A stretch of DNA of 64,000 nt from an uncultured Chitinophaga sp. (GTDB lineage Bacteria; Bacteroidota; Bacteroidia; UKL13-3): contig CAYHCF010000008.1 in the NCBI GenBank assembly GCA_964355075.1, positions 4,795-68,794 on the forward strand, in the 5' to 3' direction. Of the stretch, positions 1 through 64,000 are shown in pieces. Positions within the stretch are counted from its first letter, which is position 1; each line of letters opens with the position of its first letter. The notes below the pieces were generated by a model, which did not search any database, was not told where the DNA came from, and saw nothing but the letters and a program-made list of their open reading frames with translations. The position numbers and the translations under genes are program-made.

Positions 1-2
1 AA

Positions 3-602
3 GTAAAAGCATTTATTTCTGCATCAGCAATTGGATATTACGGAACAATTTCAACAGATAAGATCTTTTCTGAGACAGATGCACCTGCCAATGACTTTCT
101 TGGAGAGACTTGCCAACAATGGGAACAATCTGCAGATAGATTTGAGGAATTGGGAATAAGGGTAGTAAAAATCAGGACGGGTGTTGTTCTGGCTAAACAT
201 GGAGGTGCATTGGCAAAAATGATAACACCCATTAATTTAGGAATTGGTTCAGCCATCGGTAATGGCAGGCAATACTTACCCTGGATACATATTGAAGACT
301 TATGCGACATCTACATTAAAGCAATTGAGGACACCCAAATGAAAGGAGCTTATAATGCTGTAGCACCTGACCACAAGACAAACAGAGATTTTACCGAGAC
401 ATTAGCTCATGTGCTTAGAAAACCTTTTTGGTTTCCTAATATTCCAACGATTATAATGAAAATAATATTTGGGAAAATGTCGGTATTGCTTTTAAAAGGA
501 AGCAGAGTTTCATCAGAAAAAATTACAACCGCCGGTTACAAATTTAAATTTCCTAACTTTAAAGAGGCATTAGTTAATTTATTAGCAGAAAACACCAAAT
601 GA
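3..602 (+). CDS. TIGR01777 family NAD-dependent epimerase/oxidoreductase (YfcH-like), 5' truncated by window edge
   Basis: Frame is open from position 3 (VKAFISASAIGYYG...ETCQQWE) into the 150..602 ORF (RTGVVL...GGAL, LPWIHIEDL, YNAVAP, GYKFKFP), typical of this family. Confidence 0.9.
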   Translation, partial: VKAFISASAIGYYGTISTDKIFSETDAPANDFLGETCQQWEQSADRFEELGIRVVKIRTGVVLAKHGGALAKMITPINLGIGSAIGNGRQYLPWIHIEDLCDIYIKAIEDTQMKGAYNAVAPDHKTNRDFTETLAHVLRKPFWFPNIPTIIMKIIFGKMSVLLLKGSRVSSEKITTAGYKFKFPNFKEALVNLLAENTK

Positions 603-1057
603 GAATCTGGTCATTACATCCAAAATATTTAGACGCTAAGGGCCTGGTTGCATTATGGAGAGAAACCTTATTAGCCAAACACGTTTTAGAAGGCAAGACC
701 AAAGGGTATAAAAACCATCCTCAATTACAGCGTTTCAAGAAAGCAAAATATCCCCTTGAATTAATTAATCAATACTTGAGTGAGGTTTACCATGAAGCCT
801 TAAATAGAAATTACAATTTCGACAAACGAAAAATTAATTGGACATTCAAAAAATGCAAGGTGCCGGTTACGACCGGTCAGGTGAATTATGAAGTAGAACA
901 TCTGTTATATAAACTTAAAAAAAGAGATTATCATAAATACAAAGAACTCAAATTAAAATCGACATTTGATATTCATTCAACTTTCAAATTAGTAGATGGT
1001 GAAATAGAAGAATGGGAAATATTATCGGATAATGTGAAGAATGCCAGCCGATTTTAA
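599..1057 (+). CDS. Pyrimidine dimer DNA glycosylase / T4 endonuclease V-like family protein
   Basis: N-terminal MRIWSLHPKYLDAKGLVALWRE and GYKNHPQL motifs; ATGA overlap with the upstream gene. Confidence 0.8.
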   Translation: MRIWSLHPKYLDAKGLVALWRETLLAKHVLEGKTKGYKNHPQLQRFKKAKYPLELINQYLSEVYHEALNRNYNFDKRKINWTFKKCKVPVTTGQVNYEVEHLLYKLKKRDYHKYKELKLKSTFDIHSTFKLVDGEIEEWEILSDNVKNASRF

Positions 1058-1088
1058 TTTCTATGGGTTTTGAATTGTATGCCGAAGC

Positions 1089-1158
1089 CTGTAATCTGCA
1101 ATCTGTAATCTGCAAACTTTAATCTGTAATCTGTAATCTGTAATCTGTAATCTGCAAT
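1089..1158. repeat. Heptamer tandem array, consensus CTGTAAT/CTGCAAT, 10 units
   Basis: Read directly; ends immediately at the kdsB stop codon (1159). Confidence 0.95.
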
Positions 1159-1902
1159 TTATACATGCCCCATAATTTTCAGAACCTTTTCAAGGTCCTC
1201 AGGCACATCAATACAATGGCTTTCAAATTCGGTTTGAACCAATTTTATGGTAAACCCATTTTCTAACCACCTTAGTTGTTCCAGACTTTCGGCGTTCTCA
1301 AGGCTTGAGGGTTGAAGCCTCGTAATAGCCTCTAAAATATCCTTTCTATAAGCATACAAACCCACATGCCTGAAATAGGAATGATGTTGATGCCATTTAT
1401 TTTCGGGTACCCCTTTGATGAATGGAATTACCATCCGGCTGAAGTACAATGCCTCCCGCTTTTGGTTCATCACAATTTTAACTTCTCCCGGGTCGAATAA
1501 TATATCGGCACGGTTCACGGGGATCATCTGCGTGGCGATTTCGGTTTTACCATCGCAGACTTCTGCCAATTGATTGATCTGATCAGGAATGATAAAGGGT
1601 TCATCTCCCTGAATATTAATTATATAATCAAAGCTATTCCCTGATTTTTGAAAAGCCTCATAACAACGATCGGTTCCACTTGGGTGGTCCTTTTCGGTCA
1701 TTACAAATTCAGCACCAAAAGATTGAACATGTTCGGCAATTCTTAGATCATCGGTGGCAATAATCACTTTATCTATTTTCGAGGCCAATATGGTCTGTTC
1801 ATAAACCCTTTGAATCATGCTTTTTCCTAGAATATTGATCAGCGGTTTTCCCGGAAAACGGGTGCTGGCATATCGTGCTGGGATAATTCCTAAAATTTTC
1901 AT
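1159..1902 (-). CDS. kdsB: 3-deoxy-manno-octulosonate cytidylyltransferase (CMP-Kdo synthetase)
   Basis: IPARYASTRFPGKPL, SGTDR, NIQGDEP, ALYFSR and ESLEQLRWLENG motifs. Confidence 0.97.
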   Translation of the reverse strand: MKILGIIPARYASTRFPGKPLINILGKSMIQRVYEQTILASKIDKVIIATDDLRIAEHVQSFGAEFVMTEKDHPSGTDRCYEAFQKSGNSFDYIINIQGDEPFIIPDQINQLAEVCDGKTEIATQMIPVNRADILFDPGEVKIVMNQKREALYFSRMVIPFIKGVPENKWHQHHSYFRHVGLYAYRKDILEAITRLQPSSLENAESLEQLRWLENGFTIKLVQTEFESHCIDVPEDLEKVLKIMGHV

Positions 1903-2006
1903 TCCTTCAAATTAAATTGTTTTTTTATGAAATTTTCATTTTAATATCATTTATGCCTTCCATATTATGCGAATTATTTTTCAATGTTTTTCGTTAATCT
2001 TGCCTG

Positions 2007-3266
2007 ATGAAAAAAATCTTAACTGTTTTTCTACTAATTTTTTCAATGACTTCCTTCGCTCAGGCACAGGTTAAGTCAAACGAAAATGCCATTTTCGACC
2101 GCAGCGTCAATAGTGTTACCCTGACAAAACTAAATACAGATGACCGGTATCCCATCATTTCATTAAACAGCTCTGAACAGTTAAAACTAAGTTTTGATAA
2201 GTTGGGGGTTGGCTCAGAAAACCTGCAATATACCCTAATCCATTGCAATGCCAATTGGGAACCTACCCGTTTGAACCAAAATGAATATATCATTGGTTTG
2301 ACGTTTGACAATATTACTGATATCAGTTTTTCGACCAATACCTATGTTAAATTCGTGCATTACAACCTCAATTTGCCTAATGATAATATGAAGTTGAAAA
2401 TAGCAGGTAATTACCTCATAAAAATTTACCGCAACTTTGATGAAGAGGATTTGCTGTTAAGCCGCAGGCTGATTGTTTTAAATAATTCAACGATGATAGA
2501 AGGTTTTGCCCGCCCGGCAACTTTAGCCGAAAGCAGATTTTCAAAACAGGAGATTCAATTTACGGTCACCATAAATCCAAGCCAGGTGGTAAACCCCTTG
2601 CAGGATGTAAAAATTGTGATTATGCAAAACAGCCGCTGGGATAATGCCATTACAGGTTTAGCTCCGCAATTTGTTACCAATAATAAATTGGATTATAACT
2701 ACCTGGATAAAACTCTTTTTAACGGGGGAAATGAATTCAGGTATTTTGATATCAGAAATCTGCGCCAGTTCAGTGCCAATGTGAGAAGCAAAATTACCGA
2801 TACCGTTGTACATGTGATGTTAAACTACGATGAAAGCAGGGGTGCCAACCAGTATTTTCAATATGCTGATTTTAACGGCAAAAGAATATTATTTAATAAA
2901 GAAGGCAACAATTCAGACGTTGATGGCGATTATGCCTATGTAAACTTTTATCTCTCGGCAGCAATGGGTGTACCTGAGGATGCCGAAGTTTACGTTTTTG
3001 GTGAATTTACGGATTGGAGGCTTCAACCTGAATTCAAAATGTACTATAACAAAAACCGCCTACGTTACGACCTGGAGGTTCCTCTGAAACAGGGGCGATA
3101 CGAATATTGCTATGCGCAAAAAAATGAGCAGGGATTAGCAGATGAAACGCTATTGGAAGGGAATCACGCTCAAACCGAGAACGAGTATATGATTTTAGTA
3201 TATTGCCGCAACTTAATGCTTGGTTACGATGAATTAATCGGTTCAAAGAAAATTGTTTCCAACTGA
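2007..3266 (+). CDS. DUF5103 domain protein, probable T9SS plug protein
   Basis: Signal peptide; LSFD, YTLIHCNANW, AGNY, KQEIQF, GGNEFRYFD, DGDY and LKQGRYEY motifs characteristic of DUF5103. Confidence 0.75.
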   Translation: MKKILTVFLLIFSMTSFAQAQVKSNENAIFDRSVNSVTLTKLNTDDRYPIISLNSSEQLKLSFDKLGVGSENLQYTLIHCNANWEPTRLNQNEYIIGLTFDNITDISFSTNTYVKFVHYNLNLPNDNMKLKIAGNYLIKIYRNFDEEDLLLSRRLIVLNNSTMIEGFARPATLAESRFSKQEIQFTVTINPSQVVNPLQDVKIVIMQNSRWDNAITGLAPQFVTNNKLDYNYLDKTLFNGGNEFRYFDIRNLRQFSANVRSKITDTVVHVMLNYDESRGANQYFQYADFNGKRILFNKEGNNSDVDGDYAYVNFYLSAAMGVPEDAEVYVFGEFTDWRLQPEFKMYYNKNRLRYDLEVPLKQGRYEYCYAQKNEQGLADETLLEGNHAQTENEYMILVYCRNLMLGYDELIGSKKIVSN

Positions 3267-3326
3267 CCCTTGAAATGAAAATTATCATTTGATTACATAA
3301 ATAAACCACAGAAAAAACATAATAAT

Positions 3327-4454
3327 ATGAGACGCAATAAAAATTTTTTGACCCTAATGCTCGCGATTGGATTCTTGTTCTTCTTTTCCTGTAATAAAAA
3401 CCAGGAAGAAAAATCAGGCTTCGTTATTAGTGGGAAATTAGTAAATGCCGGAACGTTGAAACAGGTTAGTTTACAAGAACTTACCAATACAGGATTGATC
3501 CTAATGGATACGGCAAATCTAAATCCGGATGGCAGCTTTTCACTTAAAGGCCATTTACAGGAAAGAACTTTTTGCATACTCCGTTTAGAAAAAGGAGATA
3601 TTGTTCTATTGGTGGACACTAGTTCAAATTTCAATGTAAATATTGATTTGAATAAATTAGATAATTACACCGTAAGCGGACCCAAAGAAAATGAAGAATT
3701 AAAACAGCTTTACAACATCAATGCAGGATTTATGAAAGCCATGCAGTCGCTTCAAACCAAATTTGCAGCCTACCAGAACATAGATATTCCTTCCGACACA
3801 CAAATCCTGATCCGGAACGAATTTGACAGTGTACAACAAGCTCAAAAGAGTGCAATAAAAGATTATGTGAACTCCATAAAAAATTCATTTGTAGCTTATT
3901 TTGCGGTTAGTTTTCTTTTACCTGAAATCGATTATGATTTTTTAAACCAGATTGATAAAGAATTATTTGACAAGTATTCTCAATCAAAATATGCCATTCA
4001 ATTGCACCAAAAAGTGGAGGAGTTGAAAAAAACAGCTATTGGAGAAATCGCTCCGGATATTGTATTAAATGATCCGTTTGGAAAAAACATTTCCCTGTCG
4101 TCACTGAAAGGCAAAAATGTGCTGATAGATTTTTGGGCAAGCTGGTGTAAACCTTGTCGGGATGCGAACTCAATTAATGTTACTGCCTATAACAAGTATA
4201 AGACAAAGGGATTCGATATTTTTGGAGTAAGTCTCGATGATAACCGTGAGGCCTGGATCAGTGCCATCAACAAAGATAAATTAACGTGGAATCATGGCTC
4301 AGACTTAATGAAATGGAATTCCTCCGTTGTTAAACAATATAATATTGAAGCCATTCCTTACACCGTTTTAGTTGATAAGGAAGGAAGGATTATAGCAAAA
4401 AATCTGGGAGAAAAAGACCTTAACGCAAAATTGAAAGAACTCTATGGCTATTAG
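3327..4454 (+). CDS. TlpA-family thiol-disulfide oxidoreductase lipoprotein (DUF4369 + AhpC/TSA-like)
   Basis: Lipobox FFFSC; DFWASWCKPC active-site motif; IP cis-Pro motif. Confidence 0.9.
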   Translation: MRRNKNFLTLMLAIGFLFFFSCNKNQEEKSGFVISGKLVNAGTLKQVSLQELTNTGLILMDTANLNPDGSFSLKGHLQERTFCILRLEKGDIVLLVDTSSNFNVNIDLNKLDNYTVSGPKENEELKQLYNINAGFMKAMQSLQTKFAAYQNIDIPSDTQILIRNEFDSVQQAQKSAIKDYVNSIKNSFVAYFAVSFLLPEIDYDFLNQIDKELFDKYSQSKYAIQLHQKVEELKKTAIGEIAPDIVLNDPFGKNISLSSLKGKNVLIDFWASWCKPCRDANSINVTAYNKYKTKGFDIFGVSLDDNREAWISAINKDKLTWNHGSDLMKWNSSVVKQYNIEAIPYTVLVDKEGRIIAKNLGEKDLNAKLKELYGY

Positions 4455-4583
4455 GCAGGTAGGCAATTAAGGTAAATAGACTATAGGGGTTTAGGTGGAT
4501 AGGCAGATTTGCTAACAACCGAATAACCTACAGCCTAAATACCTATAGCCTAAACACCTACAGCCTAAACCCCTACAACCTAA
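4452..4583. repeat. Bipartite short-repeat array: G-rich TAGG arm followed by a C-rich CCTACAG-CCTAAAYA arm (about 16-bp period)
   Basis: The left arm (e.g. TAGGGGTTTAGG) is the reverse complement of right-arm units (CCTAAACCCCTA); begins at the tlpA stop and ends just before the response-regulator ATG. Confidence 0.85.
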
Positions 4584-4591
4584 AGATATAA

Positions 4592-5269
4592 ATGAAAAAT
4601 CAGATAAAAATATTGGTAATCGACGATGAAGCAGATATTCTTGAATTTATTGAATACAATTTAAAGAAAGAAGGCTATCACGTTTTTTTGGCTCAAAACG
4701 GTAAAGACGGAATTTTCAGTGCAAAAAAAAACAAACCTGATTTAATTTTAATGGACGTGATGATGCCGGTGATGGATGGCATTGAAACTTGCAAACAACT
4801 CAAGTCAGACCCTGATCTGGCTGATATCTTTGTGGTTTTTTTAACTGCACGTTCGGGAGACTTTTCTGAAATAGAAGGATTCGAGGCAGGTGCAGACGAT
4901 TATATAACCAAACCCATAAAACCCGCAGTTCTGTTAACCCGTATCCGTGCAATTCTGAGAAGAAGGGATAAAGAAATGATTCCAGACAAATTAATTATTG
5001 GAAACATAATAATAGACCGGGAATTCTTTATGGTTTACCGCGACCACCAGAAAGTTCAACTGGCACGTAAGGAATTTGAGTTGCTTTTTTTATTGGCAAG
5101 TAAACCGGGTAAAGTTTTTACCCGCGAACAAATTTTAGAAAAAGTTTGGGGCGATGATGTAGTAGTAGTGGATCGTACCATTGATGTTCATATCCGCAAA
5201 ATAAGGGAAAAATTAGGCGATTCCTGTATTGGTACGATAAAAGGGGTTGGTTATAAATTTGAGTCATGA
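4592..5269 (+). CDS. OmpR/PhoB-family response regulator (PhoP/PhoB-like)
   Basis: Receiver domain (IDDE, LMDVMMP, GADDYITKP) plus winged helix (RTIDVHIRKIREKL, GVGYKF). Confidence 0.93.
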   Translation: MKNQIKILVIDDEADILEFIEYNLKKEGYHVFLAQNGKDGIFSAKKNKPDLILMDVMMPVMDGIETCKQLKSDPDLADIFVVFLTARSGDFSEIEGFEAGADDYITKPIKPAVLLTRIRAILRRRDKEMIPDKLIIGNIIIDREFFMVYRDHQKVQLARKEFELLFLLASKPGKVFTREQILEKVWGDDVVVVDRTIDVHIRKIREKLGDSCIGTIKGVGYKFES

Positions 5270-6315
5270 TCAGAAACCCGAAACCTGTATATTTAGCTAT
5301 TTTAATTTCCTTTATCCTTTCCTTGGTATTGGGTGCGGTTTCCCTTTTATTAAATAACAGAGAACCCGTAAATGCGCTGATCCTTTTTTGGATTTGTTTT
5401 GGTTTGTCCTTTTTCGTTTTTTTCTATACACTCGAGTTTTATATATACCGAAAAATAAAGCTCATTTACAAAACCATACACAGTCTGAAAACTAAAAAAT
5501 ATAATGCCATTATAGGCAACTTTGACGGAAGCAAAGATCCCATATTAGAAATGTCAAAGGAGGTGATCCAATGGGCTCATGATTATCGCACTGAAATTGA
5601 CCAGTTAAAGCGCCTGGATGATTTCAGGAAAGACTTTCTGGGCAATGTCTCTCACGAATTAAAAACGCCGATTTTTAATATTCAGGGATACATTCACACG
5701 CTAATTGACGGAGCCATTAATGATCCGGATGTAAATATGAGATTTCTTCAGAAAGCTGCTAAAAGTGCGGATAAATTAAGTGATTTGGTAGCAGATTTGC
5801 TGACCATTTCAGAATTAGAAAGTGGAGAACATCTGAAGGAAATGGAAAGTTTCGATATCAATTTACTGGTAAAGGATGTTTATGAACAACTGGAAGCAAA
5901 AGCTAAACAGAAAAATATCTCTATGCTGATCAAAGAAGGATGCAATAAGTCCTTTTTTGTTTACGCCGACAAATATCATATCCGGCAGGTATTGGTAAAC
6001 CTCCTGGCCAATTCCATTAAATACGGAAAGGAAAACGGAACCGTACTGGCCGCCTATTATGATATGGATGAAAATATATTAATAGAAATCGCCGATAATG
6101 GGGAAGGGATTGAACAAGAACATCTCCCAAGAGTTTTCGAAAGATTTTACCGGGTTGACAAAAGTCGGGTGCGCGAAGGACTGGAAGGTGGAACCGGGCT
6201 GGGTTTAGCCATCGTAAAACACATTATTGAAGCACATAAGCAGGCCGTAAATGTTAGAAGCAGTATTGGTGTTGGAACTACTTTTGGGTTTACACTCAAA
6301 AAAAATAATCTTTAA
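5266..6315 (+). CDS. Sensor histidine kinase (PhoR-like)
   Basis: Two N-terminal TM segments, H-box NVSHELKTP, N-box NLLANSIKY, DNGEGI, FERFYRVDKSR, GTGLGL; ATGA overlap with the regulator. Confidence 0.93.
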   Translation: MIRNPKPVYLAILISFILSLVLGAVSLLLNNREPVNALILFWICFGLSFFVFFYTLEFYIYRKIKLIYKTIHSLKTKKYNAIIGNFDGSKDPILEMSKEVIQWAHDYRTEIDQLKRLDDFRKDFLGNVSHELKTPIFNIQGYIHTLIDGAINDPDVNMRFLQKAAKSADKLSDLVADLLTISELESGEHLKEMESFDINLLVKDVYEQLEAKAKQKNISMLIKEGCNKSFFVYADKYHIRQVLVNLLANSIKYGKENGTVLAAYYDMDENILIEIADNGEGIEQEHLPRVFERFYRVDKSRVREGLEGGTGLGLAIVKHIIEAHKQAVNVRSSIGVGTTFGFTLKKNNL

Positions 6316-6429
6316 TCCCGTCTTAATTAATTTTACCCTTTATTACAGCCTATTACAGGAATAATTTACTTCTAAATCGGGCTTTTTTGCTGAAATCACA
6401 AAATCAAAGGATAAATGTTTAAAAAAAAG

Positions 6430-6459
6430 TTGGCTAAGTGGCTTAAAAAATTATATTTG
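6430..6459 (+). promoter_or_regulatory. Bacteroidota-type primary sigma promoter (-33 TTG, -7 TATATTTG)
   Basis: TATATTTG at 6452-6459 with TTG at 6430-6432, upstream of the START-like gene. Confidence 0.6.
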
Positions 6460-6489
6460 CCAATGTGGATGAATGATAACATCTGAATA

Positions 6490-6876
6490 ATGATTAAGAC
6501 TATAAGAAAAAAAATTAGAATGGAATTTGAGATTAAGGCATCTCCAGCCATGCTCTTCAATTACATAAGTTCACCATCCGGCCTTTCACAATGGTTCTGT
6601 AATGATGTTGATATTTACAATAATTTATACAAATTTAAATGGGATGGCGATGAAAACATTGCTGAAATGATTAAGAAAACAGTCAATAAAGGAATTAAAT
6701 TTCGTTGGAAAGATTCTCATCCCGATGAGTATTTTGAATTTGAAATTCAACAGGACGAATTAACAGATGACGTGGCATTGGTAGTAGTTGATTTTGTGGA
6801 TCCCAGCGAAGAAGTTAATGCAACACTGCTATGGGAAAATCAGGTGCATGAACTGCGTACCTTGCTGGGGGGCTAG
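6490..6876 (+). CDS. START-like (SRPBCC) domain protein
   Basis: EFEIKASPAMLFNYISSPSGLSQWFCNDV and EFEIQQDELT motifs of the Bacteroidota START_2 family. Confidence 0.85.
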   Translation: MIKTIRKKIRMEFEIKASPAMLFNYISSPSGLSQWFCNDVDIYNNLYKFKWDGDENIAEMIKKTVNKGIKFRWKDSHPDEYFEFEIQQDELTDDVALVVVDFVDPSEEVNATLLWENQVHELRTLLGG

Positions 6877-6901
6877 CAATAACTTGCCAGAATAAATTGT
6901 T

Positions 6902-6942
6902 AAAATCCGATAATATTTTCTATGATATTGTCGGATTTTTTT
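6902..6942 (+). terminator. Probable intrinsic terminator
   Basis: Stem AAAATCCGATAATAT / ATATTGTCGGATTTT followed by a T run. Confidence 0.6.
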
Positions 6943-7053
6943 GCTCTGAACCCGAATTGGTTTCAGATAGTAAGCATCAGAAATTAGCTCTTTTCCAATA
7001 ATTGTCAGATAAATTGCCCATTTTTGTTCCCGGTTCATCATACCGTATCAAGC

Positions 7054-8499
7054 GTGAAGAAGTTTAATAAACTAATTTTAGGAAGCTACTTATCTACTTT
7101 AATCCCAACATTTTTAATAGTGATGTTGATTTTAATGATGCAGGTAATCTGGCTTTATGTGGATGAACTTATAGGCAAAGGATTAGAATGGACGGTAATT
7201 GCCGAGCTGATGTTCTATTTTTCTGCAAGCCTCATTCCTCAGGCTTTGCCCCTTTCTGTACTTCTTTCTTCCATCATGACTTTCGGGAACTTGGGCGAAA
7301 GTTATGAGTTGGTTGCCGCCAAGGCATCCGGCATTTCAATCTGGAAAATGTTTCAGCCCATCTATTGGGTATTGACCGTTATTGCCCTTTTCGGTTTTTT
7401 TGTATCAAATATTTTAATCCCTGAAGCCAATCTCAAGCGAGGATCTTTATTATATGATGTAAGGCAACAAAAGCCTGCCTTAACTATCAAAGAGGGTGTT
7501 TTTAGTCAGGACATACCCGGAATTACACTTAGAGTGGGGAAAAAGGACAAAAAAACACAGGAACTTCAGGATATCGTAATCTATGATTTGCGTGAAAGTC
7601 AATTGCATCCGGTAATCATTTATGCTAAAAGGGGAAATATGTCGATGAGCGATGATAAACGATACCTGTTTCTGACCCTGCATGAAGGTGCCCGTTACGA
7701 AGAAATGGAAAAACAGAAGGGATATTATCAGTCGCAGCAACACACTACAACTGCTTTTCTGGAAGAACGAATAGCTTTTAATTTGAATAGCTTTAAATTT
7801 AACAGAACCGATGAGAACCTCTTTAAGCACCATTGGGAAATGCTCAATATTCTGGAACTTCAAAGTGCCGGTGATTCACTCGACAAAGTGGGCCAATATA
7901 AATTAAATGAATTATCGGGTTTTATTTACCCATATTATTATTTTACCCGCTTAATAACCGACAGCAGCGGACAGATAAAGAAACTGAAACCTATTTTAGT
8001 TAAAACCAGGGAACCCGATATTACCAGTCATTTTGCAAGTTTGGATGCTGCCGGTATCTATAGCCTTGCCCTTAATAATACCCGAAGCGTAAAAAATATT
8101 GTCGAATACAGTATCAACGAATACAAAGATTTAACCTTGCTCAGAGCGCGACACAAGATTGAATGGCATCGTAAATTTATATTATCTATTTCTTGTATCG
8201 TTTTGTTTTTTATTGGTGCTCCATTAGGTTCGATTATCAGAAAAGGTGGATTTGGCTTACCCATCGTGGTATCAGTTTTAATGTATGTAAGCTATCATAT
8301 TGTTTCTTTATCGGGAGAAAAAGCTTCAAAAACTTTAGTCTGGAGCCCAATGAGCGGAATGTGGCTGGGCATCTTTATTTTTATTCCACTTGGCATTTTC
8401 CTTACCTATCAGGCCGCGAATGATTCAAAAATCTTTGATCAGACTCTCTATTTTAAGCTTGCAAAAAAAATACAACAATTTACCAAAAAGAAGACCTAA
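7054..8499 (+). CDS. LptF/LptG family LPS export permease
   Basis: MQVIWLYVDELIGKGL, ALPLSVLLSSIMTFGNLGESYEL, IEWHRKF and IGAPLGSIIRKGG motifs; GTG start at 7054 preferred over TTG 7024. Confidence 0.92.
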   Translation: MKKFNKLILGSYLSTLIPTFLIVMLILMMQVIWLYVDELIGKGLEWTVIAELMFYFSASLIPQALPLSVLLSSIMTFGNLGESYELVAAKASGISIWKMFQPIYWVLTVIALFGFFVSNILIPEANLKRGSLLYDVRQQKPALTIKEGVFSQDIPGITLRVGKKDKKTQELQDIVIYDLRESQLHPVIIYAKRGNMSMSDDKRYLFLTLHEGARYEEMEKQKGYYQSQQHTTTAFLEERIAFNLNSFKFNRTDENLFKHHWEMLNILELQSAGDSLDKVGQYKLNELSGFIYPYYYFTRLITDSSGQIKKLKPILVKTREPDITSHFASLDAAGIYSLALNNTRSVKNIVEYSINEYKDLTLLRARHKIEWHRKFILSISCIVLFFIGAPLGSIIRKGGFGLPIVVSVLMYVSYHIVSLSGEKASKTLVWSPMSGMWLGIFIFIPLGIFLTYQAANDSKIFDQTLYFKLAKKIQQFTKKKT

Positions 8500-8516
8500 A
8501 GTTACGTTTTGCATTC

Positions 8517-9065
8517 ATGAAAATAATTGAAAACATAAAGAATACCATTGGCAGATACCTTCTTCACAAAGGCATTAAAAAAACTACTAAAAAAGTGGAA
8601 GTGCCTTCATTTAACAATATCCATGAAATTGGCATTGTTTACAACGCAACTGAAAAAAGCAATGAAGACACCATACTTCGGTTCGCAAATTACCTGAGGG
8701 AGGAAGGGAAAAAGGTTTTCACGCTGGGTTATTTAGATGCAAGGACATTGCCTTTCAATAAAAAGCTTCACATTCAGTCTGAATATTTCTGGAAAGAGAG
8801 ACTTACTCCTTTTAATTTACCTGACCCGGTAAAGATCGGTAGGTTTATGGATACGCATTTTGATTTGTTAATGAATATTTCCTTTGAAGACATCCTGTCT
8901 ATTCAGGCCATTTCGGCTTTAAGCAAAGCCAAATACCGCATGGCCGCTCAAATCCCACATGCACTTTCCTATAACGAAACATTAATTGATACCGGCAGCA
9001 ACAAAGACCTCAAAAACCTGGCCATGCAAATGGAGCACTATCTAAAGTCGGTGCAAAGAAATTAA
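8517..9065 (+). CDS. Conserved Bacteroidota hypothetical protein (DUF6913-like)
   Basis: IGIVY...F..LG Y, FMDTHFDLLMN and SKAKYRM pattern resembles DUF6913; assigned from memory of the family. Confidence 0.55.
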   Translation: MKIIENIKNTIGRYLLHKGIKKTTKKVEVPSFNNIHEIGIVYNATEKSNEDTILRFANYLREEGKKVFTLGYLDARTLPFNKKLHIQSEYFWKERLTPFNLPDPVKIGRFMDTHFDLLMNISFEDILSIQAISALSKAKYRMAAQIPHALSYNETLIDTGSNKDLKNLAMQMEHYLKSVQRN

Positions 9066-9096
9066 TTCCGTTTAGACTATATTTAGCTCCTTCCCC

Positions 9097-9127
9097 ATTT
9101 TCAATTTTCAATTTTCAATTTTTACAA
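9097..9127. repeat. Heptamer tandem array ATTTTCA x3 plus a degenerate unit
   Basis: Read directly; abuts the stop codon at 9128. Confidence 0.8.
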
Positions 9128-10240
9128 CTACCATTTGAGCAATTTATAAAAACAACTCCGGTTCCTGCATTTCAGACTCAAAAAATGCAATCCTGAAGAG
9201 AGAACCGATATATTTATTTTATCCTGAATATTAATTTCCCCTTCAGATTCAATCTCACCTTTTACTGAATAAATAATATACGCCCACTCCTCTTCCAGAC
9301 CAAATACCGAAACAAAATCTGTTGAAGGATTTGGATAAATAAAAATGGGATTCAAATCATTTTGGGGTTCGGTAACACCCGTAATATAAGGTTGCCCGGT
9401 ATAGATCATTAAGTAGTTTCCCGAAGCTAATTTTACAACGGAAGGATCACCTCCTTGCACATTGGTATTCACATAATTCTGCCAAACCCCACCATTCGCC
9501 GAAGTATTAAACCACACTTGCTGACCACTTCCATAAAACCGCAATTCTCCGGGTGCGTTTACCATAAAATTACCTGTCCAGTTATGCATATTATCCGAAA
9601 AATAATTTCCCTGTTGCGTAAAATTAATTCCATTATTACTGGTGCAATGATAAGCCCCATCCTGGGGAGCTCCTGCCGGGGCTGCATAATGCCACATGCC
9701 GTTAAAATAAATAGCTGCGGGATCAATAACAGGTTTAGTGGGATGGTCGAACCGTGCGTTGGGTTCAAAAAAATAATGAACGCCATCGGTTGTTATGGCC
9801 GAATAGGTATTGATGATCGAATCCAATCCCATAACCGGTATTCCATTACTGGATGAAAAATAAATGCGTAAACTATCTTTATTGAGCACCGCGAGGGTTG
9901 GATCAAACGGCCTTTGTGAATTTGGCGGAAGCCCGATAACTATTATGGGAGTCGGTGGGGTCCAGTTAATGCCTCCATTGTACGAAAACTTAACAGCAAC
10001 TCTATCCCAGCTTGGAGAAGGATTGGGTTGCCTGAACCATTGAAACACACATACGAGGGTATCGCCTTTCCACCGGATGGCTGAAGCAACGCCCGATGAA
10101 TCCTGAAAAATTGCGTTGTTATTAAAATTTGTACCATCTGCAGACCAGGCCATTTTCAAAGGGCTTTCCCAGGGAGGATGACCCTGACCAAAGGAATTGA
10201 TAGCAAAAAATAAAAATAGTAGCAGTGTTAAATTTTTCAT
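9128..10240 (-). CDS. Secreted beta-propeller (glycoside-hydrolase-like) protein with T9SS type A CTD
   Basis: Signal peptide; repeated DP blade motifs (FDPT, IDPA, GDPS); CTD with IYPNPS...LSSGLHFL...YKLLKW. Confidence 0.7.
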   Translation of the reverse strand: MKNLTLLLFLFFAINSFGQGHPPWESPLKMAWSADGTNFNNNAIFQDSSGVASAIRWKGDTLVCVFQWFRQPNPSPSWDRVAVKFSYNGGINWTPPTPIIVIGLPPNSQRPFDPTLAVLNKDSLRIYFSSSNGIPVMGLDSIINTYSAITTDGVHYFFEPNARFDHPTKPVIDPAAIYFNGMWHYAAPAGAPQDGAYHCTSNNGINFTQQGNYFSDNMHNWTGNFMVNAPGELRFYGSGQQVWFNTSANGGVWQNYVNTNVQGGDPSVVKLASGNYLMIYTGQPYITGVTEPQNDLNPIFIYPNPSTDFVSVFGLEEEWAYIIYSVKGEIESEGEINIQDKINISVLSSGLHFLSLKCRNRSCFYKLLKW

Positions 10241-10364
10241 GGGTCTTTGACTTTACGACTTTGACTAAAATACAAACTGCAATTTAATGATTATTTGTAT
10301 TCGGTGAGTAGTATTCGGTAAGCGGTTCATTATATTCGCACACGCATCAAAAGTCCTCTAATAT

Positions 10365-10988
10365 ATGAATCCTGAACCAAACCCTGAATCTGCTTGTCTT
10401 CCGCTCATGGAACACTTTTACACCATACAGGGTGAGGGTTACCACAGTGGAAGGGCCGCGTATTTTTTGAGATTGGGAGGCTGCGATGTAGGATGTGTTT
10501 GGTGCGATGTAAAAGATAGCTGGGATGCATCCAAACACCCGCAGGTTTCCATATCAGAAATGAAAAGATGGATAGAGGAAACCAAAGCCGAAATGGTGGT
10601 GATAACAGGAGGTGAACCGCTGATGCATAACCTGGATCAACTTACCAAAACAATACAGGAAGTGGGGATCGAAACCAATATCGAAACCTCAGGAGCCTAT
10701 CCATTAAGTGGCAATTGGAACTGGATTTGTGTTTCGCCAAAAAAATTTAAATATCCTTTGCAGGAAGTCTTGGGTCAGGCCAACGAATTAAAAATTGTGG
10801 TGTTCAACAAAAGCGATTTCGACTGGGCCGAAAAACAGGCATCATTGGTAAACCCGACCTGCAAATTATACCTGCAACCCGAATGGGATCAATCTGCAAA
10901 AATATTGCCTCAGATAATTGATTACGTTAAACAAAATCCCAGGTGGAAAATAAGTCTGCAAACACATAAGTTTTTGGATATCCCTTAA
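10365..10988 (+). CDS. queE: 7-carboxy-7-deazaguanine synthase (radical SAM)
   Basis: FYTIQGEG, CDVGCVWCD (CxxxCxxC), ITGGEP, ETSG and SLQTHK motifs. Confidence 0.95.
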   Translation: MNPEPNPESACLPLMEHFYTIQGEGYHSGRAAYFLRLGGCDVGCVWCDVKDSWDASKHPQVSISEMKRWIEETKAEMVVITGGEPLMHNLDQLTKTIQEVGIETNIETSGAYPLSGNWNWICVSPKKFKYPLQEVLGQANELKIVVFNKSDFDWAEKQASLVNPTCKLYLQPEWDQSAKILPQIIDYVKQNPRWKISLQTHKFLDIP

Positions 10989-11023
10989 GCAGAACATAGA
11001 AGCGAGAAAAAACATTTCTCATC

Positions 11024-12283
11024 TCATTTGTCATCCTGAGCTTGTCGAAGGGTCTCATTTCTAGCTTCACCACTAACTTCCAAACCAATCTCATGCCCCA
11101 TCTTATCCCGTTTGGTATCTAAATATTTCTTGTTATGCGGATTGGGTTTTACAGCTAAGGCCACATTTTCAACGATTTCCAAACCGTAACCGATTAAACC
11201 TGCCCGTTTGGTTGGATTATTGGTCATTAAACGCATTTTTTGAACGCCCATCTCCCTCAAAATTTGTGCGCCAACACCATAATCGCGTTCATCCATTTTA
11301 AATCCTAACCGGATATTGGCATCAACCGTATCTAATCCTTGTTCCTGCAATTTATAGGCCTTCAGTTTATTAGTTAAACCAATGCCCCTCCCCTCCTGGT
11401 TGATATAAAGAATCATTCCTTTGCCTTCCTTCTCTATCATTTCCATTGCCTTATGCAACTGGTCACCACAATCGCAGCGCATGGAGTGAAAAATATCCCC
11501 CGTAATGCAAGAGGAATGCACCCGTACCAGAACAGGTTCATCTTCTGTCCAGCTGCCTTTTTGCAAAACTAAGTGCTCTTCTCCGGTATCAATTTGTTTG
11601 AAAGCGGTTAATATGAAATCTCCATATTTTGTTGGCATATCAACCGAAATAATTCGCTGAATTAAAGTTTCGTTATTTAAGCGGTAAGCAATCAAATCTT
11701 TGATGGTTACCAATTTCATTTCAAACTTTTCAGCGATCTTAATTAAATCAGGAACCCTTGCCATGGTTCCGTCCTCATTCAAAATCTCTACAATACAACC
11801 TGCCGGTTCAAAACCTGCTAATCGGGCAAAATCGATGGCTGCTTCGGTATGGCCTGCTCTTCTTAATACGCCTTCCGCACGCGCTTTCAGGGGGAAGATA
11901 TGGCCGGGTTTTCCTAAATCTTCCGGCTTGGTTTTTGGATCAATCAATGCCTGAACCGTTTTGGCTCTGTCTTGTGCTGAAATACCTGTTGTGCATCCTT
12001 TACCTAATAAATCAACGGATACGGTAAAAGGCGTTTCGTGTGAAGTCGTATTATCAACAACCATCATATCGAGCTTTAACTCATGGCATCGTGTATCAAT
12101 TAAGGGCGCACAGATAAGGCCTCTGCCTTCTTTTGCCATAAAATTAATAACCTTTGGGGTAACACTTCTGGCTGCAATCAGGAAATCCCCTTCATTCTCA
12201 CGGTCCTCATCATCCACCACAATGATCATTTTCCCATTTCGGATATCTTCTATCGCTTCCTCTATCGTGTTGAACCTAAACAT
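11024..12283 (-). CDS. ribBA: Bifunctional DHBP synthase / GTP cyclohydrolase II
   Basis: [34 protein letters not shown]...CDCG and QEGRGIGL motifs. Confidence 0.97.
11029..11051. repeat. REP-like half element TGTCATCCTGAGCTTGTCGAAGG inside the ribBA 3' end
   Basis: Resembles the Bacteroidota REP-type motif CTTCGACAAGCTCAG..TGAC; translated as LRQAQDD on the minus strand. Confidence 0.7.
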
Positions 12284-12388
12284 ATTTTAACTGAATAATC
12301 TGCGAATATCGCGCTCTTTGGCGAATCAGCCAATTTAATTTGAAAACCTTCCAATTGTTTTCTGGTTTGTTTACAGCAAAAGAAAGAG

Positions 12389-12579
12389 GCCACTAAGGCG
12401 GGAAGGCGCAAAGGGTAAGTATATATTTCTTCGCGTCTTGGCGTCTTCGTGGCTATTTTTTTAGGCTACGAAGCAACAAAGAAACTAAGGTTAACAAAAT
12501 AATGGATACCTGAATTTATCATTTTGTTCCTTTGTTGCTTTGTAGCAAAAAAAACTTTGCGCCTTTGAGCCTTAGTGGC
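12389..12579. repeat. Nested palindromic element made of five 25-bp arms (GCCAC/GCTAC..AAG, 8-bp AAG period)
   Basis: Arms 12389-12413 and 12555-12579 match 22/25 as inverted repeats; 12465-12489 and 12522-12546 match 21/25; an extra arm lies at 12429-12453. Confidence 0.85.
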
Positions 12580-12638
12580 AAAAAAAAGACCACTCATTGG
12601 ATAGAGATACATTAACAGAATAAACCTAAAATTGCGGA

Positions 12639-14546
12639 ATGAATTATTTGCGCGGCGAAAATTTAGCCAAAAGATTTGGGGAAAGAATACTGTTCCAAGA
12701 CATCTCCTTTACCCTCGTGAAAGGCGAAAGAGTTGCGCTGATTGCAAAAAACGGAACGGGAAAATCTTCTTTATTAAATATTTTAACACAAAATGACGAG
12801 CCGGATGCGGGTTCCGTTACGATCGATAAAAATATTAAATGGGCTTATTTAGAGCAGGAACCCACCTTTGAAGATACAGAAACAATATGGCAAGCAGTAT
12901 TTAATTCGGATAATGAATTGTTAAATGTTGTTGCGGCCTATGAACTGATTCTTGAAGAAATTGAAGAGGATCCGGATGACCTGAAACTACAGAAACGATT
13001 GCAGGAGTATATGGAACAAATGGATTCCCTATCGGCATGGGACATTGAAGTTCGGGTGCATACCATATTAACCCAGTTAAATCTGCATCACCATTTGCAT
13101 CAAGCCACCCATTCCTTAAGTGGAGGAGAAAAAAAACGACTTGCCTTAGCCCGGGTTTTGATCCAAAGTCCGGATATGCTCATTATGGATGAACCCACCA
13201 ATCATCTGGATATAAAAATGATTGAATGGCTGGAGGCTTATTTGAAATCACAGGATATTACGCTCTTAGTGGTAACACATGATCGCTATTTTTTGGATAA
13301 TATTTGTACTGAAATTATTGAACTCGACTTAGGTCAGTTATATGTGTACAGGGGAAATTACGCTTATTTTTTAGAGAAAAAAGAAATGCGTGAAACCTAC
13401 CAGGCCAAAGAAGCGGATCAGGCCAGAAAGCTTGCCCGTAAAGAGCTTGAATGGATGCGCAGGCAGCCAAAAGCACGCACCACAAAATCAAAAAGCCGGA
13501 TCGATGCCTATTATGAAATAAAAGAAAAGGCCGCATTTAGAAAAGACGATTCTTTGGTTGAGATAAACATGCAGATGCAACGTATGGGTTCAAAAATTAT
13601 TGAAGTACATAACCTCTGCAAGCATTTTGGCAACAATAAAATTGTAAATGATTTTACCTATATGTTTAAACGGGGTGAACGTATTGGGGTGGTGGGTAAA
13701 AACGGAGTCGGAAAAAGCACTTTTTTAAACCTGCTGCTCGGCATTGAAAAACAGGATTCGGGAAAAATAATTAAAGGAGATACGGTTAAGTTTGGCTATT
13801 ACGGCCAGCAAGGTTTACACATAAAAGAAGATAAAAGAGTCATTGAGGTCATTACAGATATTGCAGAATATTTTGAAGTGGGGAAAGGCCAGAAGCTTAC
13901 TGCTGCCGGCATGCTAAAGCTGTTTTTATTTGATCCTAAAAAACAACATAATCAGGTAAGTTCATTAAGCGGTGGCGAAAAAAGAAGGCTTTATCTGCTT
14001 ACAGTACTGATGAAAAAGCCAAATTTTCTGGTGATGGATGAACCCACAAACGATCTGGATATCGAAACCCTGAATGTTTTGGAAGAGTTCCTTGAAAACT
14101 TTGAAGGCTGTTTATTGGTTGTTACCCACGACCGGTATTTTATGGATACACTCGTGGATAAACTATTTGTATTTGAAGGGGAAGGAAAAATTAAAGACTT
14201 CAATGGGAATTATCAGGATTATATCAATTATCTGGAAGATACCAGGCAGGAAGCCAATGCCCAAAAACAAGGTATTTCAAGAGCAAAAAAGGAAACTTTT
14301 AAACGGGTTGAACCCACCTCTGTAAAAGCCGAGAAAAGAAAATTAAGTTTCAAGGAGCAAAGAGAATTTGAGCAATTAAGTATTGAAATGGATGCGCTTC
14401 AAAAAACAAAAACTGAACTTGAACAAAAACTTTCATCCGGAAGTAATAACCACGAGGAGTTGACAGCCTGGAGCAGGGAAATTGAAATCATCAACAAACT
14501 TATTGATGAAAAAGAACTGCGTTGGTTTGAATTGAGTGAATTGTAA
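12639..14546 (+). CDS. ABC-F family ATPase (Uup-like)
   Basis: Two ABC cassettes (NGTGKS/NGVGKST, LSGGE, DEPTN, VTHDRYF), no TM segments, C-terminal KLSFKEQRE coiled coil. Confidence 0.92.
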   Translation: MNYLRGENLAKRFGERILFQDISFTLVKGERVALIAKNGTGKSSLLNILTQNDEPDAGSVTIDKNIKWAYLEQEPTFEDTETIWQAVFNSDNELLNVVAAYELILEEIEEDPDDLKLQKRLQEYMEQMDSLSAWDIEVRVHTILTQLNLHHHLHQATHSLSGGEKKRLALARVLIQSPDMLIMDEPTNHLDIKMIEWLEAYLKSQDITLLVVTHDRYFLDNICTEIIELDLGQLYVYRGNYAYFLEKKEMRETYQAKEADQARKLARKELEWMRRQPKARTTKSKSRIDAYYEIKEKAAFRKDDSLVEINMQMQRMGSKIIEVHNLCKHFGNNKIVNDFTYMFKRGERIGVVGKNGVGKSTFLNLLLGIEKQDSGKIIKGDTVKFGYYGQQGLHIKEDKRVIEVITDIAEYFEVGKGQKLTAAGMLKLFLFDPKKQHNQVSSLSGGEKRRLYLLTVLMKKPNFLVMDEPTNDLDIETLNVLEEFLENFEGCLLVVTHDRYFMDTLVDKLFVFEGEGKIKDFNGNYQDYINYLEDTRQEANAQKQGISRAKKETFKRVEPTSVKAEKRKLSFKEQREFEQLSIEMDALQKTKTELEQKLSSGSNNHEELTAWSREIEIINKLIDEKELRWFELSEL

Positions 14547-14590
14547 TTAATAATAAAGCCTTCCCAAATTTTAACATTAAGTTTGCAGCT

Positions 14591-15316
14591 ATGGAAAGAG
14601 TGAAAGTGGTGCCTTTTAAAAGTATGATAATTGAAGAAGATGATCATTTTATTTTCATCAATAAACCTGCGCATTATTCCTCTTTAGACGACCGGCATAG
14701 TGATGTTTACTCCATTATTCGTCAGGCAAAGAAATACAATGAAAACCTGCAACTTTGCCATCGCTTAGACAAAGAAACCAGCGGCATTTTAGTAATAGCA
14801 AAAAACGAAGAAGTTTACCGCGAGATGTCAATTTGTTTTGAAAAGCGATTGGTTGAAAAGGTTTATCATGCCATTGTAAGCGGCGTGCTGAATGTTACGG
14901 ATCAAAAGATAATGCTGCCTTTGGGTCAAACCGCTAAAGGAATTGCCAAAATTGATATGCAGGAGGGTAAGCCTTCAACAACAATCGTTAGTACACTAAA
15001 AAACTTCAGGCATTATTCCTTAATGGCCTGTAAGCCCATAACCGGGAGGCTTCATCAGATCAGGATTCACTTAGCTTCACAGAATTTCCCTGTGGTTTCC
15101 GATTTAACTTATGGAGGAAAGATGCCCTTTCTATCTCATATCAAACCTAAATTCAAGGAAGGAAAATGGAGCATTGAAGAGCCTATGATGAAACGCGTAG
15201 CCTTGCATGCCTATTCCATTCACTTCACTTTATTCGAAAAGCAATATCATGTGGAGGCACCCTATCCGAAAGATTTTGAGGTATTGTTGAAGTTACTGGA
15301 AAAGTATGATGCGTAA
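14591..15316 (+). CDS. RluA-family RNA pseudouridine synthase
   Basis: INKP, HRLDKETSG, TGRLHQIRIHL and ALHAYSI motifs; TAAGTTTG box at 14578-14585. Confidence 0.92.
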   Translation: MERVKVVPFKSMIIEEDDHFIFINKPAHYSSLDDRHSDVYSIIRQAKKYNENLQLCHRLDKETSGILVIAKNEEVYREMSICFEKRLVEKVYHAIVSGVLNVTDQKIMLPLGQTAKGIAKIDMQEGKPSTTIVSTLKNFRHYSLMACKPITGRLHQIRIHLASQNFPVVSDLTYGGKMPFLSHIKPKFKEGKWSIEEPMMKRVALHAYSIHFTLFEKQYHVEAPYPKDFEVLLKLLEKYDA

Positions 15317-15322
15317 TGATGG

Positions 15323-15389
15323 TTTAAAGAATCAGTTGTTTTTATTAAATGAGCATCAAATTGAATTCGATGAGAAGTACATATTATAA
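15323..15389 (+). pseudogene. C-terminal remnant of an IS200/IS605-family (Y1/RAYT-type) transposase
   Basis: FKE at 15323-15331, then in another frame LLNEHQIEFDEKYIL* at 15342-15389. This resembles the F.EE...L..F.I.YDE.Y C-terminus of Bacteroidota IS200-like TnpA and lies directly before a REP cluster. Confidence 0.6.
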
Positions 15390-15391
15390 AC

Positions 15392-15650
15392 ATTCAACCC
15401 TTTCAGGGTTGATAAGGTTAAATGACATTCATAAACCCCGCCTCGTTTGAGGACGAGACGGGGCTATTATTGTTCAATCCATCCAGGATTGGAAAAAATA
15501 ATTCTGTATTAATTGTGCACGATTACCAACAAGGTTTAATGGTTTTACAATTTGCAGCGAAGCCCGAAAGGCTTCAACAATAATAACCCCGTATGGAATG
15601 CGGGGTTACGGATGCACCACGATACCTTCGCAACCCTGAAGGGGTTGAAT
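15392..15650. mobile_element. About 260-bp REP-doublet/REPIN-like palindromic element
   Basis: Ends ATTCAACCCTTTCAGGGTTG and CAACCCTGAAGGGGTTGAAT are inverted (19/20). Inner inverted pair CGGGGCTATTATTGTTCAATCC / GGCTTCAACAATAATAACCCCG. Each arm carries its own small hairpins. Confidence 0.8.
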
Positions 15651-15691
15651 AAAATCAATTGGGGTGAATGATTCCAAAAACAGGAGTTCTT

Positions 15692-18175
15692 TTAATTTGC
15701 CTTCACCGGTTCAGGAATGGTCAAATCATACGGATGATCAACTTGTTCCTTTAACAGTGCAATATCCAGCACTTGCATCATTTCTTTTACATAATGAAAT
15801 GTTAAGTCGTTTATATAATCTCCTTTAATTTCTGCTACGTCTTTTTTGTTGGTATCACATAGAATAATATCCGTAATTCCTGCACGTTTGGCTGCCAGAA
15901 TTTTTTCTTTAACCCCGCCAATCGGCAATACTTTTCCTCTCAAAGTGATTTCACCTGTCATGGCTAAATTGGGTTTAACTTTTCTTTGTGTAAATACCGA
16001 AGCCAGAGAGGTGAGCATAGTGATTCCGGCACTTGGACCGTCTTTTGGAACAGCACCGGCAGGAACATGGATATGCAAATCAAAATTATCAAAAACTTTG
16101 GGGTCAATACTTAAAACCGCACAATTGGCTTTTAAATAACTTAATGCGGTTATGGCAGATTCTTTCATCACTTCGCCCAGATGACCTGTTAAAGTAAGCT
16201 TGCCTTTACCCTGTGTCAGGATACTTTCTACAAATAAAATTTCACCCCCAACGCTTGTCCAGGCTAAGCCTGTAACCACTCCTGCAACTCCATTACCCTG
16301 ATAAATCTCTTTTTCGCCACGGTCAACTCCCAAAATCTGAATAATACTTTCCAAATCAATTTTTTTGGTAAACTTATTATTCATCACCTTTTCTTTTGCA
16401 ACATGCCTGGATACGGATGCAATTTGTTTTTCCAGACCTCTCACCCCACTTTCACGGGTATAGCCATCAATTATTTTTGCGATAATCTCATCGGATAATT
16501 CAAAGTCTTTTGGAAGCAAACCATGATTGACTTTTTGTTTCGGAACAAGGTATTTCTTTGCAATTTGAATTTTCTCTTCCAGCGTATAACCATTTATTTC
16601 AATGATTTCCATTCTATCAATCAGAGCGGGCTGAATGGTATCCAATGAATTAGCAGTAGCAATAAACATAACATTGGAAAGATCGTATTCAATCTCCACA
16701 TAATTATCGTAAAAGGTACTGTTTTGTTCGGGATCTAATACTTCCAGCAAGGCACTTGACGGATCTCCTCTGAAACTGTTTCCCAATTTATCCACCTCAT
16801 CCAATACAAAAACAGGGTTATTGATTTTTATTTTCTTGAGGCTTTGAATGATTCTGCCGGGCATAGCGCCAATATAAGTTCTTCTGTGACCACGTATTTC
16901 ACTTTCATCGCTCAAACCACCCAAAGAAACACGCGCATATTTTCTACCCAATGCCTTTGCAACCGATTTTCCTAAAGAGGTTTTACCCACACCGGGAGGG
17001 CCGTACAGACAGAGAATCGGACTTTTCATATCTTTTTTCAACTTCAGTACGGCCAGGTATTCAAGAATTCTTTGCTTCACTTTTTCCAATCCGAAATGAT
17101 CTTCATTCAGAACTTTTTCGGCTCTTCTTAAATCAAAATTATCTTTGCTGTTATCGTTCCATGGTAAATCGAGCAATAATTGCAGATAATTGAGTTGAAT
17201 ACCATAATCGGGCGCCATGGGATTGGTTCTGCGTAAACGCTCCAGTTCTTTTTTAAAAGCTTCTTCAACCTTTAAGTTCCATTTCTTCTTTTTAGCAAGT
17301 TGCGATAATCCTTCCACATCCCGTTCAGGTGAATCACCACCCAACTCTTCCTGAATTGCTTTGATTTGCTGTTGTAAAAAGAAATCCCGTTGTTGTTTAT
17401 CCAAATCACCGCGAACCTTACTTTCTATCTGTGCCTTTAGCTCGGTAAACTGGTAATCCTTTTTTAATGCTTCTAATACAATTTGTGCCCTTTGCTTATA
17501 ATTAACTTCCTCCAAAATGGATTGTTTAACGGATAATTCGGCATTCAAATTTGAAGCAACAAAATTAACCAGAAAGGTAGGGCTTTTAATTTTCCTGATT
17601 GCAGAAGCTGCCTCGCTGGGCATATGTGGCGACATGCTGATTATTTTTTGCGCAACATCTTTTATTGATTCTGCCAGTGCTCTTACTTCTTCATCCTCAG
17701 CTATTTCGCCATCAGAAACTGACTTAATTGAGCATTTAATATAGGGTTCGGCTTGCTGAACCGCAACCAATTCAAACCTGCGTTTTCCCTGAATTACCGC
17801 CATGGTACTACCATCCGGCATTTTTATCATACGCAAAATAACAGCAACTGTTCCTATTTTATACAAATCATCAAAACCGGGTTCTTCCGTTTCTGATGAA
17901 AGCTGAGCAACCACACCAACCAATTTTTCGCTCGTTTTATTTGCCTCTTTTAATAATTGAATGGATTTATCTCTTGCAACGGTAATTGGAATTACCACAC
18001 CTGGAAATAAAACAGTATTGCGAAGCGGCAAAATTGGCAGATATGCAGGCAAATCTTCCTTATTCATTACCTCCTCCTCTTCCTGGCTCAACAAGGAAAT
18101 AAAGTCAGAACTCTCTCCATCATCACTAATTACATTACTCAATATCAGATTACCACGATCTTTTTTCATATCCAT
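15692..18175 (-). CDS. lon: ATP-dependent Lon protease
   Basis: LPILPLRNTVLFP LON domain, GPPGVGKTS, RRTYIGAMPGRI and PKDGPSAG catalytic Ser motif. Confidence 0.98.
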   Translation of the reverse strand: MDMKKDRGNLILSNVISDDGESSDFISLLSQEEEEVMNKEDLPAYLPILPLRNTVLFPGVVIPITVARDKSIQLLKEANKTSEKLVGVVAQLSSETEEPGFDDLYKIGTVAVILRMIKMPDGSTMAVIQGKRRFELVAVQQAEPYIKCSIKSVSDGEIAEDEEVRALAESIKDVAQKIISMSPHMPSEAASAIRKIKSPTFLVNFVASNLNAELSVKQSILEEVNYKQRAQIVLEALKKDYQFTELKAQIESKVRGDLDKQQRDFFLQQQIKAIQEELGGDSPERDVEGLSQLAKKKKWNLKVEEAFKKELERLRRTNPMAPDYGIQLNYLQLLLDLPWNDNSKDNFDLRRAEKVLNEDHFGLEKVKQRILEYLAVLKLKKDMKSPILCLYGPPGVGKTSLGKSVAKALGRKYARVSLGGLSDESEIRGHRRTYIGAMPGRIIQSLKKIKINNPVFVLDEVDKLGNSFRGDPSSALLEVLDPEQNSTFYDNYVEIEYDLSNVMFIATANSLDTIQPALIDRMEIIEINGYTLEEKIQIAKKYLVPKQKVNHGLLPKDFELSDEIIAKIIDGYTRESGVRGLEKQIASVSRHVAKEKVMNNKFTKKIDLESIIQILGVDRGEKEIYQGNGVAGVVTGLAWTSVGGEILFVESILTQGKGKLTLTGHLGEVMKESAITALSYLKANCAVLSIDPKVFDNFDLHIHVPAGAVPKDGPSAGITMLTSLASVFTQRKVKPNLAMTGEITLRGKVLPIGGVKEKILAAKRAGITDIILCDTNKKDVAEIKGDYINDLTFHYVKEMMQVLDIALLKEQVDHPYDLTIPEPVKAN

Positions 18176-18268
18176 TTAATATAAAATTCTATTTTAGACC
18201 CTACAATAAGACAATACCCGTGCCACGGATTAAACAAGAAACGGTATAATTTTATACATTCCGCTTAA

Positions 18269-18461
18269 GGTATTCAGTATTCGGTAGAAGAAAAGGTATT
18301 CGGTATGGTTATTACCAATTACCTATAACCAATTACCGATTACCATACCGACATACCAATTACCAATTACCAATTACCGATTACCAATTACCAATTACCG
18401 ATAACTGATTACCGATTACCATACCGACATACCAATTACCGATTACTAATTACCAATTACC
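18269..18461. repeat. Bipartite heptamer array: short GTATTCGGT arm and long ATTACCA/ATTACCG arm (about 20 units)
   Basis: Read directly; a 33-bp higher-order duplication at 18332-18364 and 18408-18440; the last unit contains the trmH stop codon. Confidence 0.95.
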
Positions 18462-19242
18462 TTTTCAGGTAAATGGCAGAATTTTTCCCGCTTTCAGTAA
18501 CCTTTAGGTTACTCATAAACCTGTCCATCAGAATGGAGGCAGCTACAGCTGCATTTAAACTTTCGGCTAAACCCATTTTAGGAATGCCAACCGTTTGGGT
18601 AACCATTTTATATAAGTAATCACTGATACCGGAACCTTCATTTCCAATGATCAACAGACAATCTTTTGGAAACGAATATTGATGAACCGACACTCCATCC
18701 ATACTTGCCGCTAAAACAGGCAGATTAATCTGAGGGATCCATTTTGACAAATCACCATAAAACAGATGAACCCTGCTGATAGAACCCATTGTTGCCTGAA
18801 TCACTTTTGGATTATAACAATCCGCTGTATCTCCTGAACACAGAATATTTTTCACCCCATACCAATCTGCTACCCGGATGATAGTACCCAGGTTTCCCGG
18901 ATCCTGAATATTATCCAAAACAAGCGTTAATTGCTTCAATACAGTCAATTTTAGAACCGGTTCAGGTATTTTACAAAGAGCAAAAACCTCACGGGTACTT
19001 TGTAAATTACTGATCTGATCTAATTCTTTTTGTGAAACCAGGCTTATTTTGATATTTTTACCCAAAAGTTTACCATTTGTTTTGAACCAATTTTCTGTAG
19101 CTAAAACTCTTTCAACTTTTATTTTTGATTGTAGAAGTTCAAAAACCAATTTGTTTCCTTCGGCAACAAATAGCTTATTTGCATATCGTGAACTTTTATC
19201 CTTTAATGATTTGAGAAAATAAATGTCGGCTTTGGTTAACAT
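18457..19242 (-). CDS. TrmH/SpoU family RNA 2'-O-methyltransferase
   Basis: FVAEG, LDNIQDPGNLGTIIR, IGNEGSGIS and ESLNAAVA motifs. Confidence 0.93.
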   Translation of the reverse strand: MLTKADIYFLKSLKDKSSRYANKLFVAEGNKLVFELLQSKIKVERVLATENWFKTNGKLLGKNIKISLVSQKELDQISNLQSTREVFALCKIPEPVLKLTVLKQLTLVLDNIQDPGNLGTIIRVADWYGVKNILCSGDTADCYNPKVIQATMGSISRVHLFYGDLSKWIPQINLPVLAASMDGVSVHQYSFPKDCLLIIGNEGSGISDYLYKMVTQTVGIPKMGLAESLNAAVAASILMDRFMSNLKVTESGKNSAIYLKR

Positions 19243-21553
19243 ACGGATAATTTTTATAGTTGTTTTATTTACAACTATTTTTCAGTCTTGCAATTTATCA
19301 AAAGAAGCCCAAAAAGATGGCATGTTTTTGTATAAAAATAAAATTACGATAAAAGAAACGAATAAGGCGCGTTTTTTCTCAGGTGGTTTAGACGCTTACA
19401 TCAAACAAAGACCCAATAAACGATTTATCGAAACCTTCAGGTTCGGACTCCTTTTTTATAAGATGAGTTCAAATAAAAACAATAACCGCTACAACCGGTT
19501 TTTGCGCTATCGTTTGGGAGAAGCTCCTGTAATCTTAGACAGCGGCTTAATTGAATCCAGTATCAGAGGCATGAAAAGTTACCTGAAAACGAACGGTTAT
19601 TATTACCCTTCCATTTATTATAAAGTGAGTGGGAAACTGCATAAAGGAACAGTAAACTATATGGTAGAACTCAATAATCCTTACCATATTGGCCGGATTG
19701 ATTACCACATTGCAGATAAAAAAATTGATTCCTTAATCAGTTCACAAGGTGATGAAAGTTTTTTGCGACTAGGTAATCCAATCCGCCTTGAAAACATTTT
19801 GAAAGAACAAATCAGGATCAATAATATCATGCGCGACAATGGTTATTATATGTTTAATAAGGATTATGTAAATTTTGACATGGATACAACTTTGGGGAAT
19901 TTCTATACCTCAATATCTGTCAATATTAGTAATGATGCCAATTTTGAGACTTTCCACACGTATCAGATAGAGGAAATATCGGTTGAAATTGAGAATAGAC
20001 CAAGTGACCCAAACTATCATGCAAACGACAGCAGTATATCCTATCTGTTTAAGAGCTTCCGGTATAAACCAAATTCATATCAGCTAAATCCAGAGGTTAT
20101 TGAAAGATCCTTATTTGTTTATCCAAAATCGATGTTTCATCAAAACAAGTCAAATAATACCTTTGACCGGCTTAATCAATTACAAATATTCAGGCTTGTT
20201 AATATTAATGCAATACCTATAAATAATAATACGGATAGTGCCGCGCTGATCTATACCATCAAACTTACTCCGGCAAAGAAATATGATTATACCATCGAAC
20301 CACAGGCCATCACTACCGATCAGGCAAATATTGTTACCAGTTCACCATTAAGAAATTATGGTCTTGCCACACAAATTACCTTTAGCATTAAAAACCTTTT
20401 TCACAAGGCTGAATTATTTCAACTGAGGTATCGGTTTTCTATTGAGGCTCAGCGGGGAGCTTCCATTCCCACCCGACCCTTTTTTAACAGTTTTGAAAAC
20501 AGTCTGAATGCAAGCCTGAGCCTACCCAAATTGGTCTTTTTTAAGCGCCTCGACCGGAGATTTTCAAATACTAGTAACCAGAGTATTATTTCCGCCTCCT
20601 CCATTTATGAAAAAAATGTAGATTGGATCAGAAATGTTTATACCGTTGGTTTCAGTTATCAATTCAACAAAAAAAATATCAGGTACTTTCTTACACCCTC
20701 AGAAATTAGTTTTATTAAAACAAGTTTTAACAATAAGACGCTGGAGTTACAAAGCAAGAACGACCAATACCTTCAAAGCGTTTTTAATAATAACCTGATT
20801 ACCGACTTGAAATTTGGCTTTTTATATTCCAACCAAACAACTGTTAAATCAAAAGATTATTTTTACGTTAAATGGGATGTAATTGAAGTTGCCGGAAATG
20901 TATTTGATGGCGCCTACAGACTATTAAATATTCCGAAAAACGATAGCGGATACCGGACTTTTCTGGGCGTTCAGTACTTCCAATATGTTAAAACATATTT
21001 TGATATCCGGTTCAACAAATACTTAGATGAGAACGATCGTATTGCAACACGCTTTGCGTTTGGTTGTGCCGTACCTTATGGTAATTCGCCGGATTATATT
21101 CCATTCGATAAACGATTTTTTACAGGAGGAGCGAATAGTATTCGTGCCTTCCTACCGCGCTCCATCGGACCGGGTTCTTATAATCAGGCGGGGCAATTAG
21201 ACCGTAGTGGCGATTTGAAACTGGAGGCGAATGTTGAATTACGGTTTAATATTTTGAATCACTTTATTGAAGGTGCGCTTTTTGTGGATGCCGGAAATGT
21301 ATGGCGAATTAAGAATGATGGAAGAGCAGAGGCTACTTTTTATTTTAACGAATTTTACAAACAAATTGCAGTTGGAACCGGTTTTGGAATCCGGTTAAAT
21401 CTAGACTTTTTAATCTTCAGGGTGGATGCCTCCTTCCCGATGGTTGATCCAAGAAAAACTTCTGGCAATCGTTATGTATTGAATACGTACAAAGACATGA
21501 GCAAATTATGGGGAAGCACCATTTTTAATTTTGGTGTCGGGTATCCTTTTTAA
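19223..21553 (+). CDS. BamA/TamA family outer-membrane lipoprotein (TamL-like)
   Basis: Lipobox FQSC, GEAPVI, POTRA-like region, FFTGGANSIRAF, FVDAGNVW, terminal FNFGVGYPF. Confidence 0.9.
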   Translation: MSALVNIRIIFIVVLFTTIFQSCNLSKEAQKDGMFLYKNKITIKETNKARFFSGGLDAYIKQRPNKRFIETFRFGLLFYKMSSNKNNNRYNRFLRYRLGEAPVILDSGLIESSIRGMKSYLKTNGYYYPSIYYKVSGKLHKGTVNYMVELNNPYHIGRIDYHIADKKIDSLISSQGDESFLRLGNPIRLENILKEQIRINNIMRDNGYYMFNKDYVNFDMDTTLGNFYTSISVNISNDANFETFHTYQIEEISVEIENRPSDPNYHANDSSISYLFKSFRYKPNSYQLNPEVIERSLFVYPKSMFHQNKSNNTFDRLNQLQIFRLVNINAIPINNNTDSAALIYTIKLTPAKKYDYTIEPQAITTDQANIVTSSPLRNYGLATQITFSIKNLFHKAELFQLRYRFSIEAQRGASIPTRPFFNSFENSLNASLSLPKLVFFKRLDRRFSNTSNQSIISASSIYEKNVDWIRNVYTVGFSYQFNKKNIRYFLTPSEISFIKTSFNNKTLELQSKNDQYLQSVFNNNLITDLKFGFLYSNQTTVKSKDYFYVKWDVIEVAGNVFDGAYRLLNIPKNDSGYRTFLGVQYFQYVKTYFDIRFNKYLDENDRIATRFAFGCAVPYGNSPDYIPFDKRFFTGGANSIRAFLPRSIGPGSYNQAGQLDRSGDLKLEANVELRFNILNHFIEGALFVDAGNVWRIKNDGRAEATFYFNEFYKQIAVGTGFGIRLNLDFLIFRVDASFPMVDPRKTSGNRYVLNTYKDMSKLWGSTIFNFGVGYPF

Positions 21554-21562
21554 AATAATAAC

Positions 21563-21717
21563 TAATTAGTGTCTGTCCATTTAGTCAAGAGTCTGAGCTA
21601 GAATGTTCACTGGTTAGGCATTCGAAGTCCCTAAAAAGCGCAGTGTGCTGGTGTACATGAGCATTTTTAGGGACGAGAATAACGCAGCCAGAGGACATTA
21701 TAGACAGACTCTAATTA
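21563..21717. mobile_element. MITE-like palindromic element
   Basis: Terminal inverted repeats TAATTAGTGTCTGTC / GACAGACTCTAATTA (14/15), long internal stem GTCCCTAAAAA / TTTTTAGGGAC, central GCGCAGTGTGC..GTACATGAGC; no coding capacity. Confidence 0.75.
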
Positions 21718-24700
21718 ATCCCTTATCAGTGTAATGGTTCCATGCACCGATTTAATGACATTATTATTTACCATCCGGTATTTGAATACAAAGAAATAGA
21801 CTCCTTCAGGACATTCCTGACCCTCATTATTATTTTTGCCATTCCAGTTTGTTCCATCGTTTCCAATTCCGTCTTTGTTGCCTTTATATACTACATCTCC
21901 CCAACGATTATAGATATCCAATAAATAATAATTGTAACCAATGATATCAATATCATAAGCATCATTTACATTGTCTCCGTTGGGTGTAAACACATTTGGA
22001 ATAATTAACCTGATATCATCAGGCCTGGTTTTTTTACACATGGAATCATAACAATCCTGTGCATTAAATGACTTTAAACAAACAAGAAAAGTGTCGTTGT
22101 CTCCGGCATAACTATGTGTTGGGTTAGTTGCTGTAGAAAAGTTTTTTGAACCCGAACGGGGATGACCAAAATCCCACTCATACCTTACTGCATTTTTAGA
22201 AAGATTAATGAATTTTATGAATGGGGTTTCCGAATCATCCATACCAAAATCAGCCATAATATCAGAAACAGTTATATCCTTTATGGCCGTATCAACACAT
22301 ATGGCATTGGTAGTTTGCGGGTATAACTTTGCTCTAAACGTGCCGATAGAATTATAGGTATGTGTGATAATGGTATCCGGCCAGAGTTTCTGTTCCTTTA
22401 CCGAGGAGTCTCCGAAAATCCAGTTATAACCCGGAATAAGTACCGGACTTCTGGCAATCAATTGAAAAGGCTGGTGAATACAAACGGTATCGGGACCCAC
22501 CATATAAATCGGCATGGGATCAATAACCCGCACTTGTCTTTTTGGGGCATTCACATTTATTGAATCAGGAAATACTGCCCAACAGCTTTTTATTTGTCCG
22601 GTAAGCGGATTAAATAAGGTATCCTCCCCCACCAGGTAAATTTTATAAATGCCCCCTTTGGTATAGGTAAAGCTGACATTGGTATCTAACTGGGTGGATG
22701 CAATAGTGTTATTCTGATCTCTGAAAAACCAGACCCAGTTCACTAAAGGATAACCGGTTGTGTTTTTTAATAATACTTTAAACGGAGCACATCCAAAGGT
22801 ATCACTGATGATGTTAAAAGAGGGTCTTGGCCCATCAATAAAAATAGGAATACTGGCAGAATCTTTGCATCCTTTCGATGTTTGTACAAATAATTTCGCG
22901 GAAAAAGACCCGTTAGAAGTATAGTCATGAAAAGGATTTTGTAATAAACTGGGCGTTTTATTATCGCCAAAAGTCCAGTACCACGAAATTAATGTATCGT
23001 AAGGAGCCTGTGCATATAGCAGAGAGGAATCAATATAAACTGATTTGTCTTTAAAGTTAAGAATCTGTGGAGCGCACAAATACCGGGGTTGCATAGGCAT
23101 GATGGCTGCCTTTAAATCTACCACATTTACCGGGCGGGGAAATATCATTGTATCCCGGCAACCTAAGCTGTCAACGGCAACCATCTTTATTTTGTAATTA
23201 CCGGGTCTTGTATATCTGTATGAAGGTAGGGGTCCCGATTTACTATACCCGTTCCCATCTCCGATATCCCAATATAATTGTTCCTTCCCTGCCTTACTTC
23301 TGAGCGTATCACGCCAATACGGAACCAGTGAATTATAATAAAAAACATCATCCACGAGCGTAATGCTATCGCTTAAACACAATACCTCCTTGCTTGGCCA
23401 GAAGTTCTTCACGAAACCAAAATACATGGCAGTTTGAAAGGATCGTTTGCAACCCCGGGTATTGGTTAAATCTACCGTAAACCGTTTTATTCCGGGCTTG
23501 GTAAAGGTATAATACTGACTGGGAATAATGGAATCTGTTGGTCCGAAATTAATGGTAATAATGGATTGGCTATTGATATTTATGATGGCCTTGGTTAAAC
23601 TATCCTGAATGGAATCAACCATACTTAATTTTATAGACCAGGGACCACATCCGGCATTGGTTCTAATAGTAGTAAAAATCGGATTAAGCGGAAGCATCTT
23701 AAAGTAATGATGATACCAGGCTGTATCATAACAAGGATTTCCATATTTGTCCCGCCCATTTTTTAGGATCAGTCCAACAGTAATATAACCCGATGGATCA
23801 CAGGTAGCAGAATATGTCCACCAAAAAGTCATAGCCATGGTATCAATCGGTAACCAAGTTGCATTAGTACAGGCTGAATCCGGCATTACCCATGCCATTT
23901 CATGTCCGCAAGCCGGCAATGTTTCCCATAAAAAAAAGAGCAGGGGATCAAACAAACAGGGAATACCCGCGTAGTACAAGCCTCTTCTTATCGGAACACT
24001 GGAACTATCCCAACCGGCATCTGGTTGCGTTAATTTCAACACAGTTTCGCTGGTATCCGAGCAACCATTTACCGGGTCATACAATATCAGTCTGGGGTAA
24101 TAACATTGTTCCTTACCCGGTGTATAAGCGTGTTTAACAAAAGTACTATCCTTGCTATAGTTACAATTAAGACCTACATTAATACCCAATTTAGTATCGG
24201 TGGTACAACCGGGCGCAAAGGGATCTGCAAAATTCCATAAGCGGTATAACTTTGAATTCTGATAAAAACAAGAACGATCTCCGGGTGGACCTCTGAAAAA
24301 AACAGTATCACTTATTTCGCATTGTATGCTGTTAATGATAGGATCATGATTTGTTTCAATCCTTGCTTTGGGTCCTAATATTTTAATGGTTGTATCTGTT
24401 CGGGTAAAGCAATTTCCCAGCTTAACGTACATGCGAATCTGGTATTGGCCACAATCATCGAAAATAATGGAATCATAGGTGTAATTTACCAGGGTATCTA
24501 TTCTGATGGGATTACCTACCTTGTATATTGCCCATGAAACAATTGCAGGTGCACCATTTAATGATCTGATACCAATTCCGTTATGGTATGAACACATGGA
24601 TGTTCTACTCAAATAGATGGTACTGTCAATTTTTGAATTTGCACCTGCCGATGGTAATACGAAAGTATCACGGCATCCATTCTTATCTTCTACCGTTAAT

Positions 24701-25491
24701 TTTGCATTAAACACCCCGGTTTGTGTATAAATATGCGTGAAAGTGTTCCATGGGCTGGTGGCGGTATTGCCATCTCCAAAGTCCCATTTATAAGAGTTAA
24801 TAACCGATAAAGGTATTTTTGAAGTATTGGTATATAAAACGGGAGTTTGGTTACACTGAACCGTATAGGTGGTTTTGAAACTAAGCTCCTGCATTTTTGA
24901 CCAGATGGTAATTGCATTTTGTTTTTCTTTCCTGTCCATGCAATTATTGGTATCCGAAACTTCCAATACCAGTGTAAAAACTCCACCTAAAGGATCAGCA
25001 TAAGAATAACACATGGAAGGACCACTGGCTGGCGGACTGTTGTTGAAACCTCCATCGCCATATAAGGCCAGACGTGTTAATATAGGCGCATTGTCTAAGC
25101 CCGGTGTAGATAGATCGTTTATACATACGCTGTTGCCACGGAAGCACTGAGTAGTTAAGGTAGTAATGTTGAAATTTGCTTTGGGTTTGTCAAATACTTG
25201 TATGGGCGGTCCATTTACCGTGCAGGAAGTGGAATTTGTAAAATTGACCGTAACACTGGGTGTAAAAATACCCCGCACAGGATATTGATAAACCGGAGTG
25301 GATTGCGTGCTTGTAGCTGCATTTCCAAAATTCCAACTGTAAGAGCTTGCTATAAAACCCGCATCAAATTTAACATTAAACAATAGGGTATTTCCAAGAC
25401 AAACTTTAGTAGTAGCAACCTGTAGTGAACAATTTTGCCCAAACGAAATAAAATTAATAAGTAGTAATAAAAATAAAAATGATTTTCGCAT
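21715..25491 (-). CDS. Large multi-PKD surface protein with T9SS type B (gliding motility-associated/CHU_C) CTD
   Basis: Repeated W.FGD/H.Y..G.F PKD motifs with GC.DT Cys pairs; C-terminal IPNVFTPNGDNVND...IYNRWG...GVYFF...GTITLIR. Confidence 0.92.
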   Translation of the reverse strand: MRKSFLFLLLLINFISFGQNCSLQVATTKVCLGNTLLFNVKFDAGFIASSYSWNFGNAATSTQSTPVYQYPVRGIFTPSVTVNFTNSTSCTVNGPPIQVFDKPKANFNITTLTTQCFRGNSVCINDLSTPGLDNAPILTRLALYGDGGFNNSPPASGPSMCYSYADPLGGVFTLVLEVSDTNNCMDRKEKQNAITIWSKMQELSFKTTYTVQCNQTPVLYTNTSKIPLSVINSYKWDFGDGNTATSPWNTFTHIYTQTGVFNAKLTVEDKNGCRDTFVLPSAGANSKIDSTIYLSRTSMCSYHNGIGIRSLNGAPAIVSWAIYKVGNPIRIDTLVNYTYDSIIFDDCGQYQIRMYVKLGNCFTRTDTTIKILGPKARIETNHDPIINSIQCEISDTVFFRGPPGDRSCFYQNSKLYRLWNFADPFAPGCTTDTKLGINVGLNCNYSKDSTFVKHAYTPGKEQCYYPRLILYDPVNGCSDTSETVLKLTQPDAGWDSSSVPIRRGLYYAGIPCLFDPLLFFLWETLPACGHEMAWVMPDSACTNATWLPIDTMAMTFWWTYSATCDPSGYITVGLILKNGRDKYGNPCYDTAWYHHYFKMLPLNPIFTTIRTNAGCGPWSIKLSMVDSIQDSLTKAIININSQSIITINFGPTDSIIPSQYYTFTKPGIKRFTVDLTNTRGCKRSFQTAMYFGFVKNFWPSKEVLCLSDSITLVDDVFYYNSLVPYWRDTLRSKAGKEQLYWDIGDGNGYSKSGPLPSYRYTRPGNYKIKMVAVDSLGCRDTMIFPRPVNVVDLKAAIMPMQPRYLCAPQILNFKDKSVYIDSSLLYAQAPYDTLISWYWTFGDNKTPSLLQNPFHDYTSNGSFSAKLFVQTSKGCKDSASIPIFIDGPRPSFNIISDTFGCAPFKVLLKNTTGYPLVNWVWFFRDQNNTIASTQLDTNVSFTYTKGGIYKIYLVGEDTLFNPLTGQIKSCWAVFPDSINVNAPKRQVRVIDPMPIYMVGPDTVCIHQPFQLIARSPVLIPGYNWIFGDSSVKEQKLWPDTIITHTYNSIGTFRAKLYPQTTNAICVDTAIKDITVSDIMADFGMDDSETPFIKFINLSKNAVRYEWDFGHPRSGSKNFSTATNPTHSYAGDNDTFLVCLKSFNAQDCYDSMCKKTRPDDIRLIIPNVFTPNGDNVNDAYDIDIIGYNYYLLDIYNRWGDVVYKGNKDGIGNDGTNWNGKNNNEGQECPEGVYFFVFKYRMVNNNVIKSVHGTITLIRD

Positions 25492-25692
25492 GAGAACACA
25501 GTTTTCAAAGGGGAAGATAACTTTTTAATATTTAAAGTTGCTTAAAAAACTCTTAAAAATTACATTTTACATAAAAAAGATACTCATTTGATCAGGCAAT
25601 CATTCAAAATACTAATTCCTGAACCTATAAACCCGGCTGATAGAAAACAGTAATTACCTCCTTTCAAAATTTATCAATCACGCAGAATCCTG

Positions 25693-25700
25693 TATATTTG
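25693..25700 (+). promoter_or_regulatory. Bacteroidota -7 promoter box TATATTTG
   Basis: Lies 8 nt upstream of the mtaB ATG. Confidence 0.55.
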
Positions 25701-25708
25701 CGGCCAAC

Positions 25709-27013
25709 ATGCAAAAATCAGTAGCATTTTATACCTTAGGCTGTAAACTCAATTTTTCAGAAACCTCCACGATTGGCAGGAGTCTGATAAATAATGGTTA
25801 CAAGAAAGTTGCCTTTCATGAATCAGCTGATGTGTATGTGATTAATACCTGCTCGGTAACAGACCATGCCGACAAAAAATGTAAAAAAATTGTTAAAGAA
25901 GCTTTACGTCTGAACCCAAATGCCTTTGTGGCTGTTTTGGGATGTTATGCCCAATTAAAGCCTCAGAAAATTGCAAGCATTGAAGGAGTAGATCTTGTTT
26001 TAGGAACTGCCGAAAAATTTAATATTTCAGACTATATTGGGAATGGACAGAAAAAAGAAAAGGCAGAAATAAAAGAAGGGAAGATTAAAGAGGTTTTGGA
26101 TTACCATTCCTCCTATTCTATCGGAGATCGGACGCGCACTTTCTTAAAAGTTCAGGATGGTTGTGATTACTTTTGTTCCTTTTGCACCATCCCGCTTGCC
26201 CGTGGAAAAAGCCGGTCAGATACCCTTGCAAATGTTGTTAAACAAGCTGAAGAAATTGTTGCACAGGGAATCCGGGAAATCGTTCTTACCGGTGTAAATA
26301 CCGGCGATTTTGGACAGGGAACGGATGAATCCTTTTATCAATTGTTACAGGAACTCGAAAACGTAAAAGGGCTTGAACGGCTCAGGATTAGTAGCATTGA
26401 ACCAAACCTGTTAACAGATGAGATCATAGAACGGGTTGCGATATCAAAAGTTATTGTACCTCATTTTCATATTCCATTGCAATCCGGTTCAGACTTACTT
26501 TTAAAAAGTATGCGAAGGAAATATGACAAGGAATTATTCACTTCACGCGTTGAAAAAATAAAAAATCTCCTGCCGGATTGCTGTATAGGCGTAGATGTAA
26601 TTGTTGGTTTTCCGGGAGAAACACAAGAGCTGTTTTTGGAAACCTATCGTTATCTGAACCAGTTACCCGTTTCCTACCTGCATGTTTTTACCTACAGTGA
26701 GCGGGAAAATACCACCGCCGTTAAAATGCCGGGAAGAGTGAAGTTAAATACCCGGGCGGAAAGAAGTAAAATGCTTCATATTTTATCCGATAAGAAAAGA
26801 AAATTCTTTTATGAATCGCATTTAGGAAAAATCTTTCCTGTGCTTTGGGAGGCCGATAATGAAGAAGATACCCTTTATGGTTTTACCAGCAATTATATTA
26901 AAGTAAAAACCTCGTATGATCCTGCCCTGGTAAATGAAATTGTTCAGGTAAAATTAATAGATATAGATAAAGACATGCTGGTAAAAACACAAATCGAATC
27001 TCTGGTTTTTTAA
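25709..27013 (+). CDS. mtaB: tRNA t6A37 methylthiotransferase
   Basis: TLGCKLNFSET, INTCSVT, KVQDGCDYFCSFCTIP..RG, RISSIEP and HFHIPLQSGS motifs. Confidence 0.95.
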   Translation: MQKSVAFYTLGCKLNFSETSTIGRSLINNGYKKVAFHESADVYVINTCSVTDHADKKCKKIVKEALRLNPNAFVAVLGCYAQLKPQKIASIEGVDLVLGTAEKFNISDYIGNGQKKEKAEIKEGKIKEVLDYHSSYSIGDRTRTFLKVQDGCDYFCSFCTIPLARGKSRSDTLANVVKQAEEIVAQGIREIVLTGVNTGDFGQGTDESFYQLLQELENVKGLERLRISSIEPNLLTDEIIERVAISKVIVPHFHIPLQSGSDLLLKSMRRKYDKELFTSRVEKIKNLLPDCCIGVDVIVGFPGETQELFLETYRYLNQLPVSYLHVFTYSERENTTAVKMPGRVKLNTRAERSKMLHILSDKKRKFFYESHLGKIFPVLWEADNEEDTLYGFTSNYIKVKTSYDPALVNEIVQVKLIDIDKDMLVKTQIESLVF

Positions 27014-27015
27014 AC

Positions 27016-27453
27016 CTAAAATGTCTTCTTTCCAGTATTTACCATATTGGAACTTGCCTTTACCAATAATTTATTTCGTTTGTAAATGGCAGCTTCCACA
27101 TTCATAATTCCAATACCTTTCCTCACCACTTTTGACTCCACTATTATTTCATCCCCCTTCAATGCGAAGGATAAATAATCTATATTTAAATTTACCGTTG
27201 TATAAAAATTTTCGTTGCCTAAACTGTAAACCGTAATCCCAATCACTTCATCGATCAGCAGGGCAGCCATACCTCCATGAAAGGTACCCGAAGGATTTAA
27301 CCAGGACTCATCCACGATAAAGGAGAATTTTAAATGCCCTTCTTCAACCATTATCAAAGAACCGTTTATCCATTTCCCAACGGGGGATAATGCCTGCTCC
27401 TTCCCCATCAGGCCCACACAACTTCTCAAATATTTTAAATGCTTATTTTCCAT
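27016..27453 (-). CDS. PaaI family thioesterase (hotdog fold)
   Basis: NPSGTFHGG...LIDE motif, TVNLNIDYL. Confidence 0.9.
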   Translation of the reverse strand: MENKHLKYLRSCVGLMGKEQALSPVGKWINGSLIMVEEGHLKFSFIVDESWLNPSGTFHGGMAALLIDEVIGITVYSLGNENFYTTVNLNIDYLSFALKGDEIIVESKVVRKGIGIMNVEAAIYKRNKLLVKASSNMVNTGKKTF

Positions 27454-27455
27454 TA

Positions 27456-28841
27456 TCAGACCGCTATTTTCATCTGGATAAATACCTTATACCCTTTGCT
27501 CTTTTCACCGCTTACCACCGATGCCAAAACCGATTCCATCAAACTATTCAATTTTAGCATTTGCGCATGCTCTTTTACCAAATCAAAATCAATCTGCTCC
27601 TTGATGGATAGAAAAATATAACCCAGAAAAGAACCCGGTTCGTAAATAATAACACATTGCTCTTTAGAATTTCTGCCTTTCCCAACGATGTAGTAAGCTT
27701 TTTTATCGGATACCAGCTGATCGAAAAAAAACTGAGCTCTTTTATTGTAAGCCTCCACATTTTCCTTTACCAGGCAATAGCCATCACAAATATTCGATTC
27801 TACCTGAACACAATCGTTGTTGTTGGTTTGCGTATTGCATAATTTAGGACAGAGATTATACGTCTCAACCAGGCTATTTAAATATTGCAAAGCCGACGAA
27901 TGACTGCTAAAAGTTAATAAGGGTTTTTGGTTTCTTACCTTATCAATTCCAAACCTTATTTTTCCGTTTTGATCCAAATAATCAAATAGGCCAAAAACCT
28001 GATGCGCTCTTTTTTGCGAGCGGTTTTCCTCAGGCCATAACCTCCGTATTTCGTGGCTTTCGAGCAAAATTGCCAACAATTCATTTCCGGTTGGGGTATG
28101 GCTGAACCCATGTATATTCCGGATGAAATTTTGCTTTTGCTTAGTCAATAAATTTCCGCTGAAATGCGAAGTAACCCGCGACAAAATATTTTTCGCTTTC
28201 CCAACATATACCGCAACGCCCTTTTCATTTACAAAATAGTAAACACCCGGAGCTTTTGGTAATTTCAGGTAGTCACTTCTGCTCACATTGGGTGGCAATT
28301 GCTGTTCTTTTGAACCCCTCTTTAAGGATTCGGCAATATGATTTTCTCCATCATTTTTAAGCAGGAATTCAAATAATTTTACGGTGGCCAAAGCGTCACC
28401 TCCTGCACGGTGTCGGTTTTCAAGGGGAATCTTTAAAGCCGAACAAATATTTCCCAGGCTATACGAACGATGCCCCGGAACGATTTTCCGACTCAATCTT
28501 ACAGTACATAACTTTTTTACCTGTAAATCCATTCCCAACTCCTGAAACTGATGTTTGATAAAGCTATGATCAAAATTCACACTATGGGCTACAAATATTT
28601 GCCCGGATAATAGATTGAATAATTTTTCAGCAATTTCGGCAAAAACAGGAGCATGCTCAACCATTTCATTTGTTATACCCGTATAGGCCTGAATATAGGC
28701 CGGAATGGGAATTTCAGGATTTATGAGCGTTTCAAAGTGCTCAATAATACGTTCGCCATCATGCACATAAACTGATATCTCAGTTATGCAGTTCTGGCTG
28801 GGTTGTCCGCCGGTAGTTTCTATATCAACGATTGCATACAA
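27456..28841 (-). CDS. DEDDh exonuclease (DnaQ-like) fused to a GIY-YIG (UvrC/Cho-like) domain
   Basis: IVDIETTG, VAHSVNFD, HRAGGDA; PGVYYF...YVGKAKNI..RV.SHF. Confidence 0.9.
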   Translation of the reverse strand: MYAIVDIETTGGQPSQNCITEISVYVHDGERIIEHFETLINPEIPIPAYIQAYTGITNEMVEHAPVFAEIAEKLFNLLSGQIFVAHSVNFDHSFIKHQFQELGMDLQVKKLCTVRLSRKIVPGHRSYSLGNICSALKIPLENRHRAGGDALATVKLFEFLLKNDGENHIAESLKRGSKEQQLPPNVSRSDYLKLPKAPGVYYFVNEKGVAVYVGKAKNILSRVTSHFSGNLLTKQKQNFIRNIHGFSHTPTGNELLAILLESHEIRRLWPEENRSQKRAHQVFGLFDYLDQNGKIRFGIDKVRNQKPLLTFSSHSSALQYLNSLVETYNLCPKLCNTQTNNNDCVQVESNICDGYCLVKENVEAYNKRAQFFFDQLVSDKKAYYIVGKGRNSKEQCVIIYEPGSFLGYIFLSIKEQIDFDLVKEHAQMLKLNSLMESVLASVVSGEKSKGYKVFIQMKIAV

Positions 28842-28974
28842 TCATGCAAACATAAAAACTCAAATGAATTCCATTCATTAAAATTATTAACCATTCGAAA
28901 AATTGCCAACAGTATTATACAATTAGCTGATTATAAGAATTTTTTATTTTATTATTGCAATAAATTTTTTAATT

Positions 28975-29841
28975 ATGAGAGGAACCGGAGTTGCCTTGGT
29001 TACACCCTTTAAAAAGGATTTAACCATTGATTTCAATGCACTGTCGAACATCATTGAACACTGCATAGGTGGTGGTGTTGAATACTTAGTTGCCCTTGGA
29101 ACAACAGGTGAAAGCGTCACCCTGGATAAAGATGAAAAAAAACAAGTTTTTCAATTCATCAGTGAACAGGCAAAATGCCGGGTTCCGGTAGTAGCCGGTA
29201 TTGGAGGAAATGATACGCGTGAGGTTTGCCAAACCATCAAAGGCTTTAATTTCGATCGTTTTGATGCCATTCTTTCGGTAAGTCCTTTTTATAACAAACC
29301 CAATCAGGAAGGTATCTTTCAACACTATATGGAAATTGAGAAATTAGCTCCGGTTCCCATCATTTTGTACAACGTTCCGGGTCGCACAGGTAGCAATATG
29401 AGCGCAGCTACCACTTTACGTCTTGCCAATGCCAGCAATAAATTTGCCGCCATAAAAGAAGCCAGTGGAAATCCGGAACAATTCATGGACCTGCTCAATG
29501 AAAAACCGGCCGATTTTGATATTATTTCGGGTGATGATAATTTAACCCTGCCCTTTCTTGCAATGGGTATGAGTGGGGTAATATCCGTTATTGGTCAGGC
29601 CTATCCAAAATTATTTACCAGCATGATCCGTTTGGGTTTAGATGGCAAATTTGAAGAAGCCCGTCAGTTGCATTATAAATTATACAATATCATGAAAGGG
29701 ATCTTTTTGGATGGAAATCCGGGAGGCGTAAAATTTGTGATGAAGCAATTGGGATTATGCGAAAATATTGTTCGCTTGCCTTTGGCTCCCGTAAATAAAG
29801 CCACCGAAGAAAAATTGGTTGAATGCATGAATGCTCTTTAG
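28975..29841 (+). CDS. dapA: 4-hydroxy-tetrahydrodipicolinate synthase
   Basis: ALVTPF, GTTGES, ILYNVPGRTG, IKEASG and SGDD motifs. Confidence 0.96.
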   Translation: MRGTGVALVTPFKKDLTIDFNALSNIIEHCIGGGVEYLVALGTTGESVTLDKDEKKQVFQFISEQAKCRVPVVAGIGGNDTREVCQTIKGFNFDRFDAILSVSPFYNKPNQEGIFQHYMEIEKLAPVPIILYNVPGRTGSNMSAATTLRLANASNKFAAIKEASGNPEQFMDLLNEKPADFDIISGDDNLTLPFLAMGMSGVISVIGQAYPKLFTSMIRLGLDGKFEEARQLHYKLYNIMKGIFLDGNPGGVKFVMKQLGLCENIVRLPLAPVNKATEEKLVECMNAL

Positions 29842-29848
29842 ACGTCCA

Positions 29849-32107
29849 TTAGTTATTTATCAGTTTTTTCATACAAGTATTATTTGTTCCACTTTCTACT
29901 ATTTTGAGAAGATAAGAACCTGCCATTAGGTAACTCAGGTCAATGGTAAATATTTGAGTTCCACTCAATACAGCTTTTTCCTCATATTTAATCTGACCCA
30001 ACATATCATATATACTAAAAGTGTTTTCACTCGAATTTGTGCATACAATCCAGATGTTGACGATTTGAGAAAATGGATTCGGATAAACACTAATAATCCG
30101 CCAGTTATTATTGGTTTTGACCTGAATGGTTTTTGAATAAGCTGAGTTGCCATCAAAATCAATTTGTTTTAAGCGGTAATAAATTATTTCGGGCAAACCA
30201 TCTTTCATCAGGTGATGGAATTCATAATAGCTGATACTTGACTTATTTCCACAGGCGCTCACCCTTCCTGCTTCCGTAAATGTTGTTGCGTCAGTGCTGT
30301 ATTCGATTACAAATTCTTTGCTGTTTATTTCCTGTGCGGTATGCCAATTTAGTTTTACTTCATTCCAGTTCTCGGCAATGCCGGTCAAACATAGCCATTT
30401 CACAGGTGTTGCAGCTGAATACAAAGGAGAACCACTGATTAATAACGAAAAAGTTTGAGGAGATGGTGCTAAGGTGCCTTTGTGTTTTATTTTGATCCGA
30501 TACCTCCCTGTACTTAATGAAGATAAATAAATCTGCTCAACATTATCCCGCTTATTATCCCCGGCGATTGCAGTTGCTGTTGGATTGGCAGGATTCAATA
30601 CAAAGGGATAACCCAGTACAGTTCCGGATAAATTTAGCAGACGCAGATCCAGGTCGTTAACCAATTTACACGTTGTATCGTTATAAACCGGGGCAGAGGT
30701 AATTCCTTTTGGATCCGTCCAGCATAAGGTAATTCTTAAGGTATCACCGCTGGTGACATATACATCGGTTGAAAACGAATCATTATTGATTAATTGCTGT
30801 TCGATAAGGGTATTATGAAATGAATCCTGAATACACAGAATGGCTTTGGGCATATTAGGCAATCCCCAGCCACATTCATAATCGGGTCCGGGAACACTTT
30901 TACAACGGTTTGCAGTATGTATGGCCAAGCCTTTCAAAGTTGCATTTCTCATGTACCGACCTTTCAACTGAAAGAAATATTGCTGCAACAATAACAGCGA
31001 GCCGGTAACATTAGGAGCAGAAATGGAAGTTCCACCCAGACTTGCATAAGCCGAATCATTGGCAATTCCGGTAGAAAGAATGGATCCACTGGCAGCCACC
31101 AGATCCGGTTTAATCCTGCCATCATCACTCGGACCCCAGCTACTGTATGATAATAAACTGATGGAGGATGGACCGGTATAGCCATTGGGCATTACCTGAA
31201 TGGCACCTACCGTAAGGATATTTTTAGCATTTCCAAAGGTTGAAATACAATCATAAGGACCCACCGTATCGCGTGTGGTATTGGTGAGTGCCCATGCAGT
31301 TCCATTCCAATAATAATGGGTGCTTCCCGGTGCAACTCCACTCCCTCTGTCATTTCCGGCCGCTTTTACCATCAGGTAATATGGGTTTTGAACCATTACA
31401 CTGTCCCATATCCGGCTTCGGTTGTCATAATATCCGAACTTCCAGTCTTTAACCATATGAATAGAGGTATCGCCATACCAATATAGACTTGAACCTATGG
31501 TTTGCCAGGCGGTTGTTGACGCATAAGAATGGTTAGAAAGAAACAAATTGGGTGCGGCACCGATAATTTCTGCATTGTCGTTTGTGAAATTCCAGTTCCG
31601 TAATTGAGTCTGATAACTCATTCCTCTCACATTTGGGTTCAAACCCGTGGCTATAAGATTTCCTGCAACAGCCATGGTATGTCCGCTCATCGCACTGGGT
31701 GTATCCATAACCGTAACTCTTCCTGCAAGTTCGAAATGGGTTCCCAATACTGAACCTCCATCCCAAAGCGCTAATTTATTCATACCCGCTCCACTTAAAG
31801 TTAAACCCAATGAACCTCCTGACCAAAGCTGCTGTGTTCCTATGGTTTTGGCGGCGTCTAAGTTATTACAGGTACATAAAAATTGGGGCATTCCGTTAAA
31901 ACCAAATCCATCGAAAGTACATTCTTTGCCATCCTTGGTTTCAAACAAAGCCGGAATTTGAGGATCAGTATTTTGATAATTTACCCATTGCTGTTTAAAA
32001 ATAGAATCCTGAGTCGGATCCACTCGGTATAAAAAAGAAGCCTTTTGCGCTGAGAGTTTCAGGACACAAAAGGCCGGTAGAATCATTGCCAAACAAATGG
32101 CCCGCAT
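29849..32107 (-). CDS. S8 subtilisin-like serine peptidase with T9SS type A CTD
   Basis: Catalytic D (LWDGG), H (SGHTMAVAG), oxyanion AAGND, S (GGTSISAP); LVNDLDL..DNVEQ domain; VYPNP CTD. Confidence 0.92.
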   Translation of the reverse strand: MRAICLAMILPAFCVLKLSAQKASFLYRVDPTQDSIFKQQWVNYQNTDPQIPALFETKDGKECTFDGFGFNGMPQFLCTCNNLDAAKTIGTQQLWSGGSLGLTLSGAGMNKLALWDGGSVLGTHFELAGRVTVMDTPSAMSGHTMAVAGNLIATGLNPNVRGMSYQTQLRNWNFTNDNAEIIGAAPNLFLSNHSYASTTAWQTIGSSLYWYGDTSIHMVKDWKFGYYDNRSRIWDSVMVQNPYYLMVKAAGNDRGSGVAPGSTHYYWNGTAWALTNTTRDTVGPYDCISTFGNAKNILTVGAIQVMPNGYTGPSSISLLSYSSWGPSDDGRIKPDLVAASGSILSTGIANDSAYASLGGTSISAPNVTGSLLLLQQYFFQLKGRYMRNATLKGLAIHTANRCKSVPGPDYECGWGLPNMPKAILCIQDSFHNTLIEQQLINNDSFSTDVYVTSGDTLRITLCWTDPKGITSAPVYNDTTCKLVNDLDLRLLNLSGTVLGYPFVLNPANPTATAIAGDNKRDNVEQIYLSSLSTGRYRIKIKHKGTLAPSPQTFSLLISGSPLYSAATPVKWLCLTGIAENWNEVKLNWHTAQEINSKEFVIEYSTDATTFTEAGRVSACGNKSSISYYEFHHLMKDGLPEIIYYRLKQIDFDGNSAYSKTIQVKTNNNWRIISVYPNPFSQIVNIWIVCTNSSENTFSIYDMLGQIKYEEKAVLSGTQIFTIDLSYLMAGSYLLKIVESGTNNTCMKKLINN

Positions 32108-32610
32108 TATTTTTTACCTACAAGCGTTTTGATCTTTTCCTCTAAAGCAAATTCATCCCCTTCAACATATCCGCTATGTTGGTACACAACCTGTCCTTTC
32201 TGATCCAACAAAAAAGTATGGGGAATCTGAACAATGTTTAAAGCCCTTTGCAGATCCTGGTTCACATCCATAATAATTTCATACTCCCAACCCTGACCAT
32301 CCACATAAGGCTTTACTTTTTGAACATTACGCGCATTATCGGTGCATACAGCCACCAATTGCAAATCGTATTTATTCTTCCAATCATCATACACATCATT
32401 CATATTATTTAGTTCCTTTTTACAGGGAGAACACCAGGTTGCCCAAAAACTCACAATGGTAATCTTACCGCTTTTCGAATAATCATTCATGTTTTTTGCT
32501 TTGCCATTCATGTCTTTCAATATCATGGAAGGCATTGTTTGAACTTCCTTCTGTGCATAAGAATTTACACTCAGCATACCAATTATGAATCCTAAAAATA
32601 ATTTTTTCAT
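32107..32610 (-). CDS. TlpA-family thiol-disulfide oxidoreductase
   Basis: Signal peptide, SFWATWCSPC, IP motif; TAATG overlap with the S8 gene. Confidence 0.9.
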   Translation of the reverse strand: MKKLFLGFIIGMLSVNSYAQKEVQTMPSMILKDMNGKAKNMNDYSKSGKITIVSFWATWCSPCKKELNNMNDVYDDWKNKYDLQLVAVCTDNARNVQKVKPYVDGQGWEYEIIMDVNQDLQRALNIVQIPHTFLLDQKGQVVYQHSGYVEGDEFALEEKIKTLVGKK

Positions 32611-32876
32611 TTTGATTCTCCTGTTTATATTTAATGATAGAAAGCCTCCCGTTCAAATCCTGTTATTGAGTTACAGCAGCAATTTTCCATTTCTAAGACG
32701 GTGCCAATTTACACATTTTATTCATCAACAAAACTCCTGCCAATTTTTTTTTACTTTTTTGGGTACAGAAGTAATATCTTGTGAAATGAAATAAACTTAG
32801 GCTCTATGTGATTTACAGTGGGTAAATAATTTGGTTTCACAATTATAAATAGATATAGCATTATTATTTTTACCCT

Positions 32877-32971
32877 TTCTCGCAGATTTGAGAGATTAAA
32901 TGACAGATTTACGCAGATAAAATATTTAAATAATCTGCGAAATCTGCTTAAATCACTGTAATCTGCGAGAA
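32877..32971. repeat. Palindromic REP-like element with CGCAGATT/AATCTGCG units
   Basis: Perfect 12-bp outer inverted repeat TTCTCGCAGATT / AATCTGCGAGAA, with inner CAGAT/ATCTG repeats around an AT-rich spacer. Confidence 0.85.
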
Positions 32972-33073
32972 CGGGAACATTTTTTAAAACATAACTACTT
33001 AGGCAACGTAAGCAGATATTCATCCACTATATTTCAAAAAGAGCCTAAATTTACAACAAAAAGCTTGGATCAA

Positions 33074-33688
33074 ATGAATATGAATACACCTGATAAGGAT
33101 AATAACAGCAAGAAATTAATAACCGGGCTGATTTTATGTGGCGGTGAAAGCAAAAGAATGGGAGAACCCAAAGCCCTACTCAAATACCATGTGATTGAGC
33201 AATATCTTTTTGTCTTTAATTTAATAAAACCATATTGTGAACAGGTTTTCATTTCCTGCAAATCCTTTCAGAGCCATTGGTTCAGTCAATCCATCCCCCA
33301 ATTACACGATGATCCTGAATATACTGAACTGGGGCCAATAGGCGCCATATTAAAGGCCATTAAATTAAATAAGGAAACAGCATATTTATTGATGGGATGT
33401 GATTATCCTTTAATAGAAAAAGAAGATATCCAACTTTTGGTTGACACCTATTATTCTGCCAATAAAAGTTGCTGTTTATACAATCCTGAAACCAATATGG
33501 AGGAACCTTTATTAGCCATTTACCACCCCAATGACTTCGATGATTTACTGAAATATTACCAAACGCATCAAAAATCCCTGCGCTTTTTCCTTCAACAAAA
33601 ATCCGCCATAAAAATTATTCCGGCACAACTATCGAGTATCAGAAGTTTTGATACCCGTGAAGATTTTGAAAACTGGAAGATTACTTAA
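33074..33688 (+). CDS. mobA: MobA-like NTP transferase (molybdenum cofactor guanylyltransferase family)
   Basis: GLILCGGESKRMG.PKALL, GPIGAI, GCDYP, EPLLAIY and DT.EDF motifs; ATG 33074 or 33080 preferred over TTG 33065. Confidence 0.82.
   Translation: MNMNTPDKDNNSKKLITGLILCGGESKRMGEPKALLKYHVIEQYLFVFNLIKPYCEQVFISCKSFQSHWFSQSIPQLHDDPEYTELGPIGAILKAIKLNKETAYLLMGCDYPLIEKEDIQLLVDTYYSANKSCCLYNPETNMEEPLLAIYHPNDFDDLLKYYQTHQKSLRFFLQQKSAIKIIPAQLSSIRSFDTREDFENWKIT
33500..33688 (+). repeat. Direct repeat copy 1 (3' end of mobA)
   Basis: 33509-33655 equals 34544-34690 at 146/147 nt; offset 1,035 bp. Confidence 0.97.
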
Positions 33689-33848
33689 CTCCGGCTTTGC
33701 ATACGAAAATCAACAATTAAGTACACCCACTATCATTTTATGGTTTGTAATGGTCTGAGCCAACTTGCACATTCTTATGTTAAATGGAGCCGCCAATTTA
33801 ATGGAAGGAAGCCAGTTGGCGGTTGCTTCGAAACTTATTTTCAGGCAA

Positions 33849-34001
33849 TTAGGCGTTCTCTTTCATCTGTTCTGAAAGCCGGTATTTTTTTCGGATTTGC
33901 TCTAGGCGTCTGTGTCTCAATGCAGGGTTTTTCTCATATTCCTTTTGTAACTTTTCCCTAATGGATCGCATTTCTTTTACCGCATCAAATTCTTTTTCCA
34001 T
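33849..34001 (-). CDS. 50-aa small basic helical protein, putative antitoxin/partner of the PIN gene (absent from the ORF track)
   Basis: Hand translation MEKEFDAVKEMRSIREKLQKEYEKNPALRHRRLEQIRKKYRLSEQMKENA*; starts 7 nt after the PIN stop. Confidence 0.75.
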   Translation of the reverse strand: MEKEFDAVKEMRSIREKLQKEYEKNPALRHRRLEQIRKKYRLSEQMKENA

Positions 34002-34008
34002 GGTCAGT

Positions 34009-34461
34009 CTATTTTAAAATTTCTCTTGGGTTACGAATTTCAAGCACTGGATAACCGTTCATCAGATTTACAGCATTGTATTTTCTGATTCGGTCAAGGT
34101 TCACAATGTGTTTAAAGTTCCAACTTACCAAAACATCTACCTTGTTAACAGTTGCAATTGCAATATGTAAAGCATCTTCATGCGATTTTTTAGTAATCGC
34201 TTTTTCTTTTATGTATTTGTCAGCAAGCTCTTCCGTTTGATAGTCATTCAAAATGTATTCTTTATAAGAGTTTGGTATTGAGTTAAGATGATTGCGTACA
34301 GCTGGTCTGGAAAACGAAAGTTCATCAAGTGTTATGTCCGATATTACTGCAATTTTGTTACCGTTCCTAAATTCGTCAAATAATTTGTCAGACCACTCTT
34401 TGAACTCTATGTCAAAGCAACCACCAACTACCGAAGTGTCTATATAAATTCGTTGTTTCAT
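34009..34461 (-). CDS. PIN domain (VapC-like) ribonuclease toxin
   Basis: IYIDTSVVGG, TLDEL, DALHIAIAT and LVSWNFKHIVN motifs; ATG 34461 preferred over TTG 34482. Confidence 0.9.
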   Translation of the reverse strand: MKQRIYIDTSVVGGCFDIEFKEWSDKLFDEFRNGNKIAVISDITLDELSFSRPAVRNHLNSIPNSYKEYILNDYQTEELADKYIKEKAITKKSHEDALHIAIATVNKVDVLVSWNFKHIVNLDRIRKYNAVNLMNGYPVLEIRNPREILK

Positions 34462-34479
34462 TGTCAATTTATCTGTAAA

Positions 34480-34487
34480 CAAATATA
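34480..34487 (-). promoter_or_regulatory. Bacteroidota -7 promoter box TATATTTG for the PIN operon
   Basis: CAAATATA on the plus strand, 18 nt upstream of ATG 34461. Confidence 0.6.
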
Positions 34488-34534
34488 TGATTTTTTTAGA
34501 AATTTATTTAATTCGTGGTGGCATTTTTTGCCGA

Positions 34535-34732
34535 CAGGAGCCCTTATTAGCCATTTACCACCCCAATGACTTCGATGATTTACTAAAATATTACCAAACG
34601 CATCAAAAATCCCTGCGCTTTTTCCTTCAACAAAAATCCGCCATAAAAATTATTCCGGCACAACTATCGAGTATCAGAAGTTTTGATACCAAAGATGATT
34701 TTGATAATTGGGAAAATAATACCCTTACTTGA
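34535..34732 (+). pseudogene. Orphan duplicate of the mobA 3' end (direct repeat copy 2)
   Basis: Encodes QEPLLAIY...SFDTKDDFDNWENNTLT* with no mobA 5' part; overlaps the stop of the M43 gene. Confidence 0.92.
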
Positions 34733-36134
34733 TGAATATTTTTCGGACCCAACTTTTTTCTCCGCTTGCCAGTTGAATCGTATAAACCCCCGGTTCAGCA
34801 ATGAGAAAACCGGTTTGACCAGTTGACGAAACCTTGGTTCGAAAAATAAGCTGACCCAATGAATTATATACAAACAAATCTCCTGCAAAACTGCCATGTA
34901 ACTGTATCGTTTCATTTGCATTTACAGGGTTCGGGAAAATATTTACTTCCTCATTTATGTTTATTTCATTTACACCGTCTGCTAACTCGTAGGTAATAAA
35001 AGTATCAGGGATTCCAAATGAGGAGCATGGATTTGCAGCCGTTATCGTTTTTATGCGCCAGGCATAGGGCCAGTTTCCATATAATTCTACCAGCGCGGTG
35101 GTATCAAAAACAAGCTTATCTATATTTAAATAATCCCAGTCACCAAACCTCGCTACCTGCAAATAGTAGCAAAATGCACCCGGTACCGCATTCCATTTAA
35201 GCTGCACACTTTTAGCATTTTGATTGCTATCGCTATGAACCGGTGAAATTAATTTTGGTGGCGGCAGCATATTAAGCTCTGCACTCGTTTTGGCATATCC
35301 TCTTCCCTGCAAATTGTTTTGCATGGCGGCCATTTGCTCATTGCTGAACCTACTCTGACAACCGTCCATGGCATAATTCATATAAATGGAACTATCCGGT
35401 TTAAATGGAGTTCCTAAAGGATCGTACAAAGTCCAGGGTAAAGGACAGGACCACCTCATGGAAACATAATCGGCTTTGGTATCGCAAAAACCATCTCCTG
35501 CTGAACGGCAATTATTTCCATTCAACAATTCAATATTTGAGGTGCCCGGTGTTGTATTATTTTCCCAACCACTAAAGGTATGTGGCAAGCTTAAGAAATG
35601 CCCAAGTTCATGGGTAAGAGTCGTTGCGTTACTACCCTGGCAGGAATTTTTAATAAACACCACATCCACACCCGGAAAATAAACCCCGCACCATTGCGCT
35701 CCTGCCCCGTGAAAAAACACATTCACCGCTCCTGCCATTTTATAATTGGCGGCATAAGTCCAGATGGCATCACTACTTCCCTGATACAAGGCATCATCGT
35801 TAATATAATCAATGCTGTCGGCTAAGTAAAAACGAAAACCAGTTGGAAGATAATCCACATTGATATCACAAATTGCCCGTAACAAACTGCCTACCGAATA
35901 ATAACCAATGCCCTTACTATTTCCAACAATATGTGCTTTTATTGGAATATACTGAATCGGGTTTTTCTTAAAAAGTGAGGGTAAATGATCTAACTTTTGC
36001 TGAAATAGGTGAAGTTCTTTCATTTGTTCTTCACTCATAATGGTAGCACAGCCGTTATTCTGACCTCTTGCCAAAACAGTTAACAGACCAAACAAGAAGA
36101 CAATTGTATGTTTCAGCATTTTGGTATCAAACAT
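34725..36134 (-). CDS. M43 (pappalysin/ulilysin-like) zinc metalloprotease with T9SS type A CTD
   Basis: HELGHFLSLPHTF zinc motif, GDGFCDT, YMNY Met-turn, IFPNP...GVY CTD. Confidence 0.9.
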   Translation of the reverse strand: MFDTKMLKHTIVFLFGLLTVLARGQNNGCATIMSEEQMKELHLFQQKLDHLPSLFKKNPIQYIPIKAHIVGNSKGIGYYSVGSLLRAICDINVDYLPTGFRFYLADSIDYINDDALYQGSSDAIWTYAANYKMAGAVNVFFHGAGAQWCGVYFPGVDVVFIKNSCQGSNATTLTHELGHFLSLPHTFSGWENNTTPGTSNIELLNGNNCRSAGDGFCDTKADYVSMRWSCPLPWTLYDPLGTPFKPDSSIYMNYAMDGCQSRFSNEQMAAMQNNLQGRGYAKTSAELNMLPPPKLISPVHSDSNQNAKSVQLKWNAVPGAFCYYLQVARFGDWDYLNIDKLVFDTTALVELYGNWPYAWRIKTITAANPCSSFGIPDTFITYELADGVNEININEEVNIFPNPVNANETIQLHGSFAGDLFVYNSLGQLIFRTKVSSTGQTGFLIAEPGVYTIQLASGEKSWVRKIFIK

Positions 36135-36190
36135 AGAATATTATTGTAAATAAATGATATTAATTACCTTTTTTATAAGTTGTTGTTTAA

Positions 36191-36198
36191 TACATTTG
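36191..36198 (+). promoter_or_regulatory. Bacteroidota -7 promoter box TACATTTG
   Basis: Upstream of the ATG at 36218. Confidence 0.55.
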
Positions 36199-36217
36199 CC
36201 CAGCAATTTTTAATAAA

Positions 36218-37102
36218 ATGAAGAACATAACCATTATAGGATCAGGTACCATGGGCAACGGAGTAGCTCATGTGTTTGCCCAAAACAATTTCAAAGTAAA
36301 TTTAATTGATGTAAGTGAAGCGCAATTAAAAAAAGCCCTCGAAACCATCGGGAAAAATTTAGACCGGCAACTTGCAAAAGGCGCTATCAGTGAAGCCGAT
36401 AAAAGCAATACGCTTGCTAATATTACCACCTTCACCAATTTAAAAGAGGCCTGTGCAAATGCCGATCTGATTGTGGAAGCAGCCAGCGAAAACATCAATA
36501 TCAAACTTGATATTTTCAAACAGATTGATGAATATGCCCCGGCACAGTGTATTCTGGCATCAAATACATCTTCCATTTCCATTACCAAAATTGCCAGTGT
36601 AACCAAGCGTCCCGAGCAGGTTATCGGTATGCATTTTATGAACCCGGTTCCGGTAATGAAATTAGTTGAGGTTATTAATGGTTACAAAACCTCAAAAGAG
36701 GTGAGTGAAGCCGTTGTTAATTTAGCAAAGGCAATCGGTAAAATTCCGGCCATTGCCAATGATTACGCAGGTTTTATTGCCAATCGTATATTAATGCCCA
36801 TGATCAATGAAGCTATTTTGTGCCTGCAACAAGGTGTTGGAACGGTTGAATCTATTGATACGGTAATGAAATTAGGCATGGCCCATCCAATGGGACCGCT
36901 GCAATTGGCCGATTTTATTGGTTTAGACGTTTGCCTGGCCATTATGAACGTTTTATATGAGGGTTTGGGTGATCCAAAATATGCGCCAAGTCCGCTATTG
37001 GTAAATATGGTAACTGCCGGAATATTAGGTGTAAAATCGGGTGAAGGATTTTATGTGTATACGCCCGGTTCGAAAGAATTAGTGGTAAGCCCGAGATTTT
37101 AA
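36218..37102 (+). CDS. hbd: 3-hydroxybutyryl-CoA dehydrogenase
   Basis: GSGTMGNG, VEAASE, ASNTSSISIT, GMHFMNPVPVMKLVE and HPMGPL motifs. Confidence 0.92.
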   Translation: MKNITIIGSGTMGNGVAHVFAQNNFKVNLIDVSEAQLKKALETIGKNLDRQLAKGAISEADKSNTLANITTFTNLKEACANADLIVEAASENINIKLDIFKQIDEYAPAQCILASNTSSISITKIASVTKRPEQVIGMHFMNPVPVMKLVEVINGYKTSKEVSEAVVNLAKAIGKIPAIANDYAGFIANRILMPMINEAILCLQQGVGTVESIDTVMKLGMAHPMGPLQLADFIGLDVCLAIMNVLYEGLGDPKYAPSPLLVNMVTAGILGVKSGEGFYVYTPGSKELVVSPRF

Positions 37103-37186
37103 AGCTCTTTTCGATATACGAAACCTGATAGCTATTGGGACGGGATTTTTTTTAATTGAACCCTAAGTTCTTATCTTTACCCGTTC

Positions 37187-38143
37187 ATGCAGCCCGGAAC
37201 CGATATACCTTTAGCTAAATCATTTCTTCAAAAAGGAGAATTGGTTGCCATACCTACCGAAACCGTATACGGATTGGCTGCCAATGCATTTGATGGCAAT
37301 GCCGTTTCCAAAATCTATGAAGTAAAGAAAAGACCTCAATTTAATCCGCTGATTATTCATACCAACAGCCTGGAAAAACTCAAAAACTGGGGAATTGAAT
37401 TGCCGGATCAGGCCTTAATGCTGGCAAAACATTTTTCCCCGGGACCTATTACATATGTCGTAAAAAAATCAAAATACATACCGGATATTGTTACAGCCGG
37501 GCAGGATTCTGTGGCTGTACGCATTCCAAATCATCCCCTGACCTTACAATTGCTGGAACAATTAGATTTCCCGCTTGCCGCACCCAGTGCGAATCCTTCA
37601 GGCTTTATCAGTCCCACCACGGCCCAACATGTATATGAACAATTAGGTTCAGTGATCCCTTATATTTTGGATGGGGGTCCTTGTGAAATCGGATTGGAAT
37701 CAACTATTATTTCTTTTTTGGAACAGGAACCCAAATTGTTACGGATTGGCGGTTTGGCAATAGACGACATCGAACAAATTTTAGGTTCAGCCCTTGATAA
37801 AACTAGTCTGATAAACAATCATGATCCATTAGCTCCGGGCATGTTGAGCAAACATTACGCCCCAAACAAAAAAACAGTGGTTGGCAAGGTATCAGATTAT
37901 CTTTCACAATATACTTCGAATGAAATTGCTGCCATCCATTTTGATAAACCCGATGAATATTTAGCACTTGGTAATCAATTTATTTTATCTCCAAAAAGTC
38001 AATTACCGGAGGCTGCTCAAAAACTCTTTTCCGCTTTGCGTGAAGCAGATAAAATGAAGGTGCAACTCATTGTAGTTGATGAATTTCCCAATGAAGGTCT
38101 AGGCTTGGCCATTAACGACCGGATCAAAAGAGCCAGCGCCTAA
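37187..38143 (+). CDS. L-threonylcarbamoyladenylate synthase (Sua5 type)
   Basis: PTETVYGLAANA, KKRPQFNPLI, AAPSAN, GLESTI, APGM..KHY and C-terminal Sua5 domain. Confidence 0.95.
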   Translation: MQPGTDIPLAKSFLQKGELVAIPTETVYGLAANAFDGNAVSKIYEVKKRPQFNPLIIHTNSLEKLKNWGIELPDQALMLAKHFSPGPITYVVKKSKYIPDIVTAGQDSVAVRIPNHPLTLQLLEQLDFPLAAPSANPSGFISPTTAQHVYEQLGSVIPYILDGGPCEIGLESTIISFLEQEPKLLRIGGLAIDDIEQILGSALDKTSLINNHDPLAPGMLSKHYAPNKKTVVGKVSDYLSQYTSNEIAAIHFDKPDEYLALGNQFILSPKSQLPEAAQKLFSALREADKMKVQLIVVDEFPNEGLGLAINDRIKRASA

Positions 38144-38338
38144 ATTCGTACCATTCGTATTTCGTAAATCCAAAATCGTAAATCGTAAATCTCCCCATTC
38201 GTAAATCCAAAATCGTAAATCGTAAATCTCCCCATTCGTACATTCGTACATTCGTAAAATTCGTATTTCGTAAAGTCCTACATTCGTAAAATTCGTATTT
38301 CGTAAAGTCCTACATTCGTACCATTCGTATTTCGTAAA
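38144..38338. repeat. Composite TCGTA-core tandem array (7-mer AAATCGT and 8-mer TTCGTACA units) with higher-order duplications
   Basis: Read directly; the block CATTCGTAAAATTCGTATTTCGTAAAGTCCTA occurs twice in tandem, as does TTCGTAAATCCAAAATCGTAAATCGTAAATCTCCC. Confidence 0.95.
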
Positions 38339-38355
38339 AACCCTTATCATTGCAC

Positions 38356-39279
38356 ATGCGTATCATTTTCCTTGGAACCTCAGAATTTGCAGTAGCTTCT
38401 TTAGATGCAATTAATCGTGCAGCCTACGAAATTGTGGGTGTAGTAACGGCTCCCGACAAACCCGCAGGAAGAGGAATGCACTTGCAGCAATCACCCGTTA
38501 AAAAATATGCCGTTGAAAACAATCTCAAAGTTTTGCAACCCGTTAAATTGCGTGATCCTGAATTTATAAAGGAATTAGAAAGTTTAAAAGCAGACTTACA
38601 AATTGTGATTGCATTCAGGATGCTTCCTGAAACGGTTTGGAATATGCCTTCCTTAGGCACCATTAATCTTCATGCTTCTCTACTTCCTGATTACAGAGGT
38701 GCAGCGCCTATAAATTGGGCTATTATTAATGGAGAAAAAAAGTCGGGAGTGAGTACATTCTTTTTAAAACATGATATTGATACCGGTGATATTTTGATGC
38801 AGGAAGAGCTTGAAATCCGTGAAGACATGACTGCTGGTGAATTGCACGATGCATTGATGGATTTGGGATCAAAAGTTATTTTGAAGTCATTAAATCTTAT
38901 TGAAGACGGAAAAATAATGGGTACTCCACAAAAAATGGATTCAACAAAAATTGCTCCAAAAATTTTTAAAAATCATTGCTTAATTGATTGGAATCAAGCC
39001 GGAAGTACAATAAATAATTTAATTCGGGGACTCAGTCCGTATCCGGCAGCATTCCTGATATTTGAAAGCAAGAATATGAAGGTTTATAAATCCATATTTG
39101 AACCTTCGTCACACAATTTTAAGAATGGTGAAATTATAAGTGATCAAAAGACATTTTTAAAGATTGCCTGTACCGATGGTTTTATCAGCCTGACCGATGT
39201 GCAATTGGAATCAAAAAAAAGGATGTTAATAGAAGATTTCCTAAGAGGGCATCACTTAACAAATTTTATACAAAAATAG
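38356..39279 (+). CDS. fmt: Methionyl-tRNA formyltransferase
   Basis: IIFLGT.EFA, PDKPAGRG, NLHASLLP.YRGAAPI and IRGLSPYP motifs; ATG 38356. Confidence 0.97.
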   Translation: MRIIFLGTSEFAVASLDAINRAAYEIVGVVTAPDKPAGRGMHLQQSPVKKYAVENNLKVLQPVKLRDPEFIKELESLKADLQIVIAFRMLPETVWNMPSLGTINLHASLLPDYRGAAPINWAIINGEKKSGVSTFFLKHDIDTGDILMQEELEIREDMTAGELHDALMDLGSKVILKSLNLIEDGKIMGTPQKMDSTKIAPKIFKNHCLIDWNQAGSTINNLIRGLSPYPAAFLIFESKNMKVYKSIFEPSSHNFKNGEIISDQKTFLKIACTDGFISLTDVQLESKKRMLIEDFLRGHHLTNFIQK

Positions 39280-39280
39280 T

Positions 39281-41707
39281 TTAAAAAGAACGTATGGCCC
39301 GAACTACCCCAAGGGTTGATTTAGCTGCTGAGGATTGTGTACTGGTGGAAAAATTCTGTATCCATGCATTTGTTTGATTCGCCTCGGTTGAGCTCCAGTA
39401 ATTTCCGCTAAACCCGCCCACAACACCTTGTTGCCCAAATAATAAATTCAATTCAGATTTTGATGGCAAATACCAATCTCCATATGTTACTCCATTTACC
39501 GAAACAGAATATTCATTACAAACGGATGCTGCAAAAGCCCCAACACTAATATCCACTGTTGCCTGATTCGCAATTCCAATTAATGTATTTGATTTTCCGG
39601 CTCCAACGCCATCTGCCCTGGCTCTGGTATTGATATTTGAACCACCGTACCACCGTACACCCGGGCTTCCAAACTGATCGGAGGTAGAAGAAATTAATCC
39701 ATGTAAACCACCATCAAAAACAAAGAATACGATTCCGCCACCATAGCTTTCTCCAATATAATGAACCGGGTGATTTACTACCGACCAATTAGCTCCATCA
39801 CTTACCAATTGTATCAAATTATTTTTTACATCTAATCGTAAAGCTCCCGAAACAGCAGCATCAATGGTTTGACTTGAGGTAGTATTGATTGTAACTATTC
39901 CTGTGTTAATATTTTTTATCGTATAAATCCTGCCTGTAATTCCAACTGAGCTTGGTAGCGTTACTGAAAATGCAGAAGAATTATTACACAAAACAACCGA
40001 ATAAGTATCATCTAAAGTTGTATTACTGGTTATGGTTGCAACGGCATGGGATGCACTGATTACACCGGTTGCAATGGTAATACCCCGGCCTGCTGTATAA
40101 GTTCCGGCCGGACCAATCAGGCTCAGTCCTGATCCCCAGGCTCCGGAGGTTTTAGGCCCATATAACAGACTGGTTGCAGTATTAATATAAAAGTCACTGT
40201 CTTTACCTATACCTGCTGTTGGCGTAATTATTCCATTTAAAATTGTTTTTCCCTCGGCTCCCTGAACTCCTTGTGGTCCTGTGGGGCCAATAAGACCCTG
40301 AGGTCCGACAATACTGGTTCCAACACCCCAATTTCCAAATGACTTTGGCCCAAAAATATCATAGGTTGATGTATTAATATAAAAATCTCCGTCCTTGCCT
40401 GTTGCGGGACCCGGGTCAACCGTTCCGTTTAAAAGAGATCTGCCCGCAGCACCCTGAGTACCGGTAGGTCCAATTAAACTTGCCGGAAATCCCCAACTGC
40501 CTCCTAAACTGGGTCCGAATAAATTGTAAGTAGAAGTATTTAGATAAAAATCGCCATCGTTTCCTGTACCGGGATTGGGATCAACAGGTCCATTTAAAAC
40601 TGTTTTTCCATTTAAACCACTTACTCCAGTAGTTCCAATTGGGCCAGTTGCTCCGGTATTACCGGTAACTCCCTGGGGTCCAATCAGACTTATTCCACTT
40701 CCCCAGACACCTGCAGTTTTTGGACCATACAATTGGTTGGTCAGTGTATTAATATAAAAATCACCATTTACTCCCAAAGAAACGAGAGGTGCCGTAATTC
40801 CATTCAAAATCGTTTTTCCATCTGTACCGGTAACTCCTGTAGCCCCGGTAGCTCCGGTCGGCCCTGTTGCTCCTTGTAGCCCCGTTGCACCAGTTGCACC
40901 TGCAGGTCCAACCAAACTTACACCTGCTCCCCATGTACCTGCGGTCTTGGGTCCAAAAATCTGATTGGTTAAGGTGTTTAGATAGAAATCGCCATTTACA
41001 CCAATTGCAGCACCCGGAATAGTTGTTCCATTCAAAACGGTATTCCCATTTAATCCTGCAGGACCGGTTGCGCCATTGGCTCCGGATGCTCCGGTAGAAC
41101 CCGTTGGACCTGTTGCTCCTGTTGCTCCGGCTGCTCCCGATACACCGGGCAAGCCCTGAAGACCTGATGCACCATCTAAACCCGTTGGTCCGGTGGGTCC
41201 GGTCGGACCTTGAAGTCCATCAGCACCTGCCAAACCCGGAGGACCTTGAGGGCCTGTTGGACCAGCTGGCCCGGCTGTTCCATTTCCGGCATATAAGGCA
41301 TAGGGTACACTTAATAATTCACTGGTTCCAACAATGGTATAATTTGTTCCTCCCAGAGGATCCGTTTCTGTTTTAATATAATACGGACCATTTGCCCAAT
41401 CAATATCCTTGAAATAAGTTGTTCCTGTTGCAAATCCTCCTCCGATAAAAATAGTAACCAAACCATTCTCATTAGTAGTTGGCGTATGGGTTTCAGCAAA
41501 AACAACTGTACCGCTCGGGCTTCCTTGAATAATGCTGGTAAGCATAGCCACATTTGTGTTTTTGATTAACACATTGCTGGAATTTCTAATCACTGCCTGA
41601 AAGCTCATTTTAAATGGCGCTTGCGACCAAACATTGAAAGTAAACGTGGAGGAAATAAATACTATTAATAATATTCTTTTTAAGTTAAATCGGAATAAAT
41701 TTTTCAT
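39281..41707 (-). CDS. Secreted collagen-like fibre protein with five GDFYxNT knob repeats and a C-terminal DUF1566/Lcl (C-type lectin-like) domain
   Basis: Signal peptide; QAP.KMSFQAVIRN...SVPYALYA N-domain; G-X-Y runs; five LNG...GDFY.NT...GPK...WG..SL.GP repeats; IGESYGGGIVF, WYLPSKSEL, YWSSTE and VRAIRSF motifs. Confidence 0.85.
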   Translation of the reverse strand: MKNLFRFNLKRILLIVFISSTFTFNVWSQAPFKMSFQAVIRNSSNVLIKNTNVAMLTSIIQGSPSGTVVFAETHTPTTNENGLVTIFIGGGFATGTTYFKDIDWANGPYYIKTETDPLGGTNYTIVGTSELLSVPYALYAGNGTAGPAGPTGPQGPPGLAGADGLQGPTGPTGPTGLDGASGLQGLPGVSGAAGATGATGPTGSTGASGANGATGPAGLNGNTVLNGTTIPGAAIGVNGDFYLNTLTNQIFGPKTAGTWGAGVSLVGPAGATGATGLQGATGPTGATGATGVTGTDGKTILNGITAPLVSLGVNGDFYINTLTNQLYGPKTAGVWGSGISLIGPQGVTGNTGATGPIGTTGVSGLNGKTVLNGPVDPNPGTGNDGDFYLNTSTYNLFGPSLGGSWGFPASLIGPTGTQGAAGRSLLNGTVDPGPATGKDGDFYINTSTYDIFGPKSFGNWGVGTSIVGPQGLIGPTGPQGVQGAEGKTILNGIITPTAGIGKDSDFYINTATSLLYGPKTSGAWGSGLSLIGPAGTYTAGRGITIATGVISASHAVATITSNTTLDDTYSVVLCNNSSAFSVTLPSSVGITGRIYTIKNINTGIVTINTTSSQTIDAAVSGALRLDVKNNLIQLVSDGANWSVVNHPVHYIGESYGGGIVFFVFDGGLHGLISSTSDQFGSPGVRWYGGSNINTRARADGVGAGKSNTLIGIANQATVDISVGAFAASVCNEYSVSVNGVTYGDWYLPSKSELNLLFGQQGVVGGFSGNYWSSTEANQTNAWIQNFSTSTQSSAAKSTLGVVRAIRSF

Positions 41708-41713
41708 ATTAAT

Positions 41714-42193
41714 TTAGTTTTTTGTAATTTTAAATGTTTTAATTTCTGATTTCGAATCACATACTTTTAGAAAATAAGACGCTGAGGCGTATGAATCTAA
41801 TGGTATTGAGGTTTCAGCAAGGAGTATTCCCTGTTTTAACAATAGTTTTCCATTCATGTCATAAAATTCGAATGTATAATTTTCGGGATTCAAGCTTTCA
41901 ATTTTTAATTTAAGAATATCATTGGTTGGGTTGGGATAAACACTTGCAGACAAATTAATCCGTTTCTCCTCTATACCCTGAACGATTAATATTTCATAGG
42001 GCTGTTGAACTCCTTGCGTAACCCTGCCACCTGCTCCCTGACTGCTGAGGCAATCAACCTGCCCGACAGAATAGCTAACGGTACCCCCGCTTCCGGTCGC
42101 CATTCCCCCGGTTGGAAGGGTGGTTTGTTGAGCACTTACTATTCCGCACATGGAAATAAATAAGATAAGCAATATTGTTTTCGTCATTTTCAT
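41714..42193 (-). CDS. Small T9SS type A CTD protein (short GG.ATGSGG.VSYSVGQ / QGVQQPYE N-region)
   Basis: Signal peptide, about 50-aa conserved segment, then VYPNPT...YFLKV...TFKITKN CTD; 6 nt upstream of the fibre gene. Confidence 0.85.
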   Translation of the reverse strand: MKMTKTILLILFISMCGIVSAQQTTLPTGGMATGSGGTVSYSVGQVDCLSSQGAGGRVTQGVQQPYEILIVQGIEEKRINLSASVYPNPTNDILKLKIESLNPENYTFEFYDMNGKLLLKQGILLAETSIPLDSYASASYFLKVCDSKSEIKTFKITKN

Positions 42194-42207
42194 TGAAGTT
42201 TAATAGA

Positions 42208-42215
42208 CAAATATA
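42208..42215 (-). promoter_or_regulatory. Bacteroidota -7 promoter box TATATTTG for the CTD/fibre operon
   Basis: CAAATATA on the plus strand just upstream of 42193. Confidence 0.55.
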
Positions 42216-42421
42216 TAATTAATTGTTTATTGAATATAGAGTATTATTTGAACCCATGTTAATATCAAAACAAAATGAAGGCTTATAAAAACATCCAATA
42301 AACAGCTGGTATTACCTGAAAATGAATTAATAAGGAAAAAGGATTAACAAAAAAAGTGAAAACAGGAAATAAACGCATTAGCATTTATTAGACAATAGGA
42401 ACGTATGTGCTATAAATGATA

Positions 42422-44578
42422 TTAAAGGTTCACCCCCATTTCATTCAACACATGTTGCGCTTTGGCCACTTTTTGCAATACCCATAAAACATAACGGATA
42501 TCAACAGCAACACTCCTGCTATATGCTTCATTCCATGCATAATCATTGATCGTTGCTGTATAGGCTCTATCAAAATTAACTCCCACCAGATTTCCATCCG
42601 CATCTAAAACCGGACTACCACTATTCCCTCCGGTTGTATCTAAATTATAGAGGAAGTTAACCGGCAAATCATTTAAGGCAGGATTCATCAAAATACCATA
42701 GTCCTTTGCTGCATAAAGGTCTTTGATAAGCTGCATCAATTCAAAATCCTTACCATCTTCTTTTTCAATCACACCTGTTAAGGTGGTAAATGGTTTGTTC
42801 CACTCTCCATCGTTGGGATAATATCCTTTCACATACCCATAAGTAAACCGCAATGTTGAATTGGCATCAGGTATAAATTGCTTTTGTTTAAAGGCACTTT
42901 TTGCATCCGTATACGCCGATAACAAACTATTTAGCGCTCCGTCTCTGGTACGATCTTCTTCATCAAAACGATTCATTTCTTCGTTCAATCCGGATGAAAG
43001 ATTAATCAATCCGTCTTTGATTTCAAAAATATCATCGCTGCTATCCGCTAATAATTTCAGCATTAATTTTGAATCGTTTAAGCGGGTTTGCTGGTAGAGT
43101 TTATCAACCTGCTTTTGTCTGGATTCAACACTTCCATACTGTTTGTAAAAATGGGTGACTGTTACCACTTCATTTGAAGCGTTATTAGCATTGGCATCAT
43201 TAAACATTTTCAGCAAGGCAGGTTTTTCAAATGAGGGATTCATTTGTCCGTATAATTTTTGAAAGGTGACCTTCAACCTTGGAATTTGCAATGCTAAAAA
43301 TTTCGCCTTTTCTTCTTTCGATTTGAGTTTCAGATAAGCCCCCTTATAGTTACTTACCGCAGCTGCAAACTGAAGTGTTGGCAATACATTATACACATAA
43401 TCATAAAATAAATTCCGGGGCGCAAATTTGATGATCTCCTCATATATTTTATTGATAGCAGGAACCACATTCCCATATTGCTTTTTCAGCACAGGATCCG
43501 AATTGATAAAGCTTTGCATCCTTGATTCTTCTTCAAATTTTTTGGCAGTTAATCCTACCCTTCTGAAACCTTGTAATTTACCTTTATAATTTTTAGTTGT
43601 ATTCGCCAACGACTTTATTCTTCCTGAATATTTTATTTGTAAACTATCGCTCCCTTTGCTCATTTCTTCCATTTGATTGATTTCCCAGTCAAATAAATCA
43701 CTCACATATTTCAACATATACTCTTCATGATATTTGTAAAAAGACGCTGGCTGATTCCTAAATGTTCGTCCCGGATAACCCAAAATAAAAACATAATCAT
43801 TTTCATTGATTCCCTGTACGTTTATTTTTAAATGACGAGCCGGCTTAAAAGGCACATTTTTTAGATTATAATCAGCTGGAGTTCCATCGGGAGCAACATA
43901 TGCACGCAAAAAAGCAAAATCTCCGCTGTGTCTGGGCCAAACCCAATTATCCCGTTCTCCGCCATATTCGCCGATACTGCGGGCCGGAACATAAACCAAT
44001 CGTACGTCTTTTAACATCTGATACCTGAATAACACATAAGTTCTTCCGGTAAACATTTCCGAAATCTCACATTGCAAACCCGGGTTCTTTTTGTTCTCTG
44101 CATCGTTAATTGTTTTTATGTTTTCTGAAATAATTTTCAATCGCTCCAATGGATTATTGGTACTTTGAGTACCCATTAAAACCTGACCGGAGACATCCAT
44201 ATAACTGGATGTAATTTTGCATACCAAACCTTTTGCCGGAGATTCCTGAGACCGGTCTTTTGCCAAAAATCCTTCCTTTATATAATTGTTTTGAACCGTA
44301 CTGATAGCCTGAACAAAACCAAATGCACAATGATGATTGGTAACCAATAATCCATCTCCGGAAACAAAGGATCCGGTACATCCACCAACCCTTACAATGG
44401 CATCAACCAAACTCACTCCATTTGGATTGTATAAGGCAATAGGTTCCATGCGTAAACCCGCCTTTTTTAAATCAATATTTTTTAATTCGGATAAAGGAAA
44501 TATACCTTCATCTGCTTTGTGGCTGCTTAGCAAAAACGTTGAGGCAAATGCAGCCATGAATAATATTATTTTTTTCAT
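42422..44578 (-). CDS. S46 family dipeptidyl peptidase (DPP11-like)
   Basis: ADEG, GCTGSFVS..GL..TNHHC, DNW.WPRH.GDF, DANSTLR.TYG, TGGNSGSPV and NFDR motifs; ATG 44578 gives a normal signal peptide. Confidence 0.93.
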   Translation of the reverse strand: MKKIILFMAAFASTFLLSSHKADEGIFPLSELKNIDLKKAGLRMEPIALYNPNGVSLVDAIVRVGGCTGSFVSGDGLLVTNHHCAFGFVQAISTVQNNYIKEGFLAKDRSQESPAKGLVCKITSSYMDVSGQVLMGTQSTNNPLERLKIISENIKTINDAENKKNPGLQCEISEMFTGRTYVLFRYQMLKDVRLVYVPARSIGEYGGERDNWVWPRHSGDFAFLRAYVAPDGTPADYNLKNVPFKPARHLKINVQGINENDYVFILGYPGRTFRNQPASFYKYHEEYMLKYVSDLFDWEINQMEEMSKGSDSLQIKYSGRIKSLANTTKNYKGKLQGFRRVGLTAKKFEEESRMQSFINSDPVLKKQYGNVVPAINKIYEEIIKFAPRNLFYDYVYNVLPTLQFAAAVSNYKGAYLKLKSKEEKAKFLALQIPRLKVTFQKLYGQMNPSFEKPALLKMFNDANANNASNEVVTVTHFYKQYGSVESRQKQVDKLYQQTRLNDSKLMLKLLADSSDDIFEIKDGLINLSSGLNEEMNRFDEEDRTRDGALNSLLSAYTDAKSAFKQKQFIPDANSTLRFTYGYVKGYYPNDGEWNKPFTTLTGVIEKEDGKDFELMQLIKDLYAAKDYGILMNPALNDLPVNFLYNLDTTGGNSGSPVLDADGNLVGVNFDRAYTATINDYAWNEAYSRSVAVDIRYVLWVLQKVAKAQHVLNEMGVNL

Positions 44579-44638
44579 AGGGACGAATATACTAAAAATG
44601 TCCGGAGTGAGAAAAACTATCCGCTGCAAAGTCTGATT

Positions 44639-45343
44639 TCAATTTGCGATTTCGAACTTCCTCAAACCCTGTATAGCATTACTTAATAAAATTTCATCGG
44701 CCTTGTTCAATTCACTCATTGAACAGGATTTTTCAATAACCTTATTTTGCCCCATAAAAACTTCCCGCATAATCCCTTCCACACATCCATCACTTAATGG
44801 CGGTGTAAACCATTGCCTGTTGATACGCCAAAATATATTTGAAGAGCTTGCCTCAATAATATTTCCTTTAGAATTTAATATGAGCGCATCATCTAACTCC
44901 TTTTCTCGTGCCCAGATACTTGCCATCACATATATTAATGAATTGCCTGATTTGATATTGGATAAAGGTCCCGGGGATTTCGTTTGTTCTTCAAAAACTC
45001 CGATTCGAAGCGGCTTTTCGGTAACTTTAGGTTCAAAAGGAAATACTTCAGTAATATATTCTATTTTATGCGAGTCGGGCAGGTAAAATCCATTGGCATT
45101 TCTGTAAACTACAAACCGTAATCTCAATATTTCAGAAGATTGGGGGTAATTTGTTCGATGATTTTTGACAGCTTCGCAAACCTCCTTTTCAAATATTTCG
45201 AAATCAAATTTCCTGAAATCGAATTTTAAAACCCTCATTCCATGCATCAAACGCTTATAATGTAGGGCTAAATATTGTGGTTCTATTCCCACAATCCGGA
45301 TACTTTCGAAAAGCAAATCCCCATAAATATTTGAACGGTTCAT
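44639..45343 (-). CDS. Class IV PLP-dependent aminotransferase / aminodeoxychorismate lyase-like
   Basis: YGDLLFESIR, HYKRL, NIKS, EASSSNIF, GCVEGIMR and LSNA motifs. Confidence 0.85.
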   Translation of the reverse strand: MNRSNIYGDLLFESIRIVGIEPQYLALHYKRLMHGMRVLKFDFRKFDFEIFEKEVCEAVKNHRTNYPQSSEILRLRFVVYRNANGFYLPDSHKIEYITEVFPFEPKVTEKPLRIGVFEEQTKSPGPLSNIKSGNSLIYVMASIWAREKELDDALILNSKGNIIEASSSNIFWRINRQWFTPPLSDGCVEGIMREVFMGQNKVIEKSCSMSELNKADEILLSNAIQGLRKFEIAN

Positions 45344-45373
45344 AGAAATTATTTGTTGGTAAAGGTAAAATCA

Positions 45374-45381
45374 TACATTTG
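45374..45381 (+). promoter_or_regulatory. Bacteroidota -7 promoter box TACATTTG
   Basis: Upstream of the thiolase ATG. Confidence 0.55.
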
Positions 45382-45413
45382 CCGCACAAAATTTTATTTA
45401 ATATATTTTTATC

Positions 45414-46601
45414 ATGATGAAAACTGTTTATATTGTATCAGCTGCACGTACGCCAATTGGCGCATTCAATAGTTCTCTGGCAGCATTAAGTGCACCCCAA
45501 TTAGGGGCTATTGCTATTAAAGGGGCTATTCAAAAAGCCGGAATCACACCTGAAATGATTCAGGAAGTGTTTATGGGAAATGTAATTTCAGCGGGTTTGG
45601 GTCAGGCACCAGCCACCCAAGCAATGATTTATTCCGGAATTCCCAATACGGTTCCTGCAACAGCCATCAATAAGGTTTGTGCTTCGGGATCAAAAGCAAT
45701 CATGATGGCAGCTCAAACCATTATGCTGGGTATTAATGATATTGTAATTGCAGGTGGAATGGAAAGTATGAGCAACGTGCCTTATTACTTAGACAAAGCC
45801 AGAAACGGTTACCGTATGGGACATGGAACTTTAGTTGACGGGATGATTAAAGATGGTTTGTGGGATGTTTATAAAGATTTTCATATGGGTAGTGCTGCCG
45901 AAATTTGTGCCCGCGAATACAATATAACAAGGGAAGATCAGGATAACTTTGCAATTGAAAGCTATACCCGTGCTCAGGCTGCCTACGCAAAAAATGCTTT
46001 TGCCGATGAGTTAGTTTCGGTGGAAATTCCGGTAAGAGGAAAAGATCCGATCATAGTAAGTGTGGATGAAGAATACCTGAAAGTAAATTTCGAAAAGTTA
46101 AAGGCATTGAAGCCTGCCTTCGAAAAAGACGGAACCATTACTGCTGCTAATGCCTCAAAATTAAATGATGGCGCAAGCGCCCTGGTTCTGATGAGTGAAG
46201 AAAAAGTAAAGGAATTGGGATTGAAACCTTTGGCAAAAATAATTGCTTTTGCCGATGCCGCCCAGGCTCCTGAATGGTTTTCGACTACCCCTTCCATTGC
46301 GATTCCAAAAGCACTAAAATGGGCAGGAATAGACATAAAAGATGTAGATTTTTTTGAATTAAATGAAGCCTTCTCGGTAGTGGGTTTAGTGAACATAAAA
46401 TTATTAGGCTTGGATCCGAAAAAAGTAAATGTTTACGGTGGTGCCGTTGCTTTAGGCCATCCCATTGGAAGCAGCGGAGCTCGCATCGTTGGAACATTGG
46501 CAAATATCCTTCGTAAAGAAGGCGGCAAGTATGGAGTTAGCGGTATATGCAATGGTGGCGGTGGTGCCTCAGCGATTGTTATAGAAGCTGTGAATAACTA
46601 A
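45414..46601 (+). CDS. Acetyl-CoA C-acetyltransferase (thiolase)
   Basis: RTPIG, NKVCASG, GGMESMS, NDGA, ELNEAF, GHPIGSSG and CNGGGG motifs. Confidence 0.96.
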   Translation: MMKTVYIVSAARTPIGAFNSSLAALSAPQLGAIAIKGAIQKAGITPEMIQEVFMGNVISAGLGQAPATQAMIYSGIPNTVPATAINKVCASGSKAIMMAAQTIMLGINDIVIAGGMESMSNVPYYLDKARNGYRMGHGTLVDGMIKDGLWDVYKDFHMGSAAEICAREYNITREDQDNFAIESYTRAQAAYAKNAFADELVSVEIPVRGKDPIIVSVDEEYLKVNFEKLKALKPAFEKDGTITAANASKLNDGASALVLMSEEKVKELGLKPLAKIIAFADAAQAPEWFSTTPSIAIPKALKWAGIDIKDVDFFELNEAFSVVGLVNIKLLGLDPKKVNVYGGAVALGHPIGSSGARIVGTLANILRKEGGKYGVSGICNGGGGASAIVIEAVNN

Positions 46602-46633
46602 AGATTAAAAACAATTCCAGGTAATGTTATTTT

Positions 46634-46666
46634 GAAAGGCAATTCTTTGGGATTGCCTTTCTTTTT
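46634..46666 (+). terminator. Intrinsic terminator
   Basis: GAAAGGCAAT / ATTGCCTTTC perfect 10-bp stem followed by TTTTT. Confidence 0.75.
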
Positions 46667-46671
46667 ATAAA

Positions 46672-47547
46672 ATGATGAAAAATCTGAAAATACTGTTTTT
46701 ACTGTTTTGGGTACTACTGGTCTTCAACCTGAAAGCCCAAAAATTAGATTCACTTTCTCTTGATACGATATATAATTATGAAATCAGGCTGGCAGGTTTA
46801 GGGGAACAAATGGTGAGAAGCTTTGATGAAGATACCCGAATCACATCCGGAAAATATTTCATCAGACATATGGCTCGTGCCCTCAAGATTAAAAATTCAT
46901 TTTTTTATCCATTCGACTCCCTGAAAAATATAATGATTTTAAATGCCCCTGATAATTTTTTCAGAATCATTACCTGGAATGTGGCTACCAATGATGAAAA
47001 CTTTAGGTATTTTGGGGTCATTCAAATGAATCCTGAACTGATTTTAAAACTGAATAAAAAGAAGCTTATCTATAAAGATTATTATCCCTTAATAGACAGA
47101 AGCGATAGTGTTGATGATTTTTTGTTTAAAACCCTGGATACAGAGCATTGGTTTGGAGCCGCCTACTATAAAATAATTAAAACTACATCTAAAAAAGTCG
47201 ATTATTATACGGTCTTAGGCTGGGATGGATACGGACCAAAAACCAATCGGAAAATTGCAGATGTGATCCTATTTAAAGAAGGCCGGCCTGTTTTTGGTTT
47301 CCCGATATTCGATTTGAAAAGAAAAGCCAAATTCTATCGGATGGTTTTTGAATTCAATAACAATGCAACCATGGCTTTGAAATATGATGAAAAAAAGAAA
47401 ATACTGATATTTGAGAATATTATTCCGGACAAACCTGAAAATACGGGGATGTTTGAAAGCTATTACCCGGATGGAAGCTTCGATTATTTAATTTGGAAAA
47501 AAGGGGGCTGGGAGAAACAGCCCGACGTGTTGGATAATTTTCAGTAG
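46672..47547 (+). CDS. Conserved exported hypothetical protein
   Basis: Signal peptide; long clean ORF with SFFYPFDSL, FRIITW, WFGA.YY and YPDGSFD motifs; function not recognised. Confidence 0.7.
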   Translation: MMKNLKILFLLFWVLLVFNLKAQKLDSLSLDTIYNYEIRLAGLGEQMVRSFDEDTRITSGKYFIRHMARALKIKNSFFYPFDSLKNIMILNAPDNFFRIITWNVATNDENFRYFGVIQMNPELILKLNKKKLIYKDYYPLIDRSDSVDDFLFKTLDTEHWFGAAYYKIIKTTSKKVDYYTVLGWDGYGPKTNRKIADVILFKEGRPVFGFPIFDLKRKAKFYRMVFEFNNNATMALKYDEKKKILIFENIIPDKPENTGMFESYYPDGSFDYLIWKKGGWEKQPDVLDNFQ

Positions 47548-47556
47548 CTATTAATT

Positions 47557-49185
47557 TTATTTAACCCTCTTCACCTCTATTAAAAAATTTTTCACATCTA
47601 CTTTAAAATCTTCCTGATTTTCAAAGGGTAAGTCAATAATCTGCCACCTGTTCTCTGCACTTATAAAATCATATTTACCTTTACTAAGGGTAACCTTAAT
47701 TGGCATCTTCAACCTTTTAACCTTTGCACTTAAACGATAATGAAGCTCAAACAAGCCGTTTTTAGGAAGTATAAAATATTCAAAAACCGGAATTTTGGGC
47801 TCATATAAATATTGTTTAAAAAACAAGGACAAATTAGTTCCGGTTCGCTGACATAAATATTTTTCTATCTCCTTACTACTAACAATTTTATATTTATAAA
47901 CCCGGTTTAAATCAAAAAGCGTGTTGAACCAAAGGGTGTCATTATCAAGCATATTACGCATGGTATGCAATATCCAGGAACCCTTATAATACAAATCATT
48001 ATCACGCCGGTTATAAGCAATATCTCTGGGTCCAATCATAGGAAGATCATTTTTAATATAACCTTTCTGGCCCAATAAGTATTGAACTGCCCGCATATAA
48101 TTGTATTGCTTTTCTACGTACAAAGCCTCTCCGTAAGTTGTAAAACCTTCATGAAGCCACATATCTGCTTTGTCAATTGCTGTGATACTATTGGCAAACC
48201 ACTCATGTCCGCTTTCATGAATAATAATAAAATCAAAGCCAAATTTATTATTAACATATTGATTTCCATAGGCTATACAACTTTGATGTTCCATCCCCCA
48301 ATAAGAAGTCTCAACCAGTTTAAATCCATCATTTCTGAAGGGATAAGGGCCAAAATATTTTTCAAAAGTTTGCAACATTCTTTTTGTTTGTTGAAAATGC
48401 GTTTTAGCGATGGCAACATTGGGCTTCAAAACGTAATAATCCAATGTCAGATTTCCATAGACTTCACTCACATACATATCCTGAATGTGTTCATAATTAC
48501 CTATATTTACCGTAATGTCATAATTATTGATTGGATAACTTACCTTCCATAGAAATTCTGTAAAACCATTATTTAAATTTCTCTGCCTCACCAGTCTGCC
48601 ATTACTTACTCCTGTTAATCCGGTAGGTACCTGAAGGTTCATCATTACGGTCTCCGGCTCATCACTCCAATGGTCTTTACAGGGAAGCCAGCAGGATGCA
48701 CCTAATCCTTCGCATGCAAGACCGATCCAATCTTTCCCACTGCTATCCTTACTCCAGACAAAACCACCGTCCCAGGGAGCTTTTTTTGCGATAATGGGTA
48801 TACCCGAATAATAAATGACAATATGTGCAGAATCATTTTTCTTCAGTTTCCGGGGAAGGTTAATAAAAAGGGTATTACTGTCTCTTTTGTAAGTTAGAGT
48901 ACGATTTTCGAACACGATATTTGAAATGGATAAATTAGAAAAAAGGTTTAATTCCAGGGTTTTTAACGGCTTTATTATTTTGAACCCTATATCATTGATC
49001 CCTTCAATGGAATGACTTTCAGGAAATACCCTAAGCGTTATCAAATAGGTTTTTACATCAAACGAAGCCCTTAATTTGCTGTTTGATCCTTGTAATTGCA
49101 GAAAATGATGATCAGGTTGTGCCGGTGAATAAGAAAATGGAAGTATAATAAAAAGGCATGCAATTCTTATAACCAAACCTCTCAT
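47557..49185 (-). CDS. M1 family aminopeptidase
   Basis: GMEHQS, HESGHEWF followed by a downstream E (WLHEGF), YYKG. Confidence 0.92.
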   Translation of the reverse strand: MRGLVIRIACLFIILPFSYSPAQPDHHFLQLQGSNSKLRASFDVKTYLITLRVFPESHSIEGINDIGFKIIKPLKTLELNLFSNLSISNIVFENRTLTYKRDSNTLFINLPRKLKKNDSAHIVIYYSGIPIIAKKAPWDGGFVWSKDSSGKDWIGLACEGLGASCWLPCKDHWSDEPETVMMNLQVPTGLTGVSNGRLVRQRNLNNGFTEFLWKVSYPINNYDITVNIGNYEHIQDMYVSEVYGNLTLDYYVLKPNVAIAKTHFQQTKRMLQTFEKYFGPYPFRNDGFKLVETSYWGMEHQSCIAYGNQYVNNKFGFDFIIIHESGHEWFANSITAIDKADMWLHEGFTTYGEALYVEKQYNYMRAVQYLLGQKGYIKNDLPMIGPRDIAYNRRDNDLYYKGSWILHTMRNMLDNDTLWFNTLFDLNRVYKYKIVSSKEIEKYLCQRTGTNLSLFFKQYLYEPKIPVFEYFILPKNGLFELHYRLSAKVKRLKMPIKVTLSKGKYDFISAENRWQIIDLPFENQEDFKVDVKNFLIEVKRVK

Positions 49186-49369
49186 GATTTATCTTTTTTT
49201 TGAAAACTAAAAAATTTAAGCATGGGTATGGTTCTCCTGTTTTGTAAACTTCTGCCAAAGTAGCTATTTAAATTAAATTTCTAAAATTATCGGCAGTATT
49301 TCCAAGTAAGGGTGAAAAAAGTTAAACTTGTAGCAAATAATTTGGGTTCAACCCATTAAAGATTCTCCT

Positions 49370-50194
49370 ATGAATAAGTTATTAAAAGGTAAGAAAGGCA
49401 TCATTTTTGGAGCCCTGAACGATAAGAGCATTGCCTGGCAGGTTGCCCTGAAATGCCATGAACAAGGTGCTAAATTTGTGTTAACCAACGCCCCTATTGC
49501 AATGAGAATGGGTGAAATCCACAAATTGGCTGAAATTTGTGGCCATCCCCAAATTATACCATGTGATGTGAGTAAAAATGAGGACATGGAAGCCCTGATC
49601 GAAAAATCTATGGAGGCATTAGGAGGTAAAATTGATTTTATCCTGCATTCGGTTGGCATGAGTGTGAATATGCGAAAAGGCAGGTCGTATACCGACCTTG
49701 ATTATAAATGGACCCATGAAACTTACGATATTAGCAGCCTTTCTTTTCACCGTTTGCTACAGACCTGTTACAAAATGGATGCGATTAACGAGTGGGGATC
49801 GGTTGTGGCCTTAACCTATATTGCATCACAACGCGTTTTCTCTCATTACAGTGAAATGGCTGAATCCAAAGCTATTCTGGAGTCTATCGCTCGTAGTTTT
49901 GGCTTCCATTATGGCAAGCGTAGTAAAGTCAGGATCAATACCATTTCTCAGAGTCCAACTGCTACCACGGCCGGAATCGGGGTAAAAGGTTTTGACGATT
50001 TCTTTGAATATGCGGGAGCTTTATCCCCATTAGGCAATGCCAGTGCCGACGCCTGTGCAGACTATTGTGTGTTGATGTTCTCTGATTTAAGTCGTATGGT
50101 AACGATGCAAAATCTCTTCCACGACGGGGGGTTCAGCAATACCGGATTCAGTTATGATGTATTCAAGCTTCTGGAAAAAAAAGCCGAAATGTAA
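49370..50194 (+). CDS. fabI: Enoyl-ACP reductase
   Basis: GIIFGALN..SIAW, HSVGMS, LTYIA, Y..M..SK.ILES and TMQNLFHDGGFS motifs (Bacteroidota FabI type). Confidence 0.9.
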   Translation: MNKLLKGKKGIIFGALNDKSIAWQVALKCHEQGAKFVLTNAPIAMRMGEIHKLAEICGHPQIIPCDVSKNEDMEALIEKSMEALGGKIDFILHSVGMSVNMRKGRSYTDLDYKWTHETYDISSLSFHRLLQTCYKMDAINEWGSVVALTYIASQRVFSHYSEMAESKAILESIARSFGFHYGKRSKVRINTISQSPTATTAGIGVKGFDDFFEYAGALSPLGNASADACADYCVLMFSDLSRMVTMQNLFHDGGFSNTGFSYDVFKLLEKKAEM

Positions 50195-50206
50195 GATAAG
50201 CGGGAT

Positions 50207-51226
50207 CTACGCCCTCATTTTTATAAGATGTTTTGTCTGACCATAGGTTACATCAATGACGCCCGATTCATTGAAAAAATCACCGGGGAAGCCCAATTCA
50301 AATGCTGAAACCGCATTTAGTTTTTGCATCCATTCATCAGTAATCATCATTTCGGTTGAACCCAGTGCATCCTGTATTTGCGGGTTTTTGGTAGCACCCA
50401 CTATTGGAATTACCAATTGATCTCTTTGTATCGTCCACTTTAAGGCAACCTGAGCAGGTGTACAGTTTAATGCCTTTGACGCATCCACAACCACCTTAGC
50501 AATTTTTACACTTCGCTCATTCAAGCGTTTGGAGCTTTCGGTTAATCTTCCTTTTTCTCCATTTAAATATTTTCCGGTTAAAGCTCCACCAGCCAATGGT
50601 GCCCAGGGGGTGAGTGCCAGGTTGAAAGCTTTGGCAACCGGCAATAAATCTCTTTCTGCCGTGCGATTAATCAGATTGTATTCAACCTGTAAACCTGCAA
50701 ATTTATTCCAGCCTCTTAATTCAGCAATGGTATTGGCCTGTGCAACCCGCCATGCCGGAGTATCACTGATACCGATATAATGTACAATTCCCCGGCTTAT
50801 CAGATCATTCAATCCTATTAACACCTCATCGGGGGAGGTAGTAAAATCCCAAATATGCAGCCACAGTAAATCGATATAATCGGTTTGCATCCTTTTCAAA
50901 CTTTCCTGAACTGAGCGCATCATATTTTTACGGTGATTGCCGGCATAATTAGGATCACCATTCCGGTCTTTTAAGGTGTATTTTGTAGCCAGCACAAAAT
51001 GATCCCGGTCTGACTTTACAAATTCTCCAACAAAACGCTCTGATGTACCTTCGGTATATCTGTTTGCCGTATCTATAAAATTGCCTCCTGCATTTGCATA
51101 GGTTTCGAAGATCGCTTTGCTGTTTTCAAAATCAGCACCCCATCCCCACTCCGTACCAAAACCCATGGTACCCAGTGCAAGTTCAGAAACGCGAAGGCCG
51201 GTATGGCCGAATAATTGGTATTTCAT
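50207..51226 (-). CDS. Aldo/keto reductase
   Basis: LGTMGFG, FIDTANRY, LATKY, DYIDLLWLH and PIVGA motifs. Confidence 0.93.
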   Translation of the reverse strand: MKYQLFGHTGLRVSELALGTMGFGTEWGWGADFENSKAIFETYANAGGNFIDTANRYTEGTSERFVGEFVKSDRDHFVLATKYTLKDRNGDPNYAGNHRKNMMRSVQESLKRMQTDYIDLLWLHIWDFTTSPDEVLIGLNDLISRGIVHYIGISDTPAWRVAQANTIAELRGWNKFAGLQVEYNLINRTAERDLLPVAKAFNLALTPWAPLAGGALTGKYLNGEKGRLTESSKRLNERSVKIAKVVVDASKALNCTPAQVALKWTIQRDQLVIPIVGATKNPQIQDALGSTEMMITDEWMQKLNAVSAFELGFPGDFFNESGVIDVTYGQTKHLIKMRA

Positions 51227-51321
51227 ATTTTATGAGTTGAATATTAAAGTACTACATATTTTTTGAAAGGGAAAAATAGTTGTATTATCCAAATTTCCCA
51301 ATCTCCTGATTTATTATTTTA

Positions 51322-52341
51322 TCAGGCAGGCTTTCTTTTTAGGAAATGTTTCTCAACGAGATTCCATGAGGCAAATGCGAATAATAAGATCATCCCAATT
51401 AATATAAAGGCTACAAGAAATGGATTATATCTGGTAAATAGCCCAAGGGAAACTGTTAGTTGAATCAAGGGGAAATGAAAGATATAAATACCGTAGGAGA
51501 AATCGCCATACTTCCCAAAATTATTAAGTAATTTAAACCCATAAGCAAAATACATGATGAGCACCGACATTGCCAGAGGGCGAAATATTTCCACATTTAA
51601 ATAATATTCTATCCCAAAAACCAGCAAGGAAACAATTGCCAGGGCGTTTTTATTTTTTTCAAGTACTTGTTTATTATAATAAAAATAAATTCCGGAAATG
51701 AAATAAGTTAAGAAACCGGGGAGTTGATGTTTTAAAATCTCAAACAATCCGGAATGAGCCGGCATGATCCCTGAACCAAATCCAAGCACAAATTTGTAAA
51801 TGATTCCCACTAAATATATTAAAACAAATACCATAACATTTTTATTAAACCTGCTAATAAGCCATAATATTATAGGCAAAACCAGGTAAAAGCTAACTTC
51901 AACTTTAATTGTCCATAAAGCGCCGTTAATGGTGCAAAGAATATTATGAAGAAAGACACCAGGCAAACACGGCTGCACAAAATTTACAAACAAGAGATTT
52001 GCCACCAGATATTTATAAACTAAACCATTCGCAAAATATTCTCTAACGGAATAAGCACTTAGCAAACCAAACAATATAGCACATAATACAATAACTAAAA
52101 CATAAGCAGGTAACAGACGGTTTGCCCTTTTAAGCAGGTACTTTTTATAATTACTGGTTTTTTCCAGACTTCCGGTTATCAGATAACCGCTGATGATAAA
52201 AAAACCGGTGACAGAAACGTACGAATCAAAATATTTTTTTAAAAACTCAAAATCTGAGATACCTGAAAGACTGACAATGTGCGCCAGAACTACAATAAAG
52301 GCAAATAAAAACCGGAGAAAATCAAAGTTGTTTTTAAGCAC
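51322..52341 (-). CDS. Acyltransferase-3 family (OafA/YrhL-like) membrane O-acyltransferase
   Basis: NNFDFLR..A..V..H, FFIISGYL, R..R..PAY, NGALWTI.VE..FY and SYGIYIFHFP motifs. Confidence 0.9.
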   Translation of the reverse strand: MLKNNFDFLRFLFAFIVVLAHIVSLSGISDFEFLKKYFDSYVSVTGFFIISGYLITGSLEKTSNYKKYLLKRANRLLPAYVLVIVLCAILFGLLSAYSVREYFANGLVYKYLVANLLFVNFVQPCLPGVFLHNILCTINGALWTIKVEVSFYLVLPIILWLISRFNKNVMVFVLIYLVGIIYKFVLGFGSGIMPAHSGLFEILKHQLPGFLTYFISGIYFYYNKQVLEKNKNALAIVSLLVFGIEYYLNVEIFRPLAMSVLIMYFAYGFKLLNNFGKYGDFSYGIYIFHFPLIQLTVSLGLFTRYNPFLVAFILIGMILLFAFASWNLVEKHFLKRKPA

Positions 52342-52356
52342 TGTTACTTAGTAGAA

Positions 52357-53598
52357 TTACTTTTTATGTATAGGATGGCCATTTCTCACTTTCGGCTGAG
52401 ATCGTGATTTGGGGTCTCGTTTATTAAAAAATGTTCGGTTCGGTTTATTTTCAGGCTGGTAAAGTGGTCCAATCCCAAATCCTGAAGGCAGGGGTAATTT
52501 ATCAACTATTTTTTCAATTAAAGTTTCAATGTTATGAAACCTTCGTTGATCTTTTTCATTAATAAATGTAATGGCAGTACCGGTTGATTCTGCCCTGGCT
52601 GTTCGTCCAACCCGATGAATATAATCTTCCGGATCATGTGGAACATCAAAATTCAAAACCAGGTCAACTCCTTCTACATCAATTCCCCGCGACAGTATAT
52701 CGGTTCCTATAATGATCTGAAACTTTTTATTTTTAAACTCATTCATAATCTCTTCACGTTCCTTTTGTTCGAGATCTGAGTGGAAGGATTTTGCCTTCAA
52801 ACCAATCCGTTTCAATTCAAAATGAAGACTTTTTACTTTTTCTTTGGTTCCGGCAAAAATGATAACGGTATTATATACTGTATTGCAGAAAATAGAGGAT
52901 ATCAGAGGTAGCTTTTGTGAGTCGTAAGTGAGATAAGCCTGTTGTAAAATACCTTCGGCCGGTTTTGATAAGGAGATACTGATATGCTCCGGTTTATAGA
53001 GTATTTTATTGGCTAGGGTTCTGATCTTAGGGGGCATAGTAGCCGAGAACAGAAGGGTTTGTCTATCTTTAGGTAAGTAGCTGATTATTTTAACGATATC
53101 ATCATAAAAACCCATATCCAGCATACGATCGGCTTCATCTAAAACAAGGTGTTCAAGCTTATCAAATTTTACATCTCCTGAGGCAAGATGTGAAATAAGG
53201 CGACCGGGAGTTGCAACAATAATATCAGCTCCTGCAAGCAAAGCATTTTTTTGCTGATCCCAGGTTGCGCCATCACCTCCACCGTATATAGGGATAGAAC
53301 TCACAGGAATATAATAACTAAAACCTTCCAATTGTTGATCAATTTGCTGGGCCAACTCACGGGTAGGAACCAAAATCAGTGTATTTAAATGGCTATGATC
53401 CGACTCTACAATTTTATTAAGAATAGGTAAGACATAGGCCGCAGTTTTTCCGGTTCCTGTTTGAGCGCAGGCGATCAGGTCTTTATGTTCAAGAATAAGA
53501 GGTATAGCCATTTCCTGTATAGGGGTAGGCTTATTAAACCCCATTGCGTCTAATCCATCAATGAGGAGTGGATCAAAGTGAAAGTCATCAAATGTCAA
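52357..53598 (-). CDS. DEAD-box RNA helicase
   Basis: Q motif, AQTGTGKT, PTRELA, TPGRL, DEAD, SAT and HRVGRTAR; TTG 53598 preferred as start. Confidence 0.96.
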   Translation of the reverse strand: MTFDDFHFDPLLIDGLDAMGFNKPTPIQEMAIPLILEHKDLIACAQTGTGKTAAYVLPILNKIVESDHSHLNTLILVPTRELAQQIDQQLEGFSYYIPVSSIPIYGGGDGATWDQQKNALLAGADIIVATPGRLISHLASGDVKFDKLEHLVLDEADRMLDMGFYDDIVKIISYLPKDRQTLLFSATMPPKIRTLANKILYKPEHISISLSKPAEGILQQAYLTYDSQKLPLISSIFCNTVYNTVIIFAGTKEKVKSLHFELKRIGLKAKSFHSDLEQKEREEIMNEFKNKKFQIIIGTDILSRGIDVEGVDLVLNFDVPHDPEDYIHRVGRTARAESTGTAITFINEKDQRRFHNIETLIEKIVDKLPLPSGFGIGPLYQPENKPNRTFFNKRDPKSRSQPKVRNGHPIHKK

Positions 53599-53761
53599 AA
53601 TTGAAAATAAATTGGGGACAAGGTAATCTTTTTCTATCAAAGTAGAAAACGAAATTAATGCATAACATTATATGCGAAAGGAAATATTATCGGGATAGGA
53701 ATAGAATTTATTCAAATTAACAATTCTCTATATTTTTAATATATCCCCAGAAAAACAATTG

Positions 53762-54172
53762 CTAATTTATTGTTGCTATCACTTTCAATTCGATGGCTAT
53801 CCGGGTTGGCAAACAATTAATTTCAATGGTGGTTCTGCATGGAGGATTTTCGCCAAAATACTCTGCCCAAAGGCTGTTAAATATGGCAAAATCATCTTTC
53901 ATATTGGTAAGGAAAACAGTCACATCAACAATGTTTTTCCAGCAACTTCCACCATCTTCTAAAATATTTTTAATATTATTAAAAACGGAACGGCATTGGA
54001 TCTCTATATCATAAGAGATGACCTTCCCATTTTCATCGAGTTCAACACCCGGTATTTTTTTTATTCCCCGCTCACGTGGTCCCACACCTGAAAGGAATAA
54101 CAAATTTCCAACACGTTTTGCATGCGGATAATTACCAACAGGTTCAGGCGCTTTATCTGAATATATTTCCAT
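53762..54172 (-). CDS. RidA/YjgF family deaminase (2-aminomuconate deaminase-like)
   Basis: APEPVGNYPHA, LFLSG, DVTVFL.NM..DF, P.RTT and IELK motifs. Confidence 0.88.
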   Translation of the reverse strand: MEIYSDKAPEPVGNYPHAKRVGNLLFLSGVGPRERGIKKIPGVELDENGKVISYDIEIQCRSVFNNIKNILEDGGSCWKNIVDVTVFLTNMKDDFAIFNSLWAEYFGENPPCRTTIEINCLPTRIAIELKVIATIN

Positions 54173-54180
54173 CTTTTTGT

Positions 54181-54218
54181 ATTGAATTGTGAATTATGAA
54201 TTGTGAATGATGAATTAA
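54181..54218. repeat. Heptamer tandem array TGAATTG/TGAATTA (about 5 units)
   Basis: ATTGAATTGTGAATTATGAATTGTGAATGATGAATTAA, just upstream of the ridA start. Confidence 0.85.
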
Positions 54219-54261
54219 GTTTTGGCATTACAGGTTCAAAAATATTCCTTTTCCCCTAAAT

Positions 54262-55011
54262 TTAATTTAACCTGTATTGGAATATTTTGGAAAAAGGTTT
54301 TAATAGAAGGGTAAAAAAACCTGGCTTTATTTTATTAATTTTCCATGCTTTCCGGTCTTCTATATTGGCTTTTATCCTGTTGGCTATACTTCGGTTACTT
54401 GCACCTCCTACCCTCATTTTGAGGAAGAATTTTGGCACATACCTGATGGTAATATGACAGTTTAAGATAAGCCTGAGCATTAATTCGTAATCAGCAGAAA
54501 ACCGGAGCTGGGTATTAAATGAGCCGTATTTTATATAAACATCACGTTTTAAGAAAAAAGCAGGGTGGGGTGGCATCCAGCCTTTGTAAAAACTATCGGA
54601 ATGGTACTGACCGGCATCCCATGTTCTGATTATTTTATTTTTGTTGCTGTTGCTAACATAATATAAATTGGAATAAACTGCATCACAATCATACTTTTCA
54701 AACACCTCAACAACTTGCGAAATCACATAAGGATTCACATAAAAATCATCAGAATGAAGCATGGCGATTATTTCACCACTGGCGATTTGAATCCCCTTAT
54801 TTAATGCAAAATAAGCACCCTTGTCGGGTTCAGAAATGAACTTGTCAATTTTATCACCATACGATTGAACCAATTCAACGGTTCCATCTTTTGAACCGCC
54901 ATCCACCACAATGTACTCAATATCCTCGTGCACCTGCATCAGAACGGATTCTATGGCATCGCTCAAGTATTTCCGGTTTGAGTAAACAACTGTAATAATG
55001 GATACCTTCAT
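54262..55011 (-). CDS. GT2 glycosyltransferase (WcaE-like)
   Basis: KVSIITV, VDGGSKDGT, SEPDKG.Y.ALNKG, HSDD, PPHP and ADYELMLR motifs. Confidence 0.92.
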   Translation of the reverse strand: MKVSIITVVYSNRKYLSDAIESVLMQVHEDIEYIVVDGGSKDGTVELVQSYGDKIDKFISEPDKGAYFALNKGIQIASGEIIAMLHSDDFYVNPYVISQVVEVFEKYDCDAVYSNLYYVSNSNKNKIIRTWDAGQYHSDSFYKGWMPPHPAFFLKRDVYIKYGSFNTQLRFSADYELMLRLILNCHITIRYVPKFFLKMRVGGASNRSIANRIKANIEDRKAWKINKIKPGFFTLLLKPFSKIFQYRLN

Positions 55012-55829
55012 TATTTCAATAAACTATTGATGGTATTGCGGCTCGAATCGGACAACCAACCCCATTTACTGAAATAATAAAAGGCCGAACGGATATGGTA
55101 TAACAACAGTTTATAGTTCTTATAGGATCCCTTTTCGTAATGATGAATAATGGATACTTCAGGGTAATAAATGGTTTGATACTGACTGTTAATCCTACGG
55201 CTCAGGTCGGTGTCTTCGAGATACATGAAGAATTTCTCATCAAACAAACCAACTGTTTTTAATGCATCACAGCGCAAAAGCATGAAACAACCGGATAGAT
55301 TGGGTATTTCCATAATTTCATCAAAATTCTTATACTTTAATTCATAGGCCTCTAATCGTTTTTGAAAAACAGGATGTAGAATTTTTGGAATAAACCTTCT
55401 CATAATCAGATCGAAAGGAGTAGGAAGAAGTTTGCAAAGATATTGAAGATTCCCATTGGCATAGAGAATTTTTGGCATCAATAAGCCAATATTGGTTGAT
55501 GACTCCATGAAGTCAATCATTTTTTCCAGATCTTCTGGTTCAAACAAAATATCTGGGTTGAGCACCAAATGGTATTTTGACCAGTTGAGAACTGCTTTTA
55601 AGGCTATGTTGTGCCCTTTTCCATAACCAAGATTCTGACCAGTAAATATATACTCTAGCTGTGGATTAGTAATAATGGAACTTCTTAATTCATCTCCCGG
55701 GGAATTATCAATAATAAAAAGCTTGAAGGGGATCCGAATATTTCGAACAGCATGAATCAGATCAGCAATCATTTCATACCGATGCCTGTAAACCACAATT
55801 GAAGCACTGATCCTGAGAACTAAAGTCAC
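55011..55829 (-). CDS. GT2 glycosyltransferase (WbbL/rhamnosyltransferase-like)
   Basis: IDNS, NLGYGKGHN, LNPD, SGCFM and FDEKFFMYLEDTDL motifs. Confidence 0.9.
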   Translation of the reverse strand: MTLVLRISASIVVYRHRYEMIADLIHAVRNIRIPFKLFIIDNSPGDELRSSIITNPQLEYIFTGQNLGYGKGHNIALKAVLNWSKYHLVLNPDILFEPEDLEKMIDFMESSTNIGLLMPKILYANGNLQYLCKLLPTPFDLIMRRFIPKILHPVFQKRLEAYELKYKNFDEIMEIPNLSGCFMLLRCDALKTVGLFDEKFFMYLEDTDLSRRINSQYQTIYYPEVSIIHHYEKGSYKNYKLLLYHIRSAFYYFSKWGWLSDSSRNTINSLLK

Positions 55830-55875
55830 AAGGCAAATTAACAGAAATCTAGCCTTATTCGCAATTATTCCTTAA

Positions 55876-56445
55876 TTACTTTTTTTCAAAAACTCCATAT
55901 ATTACATATTGAGGAATGATTTTGCTTAACCAGTCCGACTTAATGAAACAAGGCATATAAATAAATTTTGTTCTTTTATAGTTAAAGGTATCTAGGAGAT
56001 CATCTAGATCCTTTTCATCGTAAAACCTTTTGTGATCATTATCCATTGTATATCCCTTTTTCCCGGGCACACCTATTATCAGAATGCCATTGTTTTTTAA
56101 AACGCGGCTTATTTCATTTAGGGTTACTTCGGGTTTAACCAGATGTTCAAGAACATTATCCAGAACCACACTATCAAAAACCATCTTTTCAAACGGAAAG
56201 ATTTCATCAGCTATCAGATGAGCTTCCAGATTTAAACTTTTACAATAATTAACATTAAGCTGGTTGATATCTATCCCAACAGTATCCTGTCCTCTGTATG
56301 AAAGGAAATCACCAATACCGCAACCCACATCTAAAACGCGTCCTTTCAATTCCCCATTAATAAAAGGATACATAATTGTTCTTCTGTATATATCGGAAAT
56401 TTTGCTTCGCGTTTTTAAATACCTGAAATACTCTTCCTCGCTCAT
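55876..56445 (-). CDS. Class I SAM-dependent methyltransferase
   Basis: VLDVGCGIG, FDSVV..NVLEHL and RVLK..G.LIIGVP motifs. Confidence 0.9.
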   Translation of the reverse strand: MSEEEYFRYLKTRSKISDIYRRTIMYPFINGELKGRVLDVGCGIGDFLSYRGQDTVGIDINQLNVNYCKSLNLEAHLIADEIFPFEKMVFDSVVLDNVLEHLVKPEVTLNEISRVLKNNGILIIGVPGKKGYTMDNDHKRFYDEKDLDDLLDTFNYKRTKFIYMPCFIKSDWLSKIIPQYVIYGVFEKK

Positions 56446-56596
56446 TTATTAAAATTTAAACGATTATACAAACAAATCTTCATACATTGACGCTTTGGGC
56501 AATAGTTTTGTATAAATATTATTTACAATTTAGCGTTTGGCCCCCTCACATTCAATAGGAATTCAATTAGGTAAAAGTGTATTCACCCGAAAAAAA

Positions 56597-57676
56597 TCAA
56601 TACAACTTTAAAAAAGATTGGTAACTGGATTCATACTGCACTGTCATATTTTTAGCATTTAAGATAATTTTATCGAAAGAATCAGATTTCCATTCTGTTT
56701 TTAGCAAATCCGATAACGCTGAATAATCCCTCGTATGAAAGAAAATCGCCTGTTTGGAATCAGGTGAAAATATCTCCCTATGTTGTGGGATATCAGATAA
56801 AAAACATGGTAAACCGCAAAGTGCAGCTTCTATCACAGAGTTAGGTAAACCTTCAGATATTGAGGCTGAAATATACACATCGGACGCCTGAAAATACTCA
56901 TTTACATTATTCACTGAGCCTCGAAAAAATACAGAATTACTGCCTGAAAGTAATTTGCTGGTTTTTGCTAAGCTGCCCGAACCAAGAACGATTAAAACAG
57001 CATTCTTTACATTTGCACGAATAAATGCTTTTATAACTGTCAACGGGTCCTTTCTCTCTTCGAGTAAACCTGCACTGATAAAGATTTTCTGATCTGCAGG
57101 TAAATTTAACTTTAACCTTAATCTGGCTTTCTCAGACATGGAAACATCGAAATATTTCTGATCATCAGCGCCATTACATATTACATTTATATCTGGTATA
57201 TATTGGTAATAACTAAATAAAGTTCTGGAACAAACAAATTTCAAATCAGCATGTTTAAACGCTTTCAATTCTCTGAAAGCAAAATATGCTCCTAATAAAT
57301 TACCATAAACTCCTGTGTGATTATCCTTTAAGTTCGCCTGAATGGTGGCACTACGTTTGTATAAACGTAAGTATTTAAAAGCAAAAAGAGTCCCTCTGAA
57401 AGAAAAAGTCTGAATCATATCCGGATTAATTTTAGCCGTTATCTCTCTAAGCTTCCATTTCGTTAAAATAATGCCTTCAATACGGTTTAATTTAAGAGAA
57501 AATAATTCAATACCTAAATTTTTAAATTCAAGCCAGCTGGAATTTTCCGGTTCTTTGGATAGCGTTAAAATACTTATTTTAAATTTATTCTTATCTATGA
57601 ATTTACAAATATTATAAATAACATTTGTCAAACCCGATTGCTCAAGTGTTGAATTAATTATTAGTATTTTTATCAT
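56597..57676 (-). CDS. GT4 glycosyltransferase
   Basis: I.NG.D, G.L..RK and SEGLPNSVIEA (EX7E) motifs. Confidence 0.9.
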   Translation of the reverse strand: MIKILIINSTLEQSGLTNVIYNICKFIDKNKFKISILTLSKEPENSSWLEFKNLGIELFSLKLNRIEGIILTKWKLREITAKINPDMIQTFSFRGTLFAFKYLRLYKRSATIQANLKDNHTGVYGNLLGAYFAFRELKAFKHADLKFVCSRTLFSYYQYIPDINVICNGADDQKYFDVSMSEKARLRLKLNLPADQKIFISAGLLEERKDPLTVIKAFIRANVKNAVLIVLGSGSLAKTSKLLSGSNSVFFRGSVNNVNEYFQASDVYISASISEGLPNSVIEAALCGLPCFLSDIPQHREIFSPDSKQAIFFHTRDYSALSDLLKTEWKSDSFDKIILNAKNMTVQYESSYQSFLKLY

Positions 57677-58932
57677 TACCCTTGCGAAATTTTAGATGCT
57701 TGAGTTTTCAGAGATAATTCTATTTTAGAATCAGACTTAAGCAGATAAACAGTATCGATGAAGAACCATAATAAAAATACACTACAGTAATAGTTGCAAT
57801 TTGGCATGATGTTAAACTGAATAATAAAAATCAGAAAAAAAACAAAAGTACCTGATTTAAATGCCCTTTTTGCTAACAGAAAAATAAGATAAACAAAAAC
57901 CAGAAACAGAATTCCATATTGACCACCAAGAAAAATAAACCCATTATGTGGCAGAGCCTTTTCCCAGTTTTGAAATTCACCATAAGCCTGAACATAATTG
58001 CACGATCCAGGTCCGTATATAAAATAATTACTTTTAATATATTCCAATCCCCCAATTAAAGAAACTTCACGCGCAAAAGTACTTTGACTAGAGTGGGTAT
58101 TATCCTTTGCAAAAGCAAATCTTGAAAAGGAAGAATCAGGATTTTCGCGCGCATATTGGACCAGTTGGGTCTGAAAAACAAAAACCATAAAAAATATTAA
58201 TAAAGAAAATCCCAAGAGATAAGGTAATATATTCCTTTTAAATAAAGGTGCCACATAAAATAAAAAAACTAAAAAATAAAGCATAAACCCCAGTCTGGAA
58301 CCCGATATTTCCACAAGATAAAAACAAAGACTCAACAAAAGCACAACGAATATTATTTTACGAAAACCTGATTTTATTTTTAGATCATACAAAATCATAG
58401 CTAAATATATAACAACCATAACAGCAAAGGATGTGGCATCAATAAGAGTACCCCCCACTCTTGACATTTTTTTTTCATAACCCGGAGGCAAAAAGAGCGA
58501 AAATGCAAATGGTGCATTTATTTCTATAAGTCCCTCAATAAACAATATTATTAATGAAGTGATGCAAATCCTGAATAAATATTTTTTGATTCCTTCGAAA
58601 TCTTTGAAAAGCTGAAAGGTCCAGCTAAAATAAAGACTATAAATTAAAACCCTGATCAAATCATTGAAATTTGGAGAACGCGTATTGAGCAGATAATCAA
58701 TCACTAAAAAGATAATAGAGAAAATAAAATAAAACATTACGTTCCAGTTATTTAGTAAACTCAGGTATACTTTTAAATCAAAGTGTTTGAGAAAATAATA
58801 TAAAGAAATAAGCAGACAGCCTGTTAAAAGCAAGTTGGATGGAAGAAAAATAAGGTGTGAAAAAAAGTATAGGTTATTAAACAGGATAATTCCAAGCACA
58901 AAATTCAATATGTATTCTAACTTATCTCGCAT
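57676..58932 (-). CDS. Wzy-type polymerase / O-antigen ligase family membrane protein
   Basis: Many TM segments, SGSR, large periplasmic loop, GPG and PHN motifs; located in the polysaccharide locus. Confidence 0.75.
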   Translation of the reverse strand: MRDKLEYILNFVLGIILFNNLYFFSHLIFLPSNLLLTGCLLISLYYFLKHFDLKVYLSLLNNWNVMFYFIFSIIFLVIDYLLNTRSPNFNDLIRVLIYSLYFSWTFQLFKDFEGIKKYLFRICITSLIILFIEGLIEINAPFAFSLFLPPGYEKKMSRVGGTLIDATSFAVMVVIYLAMILYDLKIKSGFRKIIFVVLLLSLCFYLVEISGSRLGFMLYFLVFLFYVAPLFKRNILPYLLGFSLLIFFMVFVFQTQLVQYARENPDSSFSRFAFAKDNTHSSQSTFAREVSLIGGLEYIKSNYFIYGPGSCNYVQAYGEFQNWEKALPHNGFIFLGGQYGILFLVFVYLIFLLAKRAFKSGTFVFFLIFIIQFNIMPNCNYYCSVFLLWFFIDTVYLLKSDSKIELSLKTQASKISQG

Positions 58933-58945
58933 TCGCTATTTAGCA

Positions 58946-59815
58946 TTAGGATACAAATTTCAATGCATACCGGAACATTCGGTTAAATCTGTATTTGTGT
59001 CGAAAATAAGCAAACCAGTTAATAAAAGAAAAATGTTCATCAATCAGGTAGGCAAGAACTCGTTTATTTTCTTTAACATATTTTTGATTTGAGCCAAATT
59101 CAGCCATGTCGAACTGATTCCAGAGTTCTTTTGAACATTGAAATAATTCTGAACTCTGATAGCTAAAATTCTGATCGTGTAATATGGCTGTATACGCAAG
59201 GCATTTGTCGTAAGCTGCTTTCATCCTGGGTATTTTTAAAAACAATAAAATCCAAAAAAAGCTGTCGTCACTGCCTTTGTTATTGACAGGTTCCGGAAAA
59301 CGCAAATCACCAACTGTGCTTCTGTTTAGCAGAACCTGGCCAGGAGAGCGGATAAAATTATAAAGAATAAGATTTTTTAAGGTAAGCCTGGGTTTGAAAT
59401 AAAATATCCGATAACTTTTGGATTTTTTTTCATGAAATAAAATGCCATTCATTAATAAAAAATCCAGATTTTCTTTTTCAGCCCTGTATAGCAGGTCAAA
59501 TAAGGTGGGTTCATAACGATCATCCTGATCCATTGAAAGCACATACTTTGCTTTTGCCAGATCCAGACCTCTGTTCCTGGAAGCGGCCACTCCTATATTT
59601 TTTATATTTATAGTATATATATATGGAATGTTATTAAACGTTTTCAACAAAGGCAAGGGATCTACTTCCGGCGAATCATTTACAATGATCAATTCTAGTA
59701 AAACCAGGTTATGTACTGGGGCATAAATTTCCGAAATATTTTTCAGAAGCCGTTCGAGGAAATCTAACCGCCTGTAAAATGGAATGATAATATTTAAACT
59801 TAGTCTGTCTTTCAA
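58946..59815 (-). CDS. GT2 glycosyltransferase
   Basis: IIIPFY, IVNDSP, NIGVAASRNRG and DQDD motifs. Confidence 0.88.
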   Translation of the reverse strand: MKDRLSLNIIIPFYRRLDFLERLLKNISEIYAPVHNLVLLELIIVNDSPEVDPLPLLKTFNNIPYIYTINIKNIGVAASRNRGLDLAKAKYVLSMDQDDRYEPTLFDLLYRAEKENLDFLLMNGILFHEKKSKSYRIFYFKPRLTLKNLILYNFIRSPGQVLLNRSTVGDLRFPEPVNNKGSDDSFFWILLFLKIPRMKAAYDKCLAYTAILHDQNFSYQSSELFQCSKELWNQFDMAEFGSNQKYVKENKRVLAYLIDEHFSFINWFAYFRHKYRFNRMFRYALKFVS

Positions 59816-61743
59816 TTTTGATAGTATGATTTTTTGAGAATATATTTTGCAATCAGTTTCCTGAGAAGTGCATACAAATAAACATAAAAAGAGTAATGTA
59901 ATCTGATCATTTTCAACTTTTGCTTAATAAAATCCTGATCAAGCTGTATGCCACTTCTTCCTTTTTCATTATATATACAAATTTCCTCATCCAGATATTT
60001 AAACCGAAATAACTTGTTTGAATACAATTGCAGATTGAGATAATAATCAGACAGCAAATGAAATTCTAACTGAAAAGGATTGGATAATAGGGCACTTCGC
60101 GGGTAAAAGATTGCCTGGTGACAAATATTCTGTACAACCAGCTTCATTGCATTAAAAGGTCCGTCGTATGTAACTCCGGAATTCCTGAAACGTACATTTC
60201 CGTAGTAGATGGTATTTGGTTCAGCTATTTGCCTGGCGATGAGGTGAAAAACATTATATAGCTCATCATCATAACCAAGAAAATACAAAAAATCACCGGA
60301 TGCCATTTTAACACCTTTATTCATGGCATCATAAATTCCCAGGTCAGGTTCTGAAATCCATTTTTTAATGATATCATTATTTTCTTTAAGTATTTCAAGT
60401 GTTGCATCTTTTGAACCACCGTCAACCACAATGAGTTCGATATTCGGATAGGTTTGCTGACGGATACTCCGCAAACACCTTCTGAGCAATGATTCTGCCT
60501 GTAAAGTAACCAGCACAATTGATATCAGAGGAGCATTCTTTTTAAAACCCGCCGTTGCGTTTTTGATACTCTCTAGTAATACCTGGCCTAATTTCGCTTC
60601 AAATATTTCTTTTTTTATTAATAGTTCTTCCTTACTTATTTTCTTCAAAGCCAGAGCCTGTATCATCTTCATAGCTAGATCCTGTGGATCTTTCCTGTTA
60701 AAGTAAAGGGTATTTTCATGGTCAATTTCACGATTAATTGAAATATCTGATAATATTACCGGTAAGCCCATACCAATGGCTTCATATACAGAACCTCCAC
60801 CGGGTCCGCCTTCAAACAAAGTTGGTTGAATAAGAGCTATGGCATTATGCATCAGCGCCTTTTGCTTTCTTTTTGAAATATACCCTGTTAATATCAGCCG
60901 GTTTTGAATATCCAAATTTTTAATCAAATTGGTTAGGTATTGCGCATAATAATTATCGCGGTAATCAGAAAACTCACCGGTACAAACCAGTTTTATATTA
61001 TTTAAGGATTCATCTTCCATAAAAATAGCCATTGCCCTAAAAGCTGTTTCATGATCCTTGTGTTTCCAGAATTGATTAGATACAAGAAAATAATTGCCTT
61101 CCATAATTTCTGGAATTGAAAATTCACCTTTTGGATAATCCTGTAAATCGTATAAGGGGCAAAACGGAAGGGCAAATACAGTTGCTCCAGCATTTGGGAT
61201 GAACTGGTGTACATCCGACTTGACTTCCAGGGCATTTACGATTACGGTTGGTGCATCATTCAGGTTGTTTTCAAACAATTTATTGCGATTTTGAATATCT
61301 TTTTGAGAAAATAGTTCAGGTATGTACTTATGTTGAAAATCGAAAACATAACCTACCCATGGCAATGGAAAGTCTTTTCCCAGACTTTTATAACAGGGTA
61401 AAACGACATCTACTTTTTCTTCAATTGCTATTTGTGCAAGCGTTTTCTGATCTGAATCATATATTATCCATTTATTTATTCCCTCAACCTTAAATGATTC
61501 CTGCAATATCTTAGGATCGAGTATTTTCCTTTCTCCTCCTTTTCTTTTAAGATTTTTCTTGATAAAGGATTTTATTTGAGTCAGCAACAATACTGATATT
61601 GAAGATTTATGGAAAGGAACCAATATGACAATTTCAAGTTCCGTTTCTTTTTGAATGGAATTAAAACCCCTCAGAATAAGCTGAAGAAAATCAATTCCAC
61701 CACCCCACTCCTGAAAGTAATCAGCATTAATCCCAATCCTCAT
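59812..61743 (-). CDS. Fused GT4 (WbdP-like) and GT2 glycosyltransferase
   Basis: N-part WGGGIDF, DFQH, NQFWKHKDH.TAF and QPTLFEGGPGGG; C-part VDGGSKD and SEPDLGIYDAMNKG. Confidence 0.88.
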   Translation of the reverse strand: MRIGINADYFQEWGGGIDFLQLILRGFNSIQKETELEIVILVPFHKSSISVLLLTQIKSFIKKNLKRKGGERKILDPKILQESFKVEGINKWIIYDSDQKTLAQIAIEEKVDVVLPCYKSLGKDFPLPWVGYVFDFQHKYIPELFSQKDIQNRNKLFENNLNDAPTVIVNALEVKSDVHQFIPNAGATVFALPFCPLYDLQDYPKGEFSIPEIMEGNYFLVSNQFWKHKDHETAFRAMAIFMEDESLNNIKLVCTGEFSDYRDNYYAQYLTNLIKNLDIQNRLILTGYISKRKQKALMHNAIALIQPTLFEGGPGGGSVYEAIGMGLPVILSDISINREIDHENTLYFNRKDPQDLAMKMIQALALKKISKEELLIKKEIFEAKLGQVLLESIKNATAGFKKNAPLISIVLVTLQAESLLRRCLRSIRQQTYPNIELIVVDGGSKDATLEILKENNDIIKKWISEPDLGIYDAMNKGVKMASGDFLYFLGYDDELYNVFHLIARQIAEPNTIYYGNVRFRNSGVTYDGPFNAMKLVVQNICHQAIFYPRSALLSNPFQLEFHLLSDYYLNLQLYSNKLFRFKYLDEEICIYNEKGRSGIQLDQDFIKQKLKMIRLHYSFYVYLYALLRKLIAKYILKKSYYQN

Positions 61744-61745
61744 TT

Positions 61746-62390
61746 CTATTTTATTCTTTTTGCAGGTATTCCTATATAAGTTCCAGGTTCATCAATACTC
61801 TTTGTTACCACAGCTCCTGCACCGATTACAGCAGCATTGCAAACCGAAATTCTTTCTAAAATAACTGCTCCGGTTCCAACAAAAACATCATTCCCAAAAT
61901 GAACATTTCCAGAAATATGACTTCCCGGAGATATCGTTGAATAATCGCCAATCGAAGAATCATGGCCAATGGTTGCTCCTAAATTAATATGTACAAAATT
62001 CCCGATTTTAATATCTGTTGTCAATATCGTTCCGGCACAGAAAATATTGCCTATGCCATACTCAATCTTAGAATTGCGCTTATCAAATAATACATTGGGA
62101 TGGATTAGATTTGGGTAATAGATTTGCTTGAATTGATGAAAACTTTCATGTATTTTTCTTTTAATGAGTGGACTGCCAATTGAAAAAAAAGCATTTATTA
62201 CATCATTTTGAGGAATCATATTCAAAAACTCATTTTCATCAATTACCTTTTTCCCGTTAATTAATTTTCCGATATCGTTTCTACTCACAAAAAAATCCGG
62301 AGGATACGATTCCTGCCCATCCCGAATCAGATCATTTATGAGCCAATCAACTTCTTTGGCGAATCCTGCTGAACCAAAAATTACATTCAT
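61746..62390 (-). CDS. Sugar N-acetyltransferase, PglD/NeuD/PerB family (hexapeptide repeats)
   Basis: IFGSAGFAKEV Rossmann-like start, IGHD catalytic His, LbH repeats, GIPAK; adjacent to the perosamine synthase. Confidence 0.88.
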   Translation of the reverse strand: MNVIFGSAGFAKEVDWLINDLIRDGQESYPPDFFVSRNDIGKLINGKKVIDENEFLNMIPQNDVINAFFSIGSPLIKRKIHESFHQFKQIYYPNLIHPNVLFDKRNSKIEYGIGNIFCAGTILTTDIKIGNFVHINLGATIGHDSSIGDYSTISPGSHISGNVHFGNDVFVGTGAVILERISVCNAAVIGAGAVVTKSIDEPGTYIGIPAKRIK

Positions 62391-62396
62391 TTTGTA

Positions 62397-63488
62397 TTAT
62401 TTAACATTGTTGATCAGGCAACAAATTAATTCAACTTGCTCCTTGGTTAATGATGGATAACTCGGCAAATTTATTCCTCTACTCCCCAATTCCTCAGCTA
62501 CAGGATATTCTTGATTTTTTTTGAAGTACATAGGCATTGTATGTATTGGATAAAAAAATGGTCGTGTTTCAATACCTTCTTTCTCCAATGTTTCCCTTAT
62601 ATTATCTCTCTGTGATGAATCCTTTGCTAAGATGGAACACATCCAATAAGAGTGATAAACATCCTTATGTTCGGCATGAAAAACTATATCGTCATTTTTT
62701 ATGCTCGACAAATACCATTGAGCCACTTGTTTTTTTTGAGTCAGAAAATTTTCAACTTGCTCTAACTGAGCTAAGCCAATGGCTGCACAAATATTTGTCA
62801 TCCTGTAATTATAACCAATTACATCATGCCAGTATTGCCGGTTCTTGGCCAGACCTTGCCCTTTAAAATGAAAGGTTCTGTCATATAAAGTTTCGTCATT
62901 TGTGACCACCATTCCACCTTCACCTGAAGTAATGGTTTTATTTCCAAAGAAACTGAAAGTTGAAATATTTCCAAAAGTTCCTACATGTTTACCTTTGTAT
63001 TTTGAACCAATTGCTTCGGCACAATCCTCAATCAGAAACAAATTATTTTGCTGACAAATTTTTAAAAGCGCATCCATATCACAGGCATGTCCGTATAAAT
63101 GAACGGCCAAAACTGCCTTTGTTTTTGAAGTTATTTTAGCCATTACATCCTCTGGATTCATTTGCCAGGTATCAGCCAAACTATCCACAAAAACAGGAGT
63201 TGCACCTGTATATGATATGGCGTTTACAGAAGCGATATAAGTAAGAGTTGGTACAATTACTTCGTCATCCGGGCCAATTCCGAGGGCAATTAATGCTAAA
63301 TGAATTGCAACAGTTCCATTACAAACAGTGGCTGCATAATTTATCCCAATATAGGCGGCAAATTGTTTTTCAAATTCTCCAATAAATTTTCCTTTAGAGG
63401 AAATCCAGGTAGAATCCAGACACTCATTAACATACTTTTTTTCATTACCGTATAAGGAGGGTTGGTATACAGGTATCTTTATTTCCAT
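62397..63488 (-). CDS. per: GDP-perosamine synthase (DegT/DnrJ aminotransferase)
   Basis: IPVYQPSL.G.EK.YVNECLDSTWISSKG, EDCAEA, FSFFGNKTIT.GEGG, GYNYRMTN and ETRPFFYP closely follow Per/RfbE as I recall them. Confidence 0.88.
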   Translation of the reverse strand: MEIKIPVYQPSLYGNEKKYVNECLDSTWISSKGKFIGEFEKQFAAYIGINYAATVCNGTVAIHLALIALGIGPDDEVIVPTLTYIASVNAISYTGATPVFVDSLADTWQMNPEDVMAKITSKTKAVLAVHLYGHACDMDALLKICQQNNLFLIEDCAEAIGSKYKGKHVGTFGNISTFSFFGNKTITSGEGGMVVTNDETLYDRTFHFKGQGLAKNRQYWHDVIGYNYRMTNICAAIGLAQLEQVENFLTQKKQVAQWYLSSIKNDDIVFHAEHKDVYHSYWMCSILAKDSSQRDNIRETLEKEGIETRPFFYPIHTMPMYFKKNQEYPVAEELGSRGINLPSYPSLTKEQVELICCLINNVK

Positions 63489-63515
63489 AATCAAATCAAG
63501 CTGTACAAATAAAAG

Positions 63516-64000
63516 TTATTTAAGCCAAATACCCTTTGCTTTTTTATTAATGAGCAAATAATATTGATAAGGACTCAAAATAGCACCAGGAAGTAAGCAC
63601 AAAATTGTTGAAAGGATAACGCCTTCAACCCCCATACTGCAATATTTACAAAGAAAAATAGATAAAGGCACATTTAGAACAGCTAAAAAAATGGAACCGA
63701 TAAACTGCACCCTAATGGTATCCATTCCGTTAATAAAGTAAGAAAAAATACTGTTCCAACTGCTTAGTAATACAAAAAATGCCATAAGATATGCAAGATT
63801 CTGACTATAAAAAATAGGTGTATTAATCCAGATTTTCAGTATAAAAGGCAAACTCAAAACCATTAGGGTTAAAAGAAAAGCAAAAATAATCCAAAATTTG
63901 ATAAGTCTCTTTACTGTCCCTTTTATCCAACTAATTTCATTCTTAATGTAAGCATCTGTAAATCCAGACCATAAGGGTGCCATAATGATTGAAAACCCCA
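63516..64000 (-). CDS. Wzx-type polysaccharide flippase, 5' truncated by window edge
   Basis: Frame open to the window end (GFSIIMAPLWSGFTDAY), multiple TM helices, directly upstream of per. Confidence 0.8.
   Translation of the reverse strand, partial: GFSIIMAPLWSGFTDAYIKNEISWIKGTVKRLIKFWIIFAFLLTLMVLSLPFILKIWINTPIFYSQNLAYLMAFFVLLSSWNSIFSYFINGMDTIRVQFIGSIFLAVLNVPLSIFLCKYCSMGVEGVILSTILCLLPGAILSPYQYYLLINKKAKGIWLK

Follow-up and report, generated by a model that had tools for sequence, protein, structure and literature searches.

A putative toxin-antitoxin cassette is inserted between mobA, a gene for a molybdenum cofactor guanylyltransferase, and its convergent neighbour, a gene for an M43 metallopeptidase, in a 64,000-nt stretch of an uncultured Chitinophaga sp. 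genome (hereafter the window). The end of mobA is present on both sides of this cassette, in two versions which look like different alleles of a functional gene tail. The cassette probably entered when DNA bearing a foreign mobA tail was integrated by homologous recombination of the Campbell or ends-in type. How chromosomal toxin-antitoxin and defence modules move without an attached transposase or integrase is an old and still open question, and this locus, together with its counterparts in other genomes, provides a testable architecture, namely a cassette plus a foreign neighbour-gene end which is duplicated upon integration. The features of the locus are collected in Table 1.

Table 1. Features of the mobA-M43 junction, in window positions
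Feature	Position	Strand	Remarks and basis
mobA-like molybdenum cofactor guanylyltransferase gene	33065..33688	+	intact; Pfam PF12804, E 5.3e-23
Repeat copy A, last ~62 codons of intact mobA	33501..33688	+	repeat finder, alignment
Non-coding spacer, mobA stop to end of small ORF, 160 bp	33689..33848	.	fold test, Rfam
50-aa partner ORF (MEKEFDAVKEMRSIREK...), putative antitoxin, downstream of toxin gene	33849..34001	-	ORF list, related loci
PIN-fold (VapC-like) putative toxin, 150 aa from ATG 34461	34009..34461	-	model, PDB matches
TATATTTG box, 18 nt upstream of ATG 34461	34480..34487	-	read from sequence
Repeat copy B, orphan mobA 3' fragment, codon ~146 to stop	34536..34732	+	ORFs, alignment
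M43 metallopeptidase gene with T9SS C-terminal sorting domain	34725..36134	-	Pfam PF05572, E 2.4e-9; Por_Secre_tail, 26.6 bits

The duplication of the mobA tail, which the original prediction had read from the sequence alone as two copies 1,035 bp apart with a nearly identical core, was confirmed by a repeat finder, by pairwise alignment and by a base-by-base count. The last ~62 codons of the gene occur at 33501-33683 and again at 34536-34718, with a spacing of 1,035 bp, as a direct repeat of 183 nt with 93% identity, and this segment has exactly two copies in the whole 3.44-Mb genome. Its core (33509-33655) is identical at 146 of 147 positions, the sole difference being G/A at 33550, and the longest exact runs common to copies A and B measure 105 and 41 bp. 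The remaining differences lie in the 8 bp preceding the core and in the ~33 bp following it, a distribution (14 differences in 182 aligned bases, one of them inside the 147-bp core) which departs strongly from a uniform spread (P = 5.7e-9). The cassette-proximal 33 bp of copy A (33656-33688) have diverged from copy B, and the first 8 bp of copy B, whose left boundary is abrupt (…GCCGAC followed by AGGAGCCC), carry two synonymous differences from copy A. The intact mobA, whose start is placed by gene callers at ATG 33074 and whose exact 204-aa product is already on record, ends with tail allele A (...SFDTREDFENWKIT and stop). The orphan fragment, the frame of which is still open, ends with tail allele B (...SFDTKDDFDNWENNTLT and stop). 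The KIT and ENNTLT endings, each followed by a stop codon, and the R/K, E/D, E/D and N/N changes appear in the alignment as earlier described. Copy B runs with its last 8 bp into the 3' end of the M43 gene, an overlap of the kind which native mobA tails show in congeners. Two ORFs only are found between the repeat copies, both on the minus strand (33849-34001 and 34009-34482).

The differences between the two copies fall mostly at third codon positions (8 of the 12 differing bases, P = 0.019), which supports that both copies evolved as coding sequence, and they amount to four synonymous and five mostly conservative codon changes. The signature of coding selection on which the original prediction relied is thus present. 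In addition, both tails keep the SFDT.[ED]DF motif which is conserved in congener tails. Judging from the sequences, copies A and B would be different alleles of a functional mobA tail, a reading which fits these observations better than a decaying in-situ duplicate. One feature, the native-like overlap with the M43 gene, hints at tail B as the resident allele, congener tails being 35-56% identical.

Orthologs of mobA were found in 21 of 24 other congeners, and the organization of their loci has been compared with that of the window. mobA and M43 converge in 15 of the 18 congener loci compared and either touch or overlap there, with 3' ends ranging from a 40-bp overlap to a 30-bp gap. M43 is a conserved convergent neighbour, which adjoins mobA in 16 of the 18 loci; in the other two the stretch compared holds no M43 gene, and one locus (L013) has a different ORF, of 168 aa, inside an 852-bp mobA-M43 gap. 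A PIN gene was found at the mobA-M43 junction in none of the 18 loci. Since mobA and M43 abut directly in 15 of the 18, the cassette is an insertion, and the view of an inserted module was supported. The comparison with close relatives gave a divided outcome: the junction is free of the cassette in these 15 congener loci, but the expected empty site ending in ...DNWENNTLT was not recovered, the closest MobA being 58% identical. Indeed, a protein search of the genus and a search of 5.8 billion proteins both led to MobA proteins with 56-58% identity, the latter containing no closer relative than a next best match at 58%, and a metagenome scan yielded no relative. As no near-identical site, empty or filled, was found in the collections searched (DNA of 40 relatives, proteins of the genus, metagenomes and the 5.8 billion proteins), where nothing came closer than species-representative level, we infer the direction and the recency of the insertion.

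Regarding the content of the cassette, the assignment of its larger ORF to the PIN nucleases was upheld by the fold and not by family searches. The protein scores 23 bits against Pfam PIN_3, short of the cut-off of 27, is matched by neither NCBIfam nor PADLOC, and retrieves nothing significant in a PDB sequence search. The PIN reading stands because its AlphaFold model is confident (pLDDT 95.3) and has VapC toxins as best PDB matches (E 1.1e-5 and weaker, TM 0.57-0.68). Across 34 homologs, D8 and D96 do not vary, at least 90% conserve E47 and D109, and a SWNFKH motif is invariant. The usual position of the last Asp in many PIN proteins may be occupied by N115. The frame of the toxin gene stays open as far back as TTG 34482 (150-157 aa), a codon which had been taken as its start; ATG 34461 is likelier, because homology to the closest related cassette begins there and because the TATATTTG box overlaps the TTG. 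This box matches what we take to be the Bacteroidota -7 promoter motif, TAnnTTTG; the promoter scan used is of the sigma-70 type, a design not intended for such promoters.

The 50-aa partner belongs to no Pfam, NCBIfam or PADLOC family, and in 51 of 80 related loci the PIN gene is immediately followed by an ORF with the motif F[DN][ACS]V. When both proteins were modelled together in silico, the partner covered the active-site face of the PIN protein with an ipSAE of 0.84, versus 0.48 for the best control, a score which may partly reflect likeness to the PIN-antitoxin complexes already solved; 58 of 80 solved complexes, but 2 of 110 mismatched pairs, attain this mark. At least 93% of contacts are common to the model runs, with a partner pLDDT of at least 77, and the predicted contacts on the toxin include residues 8-10, 92-96 and 114-115. 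Collectively, residue conservation, partner co-occurrence, the model fold, the PDB matches and the predicted binding support the cassette as a putative two-gene toxin-antitoxin module, in which a VapC-like PIN toxin would be followed by a 50-aa antitoxin-like partner under a promoter of its own. Such a module is reminiscent of type II VapBC systems by its PIN fold with VapC structural matches and by its small adjacent partner, predicted to lie over the active-site face. It differs from them by its gene order, with the toxin gene first and the partner downstream (the arrangement of the same 51 related loci), by a partner devoid of recognisable DNA-binding domain or family, and by a toxin which falls under the PIN_3 cut-off, has no NCBIfam model and carries the invariant SWNFKH motif.

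The absence of integrase, transposase and IS ends, as originally noticed, was also verified. The five matches to PF00589 (tyrosine recombinase) in the genome are all located on other contigs, leaving none on the 102-kb contig; for serine recombinases and transposases, the judgement covers the ORFs of the 30-38 kb portion of the window. No transposase ORF lies between the repeats, and none of the 21 inverted-repeat pairs listed is placed at the cassette boundaries. An IS, a transposon or a MITE was rejected as these boundary repeats and a transposase ORF are missing and as the duplication measures 183 bp.

In Campbell-type insertion-duplication and in transformation-generated merodiploids, recombination of DNA homologous to one chromosomal segment gives a direct duplication which flanks the insert, as in the window, and is reversible via the repeats. 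To our knowledge, Campbell and merodiploid events are laboratory or population phenomena which have not been described as a natural route for the placement of toxin-antitoxin modules at gene ends. In the mechanism favoured here, donor DNA from a close relative would have brought the cassette plus its own copy of the mobA tail, either as a circle or as a linear piece with both ends matching one mobA segment. This donor would have recombined with the resident mobA via host homologous recombination, through a Campbell-type single crossover or ends-in gap repair, and the insertion between the convergent mobA and M43 genes would have left the cassette flanked on either side by ~188 bp from the 3' end of mobA. 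The outcome would be an intact mobA, composed of its 5' part, the core and tail A, and a second tail orphaned beside M43, a cassette-encoded recombinase being unnecessary. The near-identical 147-bp core would represent a tract of exchange, repair or later conversion, and the diverged cassette-proximal edges (33656-33688 and 34536-34543) would be sequence travelling with the cassette. A simple Campbell crossover alone does not make the core identical, a property which requires gap repair, conversion or pre-identical alleles. Once installed, the 147-bp repeats could mediate RecA-dependent excision of the cassette as a 1,035-bp circle, and the toxin would oppose its loss. We infer in this scheme the direction of the event, the recombination route, the excision and the addiction.

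The same PIN and partner family was found bracketed by duplicated host-gene ends in other phyla (host genes identified by Pfam), the module itself being widespread and patchy across phyla. In locus L083, the last ~220 bp of a molybdopterin oxidoreductase gene are duplicated with 91.6% identity and both stop codons kept. Locus L080 has 387 bp of an alanine racemase tail in two copies, 86% identical, with a nested BrnT/BrnA cassette. The duplicated segment is the tail of an ABC transporter gene in L102 (52 bp) and the 5' end of a TIR-domain gene in L064 (145 bp), and L005, L007 and L036 likewise have the gene pair bracketed by a duplicated segment. The L083 and L102 layouts sit in unrelated assemblies, including contigs of 0.65-0.9 Mb. 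Where each flank measured 500 bp or more, tight bracketing was observed in 5 of 68 PIN loci, and in 4 of the 365 shifted windows used as controls (Fisher P = 0.006). These controls were taken from the same loci, and all four of their matches lie in three repeat-array loci. Because their flanks were too short, 12 of the 80 loci were left out of the count, L036 and L045, both bracketed, being among them. Five arrays (L053, L112, L045, L089 and L099) were rejected as target duplications and look like cassette or paralog arrays; L053, which holds relatives of the PIN family, has a conserved 60-nt inter-cassette repeat.

Two of these loci, for which relatives are available, provide evidence for a foreign allele. 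Copy 1 of L080 is 88% identical to the ortholog in G077, closer than to copy 2 (86%), and copy 2 has variants in common with other species. In L083, all 10 informative sites on the left side of copy 1 agree with relatives, and its cassette-proximal right end is mixed (6 versus 7 informative sites). This pattern could be the reciprocal mosaic expected from a homologous crossover, an exploratory reading since the cut point was picked after the data had been viewed. The orphan copies of L080 and L083 carry indels, and part of their divergence may be decay.

The genome-wide search for cassettes between duplicated gene ends, which the original prediction had put forward, did reveal further cases. 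The genome of the window contains at least seven further cassettes bracketed by unique local repeats, among which unique two-copy repeats enclose a VapB15/PIN pair (C35), an AAA_21/AAA_15 ATPase with a partner (C12), RhuM (C60) and a DUF4143 ATPase (C5). In a further one (C1), small ORFs lie between two copies of the last 28 codons of a gene, which differ by eight synonymous and two non-synonymous changes. The recurrence of this layout, also in other bacteria, suggests that such cassettes move by ordinary homologous recombination. Another PIN copy of this genome (C9:66788) has a 45-aa integrase C-terminal fragment just upstream.

Several other mechanisms could lead to a similar arrangement. 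A single, non-repeatable accident, by one-sided homology capture (homology-facilitated illegitimate recombination), is unlikely: a linear donor anchored in mobA would have had its far end joined illegitimately at codon ~146 of the sister-chromosome mobA, and the cassette would not be a mobile unit. The abrupt left boundary of copy B and the variation of cassette ends among relatives are consistent with such a capture. So is the transformation-driven merodiploidy established in pneumococcus (PMC3784515). One-sided capture does not predict, however, the two synonymous differences in the first 8 bp of copy B, where both copies would be resident. Furthermore, the reciprocal mosaic proposed for L083 favours homologous exchange on both sides, and recurrence within one cassette family and among several cassettes of one genome suggests a repeatable route.

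Islands which use a tyrosine recombinase to integrate into gene 3' ends yield the same layout, with a direct repeat of the target end flanking the insert and an element-borne replacement end reconstituting the gene. It is distinctly unlikely that the cassette is a remnant or a cis-mobilisable derivative of such an integrase-driven island targeting the mobA 3' end, in which the repeats would be attL and attR, the replacement tail an attP-borne gene end, and the tyrosine or serine recombinase once carried or borrowed in trans. The identical core with diverged arms does resemble att sites, and the integrase fragment beside the PIN copy at C9:66788 could be read in favour of such an island. In contrast with such islands, no recombinase gene was found between the repeats or on the 102-kb contig, and the core occurs only twice in the genome, hence no cognate attP-bearing element with a third copy. 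Even with the closest related cassette (L034, 82% nt identity), conservation does not reach the ends: homology covers only 34461-33869, which is coding sequence, and neither conserved non-coding ends nor a conserved spacer were found in this comparison. Finally, related cassettes reside in many targets, and because each of them duplicates its own host segment, of 52-387 bp, a different site-specific system would be needed per target.

An old in-situ duplication of a single resident mobA tail upon arrival of the cassette, subjected to concerted evolution, in which conversion would keep the middle identical while the edges drift and no foreign allele would be involved, appears quite improbable. 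When direct repeats undergo conversion, their middle stays identical and their edges diverge, and the same edge pattern was found in L083, L064, L005 and C1. However, an orphan copy should drift neutrally, whereas the edge differences are third-position-biased and conservative; orphan frames, and even stop codons, are kept in L083 and C1, and the two L080 copies have different nearest relatives.

An assembly artefact, joining an empty chromosomal mobA-M43 site to a cassette and a tail A from a co-assembled strain or a free circle, is very improbable. In its favour, the exact shared runs of 105 and 41 bp are shorter than the maximum k of some assemblers, and a Logan assembly of the reads contains the PIN, partner and M43 proteins but neither intact MobA nor the 81-aa orphan ORF, a pattern which contig breaks within the repeat would produce. 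Against it, the sequence is contiguous where the cassette meets mobA codon 146 (34535/34536) and requires a second mobA fragment, intact MobA and the junction-spanning orphan ORF are each found on two contigs of 141,299 and 102,360 bp, possibly built from the same reads, genome contamination is 0.33%, and the same layout exists in unrelated assemblies.

If cassettes such as this one are installed by ordinary homologous recombination, as favoured here, this would explain how modules come to lie precisely at gene ends without gene damage, and "long target duplication" would need no DNA-cutting cargo. Annotators would then have a simple signature of recently acquired cassettes, namely a gene end present as a unique local direct repeat with mostly synonymous differences between its copies. 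More tentatively, toxin-antitoxin and small defence cassettes might form a recombinase-free selfish class across phyla, each carrying a private permuted copy of a gene end, entering related genomes by RecA-mediated Campbell or ends-in recombination with renewal of the long duplication and without damage to the host gene, leaving through the repeats and penalising its loss by the toxin. On this view, the diverged cassette-proximal edges would serve the element as "ends" of its own, which stay frozen since crossovers are confined to the common core.

For restriction-modification gene complexes, insertion with long target duplication was reportedly described by Nobusato et al. in 2000 (Gene 259:99), and it is the closest known kind of event. 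The idea of the original prediction has a precedent in this process, being essentially the "insertion with long target duplication" presented in the main text of Furuta, Abe and Kobayashi, 2010 (PMC2853133), with duplications of 46-423 bp (e.g., 384 of 412 positions identical) and a proposed virus-like cycle of invasion, amplification through repeats and release. As far as this text describes them, both situations share an addiction-type gene pair, complete here, within a direct duplication which measures tens to hundreds of bp (183 nt here, for a definition set at more than 30 bp) and at a repeat spacing below 20 kb (here 1,035 bp). Both also lack linked mobility genes and have repeats which are unique in the genome, hence not high-copy, and which in many cases extend over a host gene's start or stop, leaving it intact (PMC2853133). 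The cargo differs, since a PIN toxin with a small partner replaces the restriction-modification system, and a PIN-fold RNase-type toxin would not supply the DNA double-strand breakage by the restriction enzyme on which, according to these authors, the duplication mechanism might depend (PMC2853133). In comparison with the restriction-modification cases, as covered by that text, the two-allele coding-selection signature and the L083 mosaic point here to a foreign target copy brought in by homologous integration. The word "toxin" does not occur in the main text of PMC2853133, whose supplementary tables may list other cargo. No description of toxin-antitoxin cassettes showing long target duplication emerged from the literature searched, outside of which lie supplements and most subscription journals.

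Integron gene cassettes can also carry toxin-antitoxin pairs, and the present cassette is similar to them as a promoter-bearing toxin-antitoxin unit of ~1 kb with some family relatives in arrays (L053). In contrast to integron cassettes, the repeat in the window is host coding sequence and not a structured attC. An integron cassette was rejected for the window, where the 160-nt spacer folds no better than its shuffles (z = 0.71) and has no Rfam match, the ends are not conserved, and the contig has no tyrosine recombinase, as searched with PF00589, which could serve an IntI/attI platform. The spacer hairpin at 33788-33824, which had been singled out as a feature of the cassette, has a 7-bp stem and is unremarkable by the same fold and Rfam results; it was rejected as a functional site, no terminator being called there by a terminator scan. 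Compositional foreignness was rejected as well, the GC content of the cassette (0.33-0.39) matching that of its flanks.

The 3' end of mobA, a molybdenum cofactor guanylyltransferase-like gene, is present twice around the PIN cassette. A repeat search of the window retrieved a direct repeat of 183 nt (93% identity, 1,035 bp from start to start), the sole long direct repeat around the cassette, and copies A and B (see table) are the only occurrences of the repeated mobA segment in the 3.44-Mb genome. Their differences are clustered: of 14 in 182 aligned bases, pairwise alignment places a single one, at 33550, in the 147-bp core 33509-33655 (P = 5.7e-9 under uniform spread), two in the 8 bp preceding it and about ten in the final ~33 bp, the reading frames ending as …ENWKIT* and …DNWENNTLT*. 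Between the copies lie only an ORF of 150-157 aa and one of 50 aa, both on the minus strand, with non-coding stretches of 160 bp and 54-75 bp. Repeat search, alignment and ORF content agree, and the observation of a cassette bracketed by a duplicated mobA tail is confirmed; the interpretation given to it in the original prediction is, as a whole, partly supported. The hairpin in the 160-bp spacer, which had been singled out, proved not significant (fold z = 0.71), and the spacer has no Rfam match.

Both tails appear to have evolved as coding sequence. Third codon positions hold 8 of the 12 in-frame differing bases (P = 0.019), the codon changes comprise four synonymous and five mostly conservative ones (R/K, E/D, E/D, E/Q, K/E), and the SFDT.[ED]DF motif conserved in congeners is kept by both. 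Since a neutrally drifting orphan would not give such a third-position, conservative pattern, coding selection probably acted on both copies, as had been proposed. These small numbers support copies A and B as two alleles and not a decaying copy.

A search of 24 other genomes in the genus detected a MobA ortholog in 21, and the junction with M43, the convergent metallopeptidase gene, was compared in 18 congener loci with a complete mobA tail. M43 is convergent and abuts mobA in 15 of them (their 3' ends overlapping by up to 40 bp or separated by up to 30 bp), is absent from the fetched stretch in two, and no PIN gene stands at the junction in any of the 18. The 8-bp overlap of tail B with M43 corresponds to the native arrangement. 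Judged by these loci, the cassette is an insertion, in line with the view that it was an incoming module. At locus L013 (G024:C121, 642-1495), the two genes are 852 bp apart and an unrelated 168-aa ORF occupies the gap, without repeats on its flanks; the mobA-M43 junction therefore appears to be a recurrent insertion point. The MobA of L013, like that of several other relatives, carries an NTPase domain (PF03266) as an N-terminal fusion. Upstream of mobA in the window, a 450-bp gap contains a long imperfect palindrome (32864-32980; arms 32873-32900 / 32948-32975, 82% complementary), whose sole Rfam matches are far below threshold (microRNA-like, 20-25 bits). The ATCTGCGA motif occurs three times in this region and 4 times in the whole window (1.05 expected). 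The palindrome may act on mobA as an operator or attenuator.

The larger ORF had been called a PIN nuclease. Its sequence match to Pfam PIN_3 falls below the cut-off (23 versus 27 bits), and searches of NCBIfam, PADLOC and PDB sequences gave no match; the fold stands better, as an AlphaFold model built from 34 homologs (pLDDT 95.3, pTM 0.89) has VapC toxins as top PDB structure matches (E 1.1e-5 and weaker, TM about 0.6). The family keeps D8 and D96 without exception and E47 and D109 at 90% conservation or more, next to an invariant SWNFKH motif. The family is very widespread across many phyla: when contigs from one genome per species were scanned, a relative was encoded at 594 of 599 pattern matches. 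Immediately after the PIN gene, 51 of 80 loci have a small ORF in which the motif K.FD[AC]V..MR.IR occurs. The predicted PIN-partner complex passed its mark (ipSAE 0.84 versus 0.48 for the best control), which was calibrated on solved complexes (58 of 80 passing) and mismatched pairs (2 of 110); because PIN-antitoxin complexes have already been solved, part of this pass may reflect likeness to them. Runs concur in at least 93% of contacts, with a partner pLDDT of at least 77, and position the partner over PIN residues 8-10, 92-96 and 114-115. From these models, we read the pair as a VapC-like toxin and a small putative antitoxin, in toxin-first order. The toxin likely starts at ATG 34461, where homology to the closest cassette begins; 18 nt upstream, a TATATTTG box can be read, which we take to fit the Bacteroidota -7 promoter consensus. 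In the closest homolog (L034:4001-4462, 87% aa identity), an in-frame stop replaces a Lys codon of the window (…KEKAVT*KSHED…) and the partner ORF is intact, an apparent case of toxin decay in which the antitoxin has been kept.

A self-comparison of the genome returned 161 local direct-repeat pairs, most of them tandem paralogs or dispersed repeat families. The search for further cassettes with duplicated flanks, suggested in the original prediction, nevertheless yielded several: small accessory cassettes on contigs C35, C12, C60, C5, C1 and C4 are each flanked by a unique two-copy pair (58-188 bp, 86-97% identity). On C12, the downstream copy belongs to a small ORF, of which the upstream copy represents an orphaned fragment, and on C1 the copies differ by 8 synonymous and 2 non-synonymous changes, both stops being kept. 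Among the four PIN-family copies of the genome, one, that of the window, is bracketed by a unique local repeat. Another (C9:66447-69299; L121, L126) adjoins a 45-aa integrase C-terminal fragment and is followed by a canonical VapBC-like pair; on either side of that pair stands a 588-bp copy (97.6% identity between the two) of a dispersed element, also present next to the PIN copy lying shortly upstream of the window (C8:2583-3119).

Cassettes bracketed by duplicated segments in the window, its genome and other genomes
Locus	Position	Content or duplicated segment	Details
Copy A	33501-33683	end of intact mobA-like gene	PF12804, E 5.3e-23
Copy B	34536-34718	orphan mobA fragment, starts ~codon 146	last 8 bp of its frame overlap M43 3' end
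C35	18075-19204	VapB15/PIN pair	repeat 58 bp
C12	92759-95489	AAA_21/AAA_15 ATPase with partner	repeat 107 bp
C60	6136-8183	RhuM gene	repeat 182 bp
C5	80371-82520	DUF4143 ATPase	repeat 188 bp
C1	211075-212391	unnamed small ORFs; duplicated segment is the last 28 codons of a gene	84 bp
C4	96777-98339	bracketed cassette	
C4	109874-112374	bracketed cassette	
L083		last ~220 bp of molybdopterin oxidoreductase	stop codon retained in each copy (TAG/TGA)
L080		387 bp of alanine racemase and downstream sequence	nested BrnT/BrnA cassette
L102		52 bp of ABC transporter tail	
L064		first ~35 codons and upstream region of TIR-domain gene	
L005		IS left end	

Relatives of the PIN gene are bracketed in other genomes as well. 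Within the genus, direct repeats flank L005 (156 nt, 96%) and L007 (117 nt, 89%). Among the 68 of 80 other-species loci with at least 500 bp on both sides, tight bracketing occurs in 5, versus 4 of 365 shifted control windows drawn from the same loci (Fisher P = 0.006), all four control matches lying in three repeat-array loci. L036 and L045 are bracketed too and were left out of the count for their short flanks; L039 has a more diverged bracket under the detection threshold. From their sequences, the duplicated segments are host gene ends. At species-representative distance, the cassette is absent from every matched relative of L080 and L083. Copy 1 of L080 is closer to the G077 ortholog (88% identity) than to copy 2 (86%), and copy 2 has variants in common with other species; one copy is therefore foreign. 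In L083, the left side of copy 1 agrees with relatives at 10/10 informative sites and the cassette-proximal right end is mixed (6 versus 7 sites), a pattern suggestive of the reciprocal mosaic predicted by homologous crossover, though exploratory since the data had been inspected before the cut point was set. Downstream of alanine racemase in L080 (2660-5193), where relatives have radA directly after alr, a BrnT/BrnA cassette precedes the PIN gene and its partner within nested duplications, the 62 bp following the alr stop being present three times, a layout suggestive of successive insertions into a single site.

The best explanation, which we hold to be reasonably probable, is that the cassette and a foreign mobA tail were integrated together by homologous recombination. 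The incoming DNA would have carried both, and host recombination would have proceeded by Campbell-type crossover of a circle or by ends-in integration of a linear piece with both ends matching the same segment. By either route, the host gene would stay intact, a second, orphan copy would meet the neighboring gene in the native arrangement, and divergence would be concentrated at the two cassette-proximal edges, all as seen. To account for the identical core, a further step would be required, whether gap repair, correction of a heteroduplex or conversion at a later time. It is plausible, if hypothetical, that recombination between the 147-bp repeats excises the cassette and that the toxin penalizes its loss.

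Set beside the bracketed loci of other species, a one-off homology-facilitated illegitimate event is an unlikely account. Dedicated mobility machinery was searched for: the five PF00589 matches of the whole genome are all on other contigs than the window's, and the repeat search of the window gave no inverted repeats at the cassette ends. Moreover, the closest related cassette, L034, is homologous (82% nt identity) solely from 34461 to 33869, the coding sequence, with unrelated flanks; the cassette is therefore without conserved ends. The claim that no integrase or marked element ends are present thus holds, and the remnant of an integrase island is no likelier a source. An old in-situ duplication maintained by concerted evolution, which would have to accommodate the two alleles, is decidedly improbable. 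Least probable is an assembly artefact, for which the longest exact runs common to both copies, just 105 and 41 bp, could be invoked, but the sequence runs contiguously through the junction 34535/34536, records of intact MobA and of the orphan ORF spanning that junction each come from two contigs of different length, and the same layout occurs in unrelated assemblies.

The bracketed cassette finds its closest described counterpart in the "insertion with long target duplication" of restriction-modification systems (PMC2853133). In that report, duplications of 46 to 423 bp, often spanning the start or stop of a host gene, surround inserts without linked mobility genes; a cycle of invasion, amplification and release is hypothesized, a link to DNA breakage by the cargo is suggested, and toxins are unmentioned in the main text (PMC2853133). 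In contrast, the cargo in the window is a toxin-antitoxin pair, unable to cut DNA, and evidence of a foreign allele within the duplicated segment is added; this different cargo and this evidence are what is new. In the literature searched, whose coverage is incomplete, no report of toxin-antitoxin cassettes inserted with a long duplication of the target came to light. A distinct layout is seen in L053 (1123-6132), where eight copies of a 60-nt repeat with a short palindrome (GTAAG...CTTAC), spaced by 561-834 bp, separate small cassettes, among them three paralogs of the window's PIN family; by its repeat layout, this array resembles integron arrays.
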